Program-made: the position numbers and the translations under genes
Assembly (NCBI GenBank): GCA_037133475.1
Contig: JBAXOB010000015.1
Span: 9,460-73,459 of the forward strand
Direction: 5' to 3'
DNA from: Bacteroidota bacterium
GTDB lineage: Bacteria; Bacteroidota; Bacteroidia; Bacteroidales; FEN-979
DNA: 64,000 nt
Shown here: positions 1 through 64,000 of the stretch, in pieces
Layout: each line of letters starts with the position of its first letter
How positions within the stretch are numbered: the stretch's first letter is position 1
Notes under the pieces: model-generated
What the model was told of the DNA's origin: nothing
Database searches by the model: none
The model's input: only the letters and a program-made list of their open reading frames with translations

Positions 1-469
1 TGCTTTTGGTACCTAGAGAATAGCGGCCTAACGTATTTGGATAAAACAAATGATGTTCGTTGTATAATGTCATCGACCAAAAACCTTTTACAGGTGGCTC
101 TTGTCCTTTCGGGAAGGTAACGGTGTAATTATACTTGCCATTCAATTGCTCTCCCTTGCTGTCAATGTCACGATAAATGTATTTTGTTTCATTCGGTTTA
201 TTATCATACATGTTAGATTTTGCTGTTGCAGTGCGCAGAATATAATCGGTGCCCCACTGGGCATTATTTACCGGTGAATTCCAGCCATTCCCAGCCGGGC
301 GACCGTTTAATTTCCATTGCGTGAGGGGAGCAATCATTTCCTTGTCGGCAGCAACAAAAGATTCTGTCAAAGCCTTCTTTATTTCGGGGTCTTTTTCTGC
401 TGCTTCAAACACCGAACTAATCCACTTATATATGGCTTCTTCACCCGGGAGTGGCGGCACCAGTTTCAT
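1..469 (-). CDS. DUF1214-domain protein, 3' end outside window (stand-alone or truncated paralog of 1512..2930)
   Basis: My own minus-strand translation from the ATG (complement of 467-469) reads MKLVPPLPGEEAIYKW...GTDYILRTATAKSNMYDNKPNETKYIYRD...PPVKGFWSMTLYNEHHLFYPNTLGRYSLGTKS and stays open to position 1. The GFWSxTxY...RYS block parallels FWSVTMYE...NPINRYLINS in the neighbouring full-length protein. An in-frame TGA sits directly upstream of the ATG, so there is no DUF1254 half. It is absent from the ORF track because it has no stop in the window. Confidence 0.55.
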   Translation of the reverse strand, partial: MKLVPPLPGEEAIYKWISSVFEAAEKDPEIKKALTESFVAADKEMIAPLTQWKLNGRPAGNGWNSPVNNAQWGTDYILRTATAKSNMYDNKPNETKYIYRDIDSKGEQLNGKYNYTVTFPKGQEPPVKGFWSMTLYNEHHLFYPNTLGRYSLGTKS

Positions 470-719
470 CACACCCGGGTGTTCAGCACTTCAGGCAGAT
501 ATTTTTCATTTCCTTCTTTGGAATTTATGGAAGCATTTGGACAATGACTGATAAGATTTTGTATCCGAATAATTCCACTTCAGCAGTAAATACTGACTTT
601 CCATTGAATTGAAAGGTGCATTCCATGCCAGGAAACCTGTTAGATTTACTGTTCAGCCGGGACAATTCCAATATCGACACACAACCGGCAAATCAGCTTA
701 CCCGGGTTGTGCGGTAATA

Positions 720-1415
720 TTAATGTCCCGCAGCTTTTTTAAAGCCTGAATTCTCAATCACAATTTTAAGCTTTTTCGCCTGAGCGTCAAGTGTGGTATT
801 ACCAGCATATTGCGTACCATCGGGAAGATTGTTGTAATTGATATTGAAAACAACCTTTTCTTTAGGATCATCCACGGAGGTACTTACCGATGCACCAATT
901 ATTTTTTGATTTACCTTATCAATTGAAAGAGCAAGCAAATCTCCAGGCTCAGAATAGTCGGGGAAACTGAGTTTAAACTTTTTACCAGGTTCGAGGACCT
1001 GGATCGAGACTTTCCCGTCCGCATAGATTTTTTGAATCTTATCAGGATTCGGAGGCAAATAAGTTTGAATTTTCGCAATGGCTTTTTTCATGTAATCTGA
1101 CAATTCGGCCTTTTTATTGGCGATAATCTTTCCCCGGAGACCGCCAGGTGTTTTTTCTTTGGTCGTTGCACCTGTTTCAACTTTGGTAAGTTTTCCATCG
1201 ACACTGTAATAACATTGATTCTGTTTCAAAGATTTCTGCTCACCATCCATGAAGGTAGTCGTTGTTTCAATCCATTCATAATTCTTGATTTTCTCCCTGC
1301 TGTCGGCAAGGTTTTTTTTAATCATCCCGATGGTTTCCTGCAGGTCGGCTTGTGCAAACAGTCCTGATGCACACGAAATCAGGGCGATAGTTATCAAAAG
1401 ACAAACTTTTTTCAT
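720..1415 (-). CDS. lipoprotein of unknown function
   Basis: ATG start. The N-terminus MKKVCLLITIALISCASG has a lipobox-like Cys after a hydrophobic signal. The rest is Lys-rich and soluble with no recognisable catalytic motif. Confidence 0.7.
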   Translation of the reverse strand: MKKVCLLITIALISCASGLFAQADLQETIGMIKKNLADSREKIKNYEWIETTTTFMDGEQKSLKQNQCYYSVDGKLTKVETGATTKEKTPGGLRGKIIANKKAELSDYMKKAIAKIQTYLPPNPDKIQKIYADGKVSIQVLEPGKKFKLSFPDYSEPGDLLALSIDKVNQKIIGASVSTSVDDPKEKVVFNINYNNLPDGTQYAGNTTLDAQAKKLKIVIENSGFKKAAGH

Positions 1416-1511
1416 TTTGATTTGTGTTTAGGTTAATACTAAATTGAATGATGACTAAAAAAAATCATGCTTAAAAATTGTTTCCGGAGCACTGCCGTCA
1501 ATTTCTTGATT

Positions 1512-2930
1512 TCACTTAACAAGTTCCATCGGGGGCTCTTTCCAGGTTCCATTGATTGCTTCATCCTTTGGCCAATAGAGCCTCATCACAGCCATAAACG
1601 GCCCTTTTGGCGCAGGGAGCCAGTTGTTCTCTTTTAATTTCCCAGGGGATTCACGCTGGACATACAGGGTGATTCCACCGTCATTGTCACGTTTAATAGT
1701 CGGAAGCATCGGAGAGTTGATAAGGTACCGGTTGATCGGATTGGCGACAAGAAGACTCTTGGGCAATTCATACATGGTGACTGACCAGAAGGCATTGACC
1801 GGGGGTAACTGGTCAGCTCTGAAGTGAAGGGTATAACGGTTTTTTGAACCATCAAGAATCTGCCCGGAGGCATCCGTTTTATAAATGGGATACATGGCTT
1901 CCTGTTTGGAATTCCCGAAAATGCCAAGGACAGCCGCAGTATAACGGTAGAGGTAGTTGTTATTCAGAAATTCCCTTGTACCGAACAATTGTCCGCTTGT
2001 CACCTTTCCGGTCATGATACTTGTCTCCTGGAAATCCTTCAAATCTTTCCATGCATCCTTCATCCCTTCTGCTATCGCTTGTTTCACTTCCGGGGAAAAC
2101 TTTTCAGGGTCAAATTTCTGACCGGGACCAATACCAATTTTAGCAAAACGGGCCATGAGTTCCTTTTCGGCAGGATTCGCAGGACAAAACTGTAACCAGA
2201 AGTTCAGTTCATCAAAGAATGCCAGGGATGTTTTTTGATCATCAACGGATATCGGTTTAAGGAACTCAATCTTTGGCGCCGGGGAGGGAACAGGTTTGCC
2301 TAAAAACGCTGAGAGTGTCTGAACTTTATATCCATCCTGGATTTTCTTTACGTTATCAAGGTCGGCAGGATTAAAAAGTTGTGTCCTGAAGGCTGCCAAA
2401 GCAAATTCCGTTTCCGACCTGATTACCTTATTGATCCCGGCGGGTGTTTCACCATTCCAACCTGGACCTGCAACCATGAAATTGCCCCCATCGTTTCCTG
2501 TGGTACGACTGCCAAAGTAACCAAAATTGAATGTATAGCAATCAACCAGCTGGATGGAAAAATACCGGTTTTTATCAATCTGAGGTACAGTAATAACAAT
2601 GGGTTCGGTTCGTAAATCCATACCCAGCATTGAATATGGCGTATCCGAGTTAGGCGTCTGAACCGCCTTGTCTTCCGGAGTAAAGACCCGTGCAATATTA
2701 CGTATTTGGTTAAATGGAGCTTTAAACTCAGGATTGTTGCTGTCGATGAAATATGCATAAATAATCCGATAGCCATCTACCATGGGAAACCCGTAAATAT
2801 AGGCTTCTTTAGCGATTGATCTCGCCTCCTCCGGTGTTACTTTGTTCTTCACGCCGGAACAACTTATCAGAACTCCTGTCAAAACCAGGAGACTTACCAT
2901 AAAGGGAATGGGGTTGATTTTGTTTTTCAT
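1512..2930 (-). CDS. DUF1254/DUF1214 domain-containing secreted protein
   Basis: 472 aa with a signal or lipoprotein N-terminus (LVLTGVLISCSG). DUF1254-type block: AYIYGFPMVDGYRIIY...TPNSDTPYS. DUF1214-type block: AFWSVTMYELPKSLLVANPINRYLINS. Confidence 0.8.
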   Translation of the reverse strand: MKNKINPIPFMVSLLVLTGVLISCSGVKNKVTPEEARSIAKEAYIYGFPMVDGYRIIYAYFIDSNNPEFKAPFNQIRNIARVFTPEDKAVQTPNSDTPYSMLGMDLRTEPIVITVPQIDKNRYFSIQLVDCYTFNFGYFGSRTTGNDGGNFMVAGPGWNGETPAGINKVIRSETEFALAAFRTQLFNPADLDNVKKIQDGYKVQTLSAFLGKPVPSPAPKIEFLKPISVDDQKTSLAFFDELNFWLQFCPANPAEKELMARFAKIGIGPGQKFDPEKFSPEVKQAIAEGMKDAWKDLKDFQETSIMTGKVTSGQLFGTREFLNNNYLYRYTAAVLGIFGNSKQEAMYPIYKTDASGQILDGSKNRYTLHFRADQLPPVNAFWSVTMYELPKSLLVANPINRYLINSPMLPTIKRDNDGGITLYVQRESPGKLKENNWLPAPKGPFMAVMRLYWPKDEAINGTWKEPPMELVK

Positions 2931-3368
2931 GACGAGGATATTTAGTTTTTCTTGTTTAATAACGTATTGAAAACAAAAATAAAAAGAAGTTAAAAAAAAT
3001 CAAAAAAAATCAAGCCTCGAACAGCCATAAATTATCATTCACGGTTTGCATGCAAGTTGTGAAAATGGCAAGTTCAGGTATCAAAGTTAATTTCTTGCAG
3101 TCAGCTCAAAGTCAGCACGTTGCCAAAGCATGACGCAAAGCGATTGTATAGACTTAACTGCCTGTGGTTATTTTTGTAATAGGTGAAATTACAACAATAT
3201 CGATACTTTAACCGGGCAACTGTAAAAAAGCCTGACAGATCGCTCCGGCAGGCTCTTCGACTAACCTTCTTATGAAAACAGCTAAAATACTTCCCGCAAT
3301 ATATGACAGGCAGGTTGGGATCCATCAGCAGGACCTCTTCATAAAAGGCCATCGGCGAACAATGCTGG

Positions 3369-3875
3369 TCACGATCGGTCCATGACACTGGTTTCATTTT
3401 CATCCACGCGCTGCGTCATATCAGTTTTAACAGATTGTTCCGGGTTGACCGGCAAATCGCCATTTCTTCTGATCAGAGACTCAAGCGTGGCGCTTTCCAG
3501 CTTTTCAAAAGTGGTATCCCTGATCTCCTTAAACACCTTACGGATATTGCAGGCGGTTTCATCTTTGCAAAATTCGCATGACTGGTAGGCCTTTTCCGAC
3601 ACGCACGACAACAGGGCGATCGGTCCTTCAAACTGGCGGACAATCTCCGCTAAATTGACATCCTTCGGGTGACGCAGTAAAAAATAGCCCCCGGTCTTGC
3701 CCAGTTTACTTCCCAGGATACCCATCTTTTTCAGTTCAAGCAGGATGTTTTCAAGGAAGCGCTGCGGCAGCATTTCACTTTTGGCCAACTCGCTGATCAG
3801 GATGGCCCCGTTGCCATATTCACGGGCCAGCCTTGTCAGTGCAACCATTGCATATCTTGTTTTCTTGGAGAGCAT
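3369..3875 (-). CDS. Rrf2 family transcriptional regulator (cluster-binding type)
   Basis: N-terminal wHTH signature MLSKKTRYAMVALTRLAREYG. Cys cluster SCVSEKAYQSCEFCKDETAC (C-x8-C-x2-C-x5-C) lies where IscR/NsrR-type Rrf2 proteins ligate Fe-S. Confidence 0.85.
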   Translation of the reverse strand: MLSKKTRYAMVALTRLAREYGNGAILISELAKSEMLPQRFLENILLELKKMGILGSKLGKTGGYFLLRHPKDVNLAEIVRQFEGPIALLSCVSEKAYQSCEFCKDETACNIRKVFKEIRDTTFEKLESATLESLIRRNGDLPVNPEQSVKTDMTQRVDENETSVMDRS

Positions 3876-3885
3876 AGCGACTGTT

Positions 3886-4590
3886 TTAGCCTTTTTTACT
3901 GATTTCCTTTAACTTATCCAAATCCTGGATGATGATCTTCCTCCCTTCGAAGCTGATCAGCCCCTCCTTGTTGTAATTGGACAGTACCGAAATGACATTT
4001 TCGTGGGAACAGGCGGCGAATTCGGCAATCTCCTTCCGCGTTAGGGTGAAATTGTATTCCGAATCCCTGTAAACAGTTTCCCAGAGAAAGACCAGGATGT
4101 CGGCAATCCGGCCATACACATGGTTGTGCGCAAGGCTGATGAAATTGAAGATCGACGACTGGAACATATCCGAAGAGCGTTCCACGATGGCCAGCAAAAG
4201 TTTCCCGTGGTTTTCCAGTACCCCCATCACATCCCGGTTGTCGAGGAAACAGATGTCGCAGTCCTCCACCGCGATAATGGAAAAGATATTCCGCTCCTTG
4301 AAAAACAGGTTGGCTTGGCCGATCAGTTTCGGTCCTGAAACCACGGTCATGATGTAATTCTTTTTGGGATCCTTCTGGTAGGTAAACTTGACAATCCCTT
4401 TGTGCAGGAACCCGATGCTGGTCGAGCTGGCTCCCTGTTTGAGGATCGACTCCCCCTTTTTAAAACTCAGCTGGGTTGCCTTTCCGCAAATTGTTTTACG
4501 CTCCTCTTCACTAAGCGAAAGCATGCCCAGCCTGGTGATGAAGCAATTGCTGCAGTCAAACTGAGCGTATGGGTTTCCGGTGAATTCCAT
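3886..4590 (-). CDS. Crp/Fnr family transcriptional regulator
   Basis: cNMP-binding-like beta-roll (FKKGESILKQGASSTSIGFLHKGIVKF) plus C-terminal HTH (LTRKEIAEFAACSHENVISVLSNYNKEGLISFEGRKIII). It has N-terminal Cys C13-x2-C16 and additional Cys residues. It lies 10 nt upstream of the Rrf2 gene on the same strand. Confidence 0.85.
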   Translation of the reverse strand: MEFTGNPYAQFDCSNCFITRLGMLSLSEEERKTICGKATQLSFKKGESILKQGASSTSIGFLHKGIVKFTYQKDPKKNYIMTVVSGPKLIGQANLFFKERNIFSIIAVEDCDICFLDNRDVMGVLENHGKLLLAIVERSSDMFQSSIFNFISLAHNHVYGRIADILVFLWETVYRDSEYNFTLTRKEIAEFAACSHENVISVLSNYNKEGLISFEGRKIIIQDLDKLKEISKKG

Positions 4591-4619
4591 AACATTTAAA
4601 GCTTTAGTATAAAATATTT

Positions 4620-4640
4620 AATATTCCGGTATCGAATATT
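4620..4640. promoter_or_regulatory. perfect 7-7-7 palindrome AATATTC-N7-GAATATT in the divergent control region (candidate operator)
   Basis: Read directly: aatattc cggtatc gaatatt. A third AATATT copy lies at 4613-4618. It sits between the divergent crp/rrf2 and ATPase operons. Confidence 0.35.
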
Positions 4641-4645
4641 AAGGG

Positions 4646-4653
4646 CAAATGTA
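4646..4653 (-). promoter_or_regulatory. candidate Bacteroidota -7 promoter box (TACATTTG) for the crp-rrf2 operon
   Basis: Matches the TAnnTTTG consensus on the minus strand, about 55 nt upstream of the ATG at 4590. Confidence 0.35.
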
Positions 4654-4671
4654 CATTAAATTGGTGAACAT
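4649..4671. promoter_or_regulatory. imperfect inverted repeat ATGTACA-N9-TGAACAT (candidate operator)
   Basis: 6 of 7 arm positions are complementary. It overlaps the minus-strand -7 box and lies just upstream of the plus-strand -7 box. Confidence 0.25.
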
Positions 4672-4677
4672 AGTGTA

Positions 4678-4685
4678 TATTTTTG
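4678..4685 (+). promoter_or_regulatory. candidate Bacteroidota -7 promoter box (TATTTTTG) for the ATPase-GTPase-nifS operon
   Basis: Matches TAnnTTTG, 18 nt upstream of the ATG at 4704. It overlaps the TTG at 4683 used by the ORF track, which argues for the ATG start. Confidence 0.4.
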
Positions 4686-4703
4686 CATAAAAAAATTTCT
4701 ACC

Positions 4704-5501
4704 ATGGATGTATATAAAATCAGCGTATTCGGCGGATACGGAAAAGACGGTTCAGAAGAGAAGGTAAACGAATTCAGCCTGGAGGTTGGCGACATTGTCA
4801 GCATTGTCGGGCCGACCGGTTGCGGCAAAACCACCCTGATCAACGACATTGAACTTTTTGCCAACCAAAACACCCCCTCGGGCCGCAGGGTTACCATCAA
4901 CGACGCGCCGGTGCCCGAAGATTTCATCTTCGATCCCTCGAATCATCCCATAGCCCTGATCTCGCAGCACACCAATTTCCTGAGTGACCTGCCCGTGGAT
5001 GAGTTCCTGACGATTCATGCCACGGTAAGGGGCGCGGTTGATGTTGAATCGATCATCGGCGAGACCCTGGATTTCGCCAACGAACTCACCGGCGAGCCGA
5101 TCATGAAAGATATCGCCATGACCGAGTTATCGGGAGGACAAACCCGGTCGCTGCTGATTGCCGATGCAGTGGTTATCGGCAACTCCCCGATCATCCTGCT
5201 GGATGAGATTGAAAATGCCGGTATTCACCGCACCAAGGCGCTGGAATTGCTGAAGCGGTACAAAAAAATCTTCGTATTTGTCACCCACGACCCCTGTATC
5301 GCCCTGATGTCGGATTTCAGGATTGTCATGAAAAACGGCGCCATGCAGCAACTGATCCATACCCGTCCCGAGGAACGGAGGGTTGCCCTGAAGATGAAGC
5401 AGATCGACGACATGATGCTTGACTTCCGCACGATCATCCGCTCGGGGGATGAGCTGACCGAATCAATTTTCAACGAAAATTTCAGCGTATTAACCTTTTA
5501 A
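4704..5501 (+). CDS. ABC-type ATPase with no adjacent permease or binding protein
   Basis: Walker A GPTGCGKTT, Q-loop ISQH, signature LSGGQTRS, Walker B IILLDE, H-loop VTHD. The ORF-track start at 4683 is TTG, so I prefer the ATG at 4704 (MDVYKISVFGG). Confidence 0.85.
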   Translation: MDVYKISVFGGYGKDGSEEKVNEFSLEVGDIVSIVGPTGCGKTTLINDIELFANQNTPSGRRVTINDAPVPEDFIFDPSNHPIALISQHTNFLSDLPVDEFLTIHATVRGAVDVESIIGETLDFANELTGEPIMKDIAMTELSGGQTRSLLIADAVVIGNSPIILLDEIENAGIHRTKALELLKRYKKIFVFVTHDPCIALMSDFRIVMKNGAMQQLIHTRPEERRVALKMKQIDDMMLDFRTIIRSGDELTESIFNENFSVLTF

Positions 5502-5510
5502 CTTTCCCAT

Positions 5511-6212
5511 ATGAAATTAGTAATTTTTGCCGGGCCGCCCACCTGCGGGAAAACCACGGTAATCAGGCAGGTGCTCAAACGGATGGCAGCAAGGCAGATC
5601 AAGGCAGCCTATCTGAAGATCGATGTGCTCTATGCCGACGATGACACCATTATTCAAAAGGAGTTTGGAATCCCTGTAAAGAAGATCTATTCCGGCGAAC
5701 TGTGTCCCGACCATTGCAATGTGGTGGTCCTGGACGAAGCTGTTGAGTGGGCCGATGCGTCAGGAGCCAGCTACCTGTTCGTGGAAACCGCCGGGTTATG
5801 CCTGCGTTGCTCTCCCTATGTGGAAAACTCCCTGGGGATTGTGGTGCTGGAGGCTACCAGCGGCATGAACCTGCCCCGCAAGATCGGCCCCATGCTTACC
5901 CTTGCCGACATCAGTGTCATCACCAAAATCGATCTCATTTCCCAGGCCGAACGCGAAGTGTTCCGTTACAGGGTACTCGAATCGGCAAAAGGGATCACCG
6001 TTGTTGAAAGCAACGCCCTTTACGGCATCGGCATCGACCCTATCGTAAAGCAGATCCTGAAAACCCCCGATATTGAATTTCCCATGTTCCTCAGGGGGAA
6101 TCCTCCCGTGGGTACCTGCACCATCTGTGTCGGGAAAAAGGAGATCGGGTCAAAACATCATTTCGGGGTGCTCCGCACGCTTGATGAAGGTCTTGTTTAC
6201 GTAGGAGAATAA
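5511..6212 (+). CDS. G3E-family (HypB/UreG/CobW-like) P-loop GTPase, Cys-rich
   Basis: Walker A GPPTCGKTT. G3E-type switch block FVETAGLCLRCSP (compare HypB ENVGNLVCP). NKxD-like ITKIDL. Three Cys pairs: CPDHC, CLRC, CTIC. It starts 9 nt after the ATPase gene. Confidence 0.7.
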   Translation: MKLVIFAGPPTCGKTTVIRQVLKRMAARQIKAAYLKIDVLYADDDTIIQKEFGIPVKKIYSGELCPDHCNVVVLDEAVEWADASGASYLFVETAGLCLRCSPYVENSLGIVVLEATSGMNLPRKIGPMLTLADISVITKIDLISQAEREVFRYRVLESAKGITVVESNALYGIGIDPIVKQILKTPDIEFPMFLRGNPPVGTCTICVGKKEIGSKHHFGVLRTLDEGLVYVGE

Positions 6213-6219
6213 CAGGCCC

Positions 6220-7419
6220 ATGACAAAACCCAGGATCTACCTTGACAATGCAGCCACCACCTGTGTGGATGAGCGGGTGATGGAAATCATGCACTCCCTG
6301 TTCACACAGGCTTACGGCAACGCGTCGAGTCTCCATCACTACGGGACGCAGGCAAAGGAACTCCTCGAAAATTCGAGGGCAACCCTGGCAAACTGTATCG
6401 GCGCTGACCCGGATGAAATATTTTTCACTTCGGGAGGAACAGAAGCCAACAATTGGGCGCTGAAGGGCATTGCCCATGCAAACAGGCACAAGGGGAAGCA
6501 CATCATCGTCTCCTCCATCGAGCATGATTGCATCCTGAACACCTGCAAATGGCTCGAAGATGAGGGATTTTTCATCACTTACCTGCCCGTTGACCCTGAA
6601 GGCATTGTCGACCTTGCCGCACTCAAGGAGGCCATCAACCCAAAAACGATCCTGGTTTCGGTGATGCACGCCAATAACGAGATCGGGACCATCCAGCCCG
6701 TCACAGAGATCGGAAGGATTTGCCGCGAACACAACCTTTACTTCCATTCCGATGGCTGCCAGTCGTTTGGTAAAATCCCGCTGGATGTGAATCAACAGTC
6801 AATCGACCTGCTTACCATCAATGCGCATAAGATATTTGGACCGAAAGGTACGGGCGCCTTGTACATCAGGAAAGGGACTGCTATCGTCCCCCTGCTTCAC
6901 GGGGGAGGCCAGGAGGGCGGATTACGTTCCACCACCGAGAATATCCCGGCCATCGCGGGTTTTGCACGTGCCGCCGAATTATGCATGGCCGAGATGGAAC
7001 AGGAGGGCCTGCGTTTAACTTCATTAAGGAAAAAACTTACCGCTTTCCTGTTTTCAAACTTCGACAATGCCTATCTCAACGGGCATGAAGAGAAGCGCCT
7101 GCCGGGCCATTTCAGCTTCAGTTTCCATGGTTTTGAAGGGGAAACCATCAGGCTGCTCTTCCTGCTCGACGAAGCGGGAATTGCCGTTTCGGCAGGGTCA
7201 GCCTGCTCTTCGAACGACCGTTCCCACAGCGCCTCCCATGTACTCCAGGCTATCGGGTTAAATCCATTCGAGGCCAGGGGCGGGATCAGGGTCAGCATGG
7301 GGCGGTTCACCACCGGGGAGGAGATCGACAGGTTCATTGAAAATCTTGAACGGTCGTTCAATAGTCTTACATCGATATTCTCGGGAAACTCATTCATTCG
7401 GGATGAGGTTACCCGTTGA
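6220..7419 (+). CDS. nifS: cysteine desulfurase, NifS/IscS-like (class V aminotransferase)
   Basis: IYLDNAATT N-terminus, SSIEHDCILN, PLP-lysine context TINAHKIFGPKGTGALY, and active-site loop SAGSACSS. Confidence 0.9.
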   Translation: MTKPRIYLDNAATTCVDERVMEIMHSLFTQAYGNASSLHHYGTQAKELLENSRATLANCIGADPDEIFFTSGGTEANNWALKGIAHANRHKGKHIIVSSIEHDCILNTCKWLEDEGFFITYLPVDPEGIVDLAALKEAINPKTILVSVMHANNEIGTIQPVTEIGRICREHNLYFHSDGCQSFGKIPLDVNQQSIDLLTINAHKIFGPKGTGALYIRKGTAIVPLLHGGGQEGGLRSTTENIPAIAGFARAAELCMAEMEQEGLRLTSLRKKLTAFLFSNFDNAYLNGHEEKRLPGHFSFSFHGFEGETIRLLFLLDEAGIAVSAGSACSSNDRSHSASHVLQAIGLNPFEARGGIRVSMGRFTTGEEIDRFIENLERSFNSLTSIFSGNSFIRDEVTR

Positions 7420-7523
7420 TTTTTTTAACCAAAAGAACAATTCCCAAGCCGCCATTGCGCCCTCATCCTGTCAATGCAACCATATATATATTCGGTTTAA
7501 AAACGCACCCAATTACCAAGAAG

Positions 7524-7751
7524 ATGAAAAACACCAATATTTTTACGCAACACCCTCAGCAGGTAAAGATGACCTACCTGCAGCATACCCTGTTTGCGCT
7601 GATGCTTGCCAGGAAAACACTTTCATGCGTATTTGCATCGCTGATCCACGCATTTTTTCCCTTCCTTTTTGTCACCCATACAAGCACAACGATCAGGGAA
7701 TTGAACAAAATCTTCGAAAAACGTTTCGGAGATCCTCCTCCGGCAGGCTGA
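7524..7751 (+). CDS. small membrane protein, DUF6356-like
   Basis: 75 aa from the ATG at 7524: MKNTNIFTQHPQQVKMTYLQHTLFALMLARKTLSCVFASLIHAFFPFLFVTHTSTTIRELNKIF. The pattern F..HP..V..TY..H...A......L.HAF.P.LF....S.TI.EL matches my recollection of DUF6356. The family assignment is from memory only. Confidence 0.5.
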   Translation: MKNTNIFTQHPQQVKMTYLQHTLFALMLARKTLSCVFASLIHAFFPFLFVTHTSTTIRELNKIFEKRFGDPPPAG

Positions 7752-7855
7752 CGGCAGGAAACCCAAGCCTGATGCAAAGCAAAGGCGTCGGCGCCAGTTT
7801 TCAGTGTAGTGAGCACAGTATTAGAAAATTCAACAATAATCATCAATAAAGCAAC

Positions 7856-8545
7856 ATGGAAGCATCCATAAAAGAGCCCAAAACAATGAATCTGCTCCCG
7901 CAGCTCGACTGCGGCGCCTGCGGATATAAGACCTGCGGTGAATTTGCCCAGGCTGTCGATAACACCGAAACCACCCTGAAAATGTGCATTCATGTGAAGC
8001 ACAACGGCACCTCCGTAAAAAACGTAATCGACCTGATCAACAGCAAGGAGACTGTGTCGGTAGGAGAAAAAATGGGATGGAAGGACCATCTGAAGCGCGA
8101 TTTTGACTTCATCCTCGACTGTTTCGAGAATGAACCCGGTCCCCGCGAAACCATCCTCCCCTATAATCCCGCACTGGTGAAGGAGCTGAATGTAAAGAAG
8201 GGCGATGTCATGATCGGTCGCCCGATGGGGATGTCGTGCGGTTGCCCGATCACCCATTGCGGCGTGGTTACCGATTCAGACCCCCGCAACGGCGTCATCA
8301 ACTGGTGCGTCACAGGTCCTCTCAGGCCCAGGTCGGAAGGTTTCGTCGACATTGGTTATTATGTTGCCCAGGGTTATGAAGGCATTATCAAGGATTCGAA
8401 GGAGAAGATCGAGCTGGGACGCAGGTACTGGTTCATGCCCCGCAGGTGTATGCTTCAATGGCGTCACAGCGGCCTTGTCAATGCCGTCACCAAGATGAAA
8501 GACGGGAGTTACAAAGTCAGGATTGAGGGTCTATTTATCGGCTAG
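7856..8545 (+). CDS. (Fe-S)-binding protein with RnfB-type N-terminal 4Fe-4S domain and a Cys-containing C-terminal domain
   Basis: LPQLDCGACGYKTCGEFAQAV...KMC gives C-x2-C-x4-C-x16-C, as in the RnfB N-terminal / PF04060 'FeS' domain. The C-terminal domain carries GMSCGCPITHCG. An alternative start is M11 (7886, MNLLPQLDCG). Confidence 0.75.
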   Translation: MEASIKEPKTMNLLPQLDCGACGYKTCGEFAQAVDNTETTLKMCIHVKHNGTSVKNVIDLINSKETVSVGEKMGWKDHLKRDFDFILDCFENEPGPRETILPYNPALVKELNVKKGDVMIGRPMGMSCGCPITHCGVVTDSDPRNGVINWCVTGPLRPRSEGFVDIGYYVAQGYEGIIKDSKEKIELGRRYWFMPRRCMLQWRHSGLVNAVTKMKDGSYKVRIEGLFIG

Positions 8546-8656
8546 GGTTCTCCTGGCTTATAAAAATACTGTCCGGTGCTGAATATTGGCTGGTTAGAAA
8601 TGGGTTAACGGATACTTCCCGGCGAACCGGAAGGAGGCTGGTTCCCTGGGAGACTC

Positions 8657-9958
8657 CTATTGCTTTCCCAGGGTATACCTCCCATTAACCCTGAGAAGTT
8701 TCCAGCCTGTCGCGGGTTTCAGCTTCCATCCCCTGCCCTCAGCCAGGGAGTCGGCAACCCGCCGTGGCGCTGCTACTGAAACATGTTTCCAGTCGGAACT
8801 GATCAGCGCACCGCAACTGTCAACTTCAAGGATTCCCCAAACATCGGTGATCCTCAGGTTGGGATAGACTGTTCCCAGCGAATCGAGCGGCACCAGGTTG
8901 CCGGGTGAAAAGCCCACCCCCATGTGGACGGACTGTATGGTCAGTACGCTGTCGCCCAGGAACATATCCCGGTACCGTTTCACCTGTTCCAATCGTATTA
9001 ATTCCCTTGCGTTTTCAATTGCGATTATTGAGTCGACCTTATAAAGTTTGCCGACTGACATAACCTCCTTTGACGAGGGAATCGCAGAACCGGCATTGAA
9101 AAAAGCCAGGAGAAACCCTGTCAGGTCTGTTTTTTGTTTGATTTTCAGGTTCCATGTTGAAACGGATTGCTGCATGAAATAACCGTAGACGGGCAAGGTG
9201 AAATAGGCAAAAGAGCGGACAAAGGTGTTAAGGTCATAAAACCAGTCGAGCTGGGAAGCATCATGTCGTTTAAATGCTTCAAAATTCCATCCGCTCAGGA
9301 CATTCCCGGTATACTCGGCGAGTCCTTCATTCATTTCGAGGGCGTTTTCATTCGTACGTGAACCCGGGAACAGGTGTTGCCGGTATTTCCTGAACATCAG
9401 CGCATGGGCAACATGGGGCGCCGGATTATCAGACCGTATCGCCTCCTTCAGCGCTTCAATCTCCATTTTCAACCAGGTCCGCCCCTCCCTTGTATCGAGA
9501 TGGGTGCACGATGCACCGGCCAGATTCTTAAACCCAACCTCAGGCTGGATCCGGTGAAAAGATTCATGGACCAGTACATTTATTTTTTCTGACTGCGTCA
9601 GGTCCAGGGGCCATCTGACCATGGTCCACCTCCGGCCATTCCATTCAACGGCAGAATTAGATATGATAAGGTTTTCAGGGAACAACCCCGCATAAATATC
9701 ACCGTGAAGCACCAGTGTCCTCTTTTTGTCGGGCATGTTTGCCAGCGCCAACCGTGTTCCCGGGTTGATCAGCAAGACCGGCCCCACCATTTTATGACGC
9801 CAAAGCCGGCCATTATCCTGTTTCAAAACCGCATCCAGCGCCGAGAACGCTTGTCGGGCCTGGTCAACCGTACTGTCGGAGAGCCGGTACCGCTGGCCGT
9901 AACAGCTGACGTTGCAAAGTAACACCAGCAAAACAACATAGAATCGCAGATACCCCAT
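8657..9958 (-). CDS. secreted gluzincin-like putative metallopeptidase (HExxH)
   Basis: Signal peptide (VVLLVLLCNVSCYGQ). HESFH motif in VLVHESFHRIQ, and a downstream NEGLAEY block reminiscent of the third-ligand Glu helix of MA-clan gluzincins. The family was not recognised. Confidence 0.55.
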   Translation of the reverse strand: MGYLRFYVVLLVLLCNVSCYGQRYRLSDSTVDQARQAFSALDAVLKQDNGRLWRHKMVGPVLLINPGTRLALANMPDKKRTLVLHGDIYAGLFPENLIISNSAVEWNGRRWTMVRWPLDLTQSEKINVLVHESFHRIQPEVGFKNLAGASCTHLDTREGRTWLKMEIEALKEAIRSDNPAPHVAHALMFRKYRQHLFPGSRTNENALEMNEGLAEYTGNVLSGWNFEAFKRHDASQLDWFYDLNTFVRSFAYFTLPVYGYFMQQSVSTWNLKIKQKTDLTGFLLAFFNAGSAIPSSKEVMSVGKLYKVDSIIAIENARELIRLEQVKRYRDMFLGDSVLTIQSVHMGVGFSPGNLVPLDSLGTVYPNLRITDVWGILEVDSCGALISSDWKHVSVAAPRRVADSLAEGRGWKLKPATGWKLLRVNGRYTLGKQ

Positions 9959-9991
9959 ACGATCAGGACTATAAAAAAACTTTCAATCCCC

Positions 9992-11329
9992 TCAGTCGTG
10001 GATGCAACGCACCGACAACTCCGTGGTCTTAAGCGCAAACCCGCTGCCAACGCCCGCTGTGAAATAGGAAAGGGCTATGCTCCAGCCATTATTCATATCC
10101 ATGGAATAGGAGGACCAGAAACTGGTATATTTCCAGAGCTGGGCCGAGATCCCGTTGTCCCTCATTCCGGCCGCGAGGGCTGTAAATCCGCTGCTGTTGT
10201 CGGCCCCGGCATTGGGCGAAAGCCAATGATCGTAATGGGCCTCCTTGAGTTTTCCACCGGCAATCGAATCAGGCCCCAGGAAACCCAGCATGGTCGCCAT
10301 CTCCGTATTGGTCGGGACATGCCAGCCGGGCGGGCAAATTCCCCTTGCTCCCGGTGTTGTCGTGTATTTCATCATTTCATTCCAGGGATACAGCGCGCCA
10401 TAGACCTCACAATTATTTTCCTGGTCATCATAACAGTACTTTTCAATAATCCCGTTGTCCGAAGCGATCTGGCTGGTATCCAGCTTCGTACCGATGTTGA
10501 GATTTTCGCGGAACCAGCATTGGGTCCCTATGGCAACCGTATGATAGCCGTGTTTGCCGTAGCGCACAGATGTAACGGCACACGAATGAGCCGTATGGGT
10601 GAAATCAAACGACAAGGTCGTATCAGCCCCGGGGCAAGGCGTAAGGATGGTGGCGCTAAGTGTGCCGTGATAGCCTGTAAATTCAAGGTTGTTGCAGGTA
10701 TCCCAGACGAAATTATTGTGCGCCCGGGCCGATTTCAACGCGGGGGGTGCATTGATTGTCCCCAGGAAGGCCAGGCGGTTAGCCTTGGCGACATCCGGGG
10801 CATCTGAAATTATTTTAATGCTTTTCATCCCTGCATGCCCATGAGCAGTGAAAATAAAGATCCCGGTATGTCCCGGCGAGAAAAGAAAGGAATAATATCC
10901 GCGCCCCAGTTCCTGTTGAAGACCGGCAACCTGTGCACCTGTTGTTAAGGTAACGGAGATATTGAGCATCCCCGGTCCAGGCTGGAAAACGGTAATTTTC
11001 GTATCAGTCCCGGCAGGATTCGGAATATTCGGAAATACCTGCAACGCTTGAGCATCTCCGCTCAACTCGTCGATCCCGGGTCCCCAGCATGGGGATAATG
11101 CAAATGAAAACAGGGAATCAGGCCACTTCACGGTCGTATCACATAAGCGGTCGAGGTTTCTGACCCTGACACTGTCGGTTTTTGCAAAGATCCCGTTGTC
11201 GGCCCCTGTGAAGGTCAGCCTGCGGACGGTTCGCTGGGAAAAGGCAACCGTGGCCAACATCACTAAGGAACAAACAATTACAAATTTCTTCCTATTCATC
11301 TGCTTAATATTTAACATTTTTTTGCGCAT
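9992..11329 (-). CDS. FISUMP-domain (Fibrobacter succinogenes major paralogous domain) secreted protein
   Basis: C-terminal YHTVAIGTQCWFRENLN...CYDDQENNCEVYGALYPWNEMM...ICPPGWHVPTNTEMATM...GGKLKE...NSSGFTALAAGMR...FWSS is the classic TIGR02145 pattern. The likely true start is M11 (11299, MNRKKFVIVCSLVMLATVAFSQ). Confidence 0.8.
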   Translation of the reverse strand: MRKKMLNIKQMNRKKFVIVCSLVMLATVAFSQRTVRRLTFTGADNGIFAKTDSVRVRNLDRLCDTTVKWPDSLFSFALSPCWGPGIDELSGDAQALQVFPNIPNPAGTDTKITVFQPGPGMLNISVTLTTGAQVAGLQQELGRGYYSFLFSPGHTGIFIFTAHGHAGMKSIKIISDAPDVAKANRLAFLGTINAPPALKSARAHNNFVWDTCNNLEFTGYHGTLSATILTPCPGADTTLSFDFTHTAHSCAVTSVRYGKHGYHTVAIGTQCWFRENLNIGTKLDTSQIASDNGIIEKYCYDDQENNCEVYGALYPWNEMMKYTTTPGARGICPPGWHVPTNTEMATMLGFLGPDSIAGGKLKEAHYDHWLSPNAGADNSSGFTALAAGMRDNGISAQLWKYTSFWSSYSMDMNNGWSIALSYFTAGVGSGFALKTTELSVRCIHD

Positions 11330-11545
11330 GAGCCCCGGGTAACCCGATCCGGATTCACCTCAGGATATCACCCCTGATCTTCGATAAATGTGCCCATGCC
11401 GGGCCTCTTTGCTTTCGTGTTCCAGGTATATGATACCATGACAATTCACTGATCAAATGTACGGAATTTGGGGAGGATACAAGTTCGGACGACCACATTT
11501 TTTTCGCACTGACTGACAATCTCCATCTGCATTTTCAATATTTTC

Positions 11546-12220
11546 ATGAGGAAATGGCCGGAACTTTTATCTTTGCTGTTTTTTTTAACCAAATACAACA
11601 TTGACTTGAATTCAAAAACCGATAACCTGTTCCCGGTACATCACGAGATACTTAACAGGAAAGAAAAGGAGGCGCTGCTCAGGCAACGGTCTGTTGTTTT
11701 GTGGCTTACAGGATTTTCCGGAGCCGGTAAGACAACCATTGCAAAACATCTTGAAGTGGAACTTTACAGCATGGGATATCTGACCCAGATTCTCGATGGG
11801 GACAACATCCGCACCGGAGTTAACAACAACCTCGGATTTTCCGACAGTGACCGGTATGAGAACATCCGCAGGATCTCTGAAATCTCAAAATTATTTTTTC
11901 ATTGCGGCATTATCACTATAAACTGTTTTATCAGCCCTACTGAGGATATCAGGGAGCTGGCGCGCAAAATCATAGGGAAGGATGACCTGGTGGAAATATT
12001 CGTCAACGCCCCCCTGGATGTCTGTGAATACCGCGATGTCAAGGGGCTCTACTCAAAAGCCCGGAGGGGTGAGATCAAAGAATTTACAGGCATTACTTCG
12101 CCTTTTGAACCGCCAAGGCATACCGATATCGAAATCCGCACCGACCAGCTTTCCATAGAAGAATCTGTCAGGAAGATCCTGGACTTCATTCTTCCCCGCA
12201 TTGAATACAGCACGGTATAA
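11546..12220 (+). CDS. cysC: adenylyl-sulfate (APS) kinase
   Basis: VVLWLTGFSGAGKTTIA P-loop, LDGDNIR, LGFSDSDRYENIRRISE, FISP. The roughly 40-aa N-terminal extension is atypical, so the start is uncertain (in-frame TTG at 11606). Confidence 0.85.
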   Translation: MRKWPELLSLLFFLTKYNIDLNSKTDNLFPVHHEILNRKEKEALLRQRSVVLWLTGFSGAGKTTIAKHLEVELYSMGYLTQILDGDNIRTGVNNNLGFSDSDRYENIRRISEISKLFFHCGIITINCFISPTEDIRELARKIIGKDDLVEIFVNAPLDVCEYRDVKGLYSKARRGEIKEFTGITSPFEPPRHTDIEIRTDQLSIEESVRKILDFILPRIEYSTV

Positions 12221-12233
12221 ACCCCGAATCACC

Positions 12234-12343
12234 GCATTCCCGAATTCCTGCATTCCTGCATTCCCGCATTCCTGCATTTCTGCATTCCCGCATTCCTGCA
12301 TTCCTGCATTCCTGCATTCCTGCATTCCTGCATTCCCGCATTA
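12234..12343. repeat. 8-bp microsatellite (GCATTCCY), about 13.5 tandem units
   Basis: Counted directly: gcattccc gaattcct gcattcct gcattccc gcattcct gcatttct gcattccc then gcattcct x5, gcattccc, gcatta. It fills essentially the whole spacer between the cysC stop (12220) and the SPFH stop (12345). Confidence 0.95.
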
Positions 12344-12344
12344 C

Positions 12345-13232
12345 TTAAACAGGCGCATACTTGGTATCCGGTTTATCCCTGATCGGGATGATCCCGGCCA
12401 TTTCGCCCAGGACATTAACCAGGTCGGATCCGGCCGGAACCACAATTTTCGAATTATCTTTCAGGGAGGTCTCCAGCGCCTGGATTTTCCGAAGAATCTG
12501 GGCATTCCCGATAAAATATTTCTCCGCAGCTTCATTAACCAGTGCGATGGCCTGGGCCTCCCCTTCAGCCCTGAGGATCTGACCCTGTTTTACCCCTTCC
12601 GCACGGCGGATTTCGGCGCGTTTCTCCCCGTCGGCCTTGGTTTCGGCAGCGGTGGCATAATCGATGGCGGCAATTTTTTCATTTTCCGCCTTGACAATCT
12701 TGTTCATGGTTTCCTGAACATCTTTCGGCGGGTCAATTTCCTTTAGTTCAGTCCTGACAATCTGGATTCCCCAGTTTTTGGTTTCATCAAGCAGGGTGCC
12801 GTGCAACTCCTTGTTGATCTTGCCGCGTTCGCTGTTGGCCGATTTCAGCGTCATGGTGCCGATAATGTTACGCAGGGTGGTCCGCGCCAGGTTCACAATC
12901 TGGTATTCAATATTGTTGACATTATATTGCGAATTCTTCACGCTCTCCTCGTCGCTGGTAATTTTGAAATAGACCTGCGCGTCAACCTTGGCATTCAGGT
13001 TGTCATTGGTGATAATCTCCTGCGGTTCGGCATTGATCATTTTTTCGGTGATGTTTACCTGGTACATCAGGTCAATGCCCGGCATGATCCAGTGAAAACC
13101 CGGGTTGGCAAAACGGTTGTACTTGCCGAAACGTTCAATAAGTCCGCGGTGGGTAGGCCTGACAATTCTAACCCCTGAGAAAAAGAACAGTCCGACAGCA
13201 CCAACAATGATCAGAATCAAAACATTGTTCAT
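12345..13232 (-). CDS. SPFH/Band 7 (stomatin/prohibitin-like) membrane protein
   Basis: N-terminal TM segment (ILIIVGAVGLFFFSG), then VRIVRPTHRGLIERFGKY...GFHWIMPGID...DPPKDVQETMNKIVKAENEK, and an Ala/Glu-rich coiled tail. Confidence 0.85.
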   Translation of the reverse strand: MNNVLILIIVGAVGLFFFSGVRIVRPTHRGLIERFGKYNRFANPGFHWIMPGIDLMYQVNITEKMINAEPQEIITNDNLNAKVDAQVYFKITSDEESVKNSQYNVNNIEYQIVNLARTTLRNIIGTMTLKSANSERGKINKELHGTLLDETKNWGIQIVRTELKEIDPPKDVQETMNKIVKAENEKIAAIDYATAAETKADGEKRAEIRRAEGVKQGQILRAEGEAQAIALVNEAAEKYFIGNAQILRKIQALETSLKDNSKIVVPAGSDLVNVLGEMAGIIPIRDKPDTKYAPV

Positions 13233-13272
13233 AATGATTTTGTTTAAGGTTTATACTCAAAATATGTTCTAA

Positions 13273-13280
13273 CAAACTTA
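13273..13280 (-). promoter_or_regulatory. candidate -7 box (TAAGTTTG) for the SPFH gene
   Basis: TAnnTTTG match on the minus strand, about 40 nt upstream of the ATG at 13232. Confidence 0.3.
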
Positions 13281-13338
13281 GTGAAATTCTCCCAGCAATC
13301 AATTTTTGAGATATAAATAAAGTAATCATAATTTTTTA

Positions 13339-13346
13339 TATTTTTG
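13339..13346 (+). promoter_or_regulatory. candidate -7 box (TATTTTTG) for the 13372 gene
   Basis: TAnnTTTG match 25 nt upstream of the ATG at 13372. Confidence 0.35.
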
Positions 13347-13371
13347 CCCATAACAATAAATGTAAATTGTC

Positions 13372-15036
13372 ATGGTTAACAGGCTGATCGCACTGATATC
13401 AATTTCCGGAATTCTTTTGTTGATAGTTACTGGCTGCCATTTTAGCCAGCCCTCAAACACCATAACTGTAAATCCGGATGATTCAGCCATCCGGGCAAAA
13501 ATCAATGCGTTTGTCAAGGTGCCGCTTACCACCGACCTCACGAAACTTTCTGCCAGGGAAAAACAGATGATCCCTTTGCTGATAGATGTTGCCAAAATCA
13601 TGGATGATCTCTATTGGGAACAGGTGATCGGGAATAAACAAAAGTTCTTTGACACCATCCGGGATTCAACAATACGTGAATTTGCCGCGATCAACTACGG
13701 CCCTTGGGAACGGCTTAACGGCAACCAGCCATTTATCCCCGGTTTCGGTCCCAAGCCCTCCGGGGCCAACCTCTACCCGGCCGATATGACGCGCGGGGAG
13801 TTCGAAAAATGGAATAACAAGGATAAAACAAGCCAATACTCCATCATCGGCAGGAACGACGATCACAGCCTGCAGAACATCTGGTATCATGAAGCCTTCC
13901 GGGATCAGCTCACACAAGCCTCGGCGCTGATGAAAAAAGCCGCTGCACTGGCTGAAGACCCGGGGCTGAAACTTTACCTGGAACAGCGCTCTGCTGCCCT
14001 GGTTACCGATGATTATTTTGCGAGTGATATGGCCTGGATGGACATGAAAAACAACACCCTTGATTTTGTGGTCGGTCCGATTGAAAACTACGAAGATGAA
14101 CTTTTCGGCCACAAGGCAGCCTTTGAATCAGCATTGCTGGTAAAAGACAAGGAATGGAGCCTGAAATTATCCAGGTTTTCAAAATTCCTTCCCGAGCTTC
14201 AGTCATCGTTGCCGGTTGAGCCTAAATATAAGAAAGAAAAACCCGGCACTGATTCCGACCTGAATGCCTACGACATCATCTATGTTTCAGGTCATTCCAA
14301 CGCCGGGAGCAAAACCATAGCCATCAACCTGCCGAACGACGAAAAAGTACAATTGGCCAAGGGTTCCCGCCGTCTGCAGTTAAAAAACGCCATGCGCGCC
14401 AAATTTGACAACATACTGGTCCCCATCTCGAAAGTCCTGATTGACTCTGCCCAGCGCGCCAACATCAGGTTTGACGCATTTTTTTCGAATGTCATGTTTC
14501 ATGAAGTAGCCCACGGACTGGGGATTAAAAACACCATTACCGGTAAAGGAGGTGTTCGCGAAGCTCTCAAAGAAAAATTCTCCTCCTTTGAGGAGGCAAA
14601 AGCGGATATTCTTGGCCTCTTTATGGCTACCCAGTTAATCAGGAAGGGAGAAATCAAAGACATTACCGCGGAAGATTGTTTTGTAACCTACATGGCAGGG
14701 CTGATCCGCTCGGTTCGTTTCGGGGCAGCCAGTGCGCACGGAAAAGCCAACATGATGTGTTTCAATTTTTTTGCAGCCCAGGGGGCGTTTGAACGCAGCA
14801 AATCGGGCATCTACAAAGTCAACTTTACGAAAATCGGCGAAGCTGCTGGTAAATGGGCCGCCATCGTTCTGAAATTTGAAGGCGACGGCGATTATGACGG
14901 CGCAAAAAAATATCTTGATGAAAACGGAACATTAGGTGAAACACTGAAAACCGATATCGAAAAACTTAAATCCGCCAATATCCCGCTGGATATCGTCTAC
15001 CGCCAGGGTGTTGACGTACTGGGTCTGAACCAATAA
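13372..15036 (+). CDS. Zn-dependent hydrolase, dipeptidyl-peptidase III (M49)-like lipoprotein
   Basis: Lipobox LLLIVTGC. Zinc motifs MFHEVAHGLG and FEEAKADILGL resemble the HExxxH...EExxAE/D arrangement of M49/NUDT3-C-terminal-type hydrolases. Confidence 0.65.
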   Translation: MVNRLIALISISGILLLIVTGCHFSQPSNTITVNPDDSAIRAKINAFVKVPLTTDLTKLSAREKQMIPLLIDVAKIMDDLYWEQVIGNKQKFFDTIRDSTIREFAAINYGPWERLNGNQPFIPGFGPKPSGANLYPADMTRGEFEKWNNKDKTSQYSIIGRNDDHSLQNIWYHEAFRDQLTQASALMKKAAALAEDPGLKLYLEQRSAALVTDDYFASDMAWMDMKNNTLDFVVGPIENYEDELFGHKAAFESALLVKDKEWSLKLSRFSKFLPELQSSLPVEPKYKKEKPGTDSDLNAYDIIYVSGHSNAGSKTIAINLPNDEKVQLAKGSRRLQLKNAMRAKFDNILVPISKVLIDSAQRANIRFDAFFSNVMFHEVAHGLGIKNTITGKGGVREALKEKFSSFEEAKADILGLFMATQLIRKGEIKDITAEDCFVTYMAGLIRSVRFGAASAHGKANMMCFNFFAAQGAFERSKSGIYKVNFTKIGEAAGKWAAIVLKFEGDGDYDGAKKYLDENGTLGETLKTDIEKLKSANIPLDIVYRQGVDVLGLNQ

Positions 15037-15048
15037 ACCTGCCTGCCC

Positions 15049-16056
15049 ATGAAAACAGAAGAGATCACCTCCCCTGCCCTGCTGATGGAAATGGCCAATG
15101 CCTTCCGGGTTAGCCGGATCATCCTGACTGCCAACGAGCTGGGCGTTTTTGATTTATTATCAGGAGATGGCGCTACTTCCAGTCTCGTTGCTGCCACCCT
15201 GAATACAGATGTGCGTGCCACCGACCGCCTGCTGAATGCGCTGGTTTCGGTCGGGCTCTTAAACAAGCAGGGTGAATGTTACCGCAATACCGGTTTTGCC
15301 GGTAAATTCCTGGTAACTACTGCACCGGCCTATCTTGGAGGCCTCTCTCTTGCCAGCCAGACCTGGAGAACCTGGAGTACCCTCACCGAGGCGGTGCGGC
15401 AGGGTACTACGGTAGCCATGAGCGCCCATATCAACGAACGTACCGACACCTGGAAAGAGTCGTTCATCGCCGCGATGCATGCACGGGCAGGAAAACAGGC
15501 TGTTGAAACTGCCGACGCGCTCGACCTTTCTTCAACCGGAAAGGTACTGGATGTCGGCGGCGGATCAGGAGCCTTTGCCTTTGCCATGATCCGCCGGAAT
15601 CCATTCATCCGGGCCACCATTTTCGATTTACCCAATATTATCCCGATTACCGAAAGATACATTGCACAATCGGGGCTTTCTGACAAGGTGGACACTGTTA
15701 CGGGCGATTATCTCGCTGACGACCTGGGAAAGGATTACGACCTGGCGCTGATGTCGGCCATTATCCATATCAATTCACCGGAAGAAAACATCCTGCTCAT
15801 CAGGAAAGGCGCCGCGGCGCTTAATCCCGGCGGTCAGCTGGTCATACTGGATCATATCATGAGCGCCGACCGCACCGAACCTGCAGTTGGGGCTATTTTC
15901 GCCCTGAACATGCTGGTGGGCACCCTCCATGGCGACACCTATACCCGCGACGAGATCAGCGGATGGATGGAAGCCGCCGGGTTAACCGATATAGTTTTAA
16001 AGGAAACCCCTTCGGGAGTTCAGCTGATGACAGGCAGGAAACCGGCCGGCGCATAA
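15049..16056 (+). CDS. class I SAM-dependent O-methyltransferase (Methyltransf_2 type with N-terminal dimerisation/wHTH domain)
   Basis: SAM motif I VLDVGGGSGAFAFAM, an acidic residue after beta-2 (TIFDLP), and LVILDHIM. The overall layout resembles plant or bacterial small-molecule OMTs. Confidence 0.8.
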   Translation: MKTEEITSPALLMEMANAFRVSRIILTANELGVFDLLSGDGATSSLVAATLNTDVRATDRLLNALVSVGLLNKQGECYRNTGFAGKFLVTTAPAYLGGLSLASQTWRTWSTLTEAVRQGTTVAMSAHINERTDTWKESFIAAMHARAGKQAVETADALDLSSTGKVLDVGGGSGAFAFAMIRRNPFIRATIFDLPNIIPITERYIAQSGLSDKVDTVTGDYLADDLGKDYDLALMSAIIHINSPEENILLIRKGAAALNPGGQLVILDHIMSADRTEPAVGAIFALNMLVGTLHGDTYTRDEISGWMEAAGLTDIVLKETPSGVQLMTGRKPAGA

Positions 16057-16107
16057 TTCTCAACGGGTACGATTCCCGTCTTTCAGAAAAACAGGGAAAA
16101 ATCCAAC

Positions 16108-16863
16108 CTACTTCAATAAAAAATCAAGGTTTTCACCTGCCTGGTATTCCTGCGGTTCAAATCCAAACCGGAAAACCCTTAACATCTTGTCGCCGACAAG
16201 GTTCATGGTATCGCCCTCTACCTGCAGCAGGCATCCTTCACGCAGGCCGACGACGGTTGCATCACGGTTGACGGTAAGAAACTCGGTGATACGCTGTTCA
16301 CGGGTCTCCCCTGCGTGACCGGCGGGGTTAAAATCCATATAATGGGGATTTATCTGAAAAGGGATAAGTTTAAGGCAGTTAAATGAAGGAGGCTCGCAAA
16401 TCGGCATATCGTTCGTGGTCTTCATGGTCGGGCATGCCACATTGGCCCCGGCGCTCCATCCGACAAAAGGGATACCCCTGAGCACCTTGCGGCGGATGGC
16501 CTCCATCATGCCATATTCCTGCATCATCAAGGCCAGGTGAAAGGTGTTCCCCCCGCCAATCACGATGGATTCAGCTTCATTGACCGCGATTACCGGGTTG
16601 GGTTCGCGATGGATGGAATGGAGGCTGAGCCCCATTTCCCTGAAAATCTTCTTCACCCGGTCTTCATACAGATCAAAGGATTTGTCAACCCCAGATGAGG
16701 TCAGGTTGACTCCGGCATACGGGATAAACAGGACTTTACGTACGCCATACCTGGCTAAAAAATCCCTGATATAGGTACGTGTCCAGGCAAGATAATCCTC
16801 CCCTGCATTGGTAGAATTACTGATCAGCAAAAGATTTCGGATCATAGTCGTGATTTGGGCCAT
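16108..16863 (-). CDS. pepE: dipeptidase E (peptidase S51)
   Basis: LLLISNSTNAGEDYLAW N-terminus, IVIGGGNTFHL nucleophile elbow, and GWSAGANV. An alternative start is M7 (16845). Confidence 0.8.
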   Translation of the reverse strand: MAQITTMIRNLLLISNSTNAGEDYLAWTRTYIRDFLARYGVRKVLFIPYAGVNLTSSGVDKSFDLYEDRVKKIFREMGLSLHSIHREPNPVIAVNEAESIVIGGGNTFHLALMMQEYGMMEAIRRKVLRGIPFVGWSAGANVACPTMKTTNDMPICEPPSFNCLKLIPFQINPHYMDFNPAGHAGETREQRITEFLTVNRDATVVGLREGCLLQVEGDTMNLVGDKMLRVFRFGFEPQEYQAGENLDFLLK

Positions 16864-16882
16864 AAAAGTAATAGAAAGTTCT

Positions 16883-16890
16883 TATTTTTG
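16883..16890 (+). promoter_or_regulatory. candidate -7 box (TATTTTTG) for the MFS-malQ-GH13 operon
   Basis: TAnnTTTG match 31 nt upstream of the ATG at 16922. Confidence 0.35.
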
Positions 16891-16921
16891 AACAATCAAT
16901 CTGATAAAATCGTACAAACTG

Positions 16922-18214
16922 ATGAAGGAAAAACCTAAGATGCATTTTTGGCAGGTCTGGAACATGAGTTTCGGATTTCTCGGCATCCAGTTTGGGTTCG
17001 CACTGCAAAACGGCAATGCCTCCCGTATCTTGTTAACTTTCGGAGCCGACGTGCATCACCTGAGTTGGTTCTGGCTGGTCGCCCCCATTACGGGCATGAT
17101 CATCCAGCCGATCATCGGCTACATGAGCGATAAAACCTGGTGCCGCCTTGGCCGGCGCCGTCCCTATTTCCTGGTTGGCGCCATCATGACCAGCATTGCA
17201 CTGGTGCTTATGCCAAACGCCCCCCACCTTGCATCATTTATTGCCCCCATGTTCATTGGCGGCGGACTGCTGATGATCATGGATGCCTCCATCAACATCT
17301 CCATGGAACCCTTCAGGGCTCTTGTCGCCGACAAACTGCCCGAAAGCCAGCACACCCTTGGATTTTCAGTTCAGACCTTGCTGATCGGCATCGGGGCTGT
17401 GGTTGGGTCATGGCTCCCCTATATCCTGGGCAACTGGATGGGAATTTCAAAAGACTCGGGACATGCCGGTCTTGTTCCCGACAATGTCACCTACTCTTTC
17501 TATTTTGGCGCCTTTGTCCTGCTTGCCACCATCCTTTGGACGGTCTTTTCCACAACGGAATATCCTCCGGAAATCCTTACCCAGGCTGAAAAGGAGGAAA
17601 AGGATTCTAAATTTTTCATCCCTCCGGTCATGGTCAAACTGTTGCTGGTACAGTTCTTCTCCTGGTTTGCCCTCTTTTCGATGTGGGTTTATACCACACC
17701 CGCGGTTGCACTGAAATATTACGGAACGACCGATGCGAATTCGGTGCCCTTCCAGGAGGCCGGAAACTGGGTCGGAATCCTGTTCGGCGTTTATAACGGC
17801 GTTTCCGCTGTCATCGCCCTGATGCTCCCGGTTGTCGCAAAGAGGCTCACCAAAAAGGTCACCCATGCCCTGGCCCTCAGCATCGGCGCCCTGTCGCTGT
17901 TATCATTCCTCATCTTCACCGATCCCCATTACCTGATCATCCCGATGATCGGCATCGGTATTGCCTGGGGCAGCATCCTGGCCATGCCCTATGCCATGCT
18001 CGCCAGTTCAATCCCCCCCAGGAAGATGGGAATGTATATGGGCCTTTTTAATATGTCGATCACCATCCCGCAAATTGTGAGCGGGATTCTCAGCGGATTC
18101 ATCCTGAAATATTTTTTTGCAGACAACCCCATCCTGTGTATTATCATGGCTGGCGCAAGTATGTTCCTCGGGGCCATCAGCGCGCTTTTTATCAGGGAGA
18201 AAGCTGTTCTGTAA
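16922..18214 (+). CDS. MFS sugar transporter, SLC45/GPH-like (putative maltose/maltodextrin importer)
   Basis: About 12 predicted TM segments. SDKTWCRLGRRRPYFLVGAI loop motif. It lies immediately upstream of malQ. Confidence 0.8.
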   Translation: MKEKPKMHFWQVWNMSFGFLGIQFGFALQNGNASRILLTFGADVHHLSWFWLVAPITGMIIQPIIGYMSDKTWCRLGRRRPYFLVGAIMTSIALVLMPNAPHLASFIAPMFIGGGLLMIMDASINISMEPFRALVADKLPESQHTLGFSVQTLLIGIGAVVGSWLPYILGNWMGISKDSGHAGLVPDNVTYSFYFGAFVLLATILWTVFSTTEYPPEILTQAEKEEKDSKFFIPPVMVKLLLVQFFSWFALFSMWVYTTPAVALKYYGTTDANSVPFQEAGNWVGILFGVYNGVSAVIALMLPVVAKRLTKKVTHALALSIGALSLLSFLIFTDPHYLIIPMIGIGIAWGSILAMPYAMLASSIPPRKMGMYMGLFNMSITIPQIVSGILSGFILKYFFADNPILCIIMAGASMFLGAISALFIREKAVL

Positions 18215-18254
18215 TCGTCAATGTTAACAATACAAATTTTAAATACGGAATCTC

Positions 18255-19760
18255 ATGCTTAAAGAAAGATCAAGCGGAATTTTATTGCATCCCACTTCAC
18301 TTCCGGGCAACTATGGAATCGGCACCCTGGGAAAGGCAGCCTACGAATTTATTGATTTCCTGGTCAGGGCCAAACAACAGTACTGGCAAATGCTGCCATT
18401 GGGTCCGACCGGATACGCCGATTCACCCTATCAGTGTTTTTCATCCCATGCCGGGAATCCAAACCTGATCGACCTTGATCTCCTGGTCAAGGCCCGGCTG
18501 CTGCAATCCGACGATCTTGAAGACCTTCCCCGTTTCTCCAACACCATGGTGGAATTTGAAAATATCCAGCAAAACAGGATGCCCCTGCTGAAGAAGGCCT
18601 TTCACTCATTTATGACCTACGCCGATCCTACCGAAAAACTAGCCTACCGGAATTTCCTGAAGGAACAGTCAAAGTGGATCAACGACTACTCCCTTTTCCG
18701 TGCCATCAAGGCAAACCGCAACCAGAAACCATGGTATCAGTGGGAAGAACCCCTGAAAAAACGCGATCCGGAAGCCATCAGCGCCATCCAGGCATTGCTG
18801 CACGAGGAGATCGACTTTCACAAATTCCAGCAATTCCTCTTTTTCAAACAATGGATTGCCGTCAAGGAATATGCATTCAACCACAAAATAAAAATCATCG
18901 GCGATATCCCCCTGTATGTTGCGCTCGACAGCGCCGATGCATGGGCAAACCCCGAAATATTCGAATTTGACGACCAGCTGAACCCCATCCGGGTTGGCGG
19001 TGTGCCTCCCGACTATTTCAGCGAGACCGGCCAGTTGTGGGGAAACCCGCTGTTCCGCTGGGATGTCCTGAAAGAACAGGGCTACCGTTGGTGGATCGAC
19101 CGGATCAAGACGAACCTTTTCCTCTACGACATTATCAGGATCGACCATTTCCGCGGTTTTGCCGCCTACTGGGCTGTTCCCTACGGCGAAAAAACCGCGA
19201 TCCATGGCGAATGGATCACTTGTCCCGGCAAAGAGTTCTTTGATGCACTCCGGGATGAATTCGGCGATCTGCCGATCATCGCGGAGGACCTCGGCGTCAT
19301 CACCCCCGACGTGGAGGAGCTGCGTGACGGGTTCGGGCTTCCCGGGATGAAGATCCTGCAGTTTGCCTTCGACTCATCTGAGGGAAACGATTATATCCCT
19401 CACAACTATACCAAGAATTGTATCGTTTATACCGGTACCCACGACAACGACACCGTGGTGGGCTGGTTTGAGAATGCCTCCCCTGAAGACAGGGCCTATG
19501 TGCTGGATTACCTCAATACCAGCGACCATGAGATCCACTGGTCGTTTATCCGCCTGGCCTGGTCGTCGGTAGCCAACACCGCCATTTTACCCATGCAGGA
19601 CCTGCTGGGCCTGCGGACAGATGCCCGCATGAACCTCCCGGGCACCACCCAGAACAACTGGCAATGGCGCGTGAAATCAGATGTTTTCACGCCTGAACTG
19701 GCCGGTAAACTTGCCCATTTGACGGCGCTTTACGGACGAGTAAAAAAACACAAAAACTGA
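18255..19760 (+). CDS. malQ: 4-alpha-glucanotransferase (amylomaltase, GH77)
   Basis: RSSGILLHPTSLPGNYGIGTLG, YWQMLPLGPTGYADSPY, GQLWGNPLFRW, IRIDHFRGF, IIAEDLGVI, YTGTHDNDT. Confidence 0.95.
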   Translation: MLKERSSGILLHPTSLPGNYGIGTLGKAAYEFIDFLVRAKQQYWQMLPLGPTGYADSPYQCFSSHAGNPNLIDLDLLVKARLLQSDDLEDLPRFSNTMVEFENIQQNRMPLLKKAFHSFMTYADPTEKLAYRNFLKEQSKWINDYSLFRAIKANRNQKPWYQWEEPLKKRDPEAISAIQALLHEEIDFHKFQQFLFFKQWIAVKEYAFNHKIKIIGDIPLYVALDSADAWANPEIFEFDDQLNPIRVGGVPPDYFSETGQLWGNPLFRWDVLKEQGYRWWIDRIKTNLFLYDIIRIDHFRGFAAYWAVPYGEKTAIHGEWITCPGKEFFDALRDEFGDLPIIAEDLGVITPDVEELRDGFGLPGMKILQFAFDSSEGNDYIPHNYTKNCIVYTGTHDNDTVVGWFENASPEDRAYVLDYLNTSDHEIHWSFIRLAWSSVANTAILPMQDLLGLRTDARMNLPGTTQNNWQWRVKSDVFTPELAGKLAHLTALYGRVKKHKN

Positions 19761-21604
19761 TGCTGAAACGTCTTTCGTTGCTATTCCTCTTCCTTCCTGT
19801 TTACCTGTTTGCCCAGGAGGTTTCCCTCACCAGGGTGGAACCTCCCTTCTGGTGGACCGGTTTTAAAAAAGCCGACCTGCAACTGATGGTTTACGGAAAA
19901 AATATTTCCCTGGCCAGGATTTCGGTCGATTATCCCGGGTTTACGGTAAAGAAGATAAATAAAGTCACGAATCCCGATTACCTCTTCCTGGATATGACCA
20001 TCAGCCCTGCCGCGCGGCCCGGCATTGCCACCTTTGTTTTCAGGGAAAAGGAAAAGGTCGTCGGAAAATACCTTTATGAACTGAAGGAGAGGAAAAAAAA
20101 TGCAGGGAAAAAGGGATTTTCCTCCGCCGATGTGATCTACCTGGTGATGCCCGACCGCTTCGCCAACGGGGATGTGACCAACGATAACGCGGCAGGGCTT
20201 GTTGAGCCTGTCAACCGCGACAATCCCGACGGGCGGCACGGCGGCGACATCAAAGGCATTGCCGACCACCTGGACTATATCAGGGAGCTTGGCATGACCA
20301 CCGTGTGGATCACACCGCTGTTTGAAAACAACCAGCCAAAGTATTCCTACCACGGCTATTCGATCACCGACTACTACAAAATCGATCCGCGCTTCGGCAC
20401 CAACGAGGATTATGTGAAGCTTGCCGGGGCGGTTCATCAAAACGGGATGAAGCTCGTCATGGATATGGTGTTTAACCATTGCGGCAGCGAACACTGGTGG
20501 ATGAAGGATCTCCCCTCGCCCGACTGGGTCAACCAGTGGCCCGAATTCACCAGGACCAACTACAGGGCAGGCACTTCGACCGATCCCTATGTTTCCGCTT
20601 CAGACAGCAACCTGTTTGTCCGCGGCTGGTTTGACAACACCATGCCCGACCTCAACCAGCGAAACCCATTTCTCAGGAACTACCTGATCCAGAACAGCAT
20701 CTGGTGGATCGAATATGCCGGGCTGGATGGTATCAGGATGGACACCTATCCCTATTCGTTCAGGGATATGACCGCTGAATGGGGGAAACGTATCGCCGAA
20801 GAGTATCCCTGGTTCAACATGGTAGGTGAGTGCTGGATGGGCTTTCCCGCCTCCGTCGCCTACTGGCAAAAGGATGCCCTCAATAAGGATCATTTCAACT
20901 CCTGGCTGCCGTCGGTATTTGATTTCCCTATGTTCGACGCACTGAGCAAGGCCTTCAACGAGGATGAATCGTGGAATACCGGCATTCTCCGGCTGTATGA
21001 TGTTTTGTCGCAGGACTTCTCCTATCCCAACCCCTCCAATCTCGTTGTATTTGCCGACAACCACGATGTGAACAGGTACCTTGACACACAGAAAAACGAT
21101 ATCAGGAAGTTGAAAATGGCCATGGCCTTCATCCTCACTACCCGGGGCATTCCCGAGATTTATTATGGAACTGAAATCCTCTCCACCTCCGGCGATTACA
21201 AGGGCGATGGCACCAAACGCAGGGATTTCCCCGGAGGATGGCCCGGCGATCCCCGCAATGCTTTCACCGCCCAGGGACGCAGTGTCGGGGAAAACGACAT
21301 GTACAACTTCCTGCACACCCTTCTGCAATGGCGAAAAACAAAGGAGGTGATCCATACAGGCAGGTTCTGCCATTTTATCCCGCAGGATGGCATATACACC
21401 TACTTCAGGTACAATGCCAAAGAGACCCTGATGGTGATCATGAATAACAAGGAGGAGGCGAAGACCATCACCACCAAACGCTATGATGAGTTCCTGAAAA
21501 AGCACCATTCAGGAACCGAGATCATCACAGGCACTTCCATTAAAGACCTGTCACAGCTGACGGTCCCGGGCAAGGGGGTCATGATTATTGAATTAAAACC
21601 GTAA
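19760..21604 (+). CDS. GH13 cyclomaltodextrinase/neopullulanase-type alpha-amylase (SusA-like), signal peptide
   Basis: Cyclomaltodextrinase-N-like VEPPFWWTGFKKADLQLMVYG. GH13 regions: GGDIKGIADHLDYIRELGMTTVWITP, VMDMVFNHCG, GLDGIRMDTYPY, GECW, FADNHD. Its ATG overlaps the malQ stop (TGATG). Confidence 0.9.
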   Translation: MLKRLSLLFLFLPVYLFAQEVSLTRVEPPFWWTGFKKADLQLMVYGKNISLARISVDYPGFTVKKINKVTNPDYLFLDMTISPAARPGIATFVFREKEKVVGKYLYELKERKKNAGKKGFSSADVIYLVMPDRFANGDVTNDNAAGLVEPVNRDNPDGRHGGDIKGIADHLDYIRELGMTTVWITPLFENNQPKYSYHGYSITDYYKIDPRFGTNEDYVKLAGAVHQNGMKLVMDMVFNHCGSEHWWMKDLPSPDWVNQWPEFTRTNYRAGTSTDPYVSASDSNLFVRGWFDNTMPDLNQRNPFLRNYLIQNSIWWIEYAGLDGIRMDTYPYSFRDMTAEWGKRIAEEYPWFNMVGECWMGFPASVAYWQKDALNKDHFNSWLPSVFDFPMFDALSKAFNEDESWNTGILRLYDVLSQDFSYPNPSNLVVFADNHDVNRYLDTQKNDIRKLKMAMAFILTTRGIPEIYYGTEILSTSGDYKGDGTKRRDFPGGWPGDPRNAFTAQGRSVGENDMYNFLHTLLQWRKTKEVIHTGRFCHFIPQDGIYTYFRYNAKETLMVIMNNKEEAKTITTKRYDEFLKKHHSGTEIITGTSIKDLSQLTVPGKGVMIIELKP

Positions 21605-21631
21605 AACCATTAAAGGCCGTTGTATATTTCA

Positions 21632-21765
21632 GAAACCGAATCAATGTTTAACCGCAATGACACAAAGAAGGCACCACGTACAAAAAGAATTCATCGTGTA
21701 CATTGTGTAAATCATTGTGATCATTGTGGTTAAAATAAATGCCTTGATTTTGGGAACCTGTTTCC
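21632..21765. repeat. intergenic repeat element, copy 1 (about 135 bp, TTAACCRCAATGA...TCATTGTGGTTAA arms, CATTGTG triplet)
   Basis: Aligns by eye along its full length with 24651..24786, with most positions identical. It contains 13-bp inverted arms at 21648-21660 and 21721-21733, and three direct CATTGTG motifs. Confidence 0.85.
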
Positions 21766-21839
21766 CCTTAAAACGAAAAAATATTTAGCTTACACCAATT
21801 GGTGCCTGCAATAAATCAGAAATCCAAATCCGGAATATC

Positions 21840-23132
21840 ATGTTAAAGATCCAGAAAAATCTCTCCAACCTGTTCTATGTTATCCTGGGCCTGCCCAGTA
21901 CGGCGATGGGCTTTGCCTTATCGATCCAGATTGCCGTTTTAAGCTGGATACTCCGGACAAAATACAATCTCGAGATAGACCAGATCGGCATTGTCTGGGC
22001 TGCCGGCCCAATTGCAGGCATCCTGGGACAGCCCATCATCGGGCTGATCAGCGACAAGGCCTGGTTCTGGGGAGGCCGGAGAAAGCCTTTCATCATTATC
22101 GGTGGAATCCTGGCAGCCCTGATGATCTTTGCCCTGCCCAACATCGACAAGATCAGCAGCTTCTTCGGGATTGCCAGCGTGATGGCCGTTGCCATTACCG
22201 TTGCCCTTACCCTCGATCTTTCCATCAACATCAGTTTCAACCCTACCCGGTCGATCATCGCCGATGTAACACCCGACGGCCAGCCGCGCACCAAGGGTTA
22301 CACCTGGATGCAATCCATCTCAAACCTTTTCGGCAGCGGCGCCTACCTGATGGGAGCGCTGATCGGCAATTACTTCCTGATCTATGCCGGGGTGATCATC
22401 GTGCTGATCTTTTCCATCGGCCCCCTGTTGTTTATCCAGGAGCCGCGCGAACTTGCCGCCAGTGAGCCGGAACCGGGAGATCATACCCTGAAAAACAATA
22501 CAGGGGAGATGGTTGCTGCAGCCCCTGCCACCCAGTGGGTTGAACTTTTCAAACTTTATTTTGCCCATGGTTTCTCCTGGCTGGGGATCCAGACCATGTT
22601 CGTTTATATGTTCGCCTTCCTGGAACAGAAACTTCCTGCCCTGCCCGGCATGGATACGGGCGACCGGAACGCACGCCTCGGGCAGATGATCGGCTGGTCG
22701 TTTTTCATCCTGAATGCTGTCGGCGCCATCTGGCCCGCATTCCTGCTCGAACCCATGAGCAAAAAACTGGGTCGCGTGAGAACCCACGCCCTGATGGTGG
22801 CGACCATGGCCCTGGGCTATTTCGGGATTGTCTGGTTTGCCTCCAGCGCCATCATGCTCTATTCGATGATGTGCATCCTTACCCTTGGCTGGGCCGCCGT
22901 GGTCAGCCTGCCCTTTGCCATCATGTCGGAAAAGGTGGACAAACAACGGATGGGCTTTTTCATGGGGATATTCAACCTCTCGGTAGTGTTGCCGCAGCTG
23001 ATCGCCAGCTCTGTGGTCGGCTCCGTCATCAAACATGCCGCCGACAAAGGGATTATATTCATCATCAGCGGATCGTCGCTTGCCATCTCGGCCGCCCTCT
23101 GGTTATTTGTCTCAGAAAAAAAGAAAGTATGA
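21840..23132 (+). CDS. MFS sugar transporter, SLC45/GPH-like (paralog of 16922..18214)
   Basis: Same architecture and loop motif (SDKAWFWGGRRKPFIIIGGI) as the first transporter, with about 12 TM segments. Confidence 0.8.
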   Translation: MLKIQKNLSNLFYVILGLPSTAMGFALSIQIAVLSWILRTKYNLEIDQIGIVWAAGPIAGILGQPIIGLISDKAWFWGGRRKPFIIIGGILAALMIFALPNIDKISSFFGIASVMAVAITVALTLDLSINISFNPTRSIIADVTPDGQPRTKGYTWMQSISNLFGSGAYLMGALIGNYFLIYAGVIIVLIFSIGPLLFIQEPRELAASEPEPGDHTLKNNTGEMVAAAPATQWVELFKLYFAHGFSWLGIQTMFVYMFAFLEQKLPALPGMDTGDRNARLGQMIGWSFFILNAVGAIWPAFLLEPMSKKLGRVRTHALMVATMALGYFGIVWFASSAIMLYSMMCILTLGWAAVVSLPFAIMSEKVDKQRMGFFMGIFNLSVVLPQLIASSVVGSVIKHAADKGIIFIISGSSLAISAALWLFVSEKKKV

Positions 23133-24580
23133 CCCATTCCAAAACAACTAATGCCGGGATTCTGCTTGGGTTCCTTGTCTTTGCTGCCTTTTTTCAGGTA
23201 AACGGTCAATCCTTTGATGCCTTTATCGCCAGGATGAATTCCCTCCCGCAGGCCAGCCGTCAGGCCGTGGCCGATAGCTTTATGAATTCGGGGCACGCAT
23301 TGCCTTATATTGAACAGGACAGCGTTGTCCATTTTGTCTATAATGTTCATGCTACCTCCGTTGCCCTTGCAGGGGATGCAACAGGATGGAATCCCGACCA
23401 GCCATTTACCGCCATCAGCGGCTGTAATTTCAGCTACCTGACCAAAACATACGAACCTGATGCCCGGCTCGACTACAAGCTGGTTACCGATGGCTCCAAC
23501 TGGATTCTCGATCCGAAAAACCCCTACACCTGTGCAGGAGGCTTCGGCCCCAATTCCGAATTAAGGATGCCCGCCTACGTGGTTCCGCCCGAAACCAGGT
23601 ACTATAATGCCATTCCCCACGGGGTCGTGAGGGACACCACTTTTACCAGCGCAGGACTGGGAAACAGCAGGCAGGTAAGCATCTATCTGCCTGACGGATA
23701 TCCGTCGGGCAGGGAACAATACCCCGTCATCCTGTTCCACGACGGGACAGACTACATCAACCTGGGAAACATCGGCAACATTCTTGATTACCTGATTGCC
23801 GAACGCCAGATGAGCCCTGTGATTGCCGTTTTCGTGCCCCCAGTTGACCGCACGGCCGAATATGCCGGTGCAAAGATCGATCTCTTCACCGCATTCATTG
23901 TCAACGAGCTGATGCCTGTTATCGATGCGAAGTACAAAACGAGCCGCGACCCCTCCCAGCGGGCGATGGCAGGCGCTTCCGACGGCGGGAACATCTCGCT
24001 CTATATCGGGATGAAACACCCGGAGATGTTCGGAAAAATCGCCGCACAGTCAAGCGATGTGCAAACGGTCATCAGCAACACCTTTGCCAACGGGCCAAAG
24101 CTGAACCTCGATCTCTATATCGACATCGGCACTTACGACATCGCTGTACTGATCCCGATGGTACACAACCTGCACGATATCCTGGTATCAAAAGCCTATC
24201 CCTGCATGTTCAGAGAATGGCACGAAGGACACAGCTGGGGCAACTGGAAGGGGCACCTCCGGCTGCCGCTGCTCAGGTTTTTTCCCTATACCACAGGTAT
24301 GAATGAAGCGTTGCCGCAGGATGGTTTCAGGCTGGGCCCCGTCACGCCGGATCCCTTTTATGGAAATACCAGTATCCCCTTTTCAGCTCCTTCCGGTTCA
24401 GTTATCACGATATCCCTGGCTGACTTGTCGGGAAAAACAGTGGAAACCCTTTTTTCAGGAGTGGTTTTGGGCAGCGACAAGGTAATTGAATATCACCATC
24501 ACCAGGCAGCTGGGGTTTATGTTCTGACGATGAGAGATGGGGGAAGGGTTATGAAGAGTTTATTGATAAGGGCGTTATAG
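23129..24580 (+). CDS. secreted esterase (enterochelin-esterase-like alpha/beta hydrolase) with N-terminal CBM48/E-set-like domain and T9SS C-terminal sorting domain
   Basis: The start was moved to the ATG at 23129 (MTHSKTTNAGILLGFLVFAAFFQVNG signal), which overlaps the MFS stop (ATGA). E-set block: VALAGDATGWNPDQPF...YKLVTDGSNWILDPKNP. Esterase block: VSIYLPDGYP...PVILFHDG...GASDGG nucleophile elbow...HPEMFG. C-terminal PDPFYGNTSIPFSAPSGSVITISLADLSGKTVETLF...GVYVLTM is T9SS CTD-like. Confidence 0.75.
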   Translation: MTHSKTTNAGILLGFLVFAAFFQVNGQSFDAFIARMNSLPQASRQAVADSFMNSGHALPYIEQDSVVHFVYNVHATSVALAGDATGWNPDQPFTAISGCNFSYLTKTYEPDARLDYKLVTDGSNWILDPKNPYTCAGGFGPNSELRMPAYVVPPETRYYNAIPHGVVRDTTFTSAGLGNSRQVSIYLPDGYPSGREQYPVILFHDGTDYINLGNIGNILDYLIAERQMSPVIAVFVPPVDRTAEYAGAKIDLFTAFIVNELMPVIDAKYKTSRDPSQRAMAGASDGGNISLYIGMKHPEMFGKIAAQSSDVQTVISNTFANGPKLNLDLYIDIGTYDIAVLIPMVHNLHDILVSKAYPCMFREWHEGHSWGNWKGHLRLPLLRFFPYTTGMNEALPQDGFRLGPVTPDPFYGNTSIPFSAPSGSVITISLADLSGKTVETLFSGVVLGSDKVIEYHHHQAAGVYVLTMRDGGRVMKSLLIRAL

Positions 24581-24650
24581 AGTGGGTCTTTTTAACCACA
24601 ATAGGCACATAGGGCACAAAAGAGGGAAAATTACCAGACTGATTACATTT

Positions 24651-24786
24651 GAAAACCGAATTAATGGTTAACCACAATGACACAAAGAAGGCACAATGCA
24701 CACAAAGAATTCCATTGAGAACATTACGTAAATCATTGTGAACATTGTGGTTAAAACAAATGCGTTGATTCTGCGAACAGGTTTCG
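24651..24786. repeat. intergenic repeat element, copy 2
   Basis: gaaaaccgaattaatggttaaccacaatgacacaaagaaggcac...aaatcattgtgaacattgtggttaaaacaaatgcgttgatt... An extra TTAACCACA lies at 24592-24600. Confidence 0.85.
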
Positions 24787-24834
24787 TATTATAAATACAG
24801 CAGTAGGAATACATTAAGATTTAAATAAACAACC

Positions 24835-27219
24835 ATGAATTTCAGACAAATTGCATTTATCGCAGCAGGTTTTTCATCCCTTTTATGGAGCTGCACATCC
24901 AACAACGACCTTCCCATTGCAAAGGAGCCCCAGATGGTGAAACTGGCGGCGCCCGTCAGGATCAATGCCGACTCAACCATCATTGTCCTGGCCGATTACC
25001 TGGTAAGGCCAAAGCAGATCGATTCGATCAAACTTGACAAATCGCTTTCTGCCGACATTTCTGCCGATTCAACGCTGCTGGTCGTCAAGCCGAACGACAA
25101 GGACTTCCCGAAACTCTCGGTATTGAAAATATGGTCAAAAGGATTCGCCTATTCCCTGTTGCTCGAAAAATCAACCAGGATGAAATACCGGTTTGCCTTT
25201 GATCCGAAGAATAAGAAATACAAGCATGTGCAGATCAAAGGGCAGATGAACGACTGGAACCCCTCGGCAGGATACCTTTATGAAAAGGAGGGTACCTGGC
25301 ATATAGAATTCAACCTGTTTCCCGGCCGGTACCAGTATAAAATCATTGCCGACGGGAAAGAGATGTCGGATCCGCGCAATCCCGATTCGGTATCGAACAA
25401 CAACGGCGGTTTCAATTCCCTGCTGACCGTTGGAATCCTCAATCCTGCCGGGTTGCCGACGCTCATTTCACAAAAATCTGATGGCCGTAAGATCACCCTT
25501 GGCATGAAGGCCAAAGCTGATTCCATCTTTGTTTTCTGGCAGAACTACCTGCTCGACAAAAAATTCTGGAAACGCGACAGTGCCGGCATCACCATTGAAG
25601 TTCCGCGTAAGGCAAAGGAGACGGTCCGCAGTTTTATCCGTGTTTATGCCTTTAACAATGCCGGGATCTCCAACGAGATGCTGATCCCGCTGCAGGAGGG
25701 AAACGTGTTGACCGATGCCGGCAAGCTCACCCGTGCCGACAGGGAGGCGATGGTGCTCTATTTCCTGATGGTCGACCGTTTTAAGAATGGTTCAAAGGCC
25801 AATGATGCCCCGATAAAAGATAAGGATATCGACCCGCGGTTGAATTATATGGGGGGCGACCTTGCCGGGATCACCAGCAAGATCGAGGACGGTTATTTTA
25901 ACAAGCTTGGGATCAACACCCTGTGGATTTCGCCGATCACCCAGAATCCATTGCAGGGGTTTAATGAGTTCCCCGCCCCACACCGCAAATTCTCAGGGTA
26001 TCACGGCTACTGGCCTATCACCCTTACCACCGTCGACACCCGCTTCGGCACCTCCCAGGAGCTCCACAAACTGGTTGAAACGGCCCACAGCCAGGGAATC
26101 AATGTTATTCTTGACTTTGTATCGCATCATGTCCATGAGAGTTACCCGGTTCTCAAACAGCATCCCGACTGGATCACACCTGTCGACCTGCCCGGGAAAC
26201 GCAAGAATATCCGTATGTTTGACGAAAACCGGCTGACAACCTGGTTCGATATTTTCCTGCCCACCTTCGACCTGACCAAGCCTGAAGTAGCCTCCATGGT
26301 CTCCGACTCGGCAGCCTTCTGGATCAGGGAATACCACCTCGACGGCTTCCGTCATGATGCAGCAAAACATGTTCCCGAAAACTACTGGCGGATGCTGACC
26401 CAAAAACTAACCCAACAGGTTGTAATTCCTGAAAACCGCGGTGTCTTCCAGATCGGCGAAACTTTCGGAAGCCGCGAACTTACCGGCAGCTACGTCAATC
26501 CCGGGATGCTCGACGCCCAGTTTGAATTCAACCTGTATTGGGATGCAAAAGCCTCGTTTTCAATGGATAACACCTCCTTCCGCGACCTGAACTATTCGCT
26601 GCAGCAGAGTTTCAGCTATTATGGCGAGCATAACCTGATGGGCAACATCACCGGGAACCAGGATATGGCAAGGTTTATCTCCTACGCAAGCGGCGCACTG
26701 AGCCCCAATGAGGATGCCTCCGCAGCCGGCTGGAACCGCGATATCCAGGTAAAAGACACCACAGGGTACCGGAAACTCGCCATGCTGGAGGCCTTCAATA
26801 TGACCGTCCCGGGAGTTCCGGTGATCTATTATGGCGATGAGTTTGGGATGGCCGGAGCCGGCGATCCCGACAACCGCAGGATGATGAAGTTTGACAGCCT
26901 GAATAAAAATGAGCAATATCTAAAATCGGTTACCTCGACGCTGATCCATCTCCGAAGCAGCAACCTTGCCCTGGTATATGGCGACTTTACCCCGCTTAAG
27001 GTCAATGAAAAGGTGTTTGTTTACCAGCGTGCCTATTTTGACAAGGTCGTCATCGTGATTTTCAACAAAGACAAATCGTCAAGAAAGATCGATTTTGATC
27101 TGCCGGAACGCATTAAAGGTGCGGTGTTTGCCGCTAAATTCGGAAACAACGTCAGTGTAAATAAAGGCAGGGCAAGCGTGACCCTGGCCGGCAACTCCTT
27201 TGAAATCATTACAAATTAA
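24835..27219 (+). CDS. GH13 alpha-amylase-family lipoprotein with N-terminal Ig/CBM48-like modules
   Basis: Lipobox SSLLWSCTS. CBM48-like block: VQIKGQMNDWNPSAGYLYEKEGTWHIEF..YQYKIIADGKEMSDPRNP. GH13 regions: GGDLAGITSKIEDGYFNKLGINTLWISP, DFVSHHV, LDGFRHDAAKH, QIGETF, GNQDMARF. Confidence 0.85.
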   Translation: MNFRQIAFIAAGFSSLLWSCTSNNDLPIAKEPQMVKLAAPVRINADSTIIVLADYLVRPKQIDSIKLDKSLSADISADSTLLVVKPNDKDFPKLSVLKIWSKGFAYSLLLEKSTRMKYRFAFDPKNKKYKHVQIKGQMNDWNPSAGYLYEKEGTWHIEFNLFPGRYQYKIIADGKEMSDPRNPDSVSNNNGGFNSLLTVGILNPAGLPTLISQKSDGRKITLGMKAKADSIFVFWQNYLLDKKFWKRDSAGITIEVPRKAKETVRSFIRVYAFNNAGISNEMLIPLQEGNVLTDAGKLTRADREAMVLYFLMVDRFKNGSKANDAPIKDKDIDPRLNYMGGDLAGITSKIEDGYFNKLGINTLWISPITQNPLQGFNEFPAPHRKFSGYHGYWPITLTTVDTRFGTSQELHKLVETAHSQGINVILDFVSHHVHESYPVLKQHPDWITPVDLPGKRKNIRMFDENRLTTWFDIFLPTFDLTKPEVASMVSDSAAFWIREYHLDGFRHDAAKHVPENYWRMLTQKLTQQVVIPENRGVFQIGETFGSRELTGSYVNPGMLDAQFEFNLYWDAKASFSMDNTSFRDLNYSLQQSFSYYGEHNLMGNITGNQDMARFISYASGALSPNEDASAAGWNRDIQVKDTTGYRKLAMLEAFNMTVPGVPVIYYGDEFGMAGAGDPDNRRMMKFDSLNKNEQYLKSVTSTLIHLRSSNLALVYGDFTPLKVNEKVFVYQRAYFDKVVIVIFNKDKSSRKIDFDLPERIKGAVFAAKFGNNVSVNKGRASVTLAGNSFEIITN

Positions 27220-27229
27220 CAAAATCCGT

Positions 27230-28588
27230 ATGAAAACCATTACATTCTTTGCATTAGCCATGGTACTTTCCTTCACAGCCTGCAAACCCAAACATGCAGC
27301 CGAAAATGCCGGTCCGGTGCAACATGCCGGCTGGAGCAGCCGTGCGACCATTTACGAGGTCAACATCAGGCAATACACCCCTGAAGGCACGTTGAAAGCC
27401 TTTGAAAATGAACTGCCGCGATTGCAAAGGATGGGTGTAGATATCCTCTGGCTGATGCCCGTCAACCCGCTGGGGGTAAAGAACCGGAAAGGTTCGCTGG
27501 GAAGCTATTATTCTGTTAAGGATTACCTCGCCGTCAATCCCGAATACGGCACCAAAAAGGACCTGGCCGACCTTGTTAAAAAAGCGCATGAACTGGATAT
27601 GAAGGTGATCCTCGACTGGGTGGCCAATCACACCTCGTGGGACAACCCACTGATTACCCAGCATCCTGACTGGTACAAAAAAGATGCGGCAGGGAATATC
27701 ATTCCCCCTGTCAAGGACTGGACCGATGTTGCAGCGCTGGATTACACACAGCCCGGTTTGCGGAAATACATGACCGATGCCCTGGCCTACTGGATCAGGG
27801 AAACCGACATTGACGGCTACCGCTGCGATGTTGCGGGGATGCTGCCCGTTTCTTTCTGGCATGAGGCCATTCCCGAACTCAGGAAGATGAAACCTTTGTT
27901 TATGCTGGCGGAGGATGAATCGCCGAAAATGCACGATACCGCCTGTTTCGATGCCACCTATTCATGGCAGGTGTACCATCTGATGAATGATATTTATGCC
28001 GGGAAGGCCACCCCCGACAAATTTGATTCCCTGCTGGCCGATGAATCCAGGCGGTTCCCCAAAGATGCCTACCGGATGCGGTTTATCACAAACCACGATG
28101 AGAATTCATGGAATGGAACTGAATACGAGAGGTTGGGAGATGCGGTGAAGGCTTTTTCCGTTCTTTCGTTTACCTTACCTGGTATTCCGCTGATTTACAC
28201 AGGCCAGGAATCGGCAATGAACAAGCGGCTGCGCTTCTTCGATAAAGATACTATCCGTTGGGGTGGCTATTCCCTGGCATCGTTCTATGTTAACCTGACC
28301 CAATTGAAGAAGAAAAACAAACTCATTGCGGCAGGCCAGGAGGGTGGCGCATTTCTCAAGGTCAAAACCACCAACGATAAAGCAGTCTACGCATTCCTGC
28401 GTAAAAAACCACACCGGCAGATGTTCGTCATCCTGAACCTTTCACCCGCATACCAGGAGGTTCAGCTGGAGGGCACTGATTTTGTTGGTCAATACCAGGA
28501 GGCCTTTTCGGCTAAAAACAAAGAATTTAAGACGGGAGATAAAGTAAAATTAGCTCCCTGGGAGTATTTCGTTTACGAAACGGAATAA
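27230..28588 (+). CDS. GH13 alpha-amylase lipoprotein
   Basis: The start was set at the ATG at 27230 (MKTITFFALAMVLSFTACKP lipobox). GH13 regions: YEVNIRQYTPEGTLKAF...MGVDILWLMPV, LDWVANHTS, IDGYRCDVAGM, MLAEDE, FITNHDEN. Confidence 0.9.
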   Translation: MKTITFFALAMVLSFTACKPKHAAENAGPVQHAGWSSRATIYEVNIRQYTPEGTLKAFENELPRLQRMGVDILWLMPVNPLGVKNRKGSLGSYYSVKDYLAVNPEYGTKKDLADLVKKAHELDMKVILDWVANHTSWDNPLITQHPDWYKKDAAGNIIPPVKDWTDVAALDYTQPGLRKYMTDALAYWIRETDIDGYRCDVAGMLPVSFWHEAIPELRKMKPLFMLAEDESPKMHDTACFDATYSWQVYHLMNDIYAGKATPDKFDSLLADESRRFPKDAYRMRFITNHDENSWNGTEYERLGDAVKAFSVLSFTLPGIPLIYTGQESAMNKRLRFFDKDTIRWGGYSLASFYVNLTQLKKKNKLIAAGQEGGAFLKVKTTNDKAVYAFLRKKPHRQMFVILNLSPAYQEVQLEGTDFVGQYQEAFSAKNKEFKTGDKVKLAPWEYFVYETE

Positions 28589-28648
28589 ACCCTTTCCGGA
28601 TGCTCCTGCGGGTTTTTCCACAGGAACCGGCTTTCAGCTGCAATCCAT

Positions 28649-30433
28649 CTAATTTTTCGTTGCGGTTACCGTCCAGATCTCCGTGGCTGCCTCAATTTTC
28701 AGCACCATGGTAAAGTTACCGGAAGAGACGACTCTGAAGTTCCCTCCATCATTGGTAAAGTAAGAAGCGGCAGGCCCTGCCATCGTTACCTGGGGATAAC
28801 CGATATAGATCCCTGACCAGTCGTACCCCTGCCTGAATTTAAAGTCATGGTAGCCGATGAAATTTATATTATAGGTCCAGGTATAGTTGGTGCCCGCCAC
28901 TGCCGGGAGGGTGGTGCCAAAATTTTCATCCCAGTTGGCTTGTGTGCCATCCAGTTTCAGATAGCAATCCCCGATGATCCCCATTTGAACGTTTGTATAA
29001 TCAACCGGGGGAATCGACCCTATTTTGATAAGGGTTGCAGAATAGGCTGAACCAACCGTGTAAGTAAGGTTACAGGTATAGATTCCGGGATCTGAATTAT
29101 AGATATTTATTCCCCCGGGCACCAGGGCATTCACGGCCCCGCCAAAGTTCGTATTTACCGATATGCCTTTATGCCCGCCGCCAAGGTCAACAATGGTGTC
29201 GAGATATACCATCCATCCATTTGAATAGCGGAATTTCCAATCGTCACGTAATAACGTCAGGTTTGAGATGCTCCACGACATCGAGGTTGGGTTGAATGAA
29301 GATTCTGTCATGTCGGTGGAGATACCCCACCCAGAGGGGGTGGCCGCACCGATCATTCCCCAGTGGACCGGGACAATTGCCACCTTACGGACGATATAAT
29401 CGATGGTCACATGGTACATCCCGGTGATGGGAACGGTCCATTTGGCCGTCGTTTCCGTACAGGGTCCCCGCTGAAAGGAGACGGTTGGCTCATTAACATT
29501 CGGATTCGTCACAAAGCCAAATCCCGATCCCGGGCCAAAGGTAACCTGGTTTGAACCGGCAACCTGGACTATGTTGAATCCTGCCGAACCAGCCTGGATC
29601 GGTATATAAAGCTCCAACAGCGAGGTACGGGGGGTTTGTACCACCTCGTTGATTGCAACTTTCATGATCGCGCCGGGATTGAGCGTAGGAAAAGCTGTAA
29701 CGGCTCCCTTGACATAGAACCCATCAACCAATACAACAGGCAACATCTGCAGGGTATAGCTCGTGTTTTGGACAGGGACATCCTTTATGGTTTCATCGTA
29801 AAAGCCATTGGCAGCAGCTGTGTACGACAATGAATCGCCCAGATGATAAACGAATACGGAAGATGCCATGGATTTGGCAGGGATTATGTTTTTTTGTGCA
29901 ACAAAGCCTGCATACCGGATTTCATCCCTGCCAGTTCCGCTTTGACAATTGACCAGTTTTGCTGATTTTGAAACCGTGCCGTCAAAAACGGTCAGGATCT
30001 CCATTTGGGCAACCGAGCCGGTGACGATGAACTTATGCCGTCCGGCATTGAATTCCCCGCTGTATTCAGCTGCGACGATTCCCCGCGAATTGCAAAGCCT
30101 TAAATGCAGGTTTGCCCTCCTGGCAACTTCGAGGTACACCGTAGCACTGCCATTGAACGGGTTAGGCTCAACAGGCATCAGGGTAAAGGTTACGCCACCC
30201 TGCCCTGAAAGTTCATTGATTCCCAAAGAATTTTTCATGACAATGGAGGGATTGCCTCCATAGAGGGTGGTATCGCAACCCCGTGTCAGGTTCCTGACCA
30301 GCACGCTTTGCAGCAAAATGGTGGCCTGTGTCTGTGAATTTTTCCCTGAAAAGGTGAGGGTGATGGTGTTTGCCTGAAGAAGGAACGGAATCAGGCATAC
30401 CGAGATTTTGAATAATAAACGGAATGTTTTCAT
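28649..30433 (-). CDS. SusE/SusF-like surface glucan-binding protein with extra N-terminal module
   Basis: The ORF-track start is GTG, so I prefer the ATG at 30433 (MKTFRLLFKISVCLIPFLLQA). The C-terminal roughly 370 aa are collinear with the 30783..31994 protein, with more than half of positions identical by eye (e.g. VHWGMIGAATPSGWG / VHWGLIGAATPGGWS). It lies downstream of susD in a starch PUL. Confidence 0.7.
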   Translation of the reverse strand: MKTFRLLFKISVCLIPFLLQANTITLTFSGKNSQTQATILLQSVLVRNLTRGCDTTLYGGNPSIVMKNSLGINELSGQGGVTFTLMPVEPNPFNGSATVYLEVARRANLHLRLCNSRGIVAAEYSGEFNAGRHKFIVTGSVAQMEILTVFDGTVSKSAKLVNCQSGTGRDEIRYAGFVAQKNIIPAKSMASSVFVYHLGDSLSYTAAANGFYDETIKDVPVQNTSYTLQMLPVVLVDGFYVKGAVTAFPTLNPGAIMKVAINEVVQTPRTSLLELYIPIQAGSAGFNIVQVAGSNQVTFGPGSGFGFVTNPNVNEPTVSFQRGPCTETTAKWTVPITGMYHVTIDYIVRKVAIVPVHWGMIGAATPSGWGISTDMTESSFNPTSMSWSISNLTLLRDDWKFRYSNGWMVYLDTIVDLGGGHKGISVNTNFGGAVNALVPGGINIYNSDPGIYTCNLTYTVGSAYSATLIKIGSIPPVDYTNVQMGIIGDCYLKLDGTQANWDENFGTTLPAVAGTNYTWTYNINFIGYHDFKFRQGYDWSGIYIGYPQVTMAGPAASYFTNDGGNFRVVSSGNFTMVLKIEAATEIWTVTATKN

Positions 30434-30782
30434 GGTCAAATCAGTTAGGGTGAATACCACTTTTCAGTTGTATGATATATTCAGGAAAAACAGAAGTTGA
30501 GTCTAAAAAACCATCATCAAAAGATGCAGAAATCATTCAGTTTCCGATTGAGTAAATATACATAAAAATAGAGGATTATACCATATGAAAAAAAAATTAT
30601 TCAATAATACATAACAACTCCTGATCTGATTGAAGATCATAACAAAAAGCCCTGCATAGTATCCCTGGCAATTCAAGGCACTTTCCGAGAAGGTGCGAAA
30701 GGCAAACCGGTAAAAAAAGAGGGATATCCCGTTAGCCGGAATACCCCTCCTGAAAAAGGTAAAGTGCAGTTTCCTGCAGCGA

Positions 30783-31994
30783 TTAATTCTTTGTTGCTGT
30801 AACGGTATAGGTCTCCGTGGCAGCTGCAATTTTCAGCACCAGGGTATAGTTACCGGCAACACCAACTTTGAAGTTTCCGCTGTCATTTGTAAAATTGGCA
30901 GCTGCACCACCAGCCATCGTAACATCAGGGAAACCAATAGATTTACCTGACCAGTCATCACCTTGCCTGAATTTGAAATCCTTGGCGGCAATGAGGGTAA
31001 TGGTATAGGTCCATGTGTAGTCGGTACCGGAAACGACAGGTAATGATTTACCATAACTTTCGTCCCAATTTGCCTGGGTACCATTCTGTTTCATGTAAGA
31101 ATCGCCGATGATGTCCATCTGGTACTGTGAGTAGTTGATCGGGGGAATGTCACCTGTTTTGGTAGCTGTAATGGTATATCCACTGCCCAGTTTGTAGGCA
31201 AAAGTGATCGTGTAGATACCGGGAGCGGCATTTACGATGTTGGCACCACCCGGAACCAGGGCTGCCAAAGTACCACCGAAGTTGGTATTGACCTTAACGC
31301 CTTTGCTGGCACCCAATACGACATTGGTATCAATTTCGACCTTCCAGCCATGGGAATAGCGAAGTTTCCAGTCACCTTTCATCAGTTTGAAACCTGTGAG
31401 GGTCCACGACATATCAGTACTGTTGAAGGCTGATTCGGTCATCATGGTATCATTTGACCATCCGCCCGGGGTTGCAGCGCCAATGAGTCCCCAATGTACG
31501 CGCATGATGGCAACTTTGTTGAGGGAATCATCGATGACAACATGGTAGAAACCGTCGGCAGGCACTGTGAACACACCAGGATTGGTCGTAGTAGCAGGAC
31601 CGCGCTGGAAAGCAACTTTAGGCTCATCCGTGGTGGGGGTGGTAACAACACCAAAACCTGTACCAGGACCGTAAGTGGTCTTAACTGAACCGGCAACCTT
31701 CATGATGTTAAATCCGGCAGCACCTGCTTTTAACGGGATATAAAGTTCCATCAGGTGAGCACGTGTAGACTGGGTCACTTCATTACGGGTAACCGTCATC
31801 ATAGCTTTAGCATTATAGTCAGTAAAAGGGGCAACGGCTCCCTTTACATAAAACCCGTCAAGGACGATGACAGGGGGGGTAACGGTGGGGGTTGTGCTGT
31901 CGCTGCTCTTTTTGCAGGAGCTCGTCCCGATTACAATCATTACCAATGCAAGCATGGCCATGATCATTGAAAATTTCTGAAATCTGTTTTTCAT
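30783..31994 (-). CDS. SusE/SusF-like surface glucan-binding lipoprotein
   Basis: Lipobox VIGTSSCKKSS. Beta-rich sequence with repeated aromatic blocks (IGAATPGGW, GDWKLRYSHGWKVEID, FKFRQGDDWSGKSIG) typical of SusE/F CBM-like domains. It lies immediately downstream of susD. Confidence 0.7.
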   Translation of the reverse strand: MKNRFQKFSMIMAMLALVMIVIGTSSCKKSSDSTTPTVTPPVIVLDGFYVKGAVAPFTDYNAKAMMTVTRNEVTQSTRAHLMELYIPLKAGAAGFNIMKVAGSVKTTYGPGTGFGVVTTPTTDEPKVAFQRGPATTTNPGVFTVPADGFYHVVIDDSLNKVAIMRVHWGLIGAATPGGWSNDTMMTESAFNSTDMSWTLTGFKLMKGDWKLRYSHGWKVEIDTNVVLGASKGVKVNTNFGGTLAALVPGGANIVNAAPGIYTITFAYKLGSGYTITATKTGDIPPINYSQYQMDIIGDSYMKQNGTQANWDESYGKSLPVVSGTDYTWTYTITLIAAKDFKFRQGDDWSGKSIGFPDVTMAGGAAANFTNDSGNFKVGVAGNYTLVLKIAAATETYTVTATKN

Positions 31995-32041
31995 AACGAT
32001 TTGGTTTAATTGTGAAACTTAGGTTTATAAAATTTATTGTG

Positions 32042-33532
32042 TTATTTGGTTGGTGGTTGTAAAAGATTACTGTTGGCGTCGGTTGCCCATTTCGGGATCG
32101 GGAATGTTCTGAATTCAGTTCCATGGGCTGCCTTTTCCCACCATGCGTTTTCCCATTTCCCGTAACGGATGAGATCCTGGCGGCGGTGTCCTTCGCAATA
32201 GAGTTCCCTGCCGCGTTCGGCGAGAAGCTGATCAAGCGTAGCGCCTGTCCATGCAGCCACATGAGCCCGCGTACGGATCGGGTTGATCCATTGGTCGCCG
32301 CTCCTGCCCTGCCTGATCGCGCATTCGGCCTTCATCAGGTAAAAATCTGTCAGGCGGAAAAGCGGGAAGTCGTTGCTCAGGCTTTCTTTTGCCCCCATTT
32401 TGATCTCATATTTCCCGACCCGGGCTCCTGAACAGCGGATCTGTTGCGGGGTCAAAGGAGATTGCATATTTAAGGCCGGAATATGCGGGGTGAGATCCAG
32501 CGGAAGATGTGTTTCCCCATCATAGATAACACCACCTGTAGCAGCATACTGCAAACCATAAAGGTTATAGGCAGCGCGCCTGAGGTCGGTGGAATCATAG
32601 GAATCCCAGAAGGTGGGTACGATACAGAAGCCATTCCACGGGCCAACCGTCATGTTGTATTTCAGGTTCATCTGGTAATGCAGGGTCCTCATATGGAGAC
32701 GGAATCCTGTGAAGTTGTCCTCATCATAAGGAATAGAGAAAATAATTTCACTGGAATTCTCATTATTCGTTTTAAATGGTTCAGAGAGGTCGGTGGCCAG
32801 CGAGTATGGTCCGGCAAGAACGCTGTCGCAACAGGCCTCAGCTTCCGCCCAATGAGCCGTACCAGTGTAAACCTCTGCGTTGATATAGAGTTTGGCAAGC
32901 ATTGCATAGGCCGAATATTTGGTCATCATGTATTTCTTGTCAATACTTTTAAGGCTGGGTAATGAATGTTTGATCGTAGCCACGAGGCTATCCCATAACA
33001 CAGCTCTTTTGACTTTATACGGAAAAGCGGGTGCGTTTGCGGCGCTGGTAAGATATGGAGCATCGCCGTAATTATCGATCAGCAGGTAATAGTAGAAGGC
33101 CCGCATCGTTTCCACTTCCCGTTTCTTGGCGACAAGGGCAGCATTCTGAGGCAGGGAGTTCATCAGGTCGAGGGTCTGGTTGCAGGTGGTAATACCGGTC
33201 CAGAACAGCGACCACATCCGGTTCACACCCTCGTCACCGTTGGTCCAGGTATGCTTATGCATGTTGATCCATTTTCCGCCGTCGTACCAGTCGCCGCCGC
33301 GTGTGGGGGCGCAAAGTTCGTCGGAAGAAATTTCCTGTGCCAGGAACCACCATCCGTTATCGTCGGCCATATCCTGAAGTTTCTGATAGGTCACCACGCT
33401 CAGGCTGGCAACCTGGGCGGGAGTTTCGGGATAAAGATTCCCCGGGATTTTATCATAAATCTTCTCATCAAGTTTGGTGCATGAAAGAGTAGCAACTGCG
33501 ATCATGCAAAAAATCAAATATTTAACTTTCAT
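32042..33532 (-). CDS. susD: RagB/SusD family nutrient-binding outer-membrane lipoprotein
   Basis: Lipobox AVATLSCTKLDEKIYD. TPR-like helical body. C-terminal RELYCEGHRRQDLIRYGKW is typical of SusD. It starts 12 nt after the susC stop. Confidence 0.9.
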   Translation of the reverse strand: MKVKYLIFCMIAVATLSCTKLDEKIYDKIPGNLYPETPAQVASLSVVTYQKLQDMADDNGWWFLAQEISSDELCAPTRGGDWYDGGKWINMHKHTWTNGDEGVNRMWSLFWTGITTCNQTLDLMNSLPQNAALVAKKREVETMRAFYYYLLIDNYGDAPYLTSAANAPAFPYKVKRAVLWDSLVATIKHSLPSLKSIDKKYMMTKYSAYAMLAKLYINAEVYTGTAHWAEAEACCDSVLAGPYSLATDLSEPFKTNNENSSEIIFSIPYDEDNFTGFRLHMRTLHYQMNLKYNMTVGPWNGFCIVPTFWDSYDSTDLRRAAYNLYGLQYAATGGVIYDGETHLPLDLTPHIPALNMQSPLTPQQIRCSGARVGKYEIKMGAKESLSNDFPLFRLTDFYLMKAECAIRQGRSGDQWINPIRTRAHVAAWTGATLDQLLAERGRELYCEGHRRQDLIRYGKWENAWWEKAAHGTEFRTFPIPKWATDANSNLLQPPTK

Positions 33533-33544
33533 AGATAACAGATA

Positions 33545-36500
33545 TTAAAAAGTTACTTTTAAACCAACGGTGAATGAACGGGTTTTCGGATAGACATTGA
33601 AATTGTCTATGCCAAAAGACAAACCGGAGATATTGGTTTCAGGATCGACACCCGTGTACTTGGTAATCGTAAAGACATTGTTGGCAGCCACGAAGAGGTT
33701 GAGTTTGTTGATCCATTTCAGTTTTGACACATTAAAATCATAGGAGACCGAAATATAGTCAAGTTTCAGGAAAGAGGCATTCTCAACATAAATATCGGCG
33801 ATACTGGCACCCGCAGTTCTTCCCTTGGCATACCAGTCAAGGGCAGAAGGAACTGCATTAAGCGATGGCAGAATATTCGGGCTGTCGAGCAACATCCGGG
33901 TGGCGTTATACATATGGTTTCCCAGCCATGCCCTGAAGGTGAAATCAAGCGACCACCTTTTAATGAAGGTAAGACTGTTTGACCAGCCTAATTCAGCTTT
34001 CGGAGTCGGGGTTGCAACCACCGTTCTTTTGGCATCGTTTAGGTTGGTGGTATATCCGCCGGTCATGGATTCATAAACAAAGCTGCCATTTAAAAGGCCG
34101 ACATAGGTTGGCAGGTAAAATGCGCCGATATCCTGGCCAACCATAATCCCGGTCAGGTAATTATTATCACCGACCATGCCGCGTCCTGAAATCTGGCCGG
34201 CCTGCCTGACTGAACCGTTGATATAGGTTCCAAGGTCAAGGATTTTCGTCTGGTTATGGGCTGCCGTAAAGCTGGTTTTCCATTTGAAGTTTTTGGCAGT
34301 GATGACAAAGGCCTGCAGGTAAAGTTCTATCCCCTTGTTGGACAAAGAACCCGAATTGGCAAAAGTTGTATGAGCAAGGTTCGGGGGAACCGGAACACTG
34401 TACTGGCCAAGGAGGTCGGTGGTTTTTTTGCTGTAAACTTCGATGCTGCCGCTGATCTTCTCATTCAGGAAGGCAAAGTCGACCCCGATGTTGACTTCTG
34501 CGGTCTGCTCCCATTTCAGGTCCGGGTTTGCATTCCAGGCCGGCGCATAGGTAATCACGTTCTGGCCTGTTTCAGGATTAACCGTTCTGCCGCTGGGCTG
34601 CCAGATAACCAGACTATGGTAATTCCCGATCTTATCATTCCCCGAGATACCGTAGCTTGCTCTCAGTTTCAGCTGGCTGAGCCATTTGACCGATTTCATG
34701 AATTGCTCCTTATCGATACTCCAGCCAACTGCTGCCGTCGGGAACCATCCCCATTTATGGTTTGAACCAAATCTCGAAGAGCCGTCCCTGCGCAGGGAAG
34801 CAGAAAGATAATATTTGGAGTTGTAGTTGTACTGGGCGCGTCCAAAGAAGCCGATCAGGGTGGATTGTTCTTTCCATGAAGAAATATCCCCCCAATTCAC
34901 GGTGTTCAGGGTGGCAAGGTTATTCGGACCGGCATAGGGCGATTGTGCATCGCCACCATGAGCATAGAATCCGTTGTAAACATCCTCCTGCCAGGAATAG
35001 CCACCCAGGATCGTCAGATTATGGGCATTGTGGAAGGTCTTGGTATAATTTCCCGTGATTTCAATCAGTTTCTTTACATCATTGTCATATTGTTTTCTAC
35101 CTGCTCCCACATCGGCCGACTGGAATAAGTTTGCAGGACGGAAATAGTTGGTGGTGATGTCGTCGCGCGTATACCCAAGATTGACCGTAGCAGTAAGACC
35201 TTTGATGATCTCCGCATCGAATTTCAGCCCGCCCAGGAACCGTTTTGCATCGCGGTTATTGGTTATCCCGTTGATAATGGCAACAGGGTTTTCATAATTG
35301 AAGACGCGCGATGATTTATAATAGGAACCATCCGAATTATAAACGGGGTCAGTAGGGTTGCGTGTTATCGCCTGATAGATGATATCCTCCAGCCCCCAGC
35401 CACCATAAGTCTGGTAGTCGTTTTTCTCAATGGCTCCCATCATGTTGCCCGTAATGGTCAGGTGATCATTAAGCGCCTTGTGCGTCACGTTGATATGGGC
35501 CGTAGTGCGGTTTTTAGAGGTTCCGCGCATGATGCCATCCCACGATGACTGCCCGACAGACCCAACATAGGAACCTTTTTTATTTCCCCCTGAAACACTC
35601 AGGTTGTTGGTCGTTGAATAACCGATCCTGTAAATCTGGTCCTGCCAGTCGGTATTGGCTCCTCCGTCGCGAAAAACACTGTCCATTGTGTAGTTGGGAT
35701 GAGCGCCTTTTGCATTCTGCAATAAGGTATTGGCGAAACTCCTGATCTGGCTTGCCGAAAGGAGGTCAAGTTTTTTGGCAATTTTCTCTACGGAGAACTG
35801 GGTCGTAAATTCCACATTGCTATAGGAATCATCCTGTTTTCCCTCTTTGTTCTTTACATTTCTATTGCCTTTTTTGGTGGTGATCATGATAACCCCGTTT
35901 GAACCCTGGGAACCATAGATAGCCGTTGAGGCGGCATCCTTGAGGATGTTGTAGGATTCGATATCGTCGGGAGATACGATGGTCGGGTCGGCATTGGGGA
36001 TACCGTCGATCACATATAATGGCTGGGTATTGGCGTCATATCCAGAAGCGCCCCTGATACGAACCGAGAAGCCGCCATTGGGGTCGCCTCCCTGTTTGGT
36101 AATGGAAACACCGGCAGCCTTGCCCTGGAGAGCCTGGATCGGGTCGGTTAAAACACCACCGTTCAGTTCCTCCGATTTAACAGTACTTACAGCGCCCGTT
36201 TTATCAGACTTTTTCTGCGTGCTGTAGCCAATGACAATAATGTCGTTCAGCGTAGTGACCTGTACTTTCAAGGAAATATCCAGCGGACCTGCTTTTTCTA
36301 CGGTGACTTGCTGGGTGGTATAGCCAATCAGCGAGAAAATCAGCACAGAACCCTTGGGAACACTGATCTTGTATTTTCCCGACACATCACTCACGGTGCC
36401 GGATGTGGTTCCCTTTTGCAGTACTGTTGCGCCGATGAGCAACTCCCCGGTACCTGCCTCAGAAATGACTCCGGTAACTTCAAGGTTCTGGGCATTCAAC

Positions 36501-36571
36501 CCAAGCGCCCCTCCCATGAACAGGATCATGACCAACCATTTATTAAACATAGTGCGTAATTTTCTTTTCAT
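33545..36571 (-). CDS. susC: SusC/RagA family TonB-dependent outer-membrane transporter
   Basis: 1008 aa. Carboxypeptidase-regulatory-like N-domain (VTGVISEAGTGELLIGATVLQKGTTSGTVSDVSGKYKISV), TonB-box/plug (IIVIGYSTQKKSDKTGAV), NLSVSGG, and a terminal aromatic F. Confidence 0.95.
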   Translation of the reverse strand: MKRKLRTMFNKWLVMILFMGGALGLNAQNLEVTGVISEAGTGELLIGATVLQKGTTSGTVSDVSGKYKISVPKGSVLIFSLIGYTTQQVTVEKAGPLDISLKVQVTTLNDIIVIGYSTQKKSDKTGAVSTVKSEELNGGVLTDPIQALQGKAAGVSITKQGGDPNGGFSVRIRGASGYDANTQPLYVIDGIPNADPTIVSPDDIESYNILKDAASTAIYGSQGSNGVIMITTKKGNRNVKNKEGKQDDSYSNVEFTTQFSVEKIAKKLDLLSASQIRSFANTLLQNAKGAHPNYTMDSVFRDGGANTDWQDQIYRIGYSTTNNLSVSGGNKKGSYVGSVGQSSWDGIMRGTSKNRTTAHINVTHKALNDHLTITGNMMGAIEKNDYQTYGGWGLEDIIYQAITRNPTDPVYNSDGSYYKSSRVFNYENPVAIINGITNNRDAKRFLGGLKFDAEIIKGLTATVNLGYTRDDITTNYFRPANLFQSADVGAGRKQYDNDVKKLIEITGNYTKTFHNAHNLTILGGYSWQEDVYNGFYAHGGDAQSPYAGPNNLATLNTVNWGDISSWKEQSTLIGFFGRAQYNYNSKYYLSASLRRDGSSRFGSNHKWGWFPTAAVGWSIDKEQFMKSVKWLSQLKLRASYGISGNDKIGNYHSLVIWQPSGRTVNPETGQNVITYAPAWNANPDLKWEQTAEVNIGVDFAFLNEKISGSIEVYSKKTTDLLGQYSVPVPPNLAHTTFANSGSLSNKGIELYLQAFVITAKNFKWKTSFTAAHNQTKILDLGTYINGSVRQAGQISGRGMVGDNNYLTGIMVGQDIGAFYLPTYVGLLNGSFVYESMTGGYTTNLNDAKRTVVATPTPKAELGWSNSLTFIKRWSLDFTFRAWLGNHMYNATRMLLDSPNILPSLNAVPSALDWYAKGRTAGASIADIYVENASFLKLDYISVSYDFNVSKLKWINKLNLFVAANNVFTITKYTGVDPETNISGLSFGIDNFNVYPKTRSFTVGLKVTF

Positions 36572-37023
36572 ACGTTTTGGAATTAGAGACGGATAAAGTT
36601 AAACAAATTAAAACAAAATACCTTTTCCGGAAAGAAAAAATATTCAGGGAGCGGATAATTTCTCAAGTATGGTAAATAAAAACACAACATTGATCAAGAA
36701 CAGCCAGTATGACTGAAAGAAAACCTGTATTCATCAATATCAAGCAAAAATATAAAAAAAATATTACGCTGTGACAAATCAGGTATTTTTTTACCTTATT
36801 AAATCATTGAAAAATCATATGGTCCGGCATGAAATATTTCATCGCATGGCCTAATTTGGTTCATTATTCCGGGGCTTTCTGTAATATTTTGTTTATTGAC
36901 ATCTGTAATTACCTGTTTTATTGAAGGTAATGATAAAATACGGCGTCTATTTTCCCTGACAGAACCATGATCTCGCGGGAATGTCAGCTACGCCGGTTCA
37001 TGTTCAACCTGGCCAATTTTCGT

Positions 37024-37031
37024 TATCTTTG
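37024..37031 (+). promoter_or_regulatory. candidate -7 box (TATCTTTG) for the GH13-T9SS gene
   Basis: TAnnTTTG match 20 nt upstream of the ATG at 37051. It lies inside the ORF-track N-terminal extension, which supports the shorter start. Confidence 0.35.
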
Positions 37032-37050
37032 TGATCAAAATCCCCCTCCT

Positions 37051-39906
37051 ATGAAACGGTTATTCCCGCTATTTACCCTCCTGTTCTGCTGCCTGGTTTC
37101 TTTGTTGGGCTATGCCCAGGTGCTGACGACGGTTCCCGTCTTCCCCATCGATACCGACTCCGTCACCATTATATTTGATGCGGCACAGGGGGATGCCGGC
37201 CTGAAAAATGTCACCACGCCTGTCTATGCACATACCGGGGTGATCACCAACCTGAGCAACAACGGGTCGGACTGGAAACATACCATTGCTCCTTGGGGGG
37301 TAAACCTCCCCAAGGCGCTGATGACACCGCTGGGAAACAACAAGTACAAACTCGTCATGACCCCTTCAATCCGTAGTTTTTATGGTGTTCCTGCTTCGGA
37401 ACAGATATTGAAGATGGCCTTTGTTTTCCGTAATGCCGATGGCAGCAAAACAGGCCGTGATACCGGAGGAGGCGACATCTTTGCCGATGTCTATACAAGT
37501 GCCATGAGCGTAAATATCGTACTTCCCTCAAACAAACTGCTTTTTGTAAAACAACATGATACTATCCCGGTCTCGGCCATCAGCCCAACCGCCACCACCA
37601 TGAAACTCTTCCTTGACGGGGTCCTGCAGAAAACCCGGTCAGGAAATACCATCACCGATACGATCATCGCCGATAACCTCGGGCAGTCATGGCGCACCCG
37701 CTGGATCCGCATCCAGGGCCTCAACACCACTGGTTCGGCTGCCGATTCCTTTTCCTATACCGTCATCCCGGCGGCCCACATCGCTCCCCTGCCCACAGGA
37801 ATGAACGACGGGATAAACTATATCGATTCGGCAACGGCGCTGCTCTGTCTTTATGCACCCTATAAGAAGAATGTATTTGTCATCGGCGACTTCAACGACT
37901 GGAAAATCGACTCTTCCTATTATATGAACATCACCCCCGACGGGAACCGTTACTGGCTTCAAATCAACAACCTGGTCCCCAGACAGGAATATATCTTCCA
38001 GTACCTTGTCGACGGGAGCCTGAGAATCGGGGATCCCTATGCCGACAAGGTCAGTGACCCGAACGACCAGTATATCCCCGCCGAAACCTATCCCGGGCTA
38101 AAGCCCTACCCTGACGGTAAAACCAGCGGCATCGCGACCTACCTGCAAACAGGCCAGACCCCCTACCCGTGGAGCTCCACTGCTTTTACCGCTCCCAAGG
38201 TCACCGACCTGGTGATCTATGAATTGCTGATCCGCGATTTCACGGCAAAACATGACTACCCATCGCTGATCGACACGCTGAATTACCTGAAAAACCTGGG
38301 GATCAACGCCATTGAACTGATGCCGGTCATGGAATTTGAAGGGAATATCAGCTGGGGTTACAACCCCGATTTCTCCTTTGCCGTCGACAAATATTATGGC
38401 ACAAAAAACGGGCTGAAGCAATTTATCGAAGCGGCGCATGCCAAAGGCATTGCCGTGATCCTCGACATCGTATGCAACCACCATTTCGGCAGCTCCCCGC
38501 TCGTCAGGCTTTACTGGGATGCCGCCAACTCGCGCCCGGCGGCCAACAGCCCATGGTTTAATCCCGTCCCCAGGCATCCCTATAACGTGGGCTATGACTT
38601 CAACCACGAAAGTCCCTTCACCAAGTTCTACATGGAACGGCTGATCCGCTACTGGCTTACGGAGTACCATGTCGACGGGTACCGCTTCGATATGTCGAAA
38701 GGCTTTACCCAAACCAATTCATACCCCGACAATGTCTCCCTCTGGGGCCAGTATGATGCCAGCAGGATCTCGATCCTTGAAAATTACACCAATGTTCTGC
38801 ATTCAGTCAATCCAAATGGTTATGCCATCATGGAACACTTTGCCGACAATACAGAAGAAACTGTGCTGGCCGCCAACAACATGCTGCTCTGGGGTAACCT
38901 GAACGGGAAATACAATGAAGCCACCATGGGATGGAACGACAATTCCAACTCTGACCTGTCCTGGATCTCATACCAGAACAGGGGATGGCTCCAACCCGCC
39001 GCAGTCGGGTATATGGAAAGTCATGATGAAGAGCGGTTATCATACAAAGACATCGTTTTTGGCAACAGCACCGGGCCCAACTACAATGTAAAGGATACCT
39101 CAACATCCCTGAAGAGGATCGAGTTGGCTGCCACCTTTTTCTTTACCATTCCCGGGCCGAAAATGATCTGGCAGTTCGGGGAACTGGGATACGATTACTC
39201 GATTAATTATCCTACGGGAACGTCATCTTCGCGGGTCGATCCGAAACCGATCCGGTGGGATTACCTGAACGACTGGCGCCGGCGCTACACCAAAAATATT
39301 TTTTCGGTGCTGACCGCCCTGAAAAAATCACAGCCTGTTTTTGCCACCACCAATTATTCCATTGACCTTACAACCGCTATCAAACGGATCTGGCTGAGGG
39401 ATCCCGGCATGAATGCAATTGTCCTGGGAAACTTCGATGTAACCACGCGCAGTGTCATTCCCGCCTTCACCAGGAAGGGTAAATGGTATGAATATTTTAC
39501 CGGCGACTCGCTTTCAGTTACCGATACCCTTGCCCCCCTGACCTTTAATGGCGGTGAATACCGGATATATACCACTGTGAAGCTCCAGAAACCCTATTTT
39601 ACGGGCATTGCAGACAATCTTCCCGGTTTGAATCCCGGTAAAGTGCTGGTCTATCCCAATCCTTCCGCCGGATCATTCAGCATCACCGTCAACCTGCCAT
39701 CGGCAATGCCCTCGCTGGATATTGCCATTTACAACAGCACGGGCCTGCTGGTGGGAAAGCTTGATAAGAACCAGGTAACCCAGGGAGAAAACAACTTCTC
39801 TGTGAATCTTGCCGACACCCTCCGTTCCTGCCTTACACCAGGCCTTTACGTCATCGTGGTTAAGGGTGCAAATTACCTTGAAACGGGGAAAGTAATCATA
39901 AATTAA
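37051..39906 (+). CDS. secreted GH13 alpha-amylase/pullulanase-like enzyme with CBM48-like domain and T9SS C-terminal sorting domain
   Basis: The start was set at the ATG at 37051 (MKRLFPLFTLLFCCLVSLLGYAQ). E-set block: VFVIGDFNDWKIDSSYYM. GH13 regions: DLVIYELLIRDF, GINAIELMPVMEFEG..SWGYNP, VILDIVCNHH, VDGYRFDMSKGF, AIMEHF, YMESHDE. C-terminal VLVYPNPSAGSFSITVNLP...LDIAIYNSTGLLVGKL is a T9SS CTD. Confidence 0.85.
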   Translation: MKRLFPLFTLLFCCLVSLLGYAQVLTTVPVFPIDTDSVTIIFDAAQGDAGLKNVTTPVYAHTGVITNLSNNGSDWKHTIAPWGVNLPKALMTPLGNNKYKLVMTPSIRSFYGVPASEQILKMAFVFRNADGSKTGRDTGGGDIFADVYTSAMSVNIVLPSNKLLFVKQHDTIPVSAISPTATTMKLFLDGVLQKTRSGNTITDTIIADNLGQSWRTRWIRIQGLNTTGSAADSFSYTVIPAAHIAPLPTGMNDGINYIDSATALLCLYAPYKKNVFVIGDFNDWKIDSSYYMNITPDGNRYWLQINNLVPRQEYIFQYLVDGSLRIGDPYADKVSDPNDQYIPAETYPGLKPYPDGKTSGIATYLQTGQTPYPWSSTAFTAPKVTDLVIYELLIRDFTAKHDYPSLIDTLNYLKNLGINAIELMPVMEFEGNISWGYNPDFSFAVDKYYGTKNGLKQFIEAAHAKGIAVILDIVCNHHFGSSPLVRLYWDAANSRPAANSPWFNPVPRHPYNVGYDFNHESPFTKFYMERLIRYWLTEYHVDGYRFDMSKGFTQTNSYPDNVSLWGQYDASRISILENYTNVLHSVNPNGYAIMEHFADNTEETVLAANNMLLWGNLNGKYNEATMGWNDNSNSDLSWISYQNRGWLQPAAVGYMESHDEERLSYKDIVFGNSTGPNYNVKDTSTSLKRIELAATFFFTIPGPKMIWQFGELGYDYSINYPTGTSSSRVDPKPIRWDYLNDWRRRYTKNIFSVLTALKKSQPVFATTNYSIDLTTAIKRIWLRDPGMNAIVLGNFDVTTRSVIPAFTRKGKWYEYFTGDSLSVTDTLAPLTFNGGEYRIYTTVKLQKPYFTGIADNLPGLNPGKVLVYPNPSAGSFSITVNLPSAMPSLDIAIYNSTGLLVGKLDKNQVTQGENNFSVNLADTLRSCLTPGLYVIVVKGANYLETGKVIIN

Positions 39907-39907
39907 G

Positions 39908-42601
39908 TTACGGTTTCTCACCAGGCCGGTTCTTTAGCCATTCCGACATATAGGCGTTCCTGAATGTACTGAACCAGGCGGAATCTGCATGATATTTCCC
40001 AAATGCAGCCATGCTGTTTCCTGTCGCATTTGCCGACATGTCAGCATCAGCCAGCGCCCGTCCCAGTTTTTCCTGGAGCTCCTTCACCTGCTTTGCCTCC
40101 ACTTGCTGCCCGTTCAGTAAAACGAGGAAACGGAGGGCATCGGCATAGCGCGAACGGTCGAGGAAATGGATCACAGCCGCCATGGTGAGATAGGGATTAT
40201 TCTTGCCGGCGATCAGCCCGGGGATATCCGTTTGCTCCAGCCCAAACCGCGACAAGGCAGCCTGCTGAAAGAGCAGCTGGTTTGCAGCCAGGGTATTCAT
40301 AGCCACATCATAGTCGCCAACGGCGATACAGGCGTTAACCCTGAATTCGGCTTCCTGAAAAGCAGCGGGAGCCTTGTACCTGTCGAGGCTGTCATTAATA
40401 TACCGGTGATCAAGCCCGCATGAGGTATCCCCCGAAACCAGGTTTTTTGCCCGTTGGCAGTAACGCAATGCATTGATATAGTTTTTAAGGGCAGCATTCC
40501 TGTCAGCGCGGATCATCTGCAGGTCGACGGTATCCTGCAGGTTCCTGCACTGCTGCTCACTGATTTTAATCCTGAATTTCTTCAAGGCACCAGAAAATGC
40601 CGGATCGTCCAGCAGTCCCCAGTCAAAACCCGCAGTTTCGGCGTTATGCAGGGCGGTTGCGGCTGAGTCAAACTGGCTTTCCCATATCTTTTTCTGTGCC
40701 GCCGTGAGCCTTATGATCAGGAAATTTTTCATTGCCTGTCGATAGAGCGAGTCAAACTCAGGGCCAGGTTCGATCCGGGAGGATTCTGCCAGGGCTCTTG
40801 CTTCCCGGTAACGGCTTACTGAGAGCGTAAACTGACGTTTGTCAAGCGCCTTGGCGCCTTCCGCGGATAACTGCAGGTATTTTATACGGGCCATGACAGG
40901 TGCCAGCGAATCAAGCCTGGAATCAACCGCTTCATGTAAATTCCCACTCTGTCTCAGTGCGGTAGCCTTTTCGTAGTAATAGAGCGCCGTATCGGCCGAC
41001 TTGTTTTTCAGGGCATTGTCGGCCAGTTGTGCCGACAGGCCACCCAGCCCCATTTTTGCGAGCGATTTCTTTTGTTCCAGCTGCCGTCTTACGAGGGCCA
41101 GGTCGTGTGCAGGATAGTCCTTCTCAAATTGGCTGTAGCATTCCAATGCCTCCGCAAATCTCCCATCGCCCAGCAACTGGTCACAATCGGCATTCCGCAT
41201 AAAAAACAGGTCGCTGAATACCGCCCGGTAAACCGAATCTGACCTGATGTACCCGGCATGCGACGTTGCATATTGTTCAGCTTTCGCGAGATAGGTATCG
41301 GCCATTTTCAGGTTATGACTCCCGATGCAGGTGGTGGCAATCCCGATAAAGGAGTTCCTGACGCCTTCAGCGGCCTTTACCTCCATTTCACCGTCAACCG
41401 GTATTCCGGATGCTCCCGGTATGGCAGCCAGGAACCTGCGCCCGTTTTCCAGCAAGGCGAACGCATCTGCATAACTATGCTGATCCATCAGGGTTCGTGC
41501 TGTTTCCCGGTAGGAATGATACACCAGCCTGGCAACATATGCAGGCAGCGTGTCCGGCTTCGCCCCTGGAAACAACTTTGCCAGCAACGCAGTGGCAACA
41601 TTTTGTTCGGCAGGAAAAACATCCTCTTCGAAAAAATGATCCAGGCAATCCTTGTAAACAGCCCCCTGCAGCTGATCCATGAGGTTTGAACGCCGCACGT
41701 ATGAGTATATGCGTAAGGTGAAAAAAGCGGCAAGAAAGCCGGGATTTTCCTTCCAGGAAAATTCCCCCGGTTTGTTCAGTCCGTCGATAAATGTAAAAAC
41801 CAGGCTACGTGAATTTCTGTACAATTGCCGGTATTTCTTCATCAATTCTTCAGGGTCATAGTTGTTAACCAGCAATTTGCCGGCAAAATCGAGGGCGTCG
41901 ATCCGGCTTAGAACCCTGGCGGTCTCCTCAACTTTAAGGTAGTTGATGGCCAGTTGCCCCGTATCATCGGGACGGAGGCCTGCCGTGAATTCCTCCAGCG
42001 AGTCGAGCAGCGACACCGAAGCATAATAGTCATGAATAAAGCTGACATGGTCCCGGAAAGTCTGTAAAGCCACCGAGTCATAATAGAACTCCACCTCCTT
42101 GATTATCAAGGTATCCACCTGGGGATCGAACGATGTCACCGGGACTGCGCACACCAGGCTGTCATGCCGGGAAAGCGGCCTGTAGCTCAGGCTTTCTTCC
42201 GTGAACCCGGACGTGTCGGCCCGGTTTGCCCATTTCAGCCGAAGCCCGATAGAGGAAGGGAAAAGCACCTCAGTAACAGGGAAGCGACGGTATACCGTAT
42301 CACCTGCAACGGAACGATGGGTAAGCGAAATCGAGAGTGTCTCTGTATGGTCGTGCCTGGTAACCGTCAACCCCAGGAGTCCTGAAACCCTGATACTGAC
42401 CCGCCAGGGTTCCCGAAGGACATCCCGCGCAATTTCCCGCAGGACTTCATTTCCGCCTTCAAAAATCCTGTCCCCCGAATTATCATAGGGAATCCTGTAT
42501 TCCACCTTGCGGAAAGTGGCGGAGATGATTTTCTGGGCCTGGGAATTCCCTGCAATAGCAAGAAAAACAAAAGGGATCAGGAACTTAATGCAGCGAATCA
42601 T
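39908..42601 (-). CDS. large secreted all-helical (TPR-like) protein of unknown function
   Basis: The preferred start is the ATG at 42601 (MIRCIKFLIPFVFLAIAGNSQAQ signal). The ATG at 42712 would overlap the upstream gene by 41 nt. It is rich in Ala/Leu helical repeats (YADAFALLENGRRFL, FAEALECYSQFEKDYP, ADTALYYYEKATALRQSG). No catalytic or DNA-binding motif was recognised. Confidence 0.6.
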   Translation of the reverse strand: MIRCIKFLIPFVFLAIAGNSQAQKIISATFRKVEYRIPYDNSGDRIFEGGNEVLREIARDVLREPWRVSIRVSGLLGLTVTRHDHTETLSISLTHRSVAGDTVYRRFPVTEVLFPSSIGLRLKWANRADTSGFTEESLSYRPLSRHDSLVCAVPVTSFDPQVDTLIIKEVEFYYDSVALQTFRDHVSFIHDYYASVSLLDSLEEFTAGLRPDDTGQLAINYLKVEETARVLSRIDALDFAGKLLVNNYDPEELMKKYRQLYRNSRSLVFTFIDGLNKPGEFSWKENPGFLAAFFTLRIYSYVRRSNLMDQLQGAVYKDCLDHFFEEDVFPAEQNVATALLAKLFPGAKPDTLPAYVARLVYHSYRETARTLMDQHSYADAFALLENGRRFLAAIPGASGIPVDGEMEVKAAEGVRNSFIGIATTCIGSHNLKMADTYLAKAEQYATSHAGYIRSDSVYRAVFSDLFFMRNADCDQLLGDGRFAEALECYSQFEKDYPAHDLALVRRQLEQKKSLAKMGLGGLSAQLADNALKNKSADTALYYYEKATALRQSGNLHEAVDSRLDSLAPVMARIKYLQLSAEGAKALDKRQFTLSVSRYREARALAESSRIEPGPEFDSLYRQAMKNFLIIRLTAAQKKIWESQFDSAATALHNAETAGFDWGLLDDPAFSGALKKFRIKISEQQCRNLQDTVDLQMIRADRNAALKNYINALRYCQRAKNLVSGDTSCGLDHRYINDSLDRYKAPAAFQEAEFRVNACIAVGDYDVAMNTLAANQLLFQQAALSRFGLEQTDIPGLIAGKNNPYLTMAAVIHFLDRSRYADALRFLVLLNGQQVEAKQVKELQEKLGRALADADMSANATGNSMAAFGKYHADSAWFSTFRNAYMSEWLKNRPGEKP

Positions 42602-42671
42602 GGCTGATGCTTTGAAACCGGCGAAATTAGGCAATTTGCATGTCAGTTTACCTCTTAGACCAGGGGACCGG

Positions 42672-44246
42672 TTAAACAATTCCACGGATTCTCCGCTTAT
42701 GTTTTTCAACATGCAGCTTTATCAGGGCTGTCAGAAGACCCTTTCCATAGGGTTTAACTATATAATCATCGCAACCCGCCTTCAGCGCCTTTTGCCTGAC
42801 TCCTTCCAGCGCATTGGTTGTTTGGGCGATAATGATCACGTTCTGATTGAATTGCCTGATCTGTCTTGTCGCCTCATATCCATCCATCTCCGGCATGTTT
42901 ATATCCATCAGGACGATGTCAATATCGGGGTGATTCCTGCATAACGCCACAGCTTCGGTACCGGTGCCGGTTTTATAGACATGAGGCCCGAATGTTTTCA
43001 ATGCCTGGGCAATCAGGCTGCCGGTGCCCTCATCATCTTCGGCAATCAGAATCTTCAGGTTTTTAATCGTCATACTGTTTTCGACCGTCTCACCCTGCTT
43101 TTTTGTCATTTTTTTAAACCGTGAAACCGGGGAATAGGGAATCGTGAAGGAGATGGTTGAGCCCGCCCCTTCAACACTTTCAGCCATTATCCGGCCACCG
43201 TGCTTCTCAACAAACTCTTTGCACAAAATCAGTCCAAGGCCTGAACTTGGCTCGCCCTCGGTCCCCTTGCGGCCGGTAGGCTCATTGGGAAGAAACAACC
43301 TGTTCACCAGCTGTGCCGGCATGCCGATTCCAGTATCCCGTATACTGATCTCCAAAAAATTATTTTTATTCACCACGACCGAAATGAATATCTCCCCGCC
43401 CCGGGCGGTGAATTTCACTGCATTGGAATAGAGGTTGCGGACAATGGTTTCGAACATATGCACATCTGCAACAATCAGTATATGATCAGGAATGTTCATA
43501 TCAACGGATATTTCCTTATTACGGGTGGCATCAAATAACGTCGTGATGCAGTCAAACACCTTGTTTTTTAAAAAGAAGGGTTCCGGTGAAAAACTGATGA
43601 TCCCGCGCTGTACCAATGACCATTGCAAAAGGTTGTCGAGGAGACCGTACAGGTTGGTCGCCGACTTGTTCAGCATGCCGGCGATTCCCTCAATTTCTTC
43701 GGATGACAGGTGTTTTACCTCCGTCACCATCATTTTTGTTAGGCCAAGAAATGCAGTAAAGGGGCTCCGCAAATCATGGGCAATGATGGAAAAGAATTTA
43801 TCTTTGGAAGCCATCAATGCTTTCAATTCCATATTTTGCCGGTAAAGGCTCAACTGGGTCCTCACCCTGGCCTTCACCTCCTCCGTCTGGAAGGGTTTGG
43901 TAATATAATCCGCCCCTCCCACCGACAAGGCTCTGACAATATCGCTTGTTTCGTTCAGGGCGCTGATAAAGATTATGGGTACATCCTTCAATTCCGGGTC
44001 GGCCTTTAACCGGCTGCAAACTTCAAATCCATCAAGCCCTGGCATCATGATATCAAGCAGGACCAGGTCGGGTTTCTCTTTTGCTGCAACCTGCAAAGCA
44101 AACGCGCCAGTGGTAACGGGCCTGACTTTGTAACCTTCACCTTTCAGGATATCGCCCAACACTTTAAGATTGTCCGGCCGGTCATCAACGACCAGGATTT
44201 CCGGTGGGTCATGACTTAAACTGTTCTCATTTCTCATATATCGCAT
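42672..44246 (-). CDS. hybrid REC-HisKA-HATPase-REC sensor kinase/response regulator (cytoplasmic)
   Basis: REC1: ILVVDDRPDNLKVL...LVLLDIMMPGLDGFEV...ITKPF. H-box: FFSIIAHDLRSPF. YSNAVKFT, IRDTGIGM, GLGLILCKEFVEKHGG. REC2: ILIAEDDEG...IVLMDINMPEMDGYEATRQIR...DDYIVKPY. The ORF-track start is TTG. ATG candidates at 44246 and 44237 overlap the upstream stop. Confidence 0.85.
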   Translation of the reverse strand: MRYMRNENSLSHDPPEILVVDDRPDNLKVLGDILKGEGYKVRPVTTGAFALQVAAKEKPDLVLLDIMMPGLDGFEVCSRLKADPELKDVPIIFISALNETSDIVRALSVGGADYITKPFQTEEVKARVRTQLSLYRQNMELKALMASKDKFFSIIAHDLRSPFTAFLGLTKMMVTEVKHLSSEEIEGIAGMLNKSATNLYGLLDNLLQWSLVQRGIISFSPEPFFLKNKVFDCITTLFDATRNKEISVDMNIPDHILIVADVHMFETIVRNLYSNAVKFTARGGEIFISVVVNKNNFLEISIRDTGIGMPAQLVNRLFLPNEPTGRKGTEGEPSSGLGLILCKEFVEKHGGRIMAESVEGAGSTISFTIPYSPVSRFKKMTKKQGETVENSMTIKNLKILIAEDDEGTGSLIAQALKTFGPHVYKTGTGTEAVALCRNHPDIDIVLMDINMPEMDGYEATRQIRQFNQNVIIIAQTTNALEGVRQKALKAGCDDYIVKPYGKGLLTALIKLHVEKHKRRIRGIV

Positions 44247-47043
44247 TCTTGTTAGCCAATACTTTCTGCAGGTAGTTATAGTCGTAGTTAATGATATGCG
44301 ACATGAGTTTCCGGGCCAGGTCAGGTTTGGTAATTTCAATTTCCTTGATCAGTTCGTACAAATTGTCCAGGTCGGCGACCGACAATGCATGTTGCATCCT
44401 GGATATCAGTTCATCAGAGAGTTGTTCCATGTCTTCTGCCATGACCTCGGAACAAGATTTGTTCTCAAGGGCGTCACTGGTGGGTTGTTCCTCATAGACA
44501 TAGGATATATCCAGCAGTTTTCCGATCATCCCGAATAGATCCCGTTTATGGAAAGGTTTGGAAATTACCCCATCGAACCCCATTTCTGAAATAACTTCGG
44601 GAGCCTCCTGCATGGGAGTTGCGGTTATTGCAACTACCGGAATATGGTGATCCTGCATGAGTGAGGATAGTCGTTTCGTTGTTTCATATCCATCCATCCC
44701 CGGCATCTTCAAATCCATCAACACAAGGTGGATGGGTTGTGCTGCAAATTTTGCGATCGCGTCGGGCCCGCTGACGGCTTCAATGGTTTCAAAACCCGCT
44801 ATTTTCAGCAGTTCGGAAACCATATACAGGTTATCCTGCTGGTCATCAACGATGAGAATACGAACGGGCCCATGACATTCAGCGATGCGGACGACCTTTT
44901 TTAATGCTCTATCCCCGCCAAATCCGGCAGCTGTTTTCACCATCTTAACATGAACTGTAAATTCAGAACCAACTTCCGGGTTGCTGGCAAGGGTGATGTC
45001 ACCCCCCATCAGCAGGGCAAGCTCACGGCTCAAAGCAAGCCCCAGGCCGGTTCCGCTGCCATGCCGGATCCCGGTTGTTGTCTGCTCAAAAACGTGAAAT
45101 ATCTTCGGGAGTTCATTCGCTGAAATCCCCGGGCCGGAATCCTGTACGACCACAACCAGGTTTTCAATATCCCCCCCTGCATGCTCGCTGTTTATACGGA
45201 CTGCCACCCCCCCCTGGTCCGTGAATTTAACAGCATTCCCGATGAGATTTACCAGGATTCGCCTGAGTTTATTGCCATCCATAAAAACATTCCGGGGAAG
45301 ATCATCCGCTATTTCAAATACGAACCGAAGGTGTTTGGATTGGGCCAGTTTTTCAAATATCATCTGGATGTCGGCCAGCAAACCATACAGGTCAACATTT
45401 GTCTGGTTAAGTTCCAGGCGGCCTGCCTCCATTTTCGATAATTCCAGGACATCATTGAGCATCGACAACAAATGTTCACCGGCACGAATGATGGAATTGG
45501 CATATTCCTTCCGGGAATCGGTCAGAACCTTATCATGGCTCATCAATTGCGAAAATCCGATGATCGCGTTCAACGGCGTTCTGATCTCATGCGACATATT
45601 GGCAAGAAACAAACTCTTCGACTGGTTCGCCATCTCTGATTCCAGTTTCGCTTTCAGGAGAATTTCCTCCTTTTTCTTTTGTTCCGTGATATCCCAGTTT
45701 GTGCCGATCATATGAACAGCCCGTCCTGTGTCGTCTGGCTGAACCGCAGCCAGCGCCCGTATGTTGTGAACACTGCCATCGGGCCAGCATATCCGGAATT
45801 CGGTGTCAAACTCTTTTTCACCGCGGATGGCCATTTCATTTTCGGAATTACATCTGTCGACATCGTCGGGGTGAATGCTCTCAAGCCATGCTTCGTAGCG
45901 GCCGCTGAAATGTTCATGCCGCATCCCGTATAAGGCAAACATCTGTTCATCCCAGATCAGCAGGTTGTTTTCAATATCATAGTCCCACACGCCCACCCCA
46001 CCTGCACGCGTTGCCAGAGACAACCGGGCCGATATCTGCTTCAGGTCATGCTCCACCCGCTTTCGTTCCGTGATATCCAGGAAGACACCGGTTACCTTCT
46101 TTCCATCTCCCTCTGGCTCACTTTTACCCATCGACCCGATATCCAGGAACCACCTGTAGTCGCCCGATGAGGCCTTAATCCGGTATTCAGCCTCATATTT
46201 TTCCGCATCCCCGTCAAGATGCCTTTTCATTGCGTGCATAACCCTGTCATAGTCCTCGGGATGGACCAATGCCATAAAATCCTTATAATCGCCAAAATCA
46301 CCGGCATGATAACCGAGCATTTCAACTTCCCGGTTTTCAAAGGTCACCTTTCCAGTTTCAGGATTCATTTCCCACCACGACATATTGGCAACCTGCATCG
46401 CCAGTTTGAGTCGTTCGATGGTTGCCCGGAGCGCCTCCTGGGCATGCCATTGCTCTGAAATATCCTCAAAAATGGTTGCAAAATGCCGGTATTGCGGGCT
46501 GAATGCCCTAACGCGCAAATGCCTGTTGAAAGTCTTTGAAAAGTATTCAAAAATCACGGCTTTCCCTGTAAGGGCAACCTTGCCGTAAAGTTCAATCTGG
46601 GCGGAATCCGCCCCCGGGAAAAGTTCAAGTATGGTTTTCCCGATACATTCCCGGTAATCAATCCCTGTATGGCGCTCGCAGGAGGCATTTGCAACCAGGA
46701 ACCTGAAATTAACGGGAGTGCCATGATCATCGGTAATGATCTCCTGCAGCAAAAATCCCTCTTCCATGTTTTCAAACAGAAGCCGGTACATCGACTCGGC
46801 GTCCCTTAGCCGTGCCTCAGCCCTGGCGCGCTGCAGGTAAAACCTGCCACTTTTCCATACAAAAAACAGGACCACCGGGATCATTATGAACTCGAAAAAA
46901 CGAAAAAAATCCCGGGACAGAAGTTGGGTGGCCAAAGCCCTATATCCAGCTGATATTGTTTGGAATGCAACAGAAAACATCAAAAATATGACCATGTTGT
47001 GGAAGATAATATGGCACGGGTTTTGCAGCTCCTGAACCAGCAT
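44227..47043 (-). CDS. membrane-anchored multi-PAS hybrid sensor histidine kinase (HisKA-HATPase-REC plus helical tail)
   Basis: N-terminal TM segments. About 3 PAS/PAC units. H-box LFLANMSHEIRTPLNAIIGF. LVNLIGNAVKFT, VQDSGPGI, GTGLGLALS. REC: ILIVDDQQDN...LVLMDLKMPGMDGYETTKRL...ISKPF. Confidence 0.9.
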   Translation of the reverse strand: MLVQELQNPCHIIFHNMVIFLMFSVAFQTISAGYRALATQLLSRDFFRFFEFIMIPVVLFFVWKSGRFYLQRARAEARLRDAESMYRLLFENMEEGFLLQEIITDDHGTPVNFRFLVANASCERHTGIDYRECIGKTILELFPGADSAQIELYGKVALTGKAVIFEYFSKTFNRHLRVRAFSPQYRHFATIFEDISEQWHAQEALRATIERLKLAMQVANMSWWEMNPETGKVTFENREVEMLGYHAGDFGDYKDFMALVHPEDYDRVMHAMKRHLDGDAEKYEAEYRIKASSGDYRWFLDIGSMGKSEPEGDGKKVTGVFLDITERKRVEHDLKQISARLSLATRAGGVGVWDYDIENNLLIWDEQMFALYGMRHEHFSGRYEAWLESIHPDDVDRCNSENEMAIRGEKEFDTEFRICWPDGSVHNIRALAAVQPDDTGRAVHMIGTNWDITEQKKKEEILLKAKLESEMANQSKSLFLANMSHEIRTPLNAIIGFSQLMSHDKVLTDSRKEYANSIIRAGEHLLSMLNDVLELSKMEAGRLELNQTNVDLYGLLADIQMIFEKLAQSKHLRFVFEIADDLPRNVFMDGNKLRRILVNLIGNAVKFTDQGGVAVRINSEHAGGDIENLVVVVQDSGPGISANELPKIFHVFEQTTTGIRHGSGTGLGLALSRELALLMGGDITLASNPEVGSEFTVHVKMVKTAAGFGGDRALKKVVRIAECHGPVRILIVDDQQDNLYMVSELLKIAGFETIEAVSGPDAIAKFAAQPIHLVLMDLKMPGMDGYETTKRLSSLMQDHHIPVVAITATPMQEAPEVISEMGFDGVISKPFHKRDLFGMIGKLLDISYVYEEQPTSDALENKSCSEVMAEDMEQLSDELISRMQHALSVADLDNLYELIKEIEITKPDLARKLMSHIINYDYNYLQKVLANKNAIYEK

Positions 47044-47174
47044 TCAAAAGTAGGAATAAAAAACAAACCTGCATTTGTCTGTCAGGATAATGATGGCGTT
47101 GCCTGGATCATGAATCACGAGCAGTTTCGCCTGAAATTCGCACATTATTCCCCTTAAAAAGCAGATTAAATGAT

Positions 47175-47182
47175 TAACTTTG
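47175..47182 (+). promoter_or_regulatory. candidate -7 box (TAACTTTG) for the TPR gene
   Basis: TAnnTTTG match 22 nt upstream of the ATG at 47205. Confidence 0.35.
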
Positions 47183-47204
47183 TCATTCACGTTACCGGAA
47201 ACAT

Positions 47205-49433
47205 ATGACACGCAAAGAGACAGAACAGCGGTATTCACGGGTGTGTGACCTTGTTTTCACCCGCCAGTTGAAAAGTTCACTGGATGAACTGGAAAAACTT
47301 ATCCGGTTTACCTCCCGGTCGGAATATTATTACCAGCTTGAAACGCTGGCTGAAAACTACAGGACGCTTCTCCGTTATGCTTTTGACGGTTACCATGATC
47401 CTCAGCAGAAGAAAATCCTGGATGGGCTAAGCGCTTCAATCCTCGGGATGGCTGATGAAATCAGGCAATCGCTGCTCGACCGCGAACTGCCTGCAACAAG
47501 AGAAGAACGGCTCAGGCTGCTCAGCAGGTTCGGCGAAGATCCTCAAACGTTCACCATCAGGATAGAGGAGATTTTTTTCCACCGGGAGGTGAACAAGCTC
47601 ATTGATGAAACACATTCCAATGGCGACAACCAACAGGATGCCGGTTTTATCCCGGTTGGCCAGATGGACCAGATTTTCAAGCTTATCTGGCTGACTGACC
47701 GGATGACCGAAGAACACATGGCCCTGATCCGCCGGATCAACCGCTCAAAACAGGTTGAGTGGCATGAAAAATGCCTCGTGGTCAGCGCACTCACGCTCAG
47801 CCTCCTTAACCATTTTGATCCCCATAAGATCATCCTGCTGGTTGCGTTCGCCGAAACGAAAGAAAACCAGGTTTACCAGCGGGCTCTAACCGGCCTCATC
47901 CTGGGCTTGCTGGTCTACGACAAGCGCATCGGCCTGTACCCCGATCTTACGGACAAACTGTCGCTGTTCAGCCGCGATGAAGTCTCTTATGCAGAGGTTG
48001 AACTGATCCTGCTGCAGCTGCTGATGGCCAAGGAGACCGATAAGATCACCCGGGAATTTGAAGAGGAGGTGCTTCCCGAGATGAAAAAAATGATGCCCAA
48101 GATCGAGGATAAACTGCAACTCAACGATCTCAGTGAAGACGAGGACATGGAGGGTAAAAACCCGGGCTGGAAGGATATGATCGAGGAGGTTCCCGGCCTG
48201 TTTGAAAAAATTGAAAAATTTTCAAAAATGCAGATGGAGGGCGGCGACGTATTCATGAGCACTTTCCAGCTGCTCAAACGGTTCGATTTCTTCAACGCCA
48301 TGAGCAACTGGTTTGTCCCCTTCCACCGCGACCATCCTGAAATCAGCAGGAGTTTTTCCGAAAGCGAGGAGATCAATACACGCCTGCTGGAAAGCCTGGA
48401 TAAGGCTTTTTATATCTGCAACTCGGATAAATACTCCTTTGCCATCAACTTCAGGGCGATCCCCGACCAGCAACGCAGCATGATCGTGACCAATTTCGAA
48501 GCAGAATTTGCCCAGATGAAGGAGATGGCATCTGAGGAACAGATCCTTGACCAGTCGCTGACTTCCAACGCTATTTTCATACAGTACATCCAGGATCTGT
48601 ACAGGTTTTTTAAATTGTATCCGGCGAGACTGGAATTTGAGGATATTTTTAAACGCAAAATCCGTTTCAACGACCTTGCTTTTTACAAAAAGTATTTTGA
48701 ACGTCCCGGGTTTATTGAGAAACTGGCCTCCTTCCATTTCGAAAAGGACCATTTTTATGATGCCATTGATGTTTATGAGGACATCATGGAACGATACGGA
48801 CCTCATCGTGAATATTTTGAAAAGATTGGCTATTGCTACCAGAAAACGGGCCGGTTTAAAAAAGCGGTCGAGTTTTACCGTAAGGCAGAGCTCTTTGACG
48901 GCGACCGTATTTGGGTACTGCGGAAACTTGCCTGGTGCTACCTTAAACTTAAGGATTACGAACAGGCGTTGATATTTTTCAAAGACGCGTCGGAACTGAT
49001 CCCTGATGATATCACGCTGAAGATGCAGATCGGGCAGTGCTACCTTAACCTGAAGGATTATGAGCATGCGCTGCATCAATACTCAGGGCTCAGGTTCTTC
49101 TCACCCGACAACCTGAAGGTGTTGCGGCCAATCGCCTACTGCCAGTTCACGCTGGGGAAACCGGAGCTTGCCCTGGAAATCTATGCCCAGATCTTCGGCC
49201 TCTCACCGGATCCATCGGCCTTCGACCTGATGAATGCAGCCCATGTGCGGCTCTGCCTGGGCCAGCGAAACGAAGCCATTGCACTCTATCGCCAATGCCT
49301 TTCACTGACCGTCCCGGGCCGCGCGGCATTGATGGAGGCATTTGACGAAGATGCCCATTTCCTTGTCACCAATGGGATCCCCGCAGCTGAAATCCCGCTG
49401 ATCCGCGACTACCTTATGTTTCAGACAGAATGA
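47205..49433 (+). CDS. tetratricopeptide-repeat protein with large unassigned N-terminal region
   Basis: The C-terminal third has canonical TPR units (YFEKIGYCYQKTGRFKKAVEFYRKAELF, WCYLKLKDYEQALIFFKDASEL, GQCYLNLKDYEHALHQY). The N-terminal roughly 450 aa have no recognised motif. Confidence 0.75.
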   Translation: MTRKETEQRYSRVCDLVFTRQLKSSLDELEKLIRFTSRSEYYYQLETLAENYRTLLRYAFDGYHDPQQKKILDGLSASILGMADEIRQSLLDRELPATREERLRLLSRFGEDPQTFTIRIEEIFFHREVNKLIDETHSNGDNQQDAGFIPVGQMDQIFKLIWLTDRMTEEHMALIRRINRSKQVEWHEKCLVVSALTLSLLNHFDPHKIILLVAFAETKENQVYQRALTGLILGLLVYDKRIGLYPDLTDKLSLFSRDEVSYAEVELILLQLLMAKETDKITREFEEEVLPEMKKMMPKIEDKLQLNDLSEDEDMEGKNPGWKDMIEEVPGLFEKIEKFSKMQMEGGDVFMSTFQLLKRFDFFNAMSNWFVPFHRDHPEISRSFSESEEINTRLLESLDKAFYICNSDKYSFAINFRAIPDQQRSMIVTNFEAEFAQMKEMASEEQILDQSLTSNAIFIQYIQDLYRFFKLYPARLEFEDIFKRKIRFNDLAFYKKYFERPGFIEKLASFHFEKDHFYDAIDVYEDIMERYGPHREYFEKIGYCYQKTGRFKKAVEFYRKAELFDGDRIWVLRKLAWCYLKLKDYEQALIFFKDASELIPDDITLKMQIGQCYLNLKDYEHALHQYSGLRFFSPDNLKVLRPIAYCQFTLGKPELALEIYAQIFGLSPDPSAFDLMNAAHVRLCLGQRNEAIALYRQCLSLTVPGRAALMEAFDEDAHFLVTNGIPAAEIPLIRDYLMFQTE

Positions 49434-49660
49434 CAAATCCTGTCAGATCCGTCACACAGTGAAAACAGTTGAATAGGCTACGATAAAGGGAGGGCCTGCG
49501 GCAGTTGTCCTGATATTTTGTCTGCCCTGCCTTTTGAATATTCATCCGTCAGATAAGCCAATAGTTTTAACTTTGTGGCCGAGGGATCACCTTTGCACGG
49601 TCATCCCCGCACAATTTTCCCGGGCGGACTGCCGGATAGTTTTTTTATATATTACGGAAT

Positions 49661-51310
49661 ATGGAAAATTCCATACGATGGCAACGAGCTGAACTGCTGA
49701 TTTTCACAACGGTCGCACTGGTGAACCTGCTGCCCTTTGTGGCAACACGGTTTTTCCCGAGTATGGACGGACCTTCGCACCTGTGCAACTCGAATATCAT
49801 CAATCAACTGGTCTTTTACCACAACAACCTGTTCCATCAGTTCTTCACGATCAACCCCGAGCCGGTTCCAAACTGGACTTCCCACCTGCTGGTCTCTTTG
49901 CTGATGCTCGTCATGCCGGCATTCCTGGCAGAAAAGATCCTGATCCTGATCATTCTCACCGGGATTCCCTTCGCCTTCCGCACCCTCCTGCAAACCATCT
50001 CGCCAAGGCAAACGCTGTACAGCTTTCTGATTTTCCCCTTTACCCATTCGATGTTCTTCTTTTTCGGTTTCTATAATTTCTGCCTGGCCATCCTGTTTTT
50101 CCTGGTCACCCTGAATTACTGGCTGAGACATGAGCAAACCCCCTGGAATCCGAAAAGATTGATCTCCTTCGTTTTACTGGTAACAGCAACCTATTTTTCC
50201 CATATCGTGATCTTCGGGCTTCTTATCATCATCATTATCCTGCATATGGCCACGGGGTTCATCGCCGGATTGCTGGTCAAAGAGGCAGGGGTTAAAACCA
50301 TGATCATGAGGCTATGGAAAAAGATCATCATCGTCACCCTCGCTTCAATCGTGCCGTTCCTACTGTTCATCTATTTCTTCTATTCCCGCCCGGGTACGCG
50401 CGTAATCAGTTTCATTTCCCGGCAGGAGCTGATCAGCTACCTGGTGACGGTCAGGCCGGCCATCACTTTCAATATTATCGATGAAGGGAGGTTTACCAGG
50501 TTCCTGTTTTACCTGTTGATCCTGTTGGTCGCCATCGGACTGGGCGCCTTCCTGACCCGGCTGGCCCGCATGCTGTTTTCAAAGCCTGGCGAAAAAAGGG
50601 GGCATCCTGAAACACTGTTGCCACAGCCGGCATTCTGGTGGTTGCTGGCCTCTGCCGGGTTAATGCTCTTCCTCTTTTTCAACCTCCCCGACGCTTACGG
50701 GACCGCCAGTTACACCAGCCTGCGCATTGCCTTTATTTTTTTCCTGACCCTGTTCCTGCTGATTTCCACCTTCAGGCTCCCCTGGTGGATCGGCCTCCTG
50801 GCGCTCTTTATCGGCGTTTCTGTCAACCTGGCCCTCATCAGGTTCTACCGGCCGAAAATCATGGAATTAAGTTCGCTTGCCGTTTCTGTCAACAAAACAG
50901 CCGATCATGTCGCCCCCAACAGCATGGTGCTGCCCGTTGACGGGCTGGAAGAGTGGTATACCGGCCATTTTGCCGACTTCCTGGCAGTCGACAAACCCAT
51001 TGTGATGATCAAGAATTACGAATGCGTGAGCGGCTATTTTCCAGTTATCTGGAATAAGGATACCAAGCCTGATTGTTTCCTGGGTTCGCCTGCTACCCCC
51101 CGGAGATATATGAATTTCGGGGTTACCAAAGGCCATCCCTATATTCCCGTCGATTATGTTCTCGTCATCGGGCAATATGATCCTGCCAGGGACTGGTTCT
51201 GCACCCTTCACCGCATTCTGACCAACGACTTTGTCCTGGTTTATTCAAACGAGCATTGCAGGTTATTTAAAAACAAGGCTCCCAGGATACCAGTCAAACT
51301 TCCCGGTTAA
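49661..51310 (+). CDS. polytopic membrane protein (GT-C-like?) with C-terminal soluble domain
   Basis: At least 10 hydrophobic segments. The first loop carries an acidic motif, FFPSMDGPSHL. The C-terminal roughly 150 aa are non-hydrophobic. The family was not recognised. Confidence 0.6.
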   Translation: MENSIRWQRAELLIFTTVALVNLLPFVATRFFPSMDGPSHLCNSNIINQLVFYHNNLFHQFFTINPEPVPNWTSHLLVSLLMLVMPAFLAEKILILIILTGIPFAFRTLLQTISPRQTLYSFLIFPFTHSMFFFFGFYNFCLAILFFLVTLNYWLRHEQTPWNPKRLISFVLLVTATYFSHIVIFGLLIIIIILHMATGFIAGLLVKEAGVKTMIMRLWKKIIIVTLASIVPFLLFIYFFYSRPGTRVISFISRQELISYLVTVRPAITFNIIDEGRFTRFLFYLLILLVAIGLGAFLTRLARMLFSKPGEKRGHPETLLPQPAFWWLLASAGLMLFLFFNLPDAYGTASYTSLRIAFIFFLTLFLLISTFRLPWWIGLLALFIGVSVNLALIRFYRPKIMELSSLAVSVNKTADHVAPNSMVLPVDGLEEWYTGHFADFLAVDKPIVMIKNYECVSGYFPVIWNKDTKPDCFLGSPATPRRYMNFGVTKGHPYIPVDYVLVIGQYDPARDWFCTLHRILTNDFVLVYSNEHCRLFKNKAPRIPVKLPG

Positions 51311-51390
51311 ACCCAAGGTATGACATAAATCCTGTTTCCATGTCAAAAGACCGGGCGATGCCCCCATACTCTGAACACAGCAAATTACCA

Positions 51391-51436
51391 TGTTAACGTT
51401 GTGCAACCATTGTGAATCTTGTGGTTCGGTTAAACC
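51391..51436. repeat. partial third copy of the CATTGTG/GGTTAA intergenic repeat
   Basis: tgttaacgttgtgcaaccattgtgaatcttgtggttcggttaaacc resembles the 3' half of the 21632 and 24651 elements (...aatcattgtgaacattgtggttaaaac). Confidence 0.5.
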
Positions 51437-51525
51437 AGGCTCAGCGTTTCCTGTCCAGGTTACCTTTGCAACGCCCACGCAACACTGAAAGATTTTTTGT
51501 ACTATTTTTACAAAAATTCACATGT

Positions 51526-53337
51526 ATGCCTAAACCAAGGCAAAACCGGGCACCGGTTCCGGCGGCGAAAACCAGGCAGGAGGCCAGAATGGCCCCTCCG
51601 CCGCCATCCTGGCAATCACCCTTCCTGTGGCTGATCCTGGTTCCCGGATTACTCTATGCACGTATCATTTTCTTTGATCTCACGGCCCTCGACGATCAGT
51701 TTTTTGTCATCGAACATGCAGATTTCAACCACCACCTTGGCAACCTGTTCCAGGTATTCCACCAGGGTCTGTTTGTCCCGAAAAACGATATCTATTACCG
51801 CCCCCTATTCCTGGCGGACATGATCCTGGAGAACCAGCTGTTTGGCACCTCCCCCTGGGGCTATCACCTGATGAGCCTTGTATTTCATCTCCTGTCGGAT
51901 TGCCTGCTTTTTATCTTCCTGAAGAAAATCAGGATCCCGGCAACCACTGCCTTTATCCTGGCGCTTCTTTTTGCCGTTCACCCCGTGCTTTCCCAGACCG
52001 TCGCCTGGATTCCCGGCAGGAACGACCTGATCCTGATGATCTTTTTACTCGTTACATTGATCTGTACCGTTGATTATTTCAGAACATCGGCATGGTTCTA
52101 CCTGGCAGCCCTGTTCATCTCCTTCCTTTTCGCCCTGCTCACCAAGGAGACTGCCGTGATCATCCCTGTTATCACGGTACTGATCCTCCGGCTGGTCCTG
52201 GCTGTAAAGCTTTCAAGGATGTGGCCGCTGGTTGCCGCCTGGGCACTGGCTTTGCTGATCTGGTATGGGCTGAGGGCCACCTCCGACCCGTCGTACCAGG
52301 GGATGTTGCTGCAGGAGATGTTACGCTCCGGCATTTCAAGGATACCGGCCATTCTCCAGTACCTGGGGAAGATATTTTTCCCTGTCAACCTCGCTGCAGT
52401 CCCAAGGTTTGAAGATATCACCCTGCTGTGGGGAATCCTTGCCTTGGGCATCCTCGCCACCCTTGTCGCCGTTTCGGGTGCAATCAGGAAACCCCTGGTG
52501 ATTGTCGGGTTGCTGTGGTTCCTGCTCTTCCTGCTCCCGGTATTGACCGTCCCCAAACTGCTGAACGACCAGGTTTATGAGCACCGGCTGTATATTCCAT
52601 TCATCGGGATCCTGCTGGTGATCAGCGAAACAATCCTCTTTTCGGGAAAATGGGATAAAAAAAGAATCCTGGTAGCAGCGACAGCCGTTTTACTGGTATT
52701 TTTCGCCATATCATTTTCCCGGATTGGTTGTTTCGAAAACCGCCAGGTCTTCTGGGAAAAGGCTGTTGAGGATGCCCCGACCTCGGCCTTTGCCATGCTA
52801 AACCGGGGAATCCAGACAAAGGATTCGCTCCACCGCGAAAAATATATCCGGCAGGCCTATGCGCTGGATCCGAAACAGATGCTGGTGAATTACTGGATGG
52901 GGATTACGGCCGAAAGAAACAAAAAAACCGATTCGGCAATCTATTTTTACAGGAAAGAACTGGCCTTTTCAAATTTCCCCGATCTCTATTTCAACCTTTC
53001 GCGAAGCCTGTTTAATGTAGAAAAGTATGACAGTGCGGCATATTTCCTTGCCAAGGGTGTAGAACTTGATCCCTCCAGGACCGCTGCGGTGAAGGTACTG
53101 GCGGAAGTTTATTTTAAACTTGCTGAATCGGCCTTTAGCCGGCAGCAATACGACAGTACAGTTTACCTCCTCAGGCAGGTTACTACCTTCGATCCCAGGA
53201 ATGAACAGGCAAACCATAACCTGGCCATGGTATGGTTCCTGACAGGCCACAAAAAGGAGGCGCTGCAGGTAATGGAGCAAATGCGGGTGAACGGAATCAG
53301 CATCTCGGGCGACCTGGTCAGTCTGGCGAAGCAGTAG
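51526..53337 (+). CDS. TMTC/PMT-like GT-C membrane glycosyltransferase fused to C-terminal TPR repeats
   Basis: The ORF-track start is GTG, so I prefer the ATG at 51526. First-loop DD motif (LTALDDQFFVIEH). YYRPLF...WGYHLMSLVFHLLSDCLLFIFL (DUF1736/TMTC-like). At least 9 TM segments. C-terminal TPRs (YWMGITAERNKKTDSAIYFYRKELA, AEVYFKLAESAFSRQQYDSTVYLLRQV). Confidence 0.7.
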   Translation: MPKPRQNRAPVPAAKTRQEARMAPPPPSWQSPFLWLILVPGLLYARIIFFDLTALDDQFFVIEHADFNHHLGNLFQVFHQGLFVPKNDIYYRPLFLADMILENQLFGTSPWGYHLMSLVFHLLSDCLLFIFLKKIRIPATTAFILALLFAVHPVLSQTVAWIPGRNDLILMIFLLVTLICTVDYFRTSAWFYLAALFISFLFALLTKETAVIIPVITVLILRLVLAVKLSRMWPLVAAWALALLIWYGLRATSDPSYQGMLLQEMLRSGISRIPAILQYLGKIFFPVNLAAVPRFEDITLLWGILALGILATLVAVSGAIRKPLVIVGLLWFLLFLLPVLTVPKLLNDQVYEHRLYIPFIGILLVISETILFSGKWDKKRILVAATAVLLVFFAISFSRIGCFENRQVFWEKAVEDAPTSAFAMLNRGIQTKDSLHREKYIRQAYALDPKQMLVNYWMGITAERNKKTDSAIYFYRKELAFSNFPDLYFNLSRSLFNVEKYDSAAYFLAKGVELDPSRTAAVKVLAEVYFKLAESAFSRQQYDSTVYLLRQVTTFDPRNEQANHNLAMVWFLTGHKKEALQVMEQMRVNGISISGDLVSLAKQ

Positions 53338-53868
53338 CAGGTGCTGTCCGGCAGGTAAAATTTCATCCCCAAGGTTTTCCTTCGGTTCAACCCCAAAAAA
53401 AGAGGGTGTCGCAAATGTTTCAAACAGCTCCCTGCACCATCCTTAATCATATGCTTATTAGATCTTTATAGTATTTTGCTGGTTGCGGGTGCCACCCTAT
53501 CGTGCATTCATCAGCCTCGTTGACGGAGGTTTCTTTGTCATATTCAGGTCATCTTTGCATGATCCGGTTTTTATGCGTATGTTTGTATTGGCTTCAGTCA
53601 GAATATTCAGGTACAGGCTCCTTCATCGTTCATAACCTTTGCCAACATACCGTGTTGCCGGTACTCCTCAGCCGGCAAACCGCCATTTTCCCAGCAGGAG
53701 GTGAAAAACAGCCAGAAGCGCTTATCGGGTGTTTCTTCCCGCTGTTTCCGGTCCTTTCATGTGCCACAAAGTGCATCTGTGGTCCGGTTATTGAGAGGGT
53801 TCAACCCCTTTTTTCTTCCCTGGTGGATCAGGCATTCACCGATTTGTTACGGCTCAAAACAAGAGATC

Positions 53869-55893
53869 ATGAACGACAAGGATAATGAATCAGAAAAAGA
53901 GAAACTGCGTAAGAAGGCAGAGGAACTGCTGAAAACTGCGGCTCCGCCGGAAACAGTGCTCTCCCCCGCCCTTTCACAAACCGAAATATTAAAACTCATT
54001 CACGAACTGCAGGTGCACCAGGTCGAACTGGAAATGCAAAATGAAGAGTTGCGGCAGGCATCGGCCGTGCGGCAGATCGCCGTTGACAGGTATACTGAAT
54101 TATACGAATTTGCGCCATCCGGTTACCTGTCACTGTCACAAGAGGGCAGGATTGCTGAACTCAACTTTTCAGCAGCACAAATGCTGGGAAAAGAGCGTCG
54201 GCGCTTAAAAAACAGCTCCTTTGCTTCTTTTGTTTCGGATGAAACGAAACCAGTGTTCCAACTGTTTTTTGAGAAGGTGTTTGTCAGTGAAACCAAAGAA
54301 ACATGTGAACTGACCCTTACCAACGACGGCAATTCAACCATACAAGTACAATTAACAGGCAGGCTGACCGAAAAGGGAGATCAATGCCTGGTTTCCATGA
54401 TTGATATCACCGAACGACTGAAACTGGAAAAAGCGGTCAGCGAGCGTGAAGAAAAATACCGGACCCTGTTCACTGCCAGCCGGGATGCCCTATTTCTCAT
54501 TGACAGGAACTCAGGCGACATCCTGGATGTAAATGATGCCGTCTGCAATCTCTATGGTTACACGCGGGAGGAATTATACAAACTGAAAAACACCGATTTA
54601 TCCTTTGAACCCGTTGCCACAAGCCTTGCGACAAAAAATCTCAGGGGAAGAATAGAACTTCGCTATCATAAAAAAAAGGACGGGACCGTTTTTCCGGTGG
54701 ATATTTCGTCAACCCTATTAATAATGGACGGGGAGGAGGTTATCCTGGCTGCGATCCGCGACATAACCGATCGCAAGGCAGTTGAAGATGCCCTGACAGA
54801 AAGCGAGGGCCGCTTCAAATCTTTATTTGAACGGCATAGCGCGATCATGTTGCTCATCGATCCCGAGTCAGGGCAGATCATTAATGCAAACCATGCCGCA
54901 GCCGCTTTTTACGGGTACAGTATCCCTGAATTGTGTTCCATGTCGATTGACATGATCAATGCGTTATCCGCCGATGAGGTAAAAGCAGAGCGGTTACAGG
55001 CGGCCAGTGAAAACCGGAACTTTTTTGTTTTTCCACACCGGTTGGCCGGCGGAGAGGAACGTATTGTCGAGGTACACTCTTCTCCTATCGATTTTTTGGG
55101 AAACAAGGTTCTCTTCTCAATTATCCTGGACATTACCGCGCGCAGGCAGGCAGAAGCAGAGATTAACCTTAAAAACGCAGAACTTTTAAAACTCAATGCC
55201 GAAAAAGATAAATTTTTCTCCATCATAGCCCATGACTTGCGCAGCCCCTTCAATGCATTCCTGGGCTTTACAAAAATGATGGCTGAAGAATTGGACACCT
55301 TGTCGCCTGATCAGATTCAGGCGATTTCAATCAGTATGCAAAAGTCGGCCACCAACCTGTATGGTTTACTGGAGAATTTGCTGGAATGGTCGCGCATCCG
55401 CAGGGGAGTAACCAGTTTTGAACCTGTTCAATCCCCGCTCATGCCAATGATCGAGGAATCTTTAAAACCCGTCGGGGAACAGGCCGGTAAAAAGGGGATT
55501 GAGATCATATTCGACAGCCCCGCGGGTTGTACTGTTTTTGCCGACCGTTATATGCTGGGTACGATCGTGCGGAATCTGGTTACCAATGCCATCAAGTTTT
55601 CTGCCAGGGACGGAAGAATTTTCATCGTTGCAAAGCCCGTCAGCGGCAATTTGGTTGAAATATCGATCAGCGATGCCGGGATAGGCATGAATGAACAAAT
55701 GGTTGATAACCTATACCGGCTGGATGAACAGGCCAACAGGAAAGGCACTGAAGGCGAACCCTCAACCGGGCTTGGCTTGCTCATTTGCAAAGAGTTCGTT
55801 GAAAAGCACGGCGGAAAACTCCGGGTTGTAAGTGAAGAGGGTGTGGGGACAACGTTTTATTTTCCACTGCCCGCCGGCAGGCAGGTCGATTGA
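53869..55893 (+). CDS. cytoplasmic multi-PAS sensor histidine kinase
   Basis: The start was set at the ATG at 53869 (the track start is GTG). N-terminal coiled motif LKLIHELQVHQVELEMQNEELRQA. About 3 PAS units. H-box FFSIIAHDLRSPFNAFLGF. VTNAIKFS, ISDAGIGM, GLGLLICKEFVEKHGGKL. Confidence 0.9.
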   Translation: MNDKDNESEKEKLRKKAEELLKTAAPPETVLSPALSQTEILKLIHELQVHQVELEMQNEELRQASAVRQIAVDRYTELYEFAPSGYLSLSQEGRIAELNFSAAQMLGKERRRLKNSSFASFVSDETKPVFQLFFEKVFVSETKETCELTLTNDGNSTIQVQLTGRLTEKGDQCLVSMIDITERLKLEKAVSEREEKYRTLFTASRDALFLIDRNSGDILDVNDAVCNLYGYTREELYKLKNTDLSFEPVATSLATKNLRGRIELRYHKKKDGTVFPVDISSTLLIMDGEEVILAAIRDITDRKAVEDALTESEGRFKSLFERHSAIMLLIDPESGQIINANHAAAAFYGYSIPELCSMSIDMINALSADEVKAERLQAASENRNFFVFPHRLAGGEERIVEVHSSPIDFLGNKVLFSIILDITARRQAEAEINLKNAELLKLNAEKDKFFSIIAHDLRSPFNAFLGFTKMMAEELDTLSPDQIQAISISMQKSATNLYGLLENLLEWSRIRRGVTSFEPVQSPLMPMIEESLKPVGEQAGKKGIEIIFDSPAGCTVFADRYMLGTIVRNLVTNAIKFSARDGRIFIVAKPVSGNLVEISISDAGIGMNEQMVDNLYRLDEQANRKGTEGEPSTGLGLLICKEFVEKHGGKLRVVSEEGVGTTFYFPLPAGRQVD

Positions 55894-58800
55894 CAAACGA
55901 CGGAAGTTGAATGACCAGCGAAGGAACTATTGCTTTCCGCGCCATTCCTTGTATTTTAACGTATCTTTACCTGTAATAACAGTCAACCAGTTCCAAAACC
56001 AAAGTCCCTTGAGCGACAGGAAACCAAAATCCAAAGAAACCGAAAAAAACGCGCCCAAAGTTTTACAAACCGAACTATCCCCGTTTCCTATCGTTGGCAT
56101 CGGCGCCTCGGCCGGAGGGCTCGAGGCACTGGAGCAGTTCTTCGGGAATATGCCCATCGAGAGCGGCATGGCGTTCGTGGTTATTCAGCACCTCGACCCC
56201 AACCATGCCGGCATCATGCCGGAGTTGCTGCAGCGTATTACCCCGATGAAGGTTTTCCAGGCAACCGACCGGCTGAAGGTAAAACAGAACTGTGTCTATG
56301 TGATCCCTCCCAATAAAAGCCTCTCTCTGCTCAATGGAAACCTGCATTTGTTCGATCCTGTTGAATCGCGGGGATTGCGGCTTCCCGTTGATTTTTTCTT
56401 CCGTTCACTTGCCGATGACCAGCAACACCGAAGTATAGGCATCATCCTGTCGGGCATGGGCAGCGATGGCAGCCTGGGGCTGAAGGCCATCAAGGAAAAA
56501 AACGGGATCGTGCTTGTACAGGAGCCCGCATCCGCGAAATTCGACGGCATGCCACGCAGCGCCACCGAGGCGGTGATTGCCGATATCATTGCCCCTGCCA
56601 TGGAATTGCCGGTGCGGCTGATCTCATTTTTAAAGTACATCCCCGTTGCGAAGCCTGAGAACAATATTGATGCCAGGATCACCAGCAACCTCGATAAAAT
56701 AATCATCCTGATAAGCGACCAAACGGGCCAGGACTTTTCAATGTATAAAAAAAACACCCTGTTTCGCCGCATCGAAAGGCGGATGGGTGTTCACCAGATC
56801 GACAAGATCAGCACCTACGTCCGTTTTTTACAGGAGAATAAAAAGGAGATTGACATACTTTTCAAAGAGCTGCTTATCGGCGTTACAAACTTTTTCCGCG
56901 ACGTTGCCGTATGGGAGAGTCTGAAAGAAAATGTGCTGACCGCGCTCATGGACGAATCTCCTTACAACCATGTACTGCGCGCCTGGGTAACAGGCTGTTC
57001 AACCGGTGAGGAGGCCTATACCCTGGCCATGGTATTTAAGGAGGTGCGGGAAAAAATCAAAAATCATAAAAATCTGTCCCTCCAGATTTTTGCTACCGAT
57101 CTCGATCACGACGCCATCGAGATTGCGCGCAGAGGGTTCTATTCATCCAACATTGCAGCGGATGTATCCCCCGACCGGCTGAACCAGTTTTTCACGCATG
57201 AGGCGGAAGGCTACCGGGTGAATGCATCCATTCGCGAAATGGTGGTATTTGCCCCGCAGAATGTAATAAAGGATCCTCCCTTCACCAAAATTGATATTCT
57301 CACATGCCGCAATTTACTCATTTACATGCAGTCGGATCTGCAGAAAAAGGTGATCGGGCTTTTTCATTACAGCCTGAATCCAGGAGGAGTCATGGTGCTT
57401 GGGACCTCCGAAACCATTGGAACCGAAAATGAAGGGTTTTCAGAAATTGATGCCAGATCGAAAATTTTCCGACGCAGCATGACCGCTGCGGAAAAGGTGC
57501 TTATTGATTTCCCAAGCTCCTTTGCCCGGCCCAAAAGCGTTTCGGCAACTGCCACCCGTTCGCCGAAGGTTGTTGATAACATCCAGACCATGGCCGACCA
57601 GTTCCTGCTCCAGCGTTTTACGCCAGCCAGTGTACTGGTGAATGGCGACGGGGAAATCCTGTACATGACCGGCCGTATCGACCGGTACATTGTACCGGTT
57701 GCCGGCAAGGCAAACTATAATATTCACGTGATGGCACGCGAAGGGTTGCGCCAGGGGCTGCCGGGAGCCATGCGCAAAGCGATGCAAAGTCCCGATCCTG
57801 TTCACCTGGCCAATGTCAAAATCGGGACCAATGGCGGTACACTGTTTGTTGATGTTACGGTTCAACGGGTTGAAAACCCGGATTCCCACGTAGGTGTGGT
57901 GATGATCATATTTACCGACGTGCCTGCCAGGGCCGAACATTCAACCTTAAGCCCGGTAAAAGGAAAACAAGGCTCAACGTTGCGCATGAAAGGACTGGAG
58001 GGCGAACTCCAACGGTGTCGGGAAGACATGCAAAGTACCCGCGAGGAGATGCAGACATCGCAGGAGGAGCTGAAGTCAACCAATGAAGAGCTACAGTCAA
58101 CCAACGAAGAATTGCAGTCGACCAACGAGGAACTCACCACTTCCAAGGAGGAGATGCAGAGCCTGAACGAAGAACTGCAAACAGTGAACACGGAATTGCA
58201 GTGTAAAATATCTGATTTTATCAGGGCTAACGACGACATGAAGAACCTGCTCAACAGCACCGAGGTCGCCACGCTGTTCCTCGACCGTGAACTGAACGTG
58301 CGAAGGTTTACAGAGCAGGTAACAAAAATCATGAAACTGCGCAACACCGATATTGGCCGGCCCTTCACCGACCTGGTATCCGATTTGCAATACCCCGAAA
58401 TCGGGAATCACGTCGCGCAGGTGATCAAAACCCTCGTGCCTGTTGAGTCCGCCATTCCCACGGCCGACGGAAGGTGGTTCAATGTGAGGATCATGCCTTA
58501 CCGCACCCTGGATGACCATATCGACGGCCTGGTGATGACATTTGCTGATATTACGCTGGCCAAGATTGCCGAGAAAACGTTATCCATTTCTGAAACCCGG
58601 TATCGCAGTATCTTTGAATCGGCTAAAGACGGAATCCTCATCCTTGATGAGGCAACCGGGAAAATTGTGGATGTAAATCCATTCCTGATAACACTGCTGG
58701 GTTACTCAAAGGAGCAATTCCTCGAAAAAGCCATCTGGGAAATAGGATTTCTCAGGGACATCGTCGCCAATAAGGATGTATTTTCCGAATTACAGCAGAA

Positions 58801-58948
58801 GGAAATTGTCCGGTATGAAAATTTACCGCTTGAAACCGCCGATGGCCGGAAAATCAACGTTGAGTTCATCAGCAACGTGTACCTGGTGGCGGGCGATAAG
58901 GTCATCCAGTGCTTTATCCGTGAAAGTATCGTCCACCCTGCATCCTAA
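55832..58948 (+). CDS. CheB methylesterase - CheR methyltransferase fusion with coiled coil and C-terminal PAS domains
   Basis: CheB-like: FPIVGIGASAGGLEALEQFF, FVVIQHLDPNH, SGMGSDGSLGLKAIKEKNGIVLVQEP..AKFDGMPRSA. CheR-like: FFRDVAVWESL, LRAWVTGCSTGEEAYTLAMVF, IFATDLDHDAIEIARRGFY, DILTCRNLLIYM. Then a heptad array and PAS domains. The 5' end is uncertain: there is no in-frame ATG before the conserved domain. Candidates are GTG 55832, TTG 55907, TTG 55949 and TTG 56009. Confidence 0.85.
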   Translation: MKRVWGQRFIFHCPPAGRSIDKRRKLNDQRRNYCFPRHSLYFNVSLPVITVNQFQNQSPLSDRKPKSKETEKNAPKVLQTELSPFPIVGIGASAGGLEALEQFFGNMPIESGMAFVVIQHLDPNHAGIMPELLQRITPMKVFQATDRLKVKQNCVYVIPPNKSLSLLNGNLHLFDPVESRGLRLPVDFFFRSLADDQQHRSIGIILSGMGSDGSLGLKAIKEKNGIVLVQEPASAKFDGMPRSATEAVIADIIAPAMELPVRLISFLKYIPVAKPENNIDARITSNLDKIIILISDQTGQDFSMYKKNTLFRRIERRMGVHQIDKISTYVRFLQENKKEIDILFKELLIGVTNFFRDVAVWESLKENVLTALMDESPYNHVLRAWVTGCSTGEEAYTLAMVFKEVREKIKNHKNLSLQIFATDLDHDAIEIARRGFYSSNIAADVSPDRLNQFFTHEAEGYRVNASIREMVVFAPQNVIKDPPFTKIDILTCRNLLIYMQSDLQKKVIGLFHYSLNPGGVMVLGTSETIGTENEGFSEIDARSKIFRRSMTAAEKVLIDFPSSFARPKSVSATATRSPKVVDNIQTMADQFLLQRFTPASVLVNGDGEILYMTGRIDRYIVPVAGKANYNIHVMAREGLRQGLPGAMRKAMQSPDPVHLANVKIGTNGGTLFVDVTVQRVENPDSHVGVVMIIFTDVPARAEHSTLSPVKGKQGSTLRMKGLEGELQRCREDMQSTREEMQTSQEELKSTNEELQSTNEELQSTNEELTTSKEEMQSLNEELQTVNTELQCKISDFIRANDDMKNLLNSTEVATLFLDRELNVRRFTEQVTKIMKLRNTDIGRPFTDLVSDLQYPEIGNHVAQVIKTLVPVESAIPTADGRWFNVRIMPYRTLDDHIDGLVMTFADITLAKIAEKTLSISETRYRSIFESAKDGILILDEATGKIVDVNPFLITLLGYSKEQFLEKAIWEIGFLRDIVANKDVFSELQQKEIVRYENLPLETADGRKINVEFISNVYLVAGDKVIQCFIRESIVHPAS
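58034..58201 (+). repeat. in-frame array of 8 heptads [S/T]xxEE[L/M]Q; the core 3 units are near-identical 21-bp DNA repeats (58076..58138)
   Basis: The translation is STREEMQ TSQEELK STNEELQ STNEELQ STNEELT TSKEEMQ SLNEELQ TVNTELQ. DNA units: tcaaccaatgaagagctacag / tcaaccaacgaagaattgcag / tcgaccaacgaggaactcacc. Confidence 0.9.
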
Positions 58949-58960
58949 TGATGATCCGCA

Positions 58961-61900
58961 ATGAAACAGAATAAGCATTCAGAACCAGAAATCCTCCGGT
59001 ATAAGGCGGAAGAGTTTCTCAGAAACAAGCCTCCCGTATCAACTTCAAAGCTTTCGGAAGCCGATATGGTAAAACTCATTTATGAACTTGAGGTACACCA
59101 GGTGGAACTGGAGATGCAGAATGAAGAACTCAGGGAGGCAAGGTACGTCGCGAAGGGTGCTGCTGAAAAATACACCAATTTATATGAATTCGCCCCCGCG
59201 GGATATTTTACCCTCTCCAGGGACGGAAGGATACTGGAGATTAACCTCAGCGGGACGCAAATGATTGGCAATACCCGCTCGCATCTGCAAAACAGCTTGT
59301 TTGACTTTCATGTTTCAAAAGAGACAAGGCCGGTTTTCGAGCTGTTCCTGAAAAGGGTATTTAACGGCAAAGCAAAGGAATCGTGTGAAGTAACCTTTGC
59401 CGGGGAGGGCAACCTGCCCGTGTATGTCCATCTTGCCGGTGTTTCTGCCGACGACGGCAAACATTGCCTGCTTACCGCCGTTGATATTTCGGAACGAAAG
59501 CGCGATGAAAATTCGCTTAAGGCTGCCGAAGAAAAATATCGCAAAAATTCCACCCTGTTGAATTCGCTCCTGGAAAGCCCTGTTGACATTATCATTTTCG
59601 CCCTGGACAAAAACTACTGTTACACAACATTTACAAAATCCCACCAGGCGACCATGCAAAAGATCTGGGGGGCTGAAATTGCAGTGGGCGCGAATATGCT
59701 GGAATTCATCTCAAATCCGGATGACAGGCGGAAAGCGAGGGAAAATTTTGACAGGGCGATGCAGGGGGATTTTTTTTCAATGGTTGAGGAATATGGCGAC
59801 AAGGGCCTTTCCAGGATTTTTTACGAAGATGTTTACAGCCCGATAAAGGATTCAGATGGGAAGGTTGCCGGTGTTTCCGTTTTTGTCATTGATATTACCC
59901 GCCGGAAACTGGCAGAGGCACAGGCAAACCAAATTGCATCCATCGTCCAGTCATCCGAAGACGCCATCATCGGGAAAAACATGGACGGGATCATCCTGAG
60001 CTGGAACAAGGGCGCTGAAAAAATATACGGGTATACCGAAAGCGAAGCCGTTGGCAAATCAGTTTCAATCCTGGTTCCGGAAGAAACCGACGATGAGGTT
60101 CCCGCCATCCTGACCAGGCTTAAATCAGGGCAGGTTATCAAACATTACGAGACCTCCCGCCGGAGAAAAGACGGCAGGAACATCCAGGTGTCGCTCACCA
60201 TTTCCCCCATTGTGGATGCAGATGGAAGAATCATAGCCGCCTCATCGATTGCAAGGGACATCACCGAGCGCAAACTGGCGGAAAAGGCGCTGCAGGAGAG
60301 CAGAAAGGAGCTGGTTTATATCATAAACCAACTGGCAATTGCCCAGCAAACCGGGCATGTCGGATCATGGAATTTTAATCTCAGTACGGGAAAAATCAAC
60401 GGATCGGCAGAAGCCCAGCGATTATTCGGACTTTTCGACCGTGATAATACTTTCGACCTACAGCACATTGAGGACTGTATTCCCGATCGCCAGCGCGTTC
60501 ACCAGGCGCTGGTTGATTTAATAACGAAGGAGACCCCCTACAACCTTGAATATGTAATTCACCCTGCTGATGGATCGGCAGCAAGGGTCATCGTCTCTAA
60601 AGCCACGCTTGAAAAAGATGCTGCCGGCAATCCGGTTTCAGTGAACGGCATCGTTCAGGACATCACCGAAAACAAGCTTGTCCAGGAAAAATTACTGTCA
60701 CAGACAATGCTGCTTGAGGCCCAGTTAAACTCTACCATCGACGGGATTTTAATAGTCGGCAAGGATAACAGGCGCCTGCTGATAAACCGGAGGATGATCG
60801 AGTTGTTTAAGGTTCCGGCGGATATCATCAAAAATAAAAACGACATCGATTTATTGAGGCATGTAACAGCGTTAACCAAAGATCCTGATAAATTCCTGGA
60901 AAAGATCATGTTTCTTAATGAGAACCCGGATAAGGAAAGCAGCGATGAAATTGCATTTAAAGACGGGATGGTCATCGACAGGTATTCGGCGCCGGTGATT
61001 GGAAAGGATGGTGCAAATTACGGGAGGATTTGGATTTTCCGCGACGTTACCGAACGAAAACTGGCAGATGCTTTGTTCAGGGACATCATAGAAAAAAACC
61101 CGATGTCCATCCAGATACTGAGCATGGAGGGATTTACGACCCAGACAAATCCGGCGCACACGAAACTTTTTGGCGTTAAAACACCAGCCGACTATTCTAT
61201 TTTCAAAGACCCTCAATTATTGAAACAGGGGATGGGCGAGCTGTTTGAAAAAGTAAAACAGGGTGAAACCGTGTACTTTCCCGATTCCAGGTTTAATGTC
61301 CATGACGTCGATCCTCTGTTTCCTGATATCATGACCTGGATTAAGGCTGTAGGGTTCACGTTGCAGGGGGAGAACGGAGCGCCCGCGAGGGTAGTACTGA
61401 TGCATGAAAACATCACGGAACGCAAGCATGCTGAAGAGATGTTCCATGCTATTATTGAAAAAAACCCAATGTCAATTCAGATCGTTGATAAAGAAGGGTT
61501 TACAATGGATGGAAATCCGGCATATGTGAAACTTTTTGGCGCATTTCCTCCTCCCGGCTTTTCAATTTTTGCCGACCTCCAAAGTAAAAGCCCGGAGCTT
61601 GAGAAATTAATCTTGCTTGCCAAACAGGGAAATATCGTTCATCTCCCTGACATATACTATAATCCGAATGATGTCTCCCCAGATTTACCCGATAATCCTG
61701 TTTGGATACGGGCGCTTATTTTTCCATTGAACGACTGCAACGGGAAACTCGACCGGTATGTGTTCATGCACGAGAATATCACGCAGCGTAAACTGGCTGA
61801 GCAGGAATTAATCAAAACAAAAGAGCGGGCAGAAGAATCCGACCGCCTGAAATCGGCCTTTCTTGCGAACATGAGCCATGAAATCAGAACACCCATGAAT

Positions 61901-62998
61901 GGCATCCTGGGCTTTGCCGGATTGTTGAAAGAACCTGGGCTCAACGGGGAGGAGCAGCAAAAATATATCAGGATCATCGAGAAAAGCGGCGCCCGGATGC
62001 TCAATATCATCAATGATATTGTTGATATCTCGAAAATAGAGGCGGGACAAATGGAGGTCGCCTTTTCAAATGTGAATGTCAATGAGGTTACCGAAGCCTT
62101 TTATACCTTTTTCAAGCCGGAGGCTGAAATTAAAGGAATACGGCTGATCCTGAAAAAATCTTTACCTGCAAAAGATGCGGTCATCATTACCGACTGTAAC
62201 AAATTCGATTCAATTCTTTCAAATCTTATCAAGAATGCCATTAAATACACCCACACCGGATCCATTGAATTCGGGTATACCATTGCAGGGACACCCCCAG
62301 GCATTTCCCCGCAACCCGGGGGGATACTTCCCGGAACATTTCTTCAATTTTTCGTGAAGGATACGGGTATTGGTATTCCAAAACAAAGACAGGAGGCCAT
62401 TTTCGAACGCTTTATCCAGGCTGACATTTCCGACAAACAGGCTTTGCAGGGAGCCGGATTGGGATTGTCCATTGCCAAAGCCTATGTTGAAATGCTTGGA
62501 GGTAAAATATGGGTGGAAAGCGAGCAGGGAAAAGGTTCTGAATTTTATTTCTCCGTTCCATACAATACAGGCAAGCCTAAGAACAGCGCCATTACCAAGG
62601 CTGTTGTTCCAGGTACGAATGACACCCAAATTAAAAATTTGAAAATATTGGTGGTCGAAGATGATGAGATATCGGACCTGTATATTGAAACGCTGATGAA
62701 TCAAATCAGCAGTGAGATTTTACACACGGAAACAGGAACCGAAGCCATTCGCATCTTCAGTGACACCCCCGGTATCGATTTGGTGCTGATGGATATGAAA
62801 ATGCCCGGAATGGACGGGTTTGAGGCCACCCGTCAAATCCGCCGGTTGAACAAGGATGTGATCATCATCGCCCAAACAGCCTATGGCCTTTCAGGTGACC
62901 GGGAGAAGGCGCTGGCAGCGGGATGTAATGATTACATTTCAAAACCTATCAAAAAGGAGGAATTACTTGCGCTGGTTCAAAAATATCTCAACAAATAA
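58961..62998 (+). CDS. cytoplasmic multi-PAS hybrid sensor histidine kinase with C-terminal receiver
   Basis: N-terminal VKLIYELEVHQVELEMQNEELREA. Many PAS/PAC units. H-box AFLANMSHEIRTPMNGILGF. IKNAIKYT, VKDTGIGI, GAGLGLSIAKAYVEMLGGKI. REC: ILVVEDDEISDL...LVLMDMKMPGMDGFEATRQIR...NDYISKPI. Confidence 0.9.
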   Translation: MKQNKHSEPEILRYKAEEFLRNKPPVSTSKLSEADMVKLIYELEVHQVELEMQNEELREARYVAKGAAEKYTNLYEFAPAGYFTLSRDGRILEINLSGTQMIGNTRSHLQNSLFDFHVSKETRPVFELFLKRVFNGKAKESCEVTFAGEGNLPVYVHLAGVSADDGKHCLLTAVDISERKRDENSLKAAEEKYRKNSTLLNSLLESPVDIIIFALDKNYCYTTFTKSHQATMQKIWGAEIAVGANMLEFISNPDDRRKARENFDRAMQGDFFSMVEEYGDKGLSRIFYEDVYSPIKDSDGKVAGVSVFVIDITRRKLAEAQANQIASIVQSSEDAIIGKNMDGIILSWNKGAEKIYGYTESEAVGKSVSILVPEETDDEVPAILTRLKSGQVIKHYETSRRRKDGRNIQVSLTISPIVDADGRIIAASSIARDITERKLAEKALQESRKELVYIINQLAIAQQTGHVGSWNFNLSTGKINGSAEAQRLFGLFDRDNTFDLQHIEDCIPDRQRVHQALVDLITKETPYNLEYVIHPADGSAARVIVSKATLEKDAAGNPVSVNGIVQDITENKLVQEKLLSQTMLLEAQLNSTIDGILIVGKDNRRLLINRRMIELFKVPADIIKNKNDIDLLRHVTALTKDPDKFLEKIMFLNENPDKESSDEIAFKDGMVIDRYSAPVIGKDGANYGRIWIFRDVTERKLADALFRDIIEKNPMSIQILSMEGFTTQTNPAHTKLFGVKTPADYSIFKDPQLLKQGMGELFEKVKQGETVYFPDSRFNVHDVDPLFPDIMTWIKAVGFTLQGENGAPARVVLMHENITERKHAEEMFHAIIEKNPMSIQIVDKEGFTMDGNPAYVKLFGAFPPPGFSIFADLQSKSPELEKLILLAKQGNIVHLPDIYYNPNDVSPDLPDNPVWIRALIFPLNDCNGKLDRYVFMHENITQRKLAEQELIKTKERAEESDRLKSAFLANMSHEIRTPMNGILGFAGLLKEPGLNGEEQQKYIRIIEKSGARMLNIINDIVDISKIEAGQMEVAFSNVNVNEVTEAFYTFFKPEAEIKGIRLILKKSLPAKDAVIITDCNKFDSILSNLIKNAIKYTHTGSIEFGYTIAGTPPGISPQPGGILPGTFLQFFVKDTGIGIPKQRQEAIFERFIQADISDKQALQGAGLGLSIAKAYVEMLGGKIWVESEQGKGSEFYFSVPYNTGKPKNSAITKAVVPGTNDTQIKNLKILVVEDDEISDLYIETLMNQISSEILHTETGTEAIRIFSDTPGIDLVLMDMKMPGMDGFEATRQIRRLNKDVIIIAQTAYGLSGDREKALAAGCNDYISKPIKKEELLALVQKYLNK

Positions 62999-63091
62999 GC
63001 GATATATATCAGCACAACCGGGTTTCATATGGATTCGTTCCAGGTAGCTGATGTTGTTGAATTAACAACATTTCCGGGTACCCCTGAAAAG

Positions 63092-63118
63092 CAAAACCCG
63101 CGATTAACGCGGGTTTTG
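63092..63118. terminator. bidirectional rho-independent terminator hairpin
   Basis: caaaacccgcg-attaa-cgcgggttttg: an 11-bp stem with a GC core flanked by A-run and T-run, so it reads as hairpin plus T-tract on both strands. It sits between the kinase gene (+) and the tRNA (-). A second AT-rich hairpin, atgttgtt-gaatt-aacaacat, lies at 63051-63071. Confidence 0.7.
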
Positions 63119-63129
63119 ACCTGATTTTG

Positions 63130-63213
63130 TGCCCGGAACAGGACTCGAACCTGCACATCCGTACGGATACTAGTCCCTGAAACTAGCGCGTCTACCAATT
63201 CCGCCATCCGGGC
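63130..63213 (-). tRNA. tRNA-Leu (anticodon CAG), type II with long variable arm
   Basis: The reverse complement is GCCCGGA TG GCG GAATTGGTAGA CGC G CTAGT TTCAGGG ACTAG TATCCGTACGGATGT GCAGG TTCGAGT CCTGT TCCGGGC A. This gives a 7-bp acceptor stem, a 5-bp anticodon stem, loop TT-CAG-GG, a variable stem ATCC/GGAT, and T-loop TTCGAGT. CCA is not encoded. Confidence 0.93.
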
Positions 63214-63250
63214 AATACATTGAATACAATTCTCTGTACGAATGGGGGTG

Positions 63251-63258
63251 CAAAAGTA
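63251..63258 (-). promoter_or_regulatory. candidate -7 box (TACTTTTG) for the tRNA-Leu gene
   Basis: TAnnTTTG match on the minus strand, 37 nt upstream of the mature tRNA 5' end. Confidence 0.35.
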
Positions 63259-63504
63259 ACAACTTTTTCCGAATTATAAAATTTAATTGCAGGGTTGCTG
63301 TTTATTTTTTCCCGGCACATCCGTTATCCTTGATTATCCTTCATGTTTTGAAAGAACTTTATGCCCGCGGATAAGACATCTGCACATACTTTTTTTCGGT
63401 TGCATGAAAATCCCATCTGTCATTTCCCTAAATTGCGACCGATTTAAAACCCCGTGTTGTTTCCGGGTGTGACATCACTTTGAAAAACCATAATTTACCG
63501 ATCT

Positions 63505-64000
63505 ATGAGAAAATTATTCGCGTTTGTTATAATTTCCCTGGTAATGCCCTTATACCTGACAGCGGCAAAAAAGGACTCTGCCGTGAACATTCCGGCGCCA
63601 TTCCATAAAAATGTGATTAAGATCAACCCCACTCCCATGTTGTTATGGAGCGTCAAAAACCTGACCTTAAGCTACGAACGCGTTCTGAACAAAAGACAAT
63701 CCATCTCCATCATGATTGGGTACCTTGAATTCCCCAGCCTTTTTAAGGACAATATCGCAAACCTGGTCAACATCACCAGCAAACAAAAGTGGGGGATCAA
63801 CTTAGCCCTGGAATACAGGTTTTATCTGATGAAGCGAAATGCAAGACCCGTCCCCGACGGGATTTACATCGCCCCGTACGCCAGCTATTACGGGTTTCAT
63901 TTCAGGAACGGCCTCGATTTGTTGAGAACCGATATCGACAGTGCCGGACAGATCAAAGGCAACTTCTATGTTTTTAATCTTGGCGTGGAACTCGGGTACC
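63505..64000 (+). CDS. putative outer-membrane beta-barrel protein (DUF3575-like?), 3' end outside window
   Basis: My own translation from the ATG at 63505 reads MRKLFAFVIISLVMPLYLTAAKKDSAVNIPAPFHKNVIKINPTPMLLWSVKNLTLSYERVLNKRQSISIMIGYLEF...GINLALEYRFYL...FYVFNLGVELGY. It has a signal peptide followed by alternating-hydrophobic beta-strand pattern, and is open to the window end. Confidence 0.55.
   Translation, partial: MRKLFAFVIISLVMPLYLTAAKKDSAVNIPAPFHKNVIKINPTPMLLWSVKNLTLSYERVLNKRQSISIMIGYLEFPSLFKDNIANLVNITSKQKWGINLALEYRFYLMKRNARPVPDGIYIAPYASYYGFHFRNGLDLLRTDIDSAGQIKGNFYVFNLGVELGY

Follow-up and report, generated by a model that had tools for sequence, protein, structure and literature searches.

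A recurrent ABC ATPase, G3E GTPase and Fe-S protein module of bacteria and archaea with a possible role in metal-sulfur centre assembly

We identified an unnamed gene module encoding a soluble ABC ATPase, a Cys-rich G3E GTPase and a two-domain Fe-S protein. The cassette described here (Table 1) is its local version, and it lies in a window of 64,000 nucleotides, the whole stretch analysed, from contig JBAXOB010000015.1 of a Bacteroidota bacterium. Across at least 15 phyla of bacteria and archaea the three genes stay linked, with carriers in Bacteroidota, Omnitrophota, Planctomycetota, Chloroflexota, Acidobacteriota, several Proteobacteria, Thermoplasmata, Methanobacterium and others. Indeed, about 125 independent loci, spread over many phyla, show the order ABC-G3E-(NifS)-FeS on the same strand, so the cassette is more than a chance grouping. 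The ABC gene adjoins the G3E gene, immediately on its 5' side, in 44/45 genome loci seeded with the Fe-S protein and in 64/65 metagenome loci seeded with the G3E protein, while the Fe-S gene adjoins the G3E gene in 45/45 and 44/45 loci, respectively. Between phyla, orthologues of each of the three proteins share 38-94% identity and thus represent distinct orthologous families. The triad is unchanged in a second clade, 30% identical, found in Prolixibacteraceae and Methanobacteria. The preliminary description had not recognised the combination as a described system, and our annotation and literature search found no annotation of, or paper on, an ABC-G3E-FeS module.

All the genes and motifs proposed in that description are present, and its domain assignments all exceeded the Pfam cut-offs in a profile search of the cassette proteins. 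Two gene boundaries were corrected. The ABC ATPase ORF was first called as 4683-5501 (+), but the ATG at 4704 is most likely the start, the resulting 265-aa product having an identical entry in a public protein collection. The DUF6356 gene is nested in a longer ORF, 7416-7751 (+). The first three operon genes are separated by 9 nt (5502-5510) and 7 nt (6213-6219), as described. The 75-aa membrane protein encoded by the DUF6356 gene is present as claimed, but it is an occasional insert: L006, L008 and L100 carry its gene elsewhere in the operon, and most loci examined have none.

Table 1 Features of the cassette (window coordinates)
Feature	Position	Strand	Basis
Rrf2-family regulator, 168 aa	3369..3875	-	ORF; PF02082, 112.5 bits
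Crp/Fnr-family regulator, 234 aa, divergent from operon	3886..4590	-	PF00027; PF13545
Perfect inverted repeat TTAATATTC-N7-GAATATTAA	4618..4642		9-nt arms, 100% complementary; divergent intergenic region
Operator-like imperfect palindrome ATGTAC-N11-GAACAT	4649..4671		Read from sequence; just upstream of -7 box
TATTTTTG, putative -7 promoter element	4678..4685	+	Match to TAnnTTTG
Soluble ABC-type ATPase, 265 aa	4704..5501	+	PF00005, 56.2 bits
Cys-rich G3E P-loop NTPase, 233 aa	5511..6212	+	PF02492 (cobW), 44.5 bits
Class-I (IscS/NifS-type) cysteine desulfurase, 399 aa	6220..7419	+	PF00266 (Aminotran_5), 279.5 bits
DUF6356 small membrane protein, 75 aa	7524..7751	+	PF19883, 65.1 bits
Two-domain Fe-S protein, 229 aa	7856..8545	+	PF04060 (FeS), 44.6 bits, residues 14-45

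The translated G3E protein carries the motifs GPPTCGKTT, VETAGLCLRCSP, TKID, CPDHC, CLRC and CTIC. It scored below the HypB (45.9 vs 121.2 bits) and UreG (31.8 vs 204.2 bits) equivalog cut-offs and likewise did not reach the MeaB and CobW thresholds; no hydrogenase or urease genes were seen beside its gene in the fetched loci. These results speak against a HypB or UreG identity, and its sequence places it in the G3E family outside the four named subfamilies, all of which are metallochaperones (PMC9164220). Characterised G3E proteins all handle metals or cofactors and usually load one specific target encoded nearby (PMC9164220). The motifs CPDH, CxRC and CTxC are invariant, the invariant residues being C65, P66, D67, H68, C97, R99, C100, C203, C206 and H217, together with T138-K139-x-D141; C65, H68, C97, C100, C203, C206 and H217 (listed as five Cys and two His) are of ligand type. 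The CPDH motif aligns to the CPH region of UreG, at the position of its Ni site.

The Fe-S protein has the N-terminal motif C19-x2-C22-x4-C27-x16-C44 and a second motif, CGCPITHC. From its sequence and structural model, it consists of an N-terminal CFeSP/RnfB-type [4Fe-4S] domain and a new C-terminal beta domain, with eight invariant residues: the four motif cysteines (C19, C22, C27 and C44) and a C-terminal Cys2His2 set (C130, H134, C198 and H204). The N-terminal domain matches the [4Fe-4S] domain of CFeSP (profile E = 1e-8), and in a profile comparison with the PDB only the N-termini of CFeSP and RnfB were matched; the protein fell far under the cut-off of the RnfB model. No Pfam family covers the C-terminal domain. 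A Foldseek search of the PDB with the AF2 model (pLDDT 85.3) returned nothing at E<=0.001 (best 0.02), the single convincing alignment being that of 38 N-terminal residues to 2ycl_A (rmsd 0.9 A). Three separate groups (clade 2, Gallionellaceae and Methanoplasma) jointly lack C128 and C135 of this protein and C69 of the G3E protein.

In the ABC ATPase, 49 orthologues conserve Walker A, LSGGQ, Walker B DE and the H-loop but share no conserved Cys. The view of this protein as an orphan ATPase held up, since its orthologues adjoin G3E and Fe-S genes and not permeases, which argues against a displaced transporter component. It is not SufC-like: SufC was neither among the best 25 of 144 NCBIfam matches, the best of which are transporter ATPases, nor among the PDB matches at E<=1e-8.

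The cysteine desulfurase had been put forward as a member of a quartet that might be co-conserved. The triad proved near-obligate, but NifS did not: its gene lies 3' of the G3E gene in 23/45 genome loci (51%) and 34/45 metagenome loci (76%), and is absent from loci of Methanobacterium, Methanoplasma, Gallionellaceae, Burkholderiales and Prolixibacteraceae. NifS is therefore an optional fourth gene and not part of the core. The local protein passes the IscS subfamily model PRK02948 (349 vs 304), scores below TIGR03402 NifS (473.6 vs 530.75), and has an active-site residue, C329, that is invariant among orthologues. In six loci (L011, L014, L015, L021, L110 and L111) the operon contains or adjoins a HydE-type radical-SAM gene, which scores above the cut-off for HydE (351.8 vs 254.6 bits).

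The only recurrent non-regulatory neighbours are cysK, cysE, metY/CGL and CBS-type genes, in at least five phyla; in L011, L104 and L106, cysK separates nifS from the Fe-S gene. A precedent is Azotobacter, in which cysE is co-located with nifUS and iscRSU. These cysteine and methionine genes point to cysteine or sulfur supply rather than to the nitrosative control first suggested. The local Rrf2 protein does have a four-Cys motif (C91-x8-C100-x2-C103-x5-C109), but the adjoining Rrf2 proteins of most other phyla have no cysteines at all, so cluster-bearing redox or NO sensing cannot be the general logic. These Cys-less proteins look CymR-type (cysteine status) and not IscR-type (Fe-S status); the local four-Cys Rrf2 reaches none of the equivalog cut-offs for IscR, CymR and NsrR (CymR, 69.9 vs 195 bits). 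The second proposed regulator, a Crp/Fnr protein with cysteines at C13 and C16 (34.4 vs 228 bits against the FNR model), occurs at the module in Bacteroidota loci only. Regulator type varies by lineage (Rrf2, Crp/Fnr, or a HisKA_3 kinase with a LuxR-type response regulator), the commonest being Rrf2, which flanks the module in many phyla together with a conserved operator.

TGTAC-N11-GTACA (at most one mismatch) is found 5' of the ABC gene in six Bacteroidota-type loci, comprising five in which a four-Cys Rrf2 was detected plus L009, and in 0/20 other Crp-only loci; related sites occur in further Rrf2 loci. The core of the local palindrome resembles the GACTAATCC-CATA-GGATAAC site of other phyla. 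In L005, the closest locus, the perfect inverted repeat is conserved only in part. The octamer next to the palindrome may be a Bacteroidota-type -7 element, if TAnnTTTG is, as we take it to be, the consensus.

Our tentative best explanation, held with somewhat less than even confidence, is that the locus encodes a self-contained, NTP-driven, cysteine-fed machine for building, inserting or delivering a metal centre that contains sulfide. This would most likely be an Fe-S cluster, possibly a heterometal-sulfur centre; the function first proposed, assembly of an Fe-S or other thiolate-bound metal centre, may apply. The parts themselves, the invariant ligand-type residues, the near-obligate synteny, the operator and the cysteine-gene neighbours support this reading. 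The joint absence of the extra cysteines, the G3E and CFeSP matches and the lack of a conserved client enzyme or permease among the loci examined also count in its favour. We infer the biochemical steps, as well as the metal and the client, as follows. Cysteine, sometimes from co-encoded CysK/CysE, would be desulfurated by the class-I NifS, with ambient sulfide or a housekeeping desulfurase serving nifS-less lineages. The G3E dimer could hold the metal or nascent cluster at its CPDH site and at the CxRC pair directly after Walker B, GTP hydrolysis causing metal release. The Fe-S protein might accept or keep the centre on its Cys2His2 set, while its low-potential N-terminal domain would provide electrons for persulfide reduction or cluster fusion. 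The ABC ATPase dimer may serve as a conformational motor for opening and closing the complex, much like SufC with SufBD. An Rrf2 repressor bound to the conserved operator just 5' of the ABC gene would tie expression to cysteine or cluster status, with Crp/Fnr control added in Bacteroidota. Several points speak against this metal-centre reading. No scaffold of the U-type, A-type or SufBD kind is present, IscU, NifU, SufB and SufD being absent from every locus examined, as first noted for the cassette; the ABC protein does not resemble SufC; most adjacent Rrf2 proteins lack Cys; the CPxH site of the G3E protein might bind Ni, Zn or Co just as well; and two dedicated NTPases for one 229-aa protein are unaccounted for.

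It is also conceivable, though rather unlikely, that the operon is a sulfur-trafficking branch of a cysteine regulon whose end product is mobilised sulfur and not a metal cluster. The Fe-S protein would then act as a small reductase or carrier of persulfide, polysulfide or S0 that accepts sulfane sulfur from NifS or the environment and releases or relays sulfide for CysK/MetY, with the two NTPases gating or maturing it. The recurrent neighbours and CymR-like Rrf2 proteins fit this proposal, as do a lone APS kinase 3 kb downstream in the window and the nature of the PF04060 domain as an electron-entry module. However, sulfur relay offers no precedent for a G3E NTPase with five invariant Cys and two invariant His, it would be circular to desulfurate cysteine in order to produce it, NifS is missing from half of the loci and cys and met genes from most, and the CymR equivalog was missed.

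Equally doubtful is that the Fe-S protein is itself the end user, as an enzyme or as an ATP-dependent reductive activator. Its Cys2His2 set would hold a mononuclear metal (Ni, Fe, Co or Zn) that the dedicated G3E chaperone inserts, and ATP hydrolysis by the ABC protein would drive low-potential electrons out of the [4Fe-4S] domain to a client encoded elsewhere. Possible analogues are component A2, which takes part in methyl-CoM reductase activation, and the PhnK/PhnL proteins on C-P lyase. The Ni-site position of CPDH favours this possibility, as does the Fe-S protein being the only constant non-NTPase neighbour of a chaperone type that loads nearby-encoded targets; the N-terminal domain is of the kind that takes up electrons in the reductive activation of CFeSP, and the HydE-type genes are compatible. 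Conversely, no recurrent permease, hydrogenase, urease or other client enzyme was found among the loci examined, no known enzyme is detectably related to the C-terminal domain, and the frequent NifS and cysK are left unexplained.

That the module is mobile cargo spread by horizontal transfer, conferring for example tolerance of metal(loid)s or oxidants or some defence function not yet recognised, with locally recruited regulators, seems improbable. Two copies in Mangrovibacterium marinum lie within conjugative-transposon regions (TraM, TraG, relaxase and MobC) and adjoin defence-type genes (AAA_21/RloB and PycTM), regulators differ between lineages, and the 58-94% identity of the G3E protein across phyla, bacteria and archaea included, suggests horizontal transfer. 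Against this, PADLOC gave zero matches for the G3E and Fe-S proteins, and 2.9 million viral contigs contained no full-length copy and only a single partial relative, 32% identical over residues 1-93. Conservation this strong is unlike that of defence genes, in Methanobacteria the module has a syntenic chromosomal location between comA and cofE, and the cysteine-gene link is unexplained. Finally, a chance juxtaposition of a displaced transporter ATPase, a HypB/UreG for a hydrogenase or urease elsewhere, a housekeeping IscS and a stray RnfB fragment, all unrelated, as automatic database names (such as 'ABC-type lipoprotein export system ATPase subunit' or 'Ni2+-binding GTPase involved in maturation of urease and hydrogenase') and the top ABC matches might suggest, is very improbable. 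The near-obligate synteny seen from both seedings effectively refutes it, and the model scores, the interphylum identities and the lack of a recurrent permease, hydrogenase or urease speak against it as well.

Two further points weigh against the metal-centre reading. Bacteroidota usually have SUF, and Methanobacteria have SufBC-type systems, and a second general Fe-S system in such hosts would need a special role. Some copies of the module lie on conjugative transposons under a two-component system, which is more in keeping with an accessory trait or a stress trait than with core biogenesis.

All genes of the cassette reported in the preliminary description were recovered in the ORF list and in Pfam and NCBIfam scans, and its 9-nt and 7-nt intergenic gaps and every motif quoted from it were found as claimed. 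The ABC ATPase likely starts at the ATG at position 4704, giving a product of 265 aa, and an identical protein exists in a public protein collection. The small DUF6356 membrane protein gene is a small mobile insert; it is found inside the operon in four Bacteroidota loci, where it follows either the G3E or the NifS gene. The remaining genes of the window include no obvious client enzyme for the cassette: besides peptidases and an SPFH gene, there are a lone APS kinase and a Sus-like starch locus, which is unrelated to the cassette and marks the organism as a member of Bacteroidota. The APS kinase gene lies 3 kb downstream of the cassette, with no cysD, cysN or cysH within reach, and is possibly linked to the sulfur theme. 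Between it and the SPFH/band-7 gene sits a tandem array of the 8-bp unit GCATTCCT (13.6 copies), with a 24-bp super-unit present in 4.5 copies (90-94% matches).

Coordinates of the features discussed, as window positions or, after an L-number, as positions within a homologous locus from another genome or metagenome
Feature	Position	Strand	Family or remark
Rrf2 regulator	3369-3875	-	PF02082, 112.5 bits
Crp/Fnr regulator	3886-4590	-	PF00027 + PF13545
Operator-like ATGTAC-N11-GAACAT	4649-4671		just before a TAnnTTTG-type -7 box
ABC ATPase	4683-5501 (ORF)	+	PF00005, 56.2 vs 25 bits
G3E NTPase	5511-6212	+	PF02492, 44.5 vs 20.7 bits
Class-I cysteine desulfurase (NifS)	6220-7419	+	PF00266, 279.5 bits
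DUF6356 membrane protein, 75 aa	7524-7751	+	DUF6356
DUF6356 gene in other loci	L006 2128-2310; L008 8562-8780; L100 ~7939
Fe-S protein, 229 aa	7856-8545	+	PF04060 at residues 14-45
Lone APS kinase	11546-12220	+	PF01583, 201 bits
Tandem array	12234-12342
Sus-like starch utilisation locus	24835-47043		SusC/SusD/SusE-F-type genes, several GH13, one GH77
HydE-type radical-SAM gene	L014 8860-9954; L015 8854-9966; L011 4374-5477; L021 3292-4404; L110 ~7909; L111 ~7880		HydE equivalog, 351.8 vs 254.6 bits
NAD_binding_9 protein	L004 12793-14181; L009 17731-19113; L042 15352-16758		~460 aa
Fe-S protein without ABC or G3E	L025 10001-10684		Eremiobacterota chromosome OY969579.1

Relatives of the Fe-S protein number more than 2,000; when clustered at 50%, the family is a small one (184 clusters at E<1e-3). 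The best 120 share at least 71% identity with it, and all are from Bacteroidota MAGs, where they carry generic names only. A scan of one genome per species found full-length relatives in Bacteroidota, Omnitrophota, Planctomycetota, Verrucomicrobiota, Chloroflexota, Acidobacteriota, Myxococcota, Desulfobacterota/Geobacteraceae, Gallionellaceae, Burkholderiales, Nitrospinota, Clostridiaceae, Eremiobacterota and Hydrogenedentota, as well as in archaea (Thermoplasmata, Methanoplasma). Gene content was scored by tblastn with the window proteins, both on contigs from this Fe-S-seeded genome set and on metagenome contigs seeded with the G3E protein. The ABC gene lay directly upstream of G3E in 44/45 and 64/65 contigs of the two sets, respectively (108/110 loci together), and the Fe-S gene lay downstream in 45/45 and 44/45. 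The metagenome scan returned at least 592 true G3E relatives (592 among the 600 stretches listed), and the module was abundant in wetland, sediment and digester metagenomes. Across phyla, identity was 58-94% for G3E and 53-88% for ABC. The conserved unit is thus a triad of ABC ATPase, G3E NTPase and Fe-S protein. Co-conservation of the ATPase-GTPase-NifS-FeS quartet, raised as a question in the preliminary description, held for these three genes but not for NifS, which directly follows G3E in only 23/45 genome and 34/45 metagenome contigs.

Cultured Prolixibacteraceae and Methanobacterium/Methanothermobacter harbour a second clade of the Fe-S protein (about 30% identity), and there the ABC-G3E-FeS order is kept without NifS. 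Mangrovibacterium marinum has the triad twice (L087, L088), each time as part of a five-gene module headed by a HisKA_3 kinase and a LuxR-type regulator and lying in a conjugative-transposon region with adjoining MobC/relaxase genes; L088 also has TraM, TraG, AAA_21/RloB and PycTM genes. In the methanogens (L085, L086, L090), the triad is syntenic between comA (phosphosulfolactate synthase) and cofE (F420 ligase), and both Methanobacterium loci (L085, L086) have TfuA and a PP-loop ATPase a few genes downstream. Three loci depart from the common arrangement: the Eremiobacterota L025 has no ABC or G3E within 10 kb of the Fe-S gene, L147 has the order G3E-FeS-ABC, and in L154 no Fe-S gene could be detected behind NifS. 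Longer relatives that resembled fusion proteins (P0161, P0162, P0216 and others) were frameshifted high-GC miscalls.

The ABC ATPase retains Walker A, LSGGQ, the Walker B D-E and the H-loop in 49 orthologues and has no conserved Cys. It reads DEIENAG where transporter ATPases usually have DEPTSALD. No cognate permease or binding protein was consistently found (permease domains in 6/207 neighbours), and this inconsistency, together with the near-invariant position upstream of G3E, bears out the proposal that the ATPase is not a displaced transporter component. SufC was absent from the 25 best of its 144 NCBIfam matches and from its PDB matches at E<=1e-8, and no SufB or SufD was found among the module neighbours. 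The desulfurase belongs to class I: it passed the IscS-subfamily model PRK02948 (349.1 vs 304) and just missed the NifS equivalog TIGR03402 (473.6 vs 530.75). Its active-site C329 is kept in 100% of orthologues, and H203 of the H203-K204 PLP motif in 97%.

Membership of the second NTPase in the G3E family is supported by PF02492 and by the best PDB matches of its profile, UreG and HypB. The family's defining motifs are GxxxxGK[ST] (Walker A) and, at G3, the Glu-containing ExxG, and four subfamilies are recognised (PMC9164220). Here these motifs read GPPTCGKTT and VETAG, with G8, G13, K14, T15, E92 and G95 invariant. The G4 position has TKID where NKxD is expected for guanine recognition, and T138, K139 and D141 of this TKxD motif are invariant. 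Also invariant are C65-P-D-H68, C97-x-R-C100 directly after Walker B (ETAG), C203-T-x-C206 and H217. In an alignment with UreG, the CPDH falls on the CPH region, its His being displaced by one position. The protein is neither HypB (TIGR00073, 45.9 vs 121.2 bits; no hydrogenase genes in neighbour scans) nor UreG (TIGR00101, 31.8 vs 204.2 bits; urease genes absent nearby), and it missed the MeaB equivalog TIGR00750 (21.9 vs 240.75 bits). COG0523/CobW features are absent, as CPDHC replaces CxCC and there is no CobW_C, the match being confined to the nucleotide-binding domain (residues 4-159). Since it fails the HypB, UreG and MeaB equivalogs and has neither CxCC nor CobW_C, we place this protein outside the four recognised subfamilies.

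The N-terminus of the Fe-S protein is a CFeSP/RnfB-type C-x2-C-x4-C-x16-C domain: its profile matches CFeSP at E = 1e-8, and Foldseek aligns 38 residues with 2ycl_A at an rmsd of 0.9 A. Identity with RnfB was rejected, as TIGR01944 scored 29.1 vs 68.7 bits and matched residues 11-47 alone, the remainder being a beta domain without homologues. This C-terminal domain, beta-rich in an AF2 model (pLDDT 85), belongs to no Pfam family, and neither sequence profile nor Foldseek search yielded a relative in the PDB; C130, H134, C198 and H204 are invariant in it. The non-invariant Cys of G3E (C69) and of the Fe-S protein (C128, C135) are absent together in three separate groups, with one counter-example in each direction, a pattern suggesting that these residues may share a site.

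The Crp/Fnr gene was found only in Bacteroidota versions of the locus. Its window product has only C13 and C16 near the N-terminus; it met the superfamily domains and missed the FNR subfamily model (34.4 vs 228 bits). The window Rrf2 protein passed the superfamily model (100.4 vs 73.3) and missed the named equivalogs IscR (62.5 vs 207.55), CymR (69.9 vs 195) and NsrR (42.3 vs 182); its Cys pattern, C-x8-C-x2-C-x5-C, differs in spacing from the three-Cys cluster site of IscR and NsrR. In non-Bacteroidota loci, the adjacent Rrf2 gene is co-directional and its product lacks Cys in the usual cluster-binding segment. Palindromes resembling GACTAATCC-CATA-GGATAAC were found directly upstream of the ABC gene in 12 loci from at least six phyla, scoring 18-23 bits while nothing else in 1.3 Mb exceeded 17.9 bits, with a matrix built from the same sites. 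The operator-like site of the window precedes what we take to be a Bacteroidota -7 promoter element. TGTAC-N11-GTACA occurs in six Bacteroidota-type loci (five in which a 4-Cys Rrf2 was detected, and L009) and in 0/20 other Crp-only loci, and sites such as ATACACTAAATCAATAGAC (L099) have a core in common with the operator of the other phyla. We infer that one Rrf2 lineage, with or without Cys, controls the operon. No Rfam match to an RNA leader or riboswitch was obtained in 2900-9000, and a scan for sigma-70 promoters and terminators gave sites no more numerous than in shuffled sequence.

Several known systems resemble the module in part. Like SUF and SMS (SufBC2D with SufSE; SmsCB), it combines a permease-less soluble ABC-type ATPase, a desulfurase in the operon, a Cys-bearing non-NTPase partner and, frequently, an Rrf2-family repressor. 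However, it lacks the SufB/SufD beta-helix scaffold and SufE/SufU, its ABC ATPase is not SufC-like, its desulfurase is of the IscS/NifS rather than the SufS type, and it adds a G3E NTPase and a PF04060 electron-transfer domain. With the G3E metallochaperones (HypAB, UreDEFG, CobW/ZNG1/Nha3, MeaB), it shares the G3E fold, Walker A, ExxG, a Cys/His metal motif at the UreG CPH position and a dedicated partner encoded next door. HypAB serves [NiFe]-hydrogenase and UreDEFG serves urease, whereas no hydrogenase, urease, B12 or nitrile-hydratase genes lie near the module, whose G3E protein is paired with an ABC ATPase and has TKxD for NKxD, extra invariant CxRC and CTxC pairs, and no CxCC or CobW_C.

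NIF and ISC operons (nifUS with cysE1; cysE2-iscRSUA) likewise have a class-I desulfurase and an Rrf2 regulator, and they provide a precedent for recruiting cysteine-biosynthesis genes beside a dedicated cluster-assembly operon. The module differs from them in lacking U-type and A-type scaffolds, HscAB and a ferredoxin, and in that its desulfurase is dispensable in half of the lineages. CFeSP (AcsC/CdhE) and RnfB share the N-terminal [4Fe-4S] PF04060 domain of the Fe-S protein, which lacks the corrinoid-binding TIM barrel of the former and the membrane anchor and ferredoxin dicluster domains of the latter. By analogy with the cluster-bridging SIMIBI NTPases Mrp/NBP35/ApbC, NifH and CooC, a G3E dimer, with its CxxC pair near switch II, might hold a bridging cluster or metal and let it go when NTP is hydrolysed. 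It should be noted that the module protein belongs to the G3E branch and not to MinD/Mrp, and that the bridging cluster is hypothetical here. Overall, we class the module as a variant of the NTPase-dependent metallocentre maturation systems.

The best-supported reading, a plausible one that we hold tentatively, is that of a machine, driven by NTP and fed with cysteine, for assembling or delivering a metal-sulfur centre. In this scheme, the G3E protein would serve as carrier of the metal or cluster and the Fe-S protein both as its acceptor or scaffold and as an electron donor, and the ABC dimer would act as a conformational motor.

Neighbour proteins of the loci were clustered and then domain-scanned. 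Rrf2 was the most frequent neighbour, followed by cysK/PALP, metY or cystathionine-lyase-type, cysE and CBS-domain PALP enzymes, in at least five phyla; in L011, L104 and L106, cysK lies between nifS and the Fe-S gene. In two phyla, cysE/cysK are accompanied, a few genes away from the module, by the gene of a FAD-NAD(P)-binding protein (NAD_binding_9). Given the cysK-, cysE- and metY-type neighbours, the module could be a sulfur-mobilising branch of the cysteine regulon, a reading that we consider unlikely. A dedicated metal-loading and reductive-activation module, acting on the Fe-S protein or on an unlinked client, seems similarly improbable. The neighbour scans revealed no recurrent permease, hydrogenase, urease or other metalloenzyme, and in ten loci the large genes that follow the Fe-S gene in the same direction were mutually unrelated (MutL, multihaem cytochrome, P-type ATPase, helicases, kinases). 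A HydE-type radical-SAM gene was placed between nifS and the Fe-S gene, or beside the operon, in six loci, which come from Bacteroidales and a Myxococcota MAG; no HydF, HydG or HydA gene was found beside it in the flanks scanned (L014 and L015).

Mobile stress cargo is a very improbable explanation, as the G3E, Fe-S and DUF6356 proteins have no PADLOC match, NifS matches DndA/SspA there merely as a generic desulfurase, and viral carriage amounts to one partial relative (32% identity over 93 residues) with no full-length copy. The ordinary reading, a displaced transporter ATPase with a stray HypB, an IscS and an RnfB fragment, is excluded by the synteny and the failed family tests.

Returning to the assembly or delivery of a metal-sulfur centre, Fe-S and metallocentre biogenesis is held to be covered by a handful of systems. 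No account of the module was found in full-text literature searches, in keeping with the initial impression that the combination was undescribed; Pfam and NCBIfam hold no model for the C-terminal domain or for the system as a whole, and the database names of its proteins are generic or misleading. A stronger proposal, which we regard as rather unlikely, is that the triad (with NifS where present) is an unrecognised metallocluster biogenesis machinery distinct from ISC, SUF, NIF, SMS and MIS. At its heart would be a G3E protein of a fifth subfamily, a soluble ABC ATPase dedicated to it and a scaffold/electron donor with a new Cys2His2 beta domain, and the whole would have spread horizontally among anaerobic and microaerobic bacteria and archaea. 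Its function is directly testable, since Mangrovibacterium marinum, Maribellus maritimus and Methanobacterium spp., all cultured and tractable, carry the module. The module would give the G3E family a fifth lineage, one that has an ABC ATPase of its own, and would bring in a new metal-binding domain; it would also mend automatic names such as 'lipoprotein export ATPase' and 'Ni-binding GTPase for urease/hydrogenase'.
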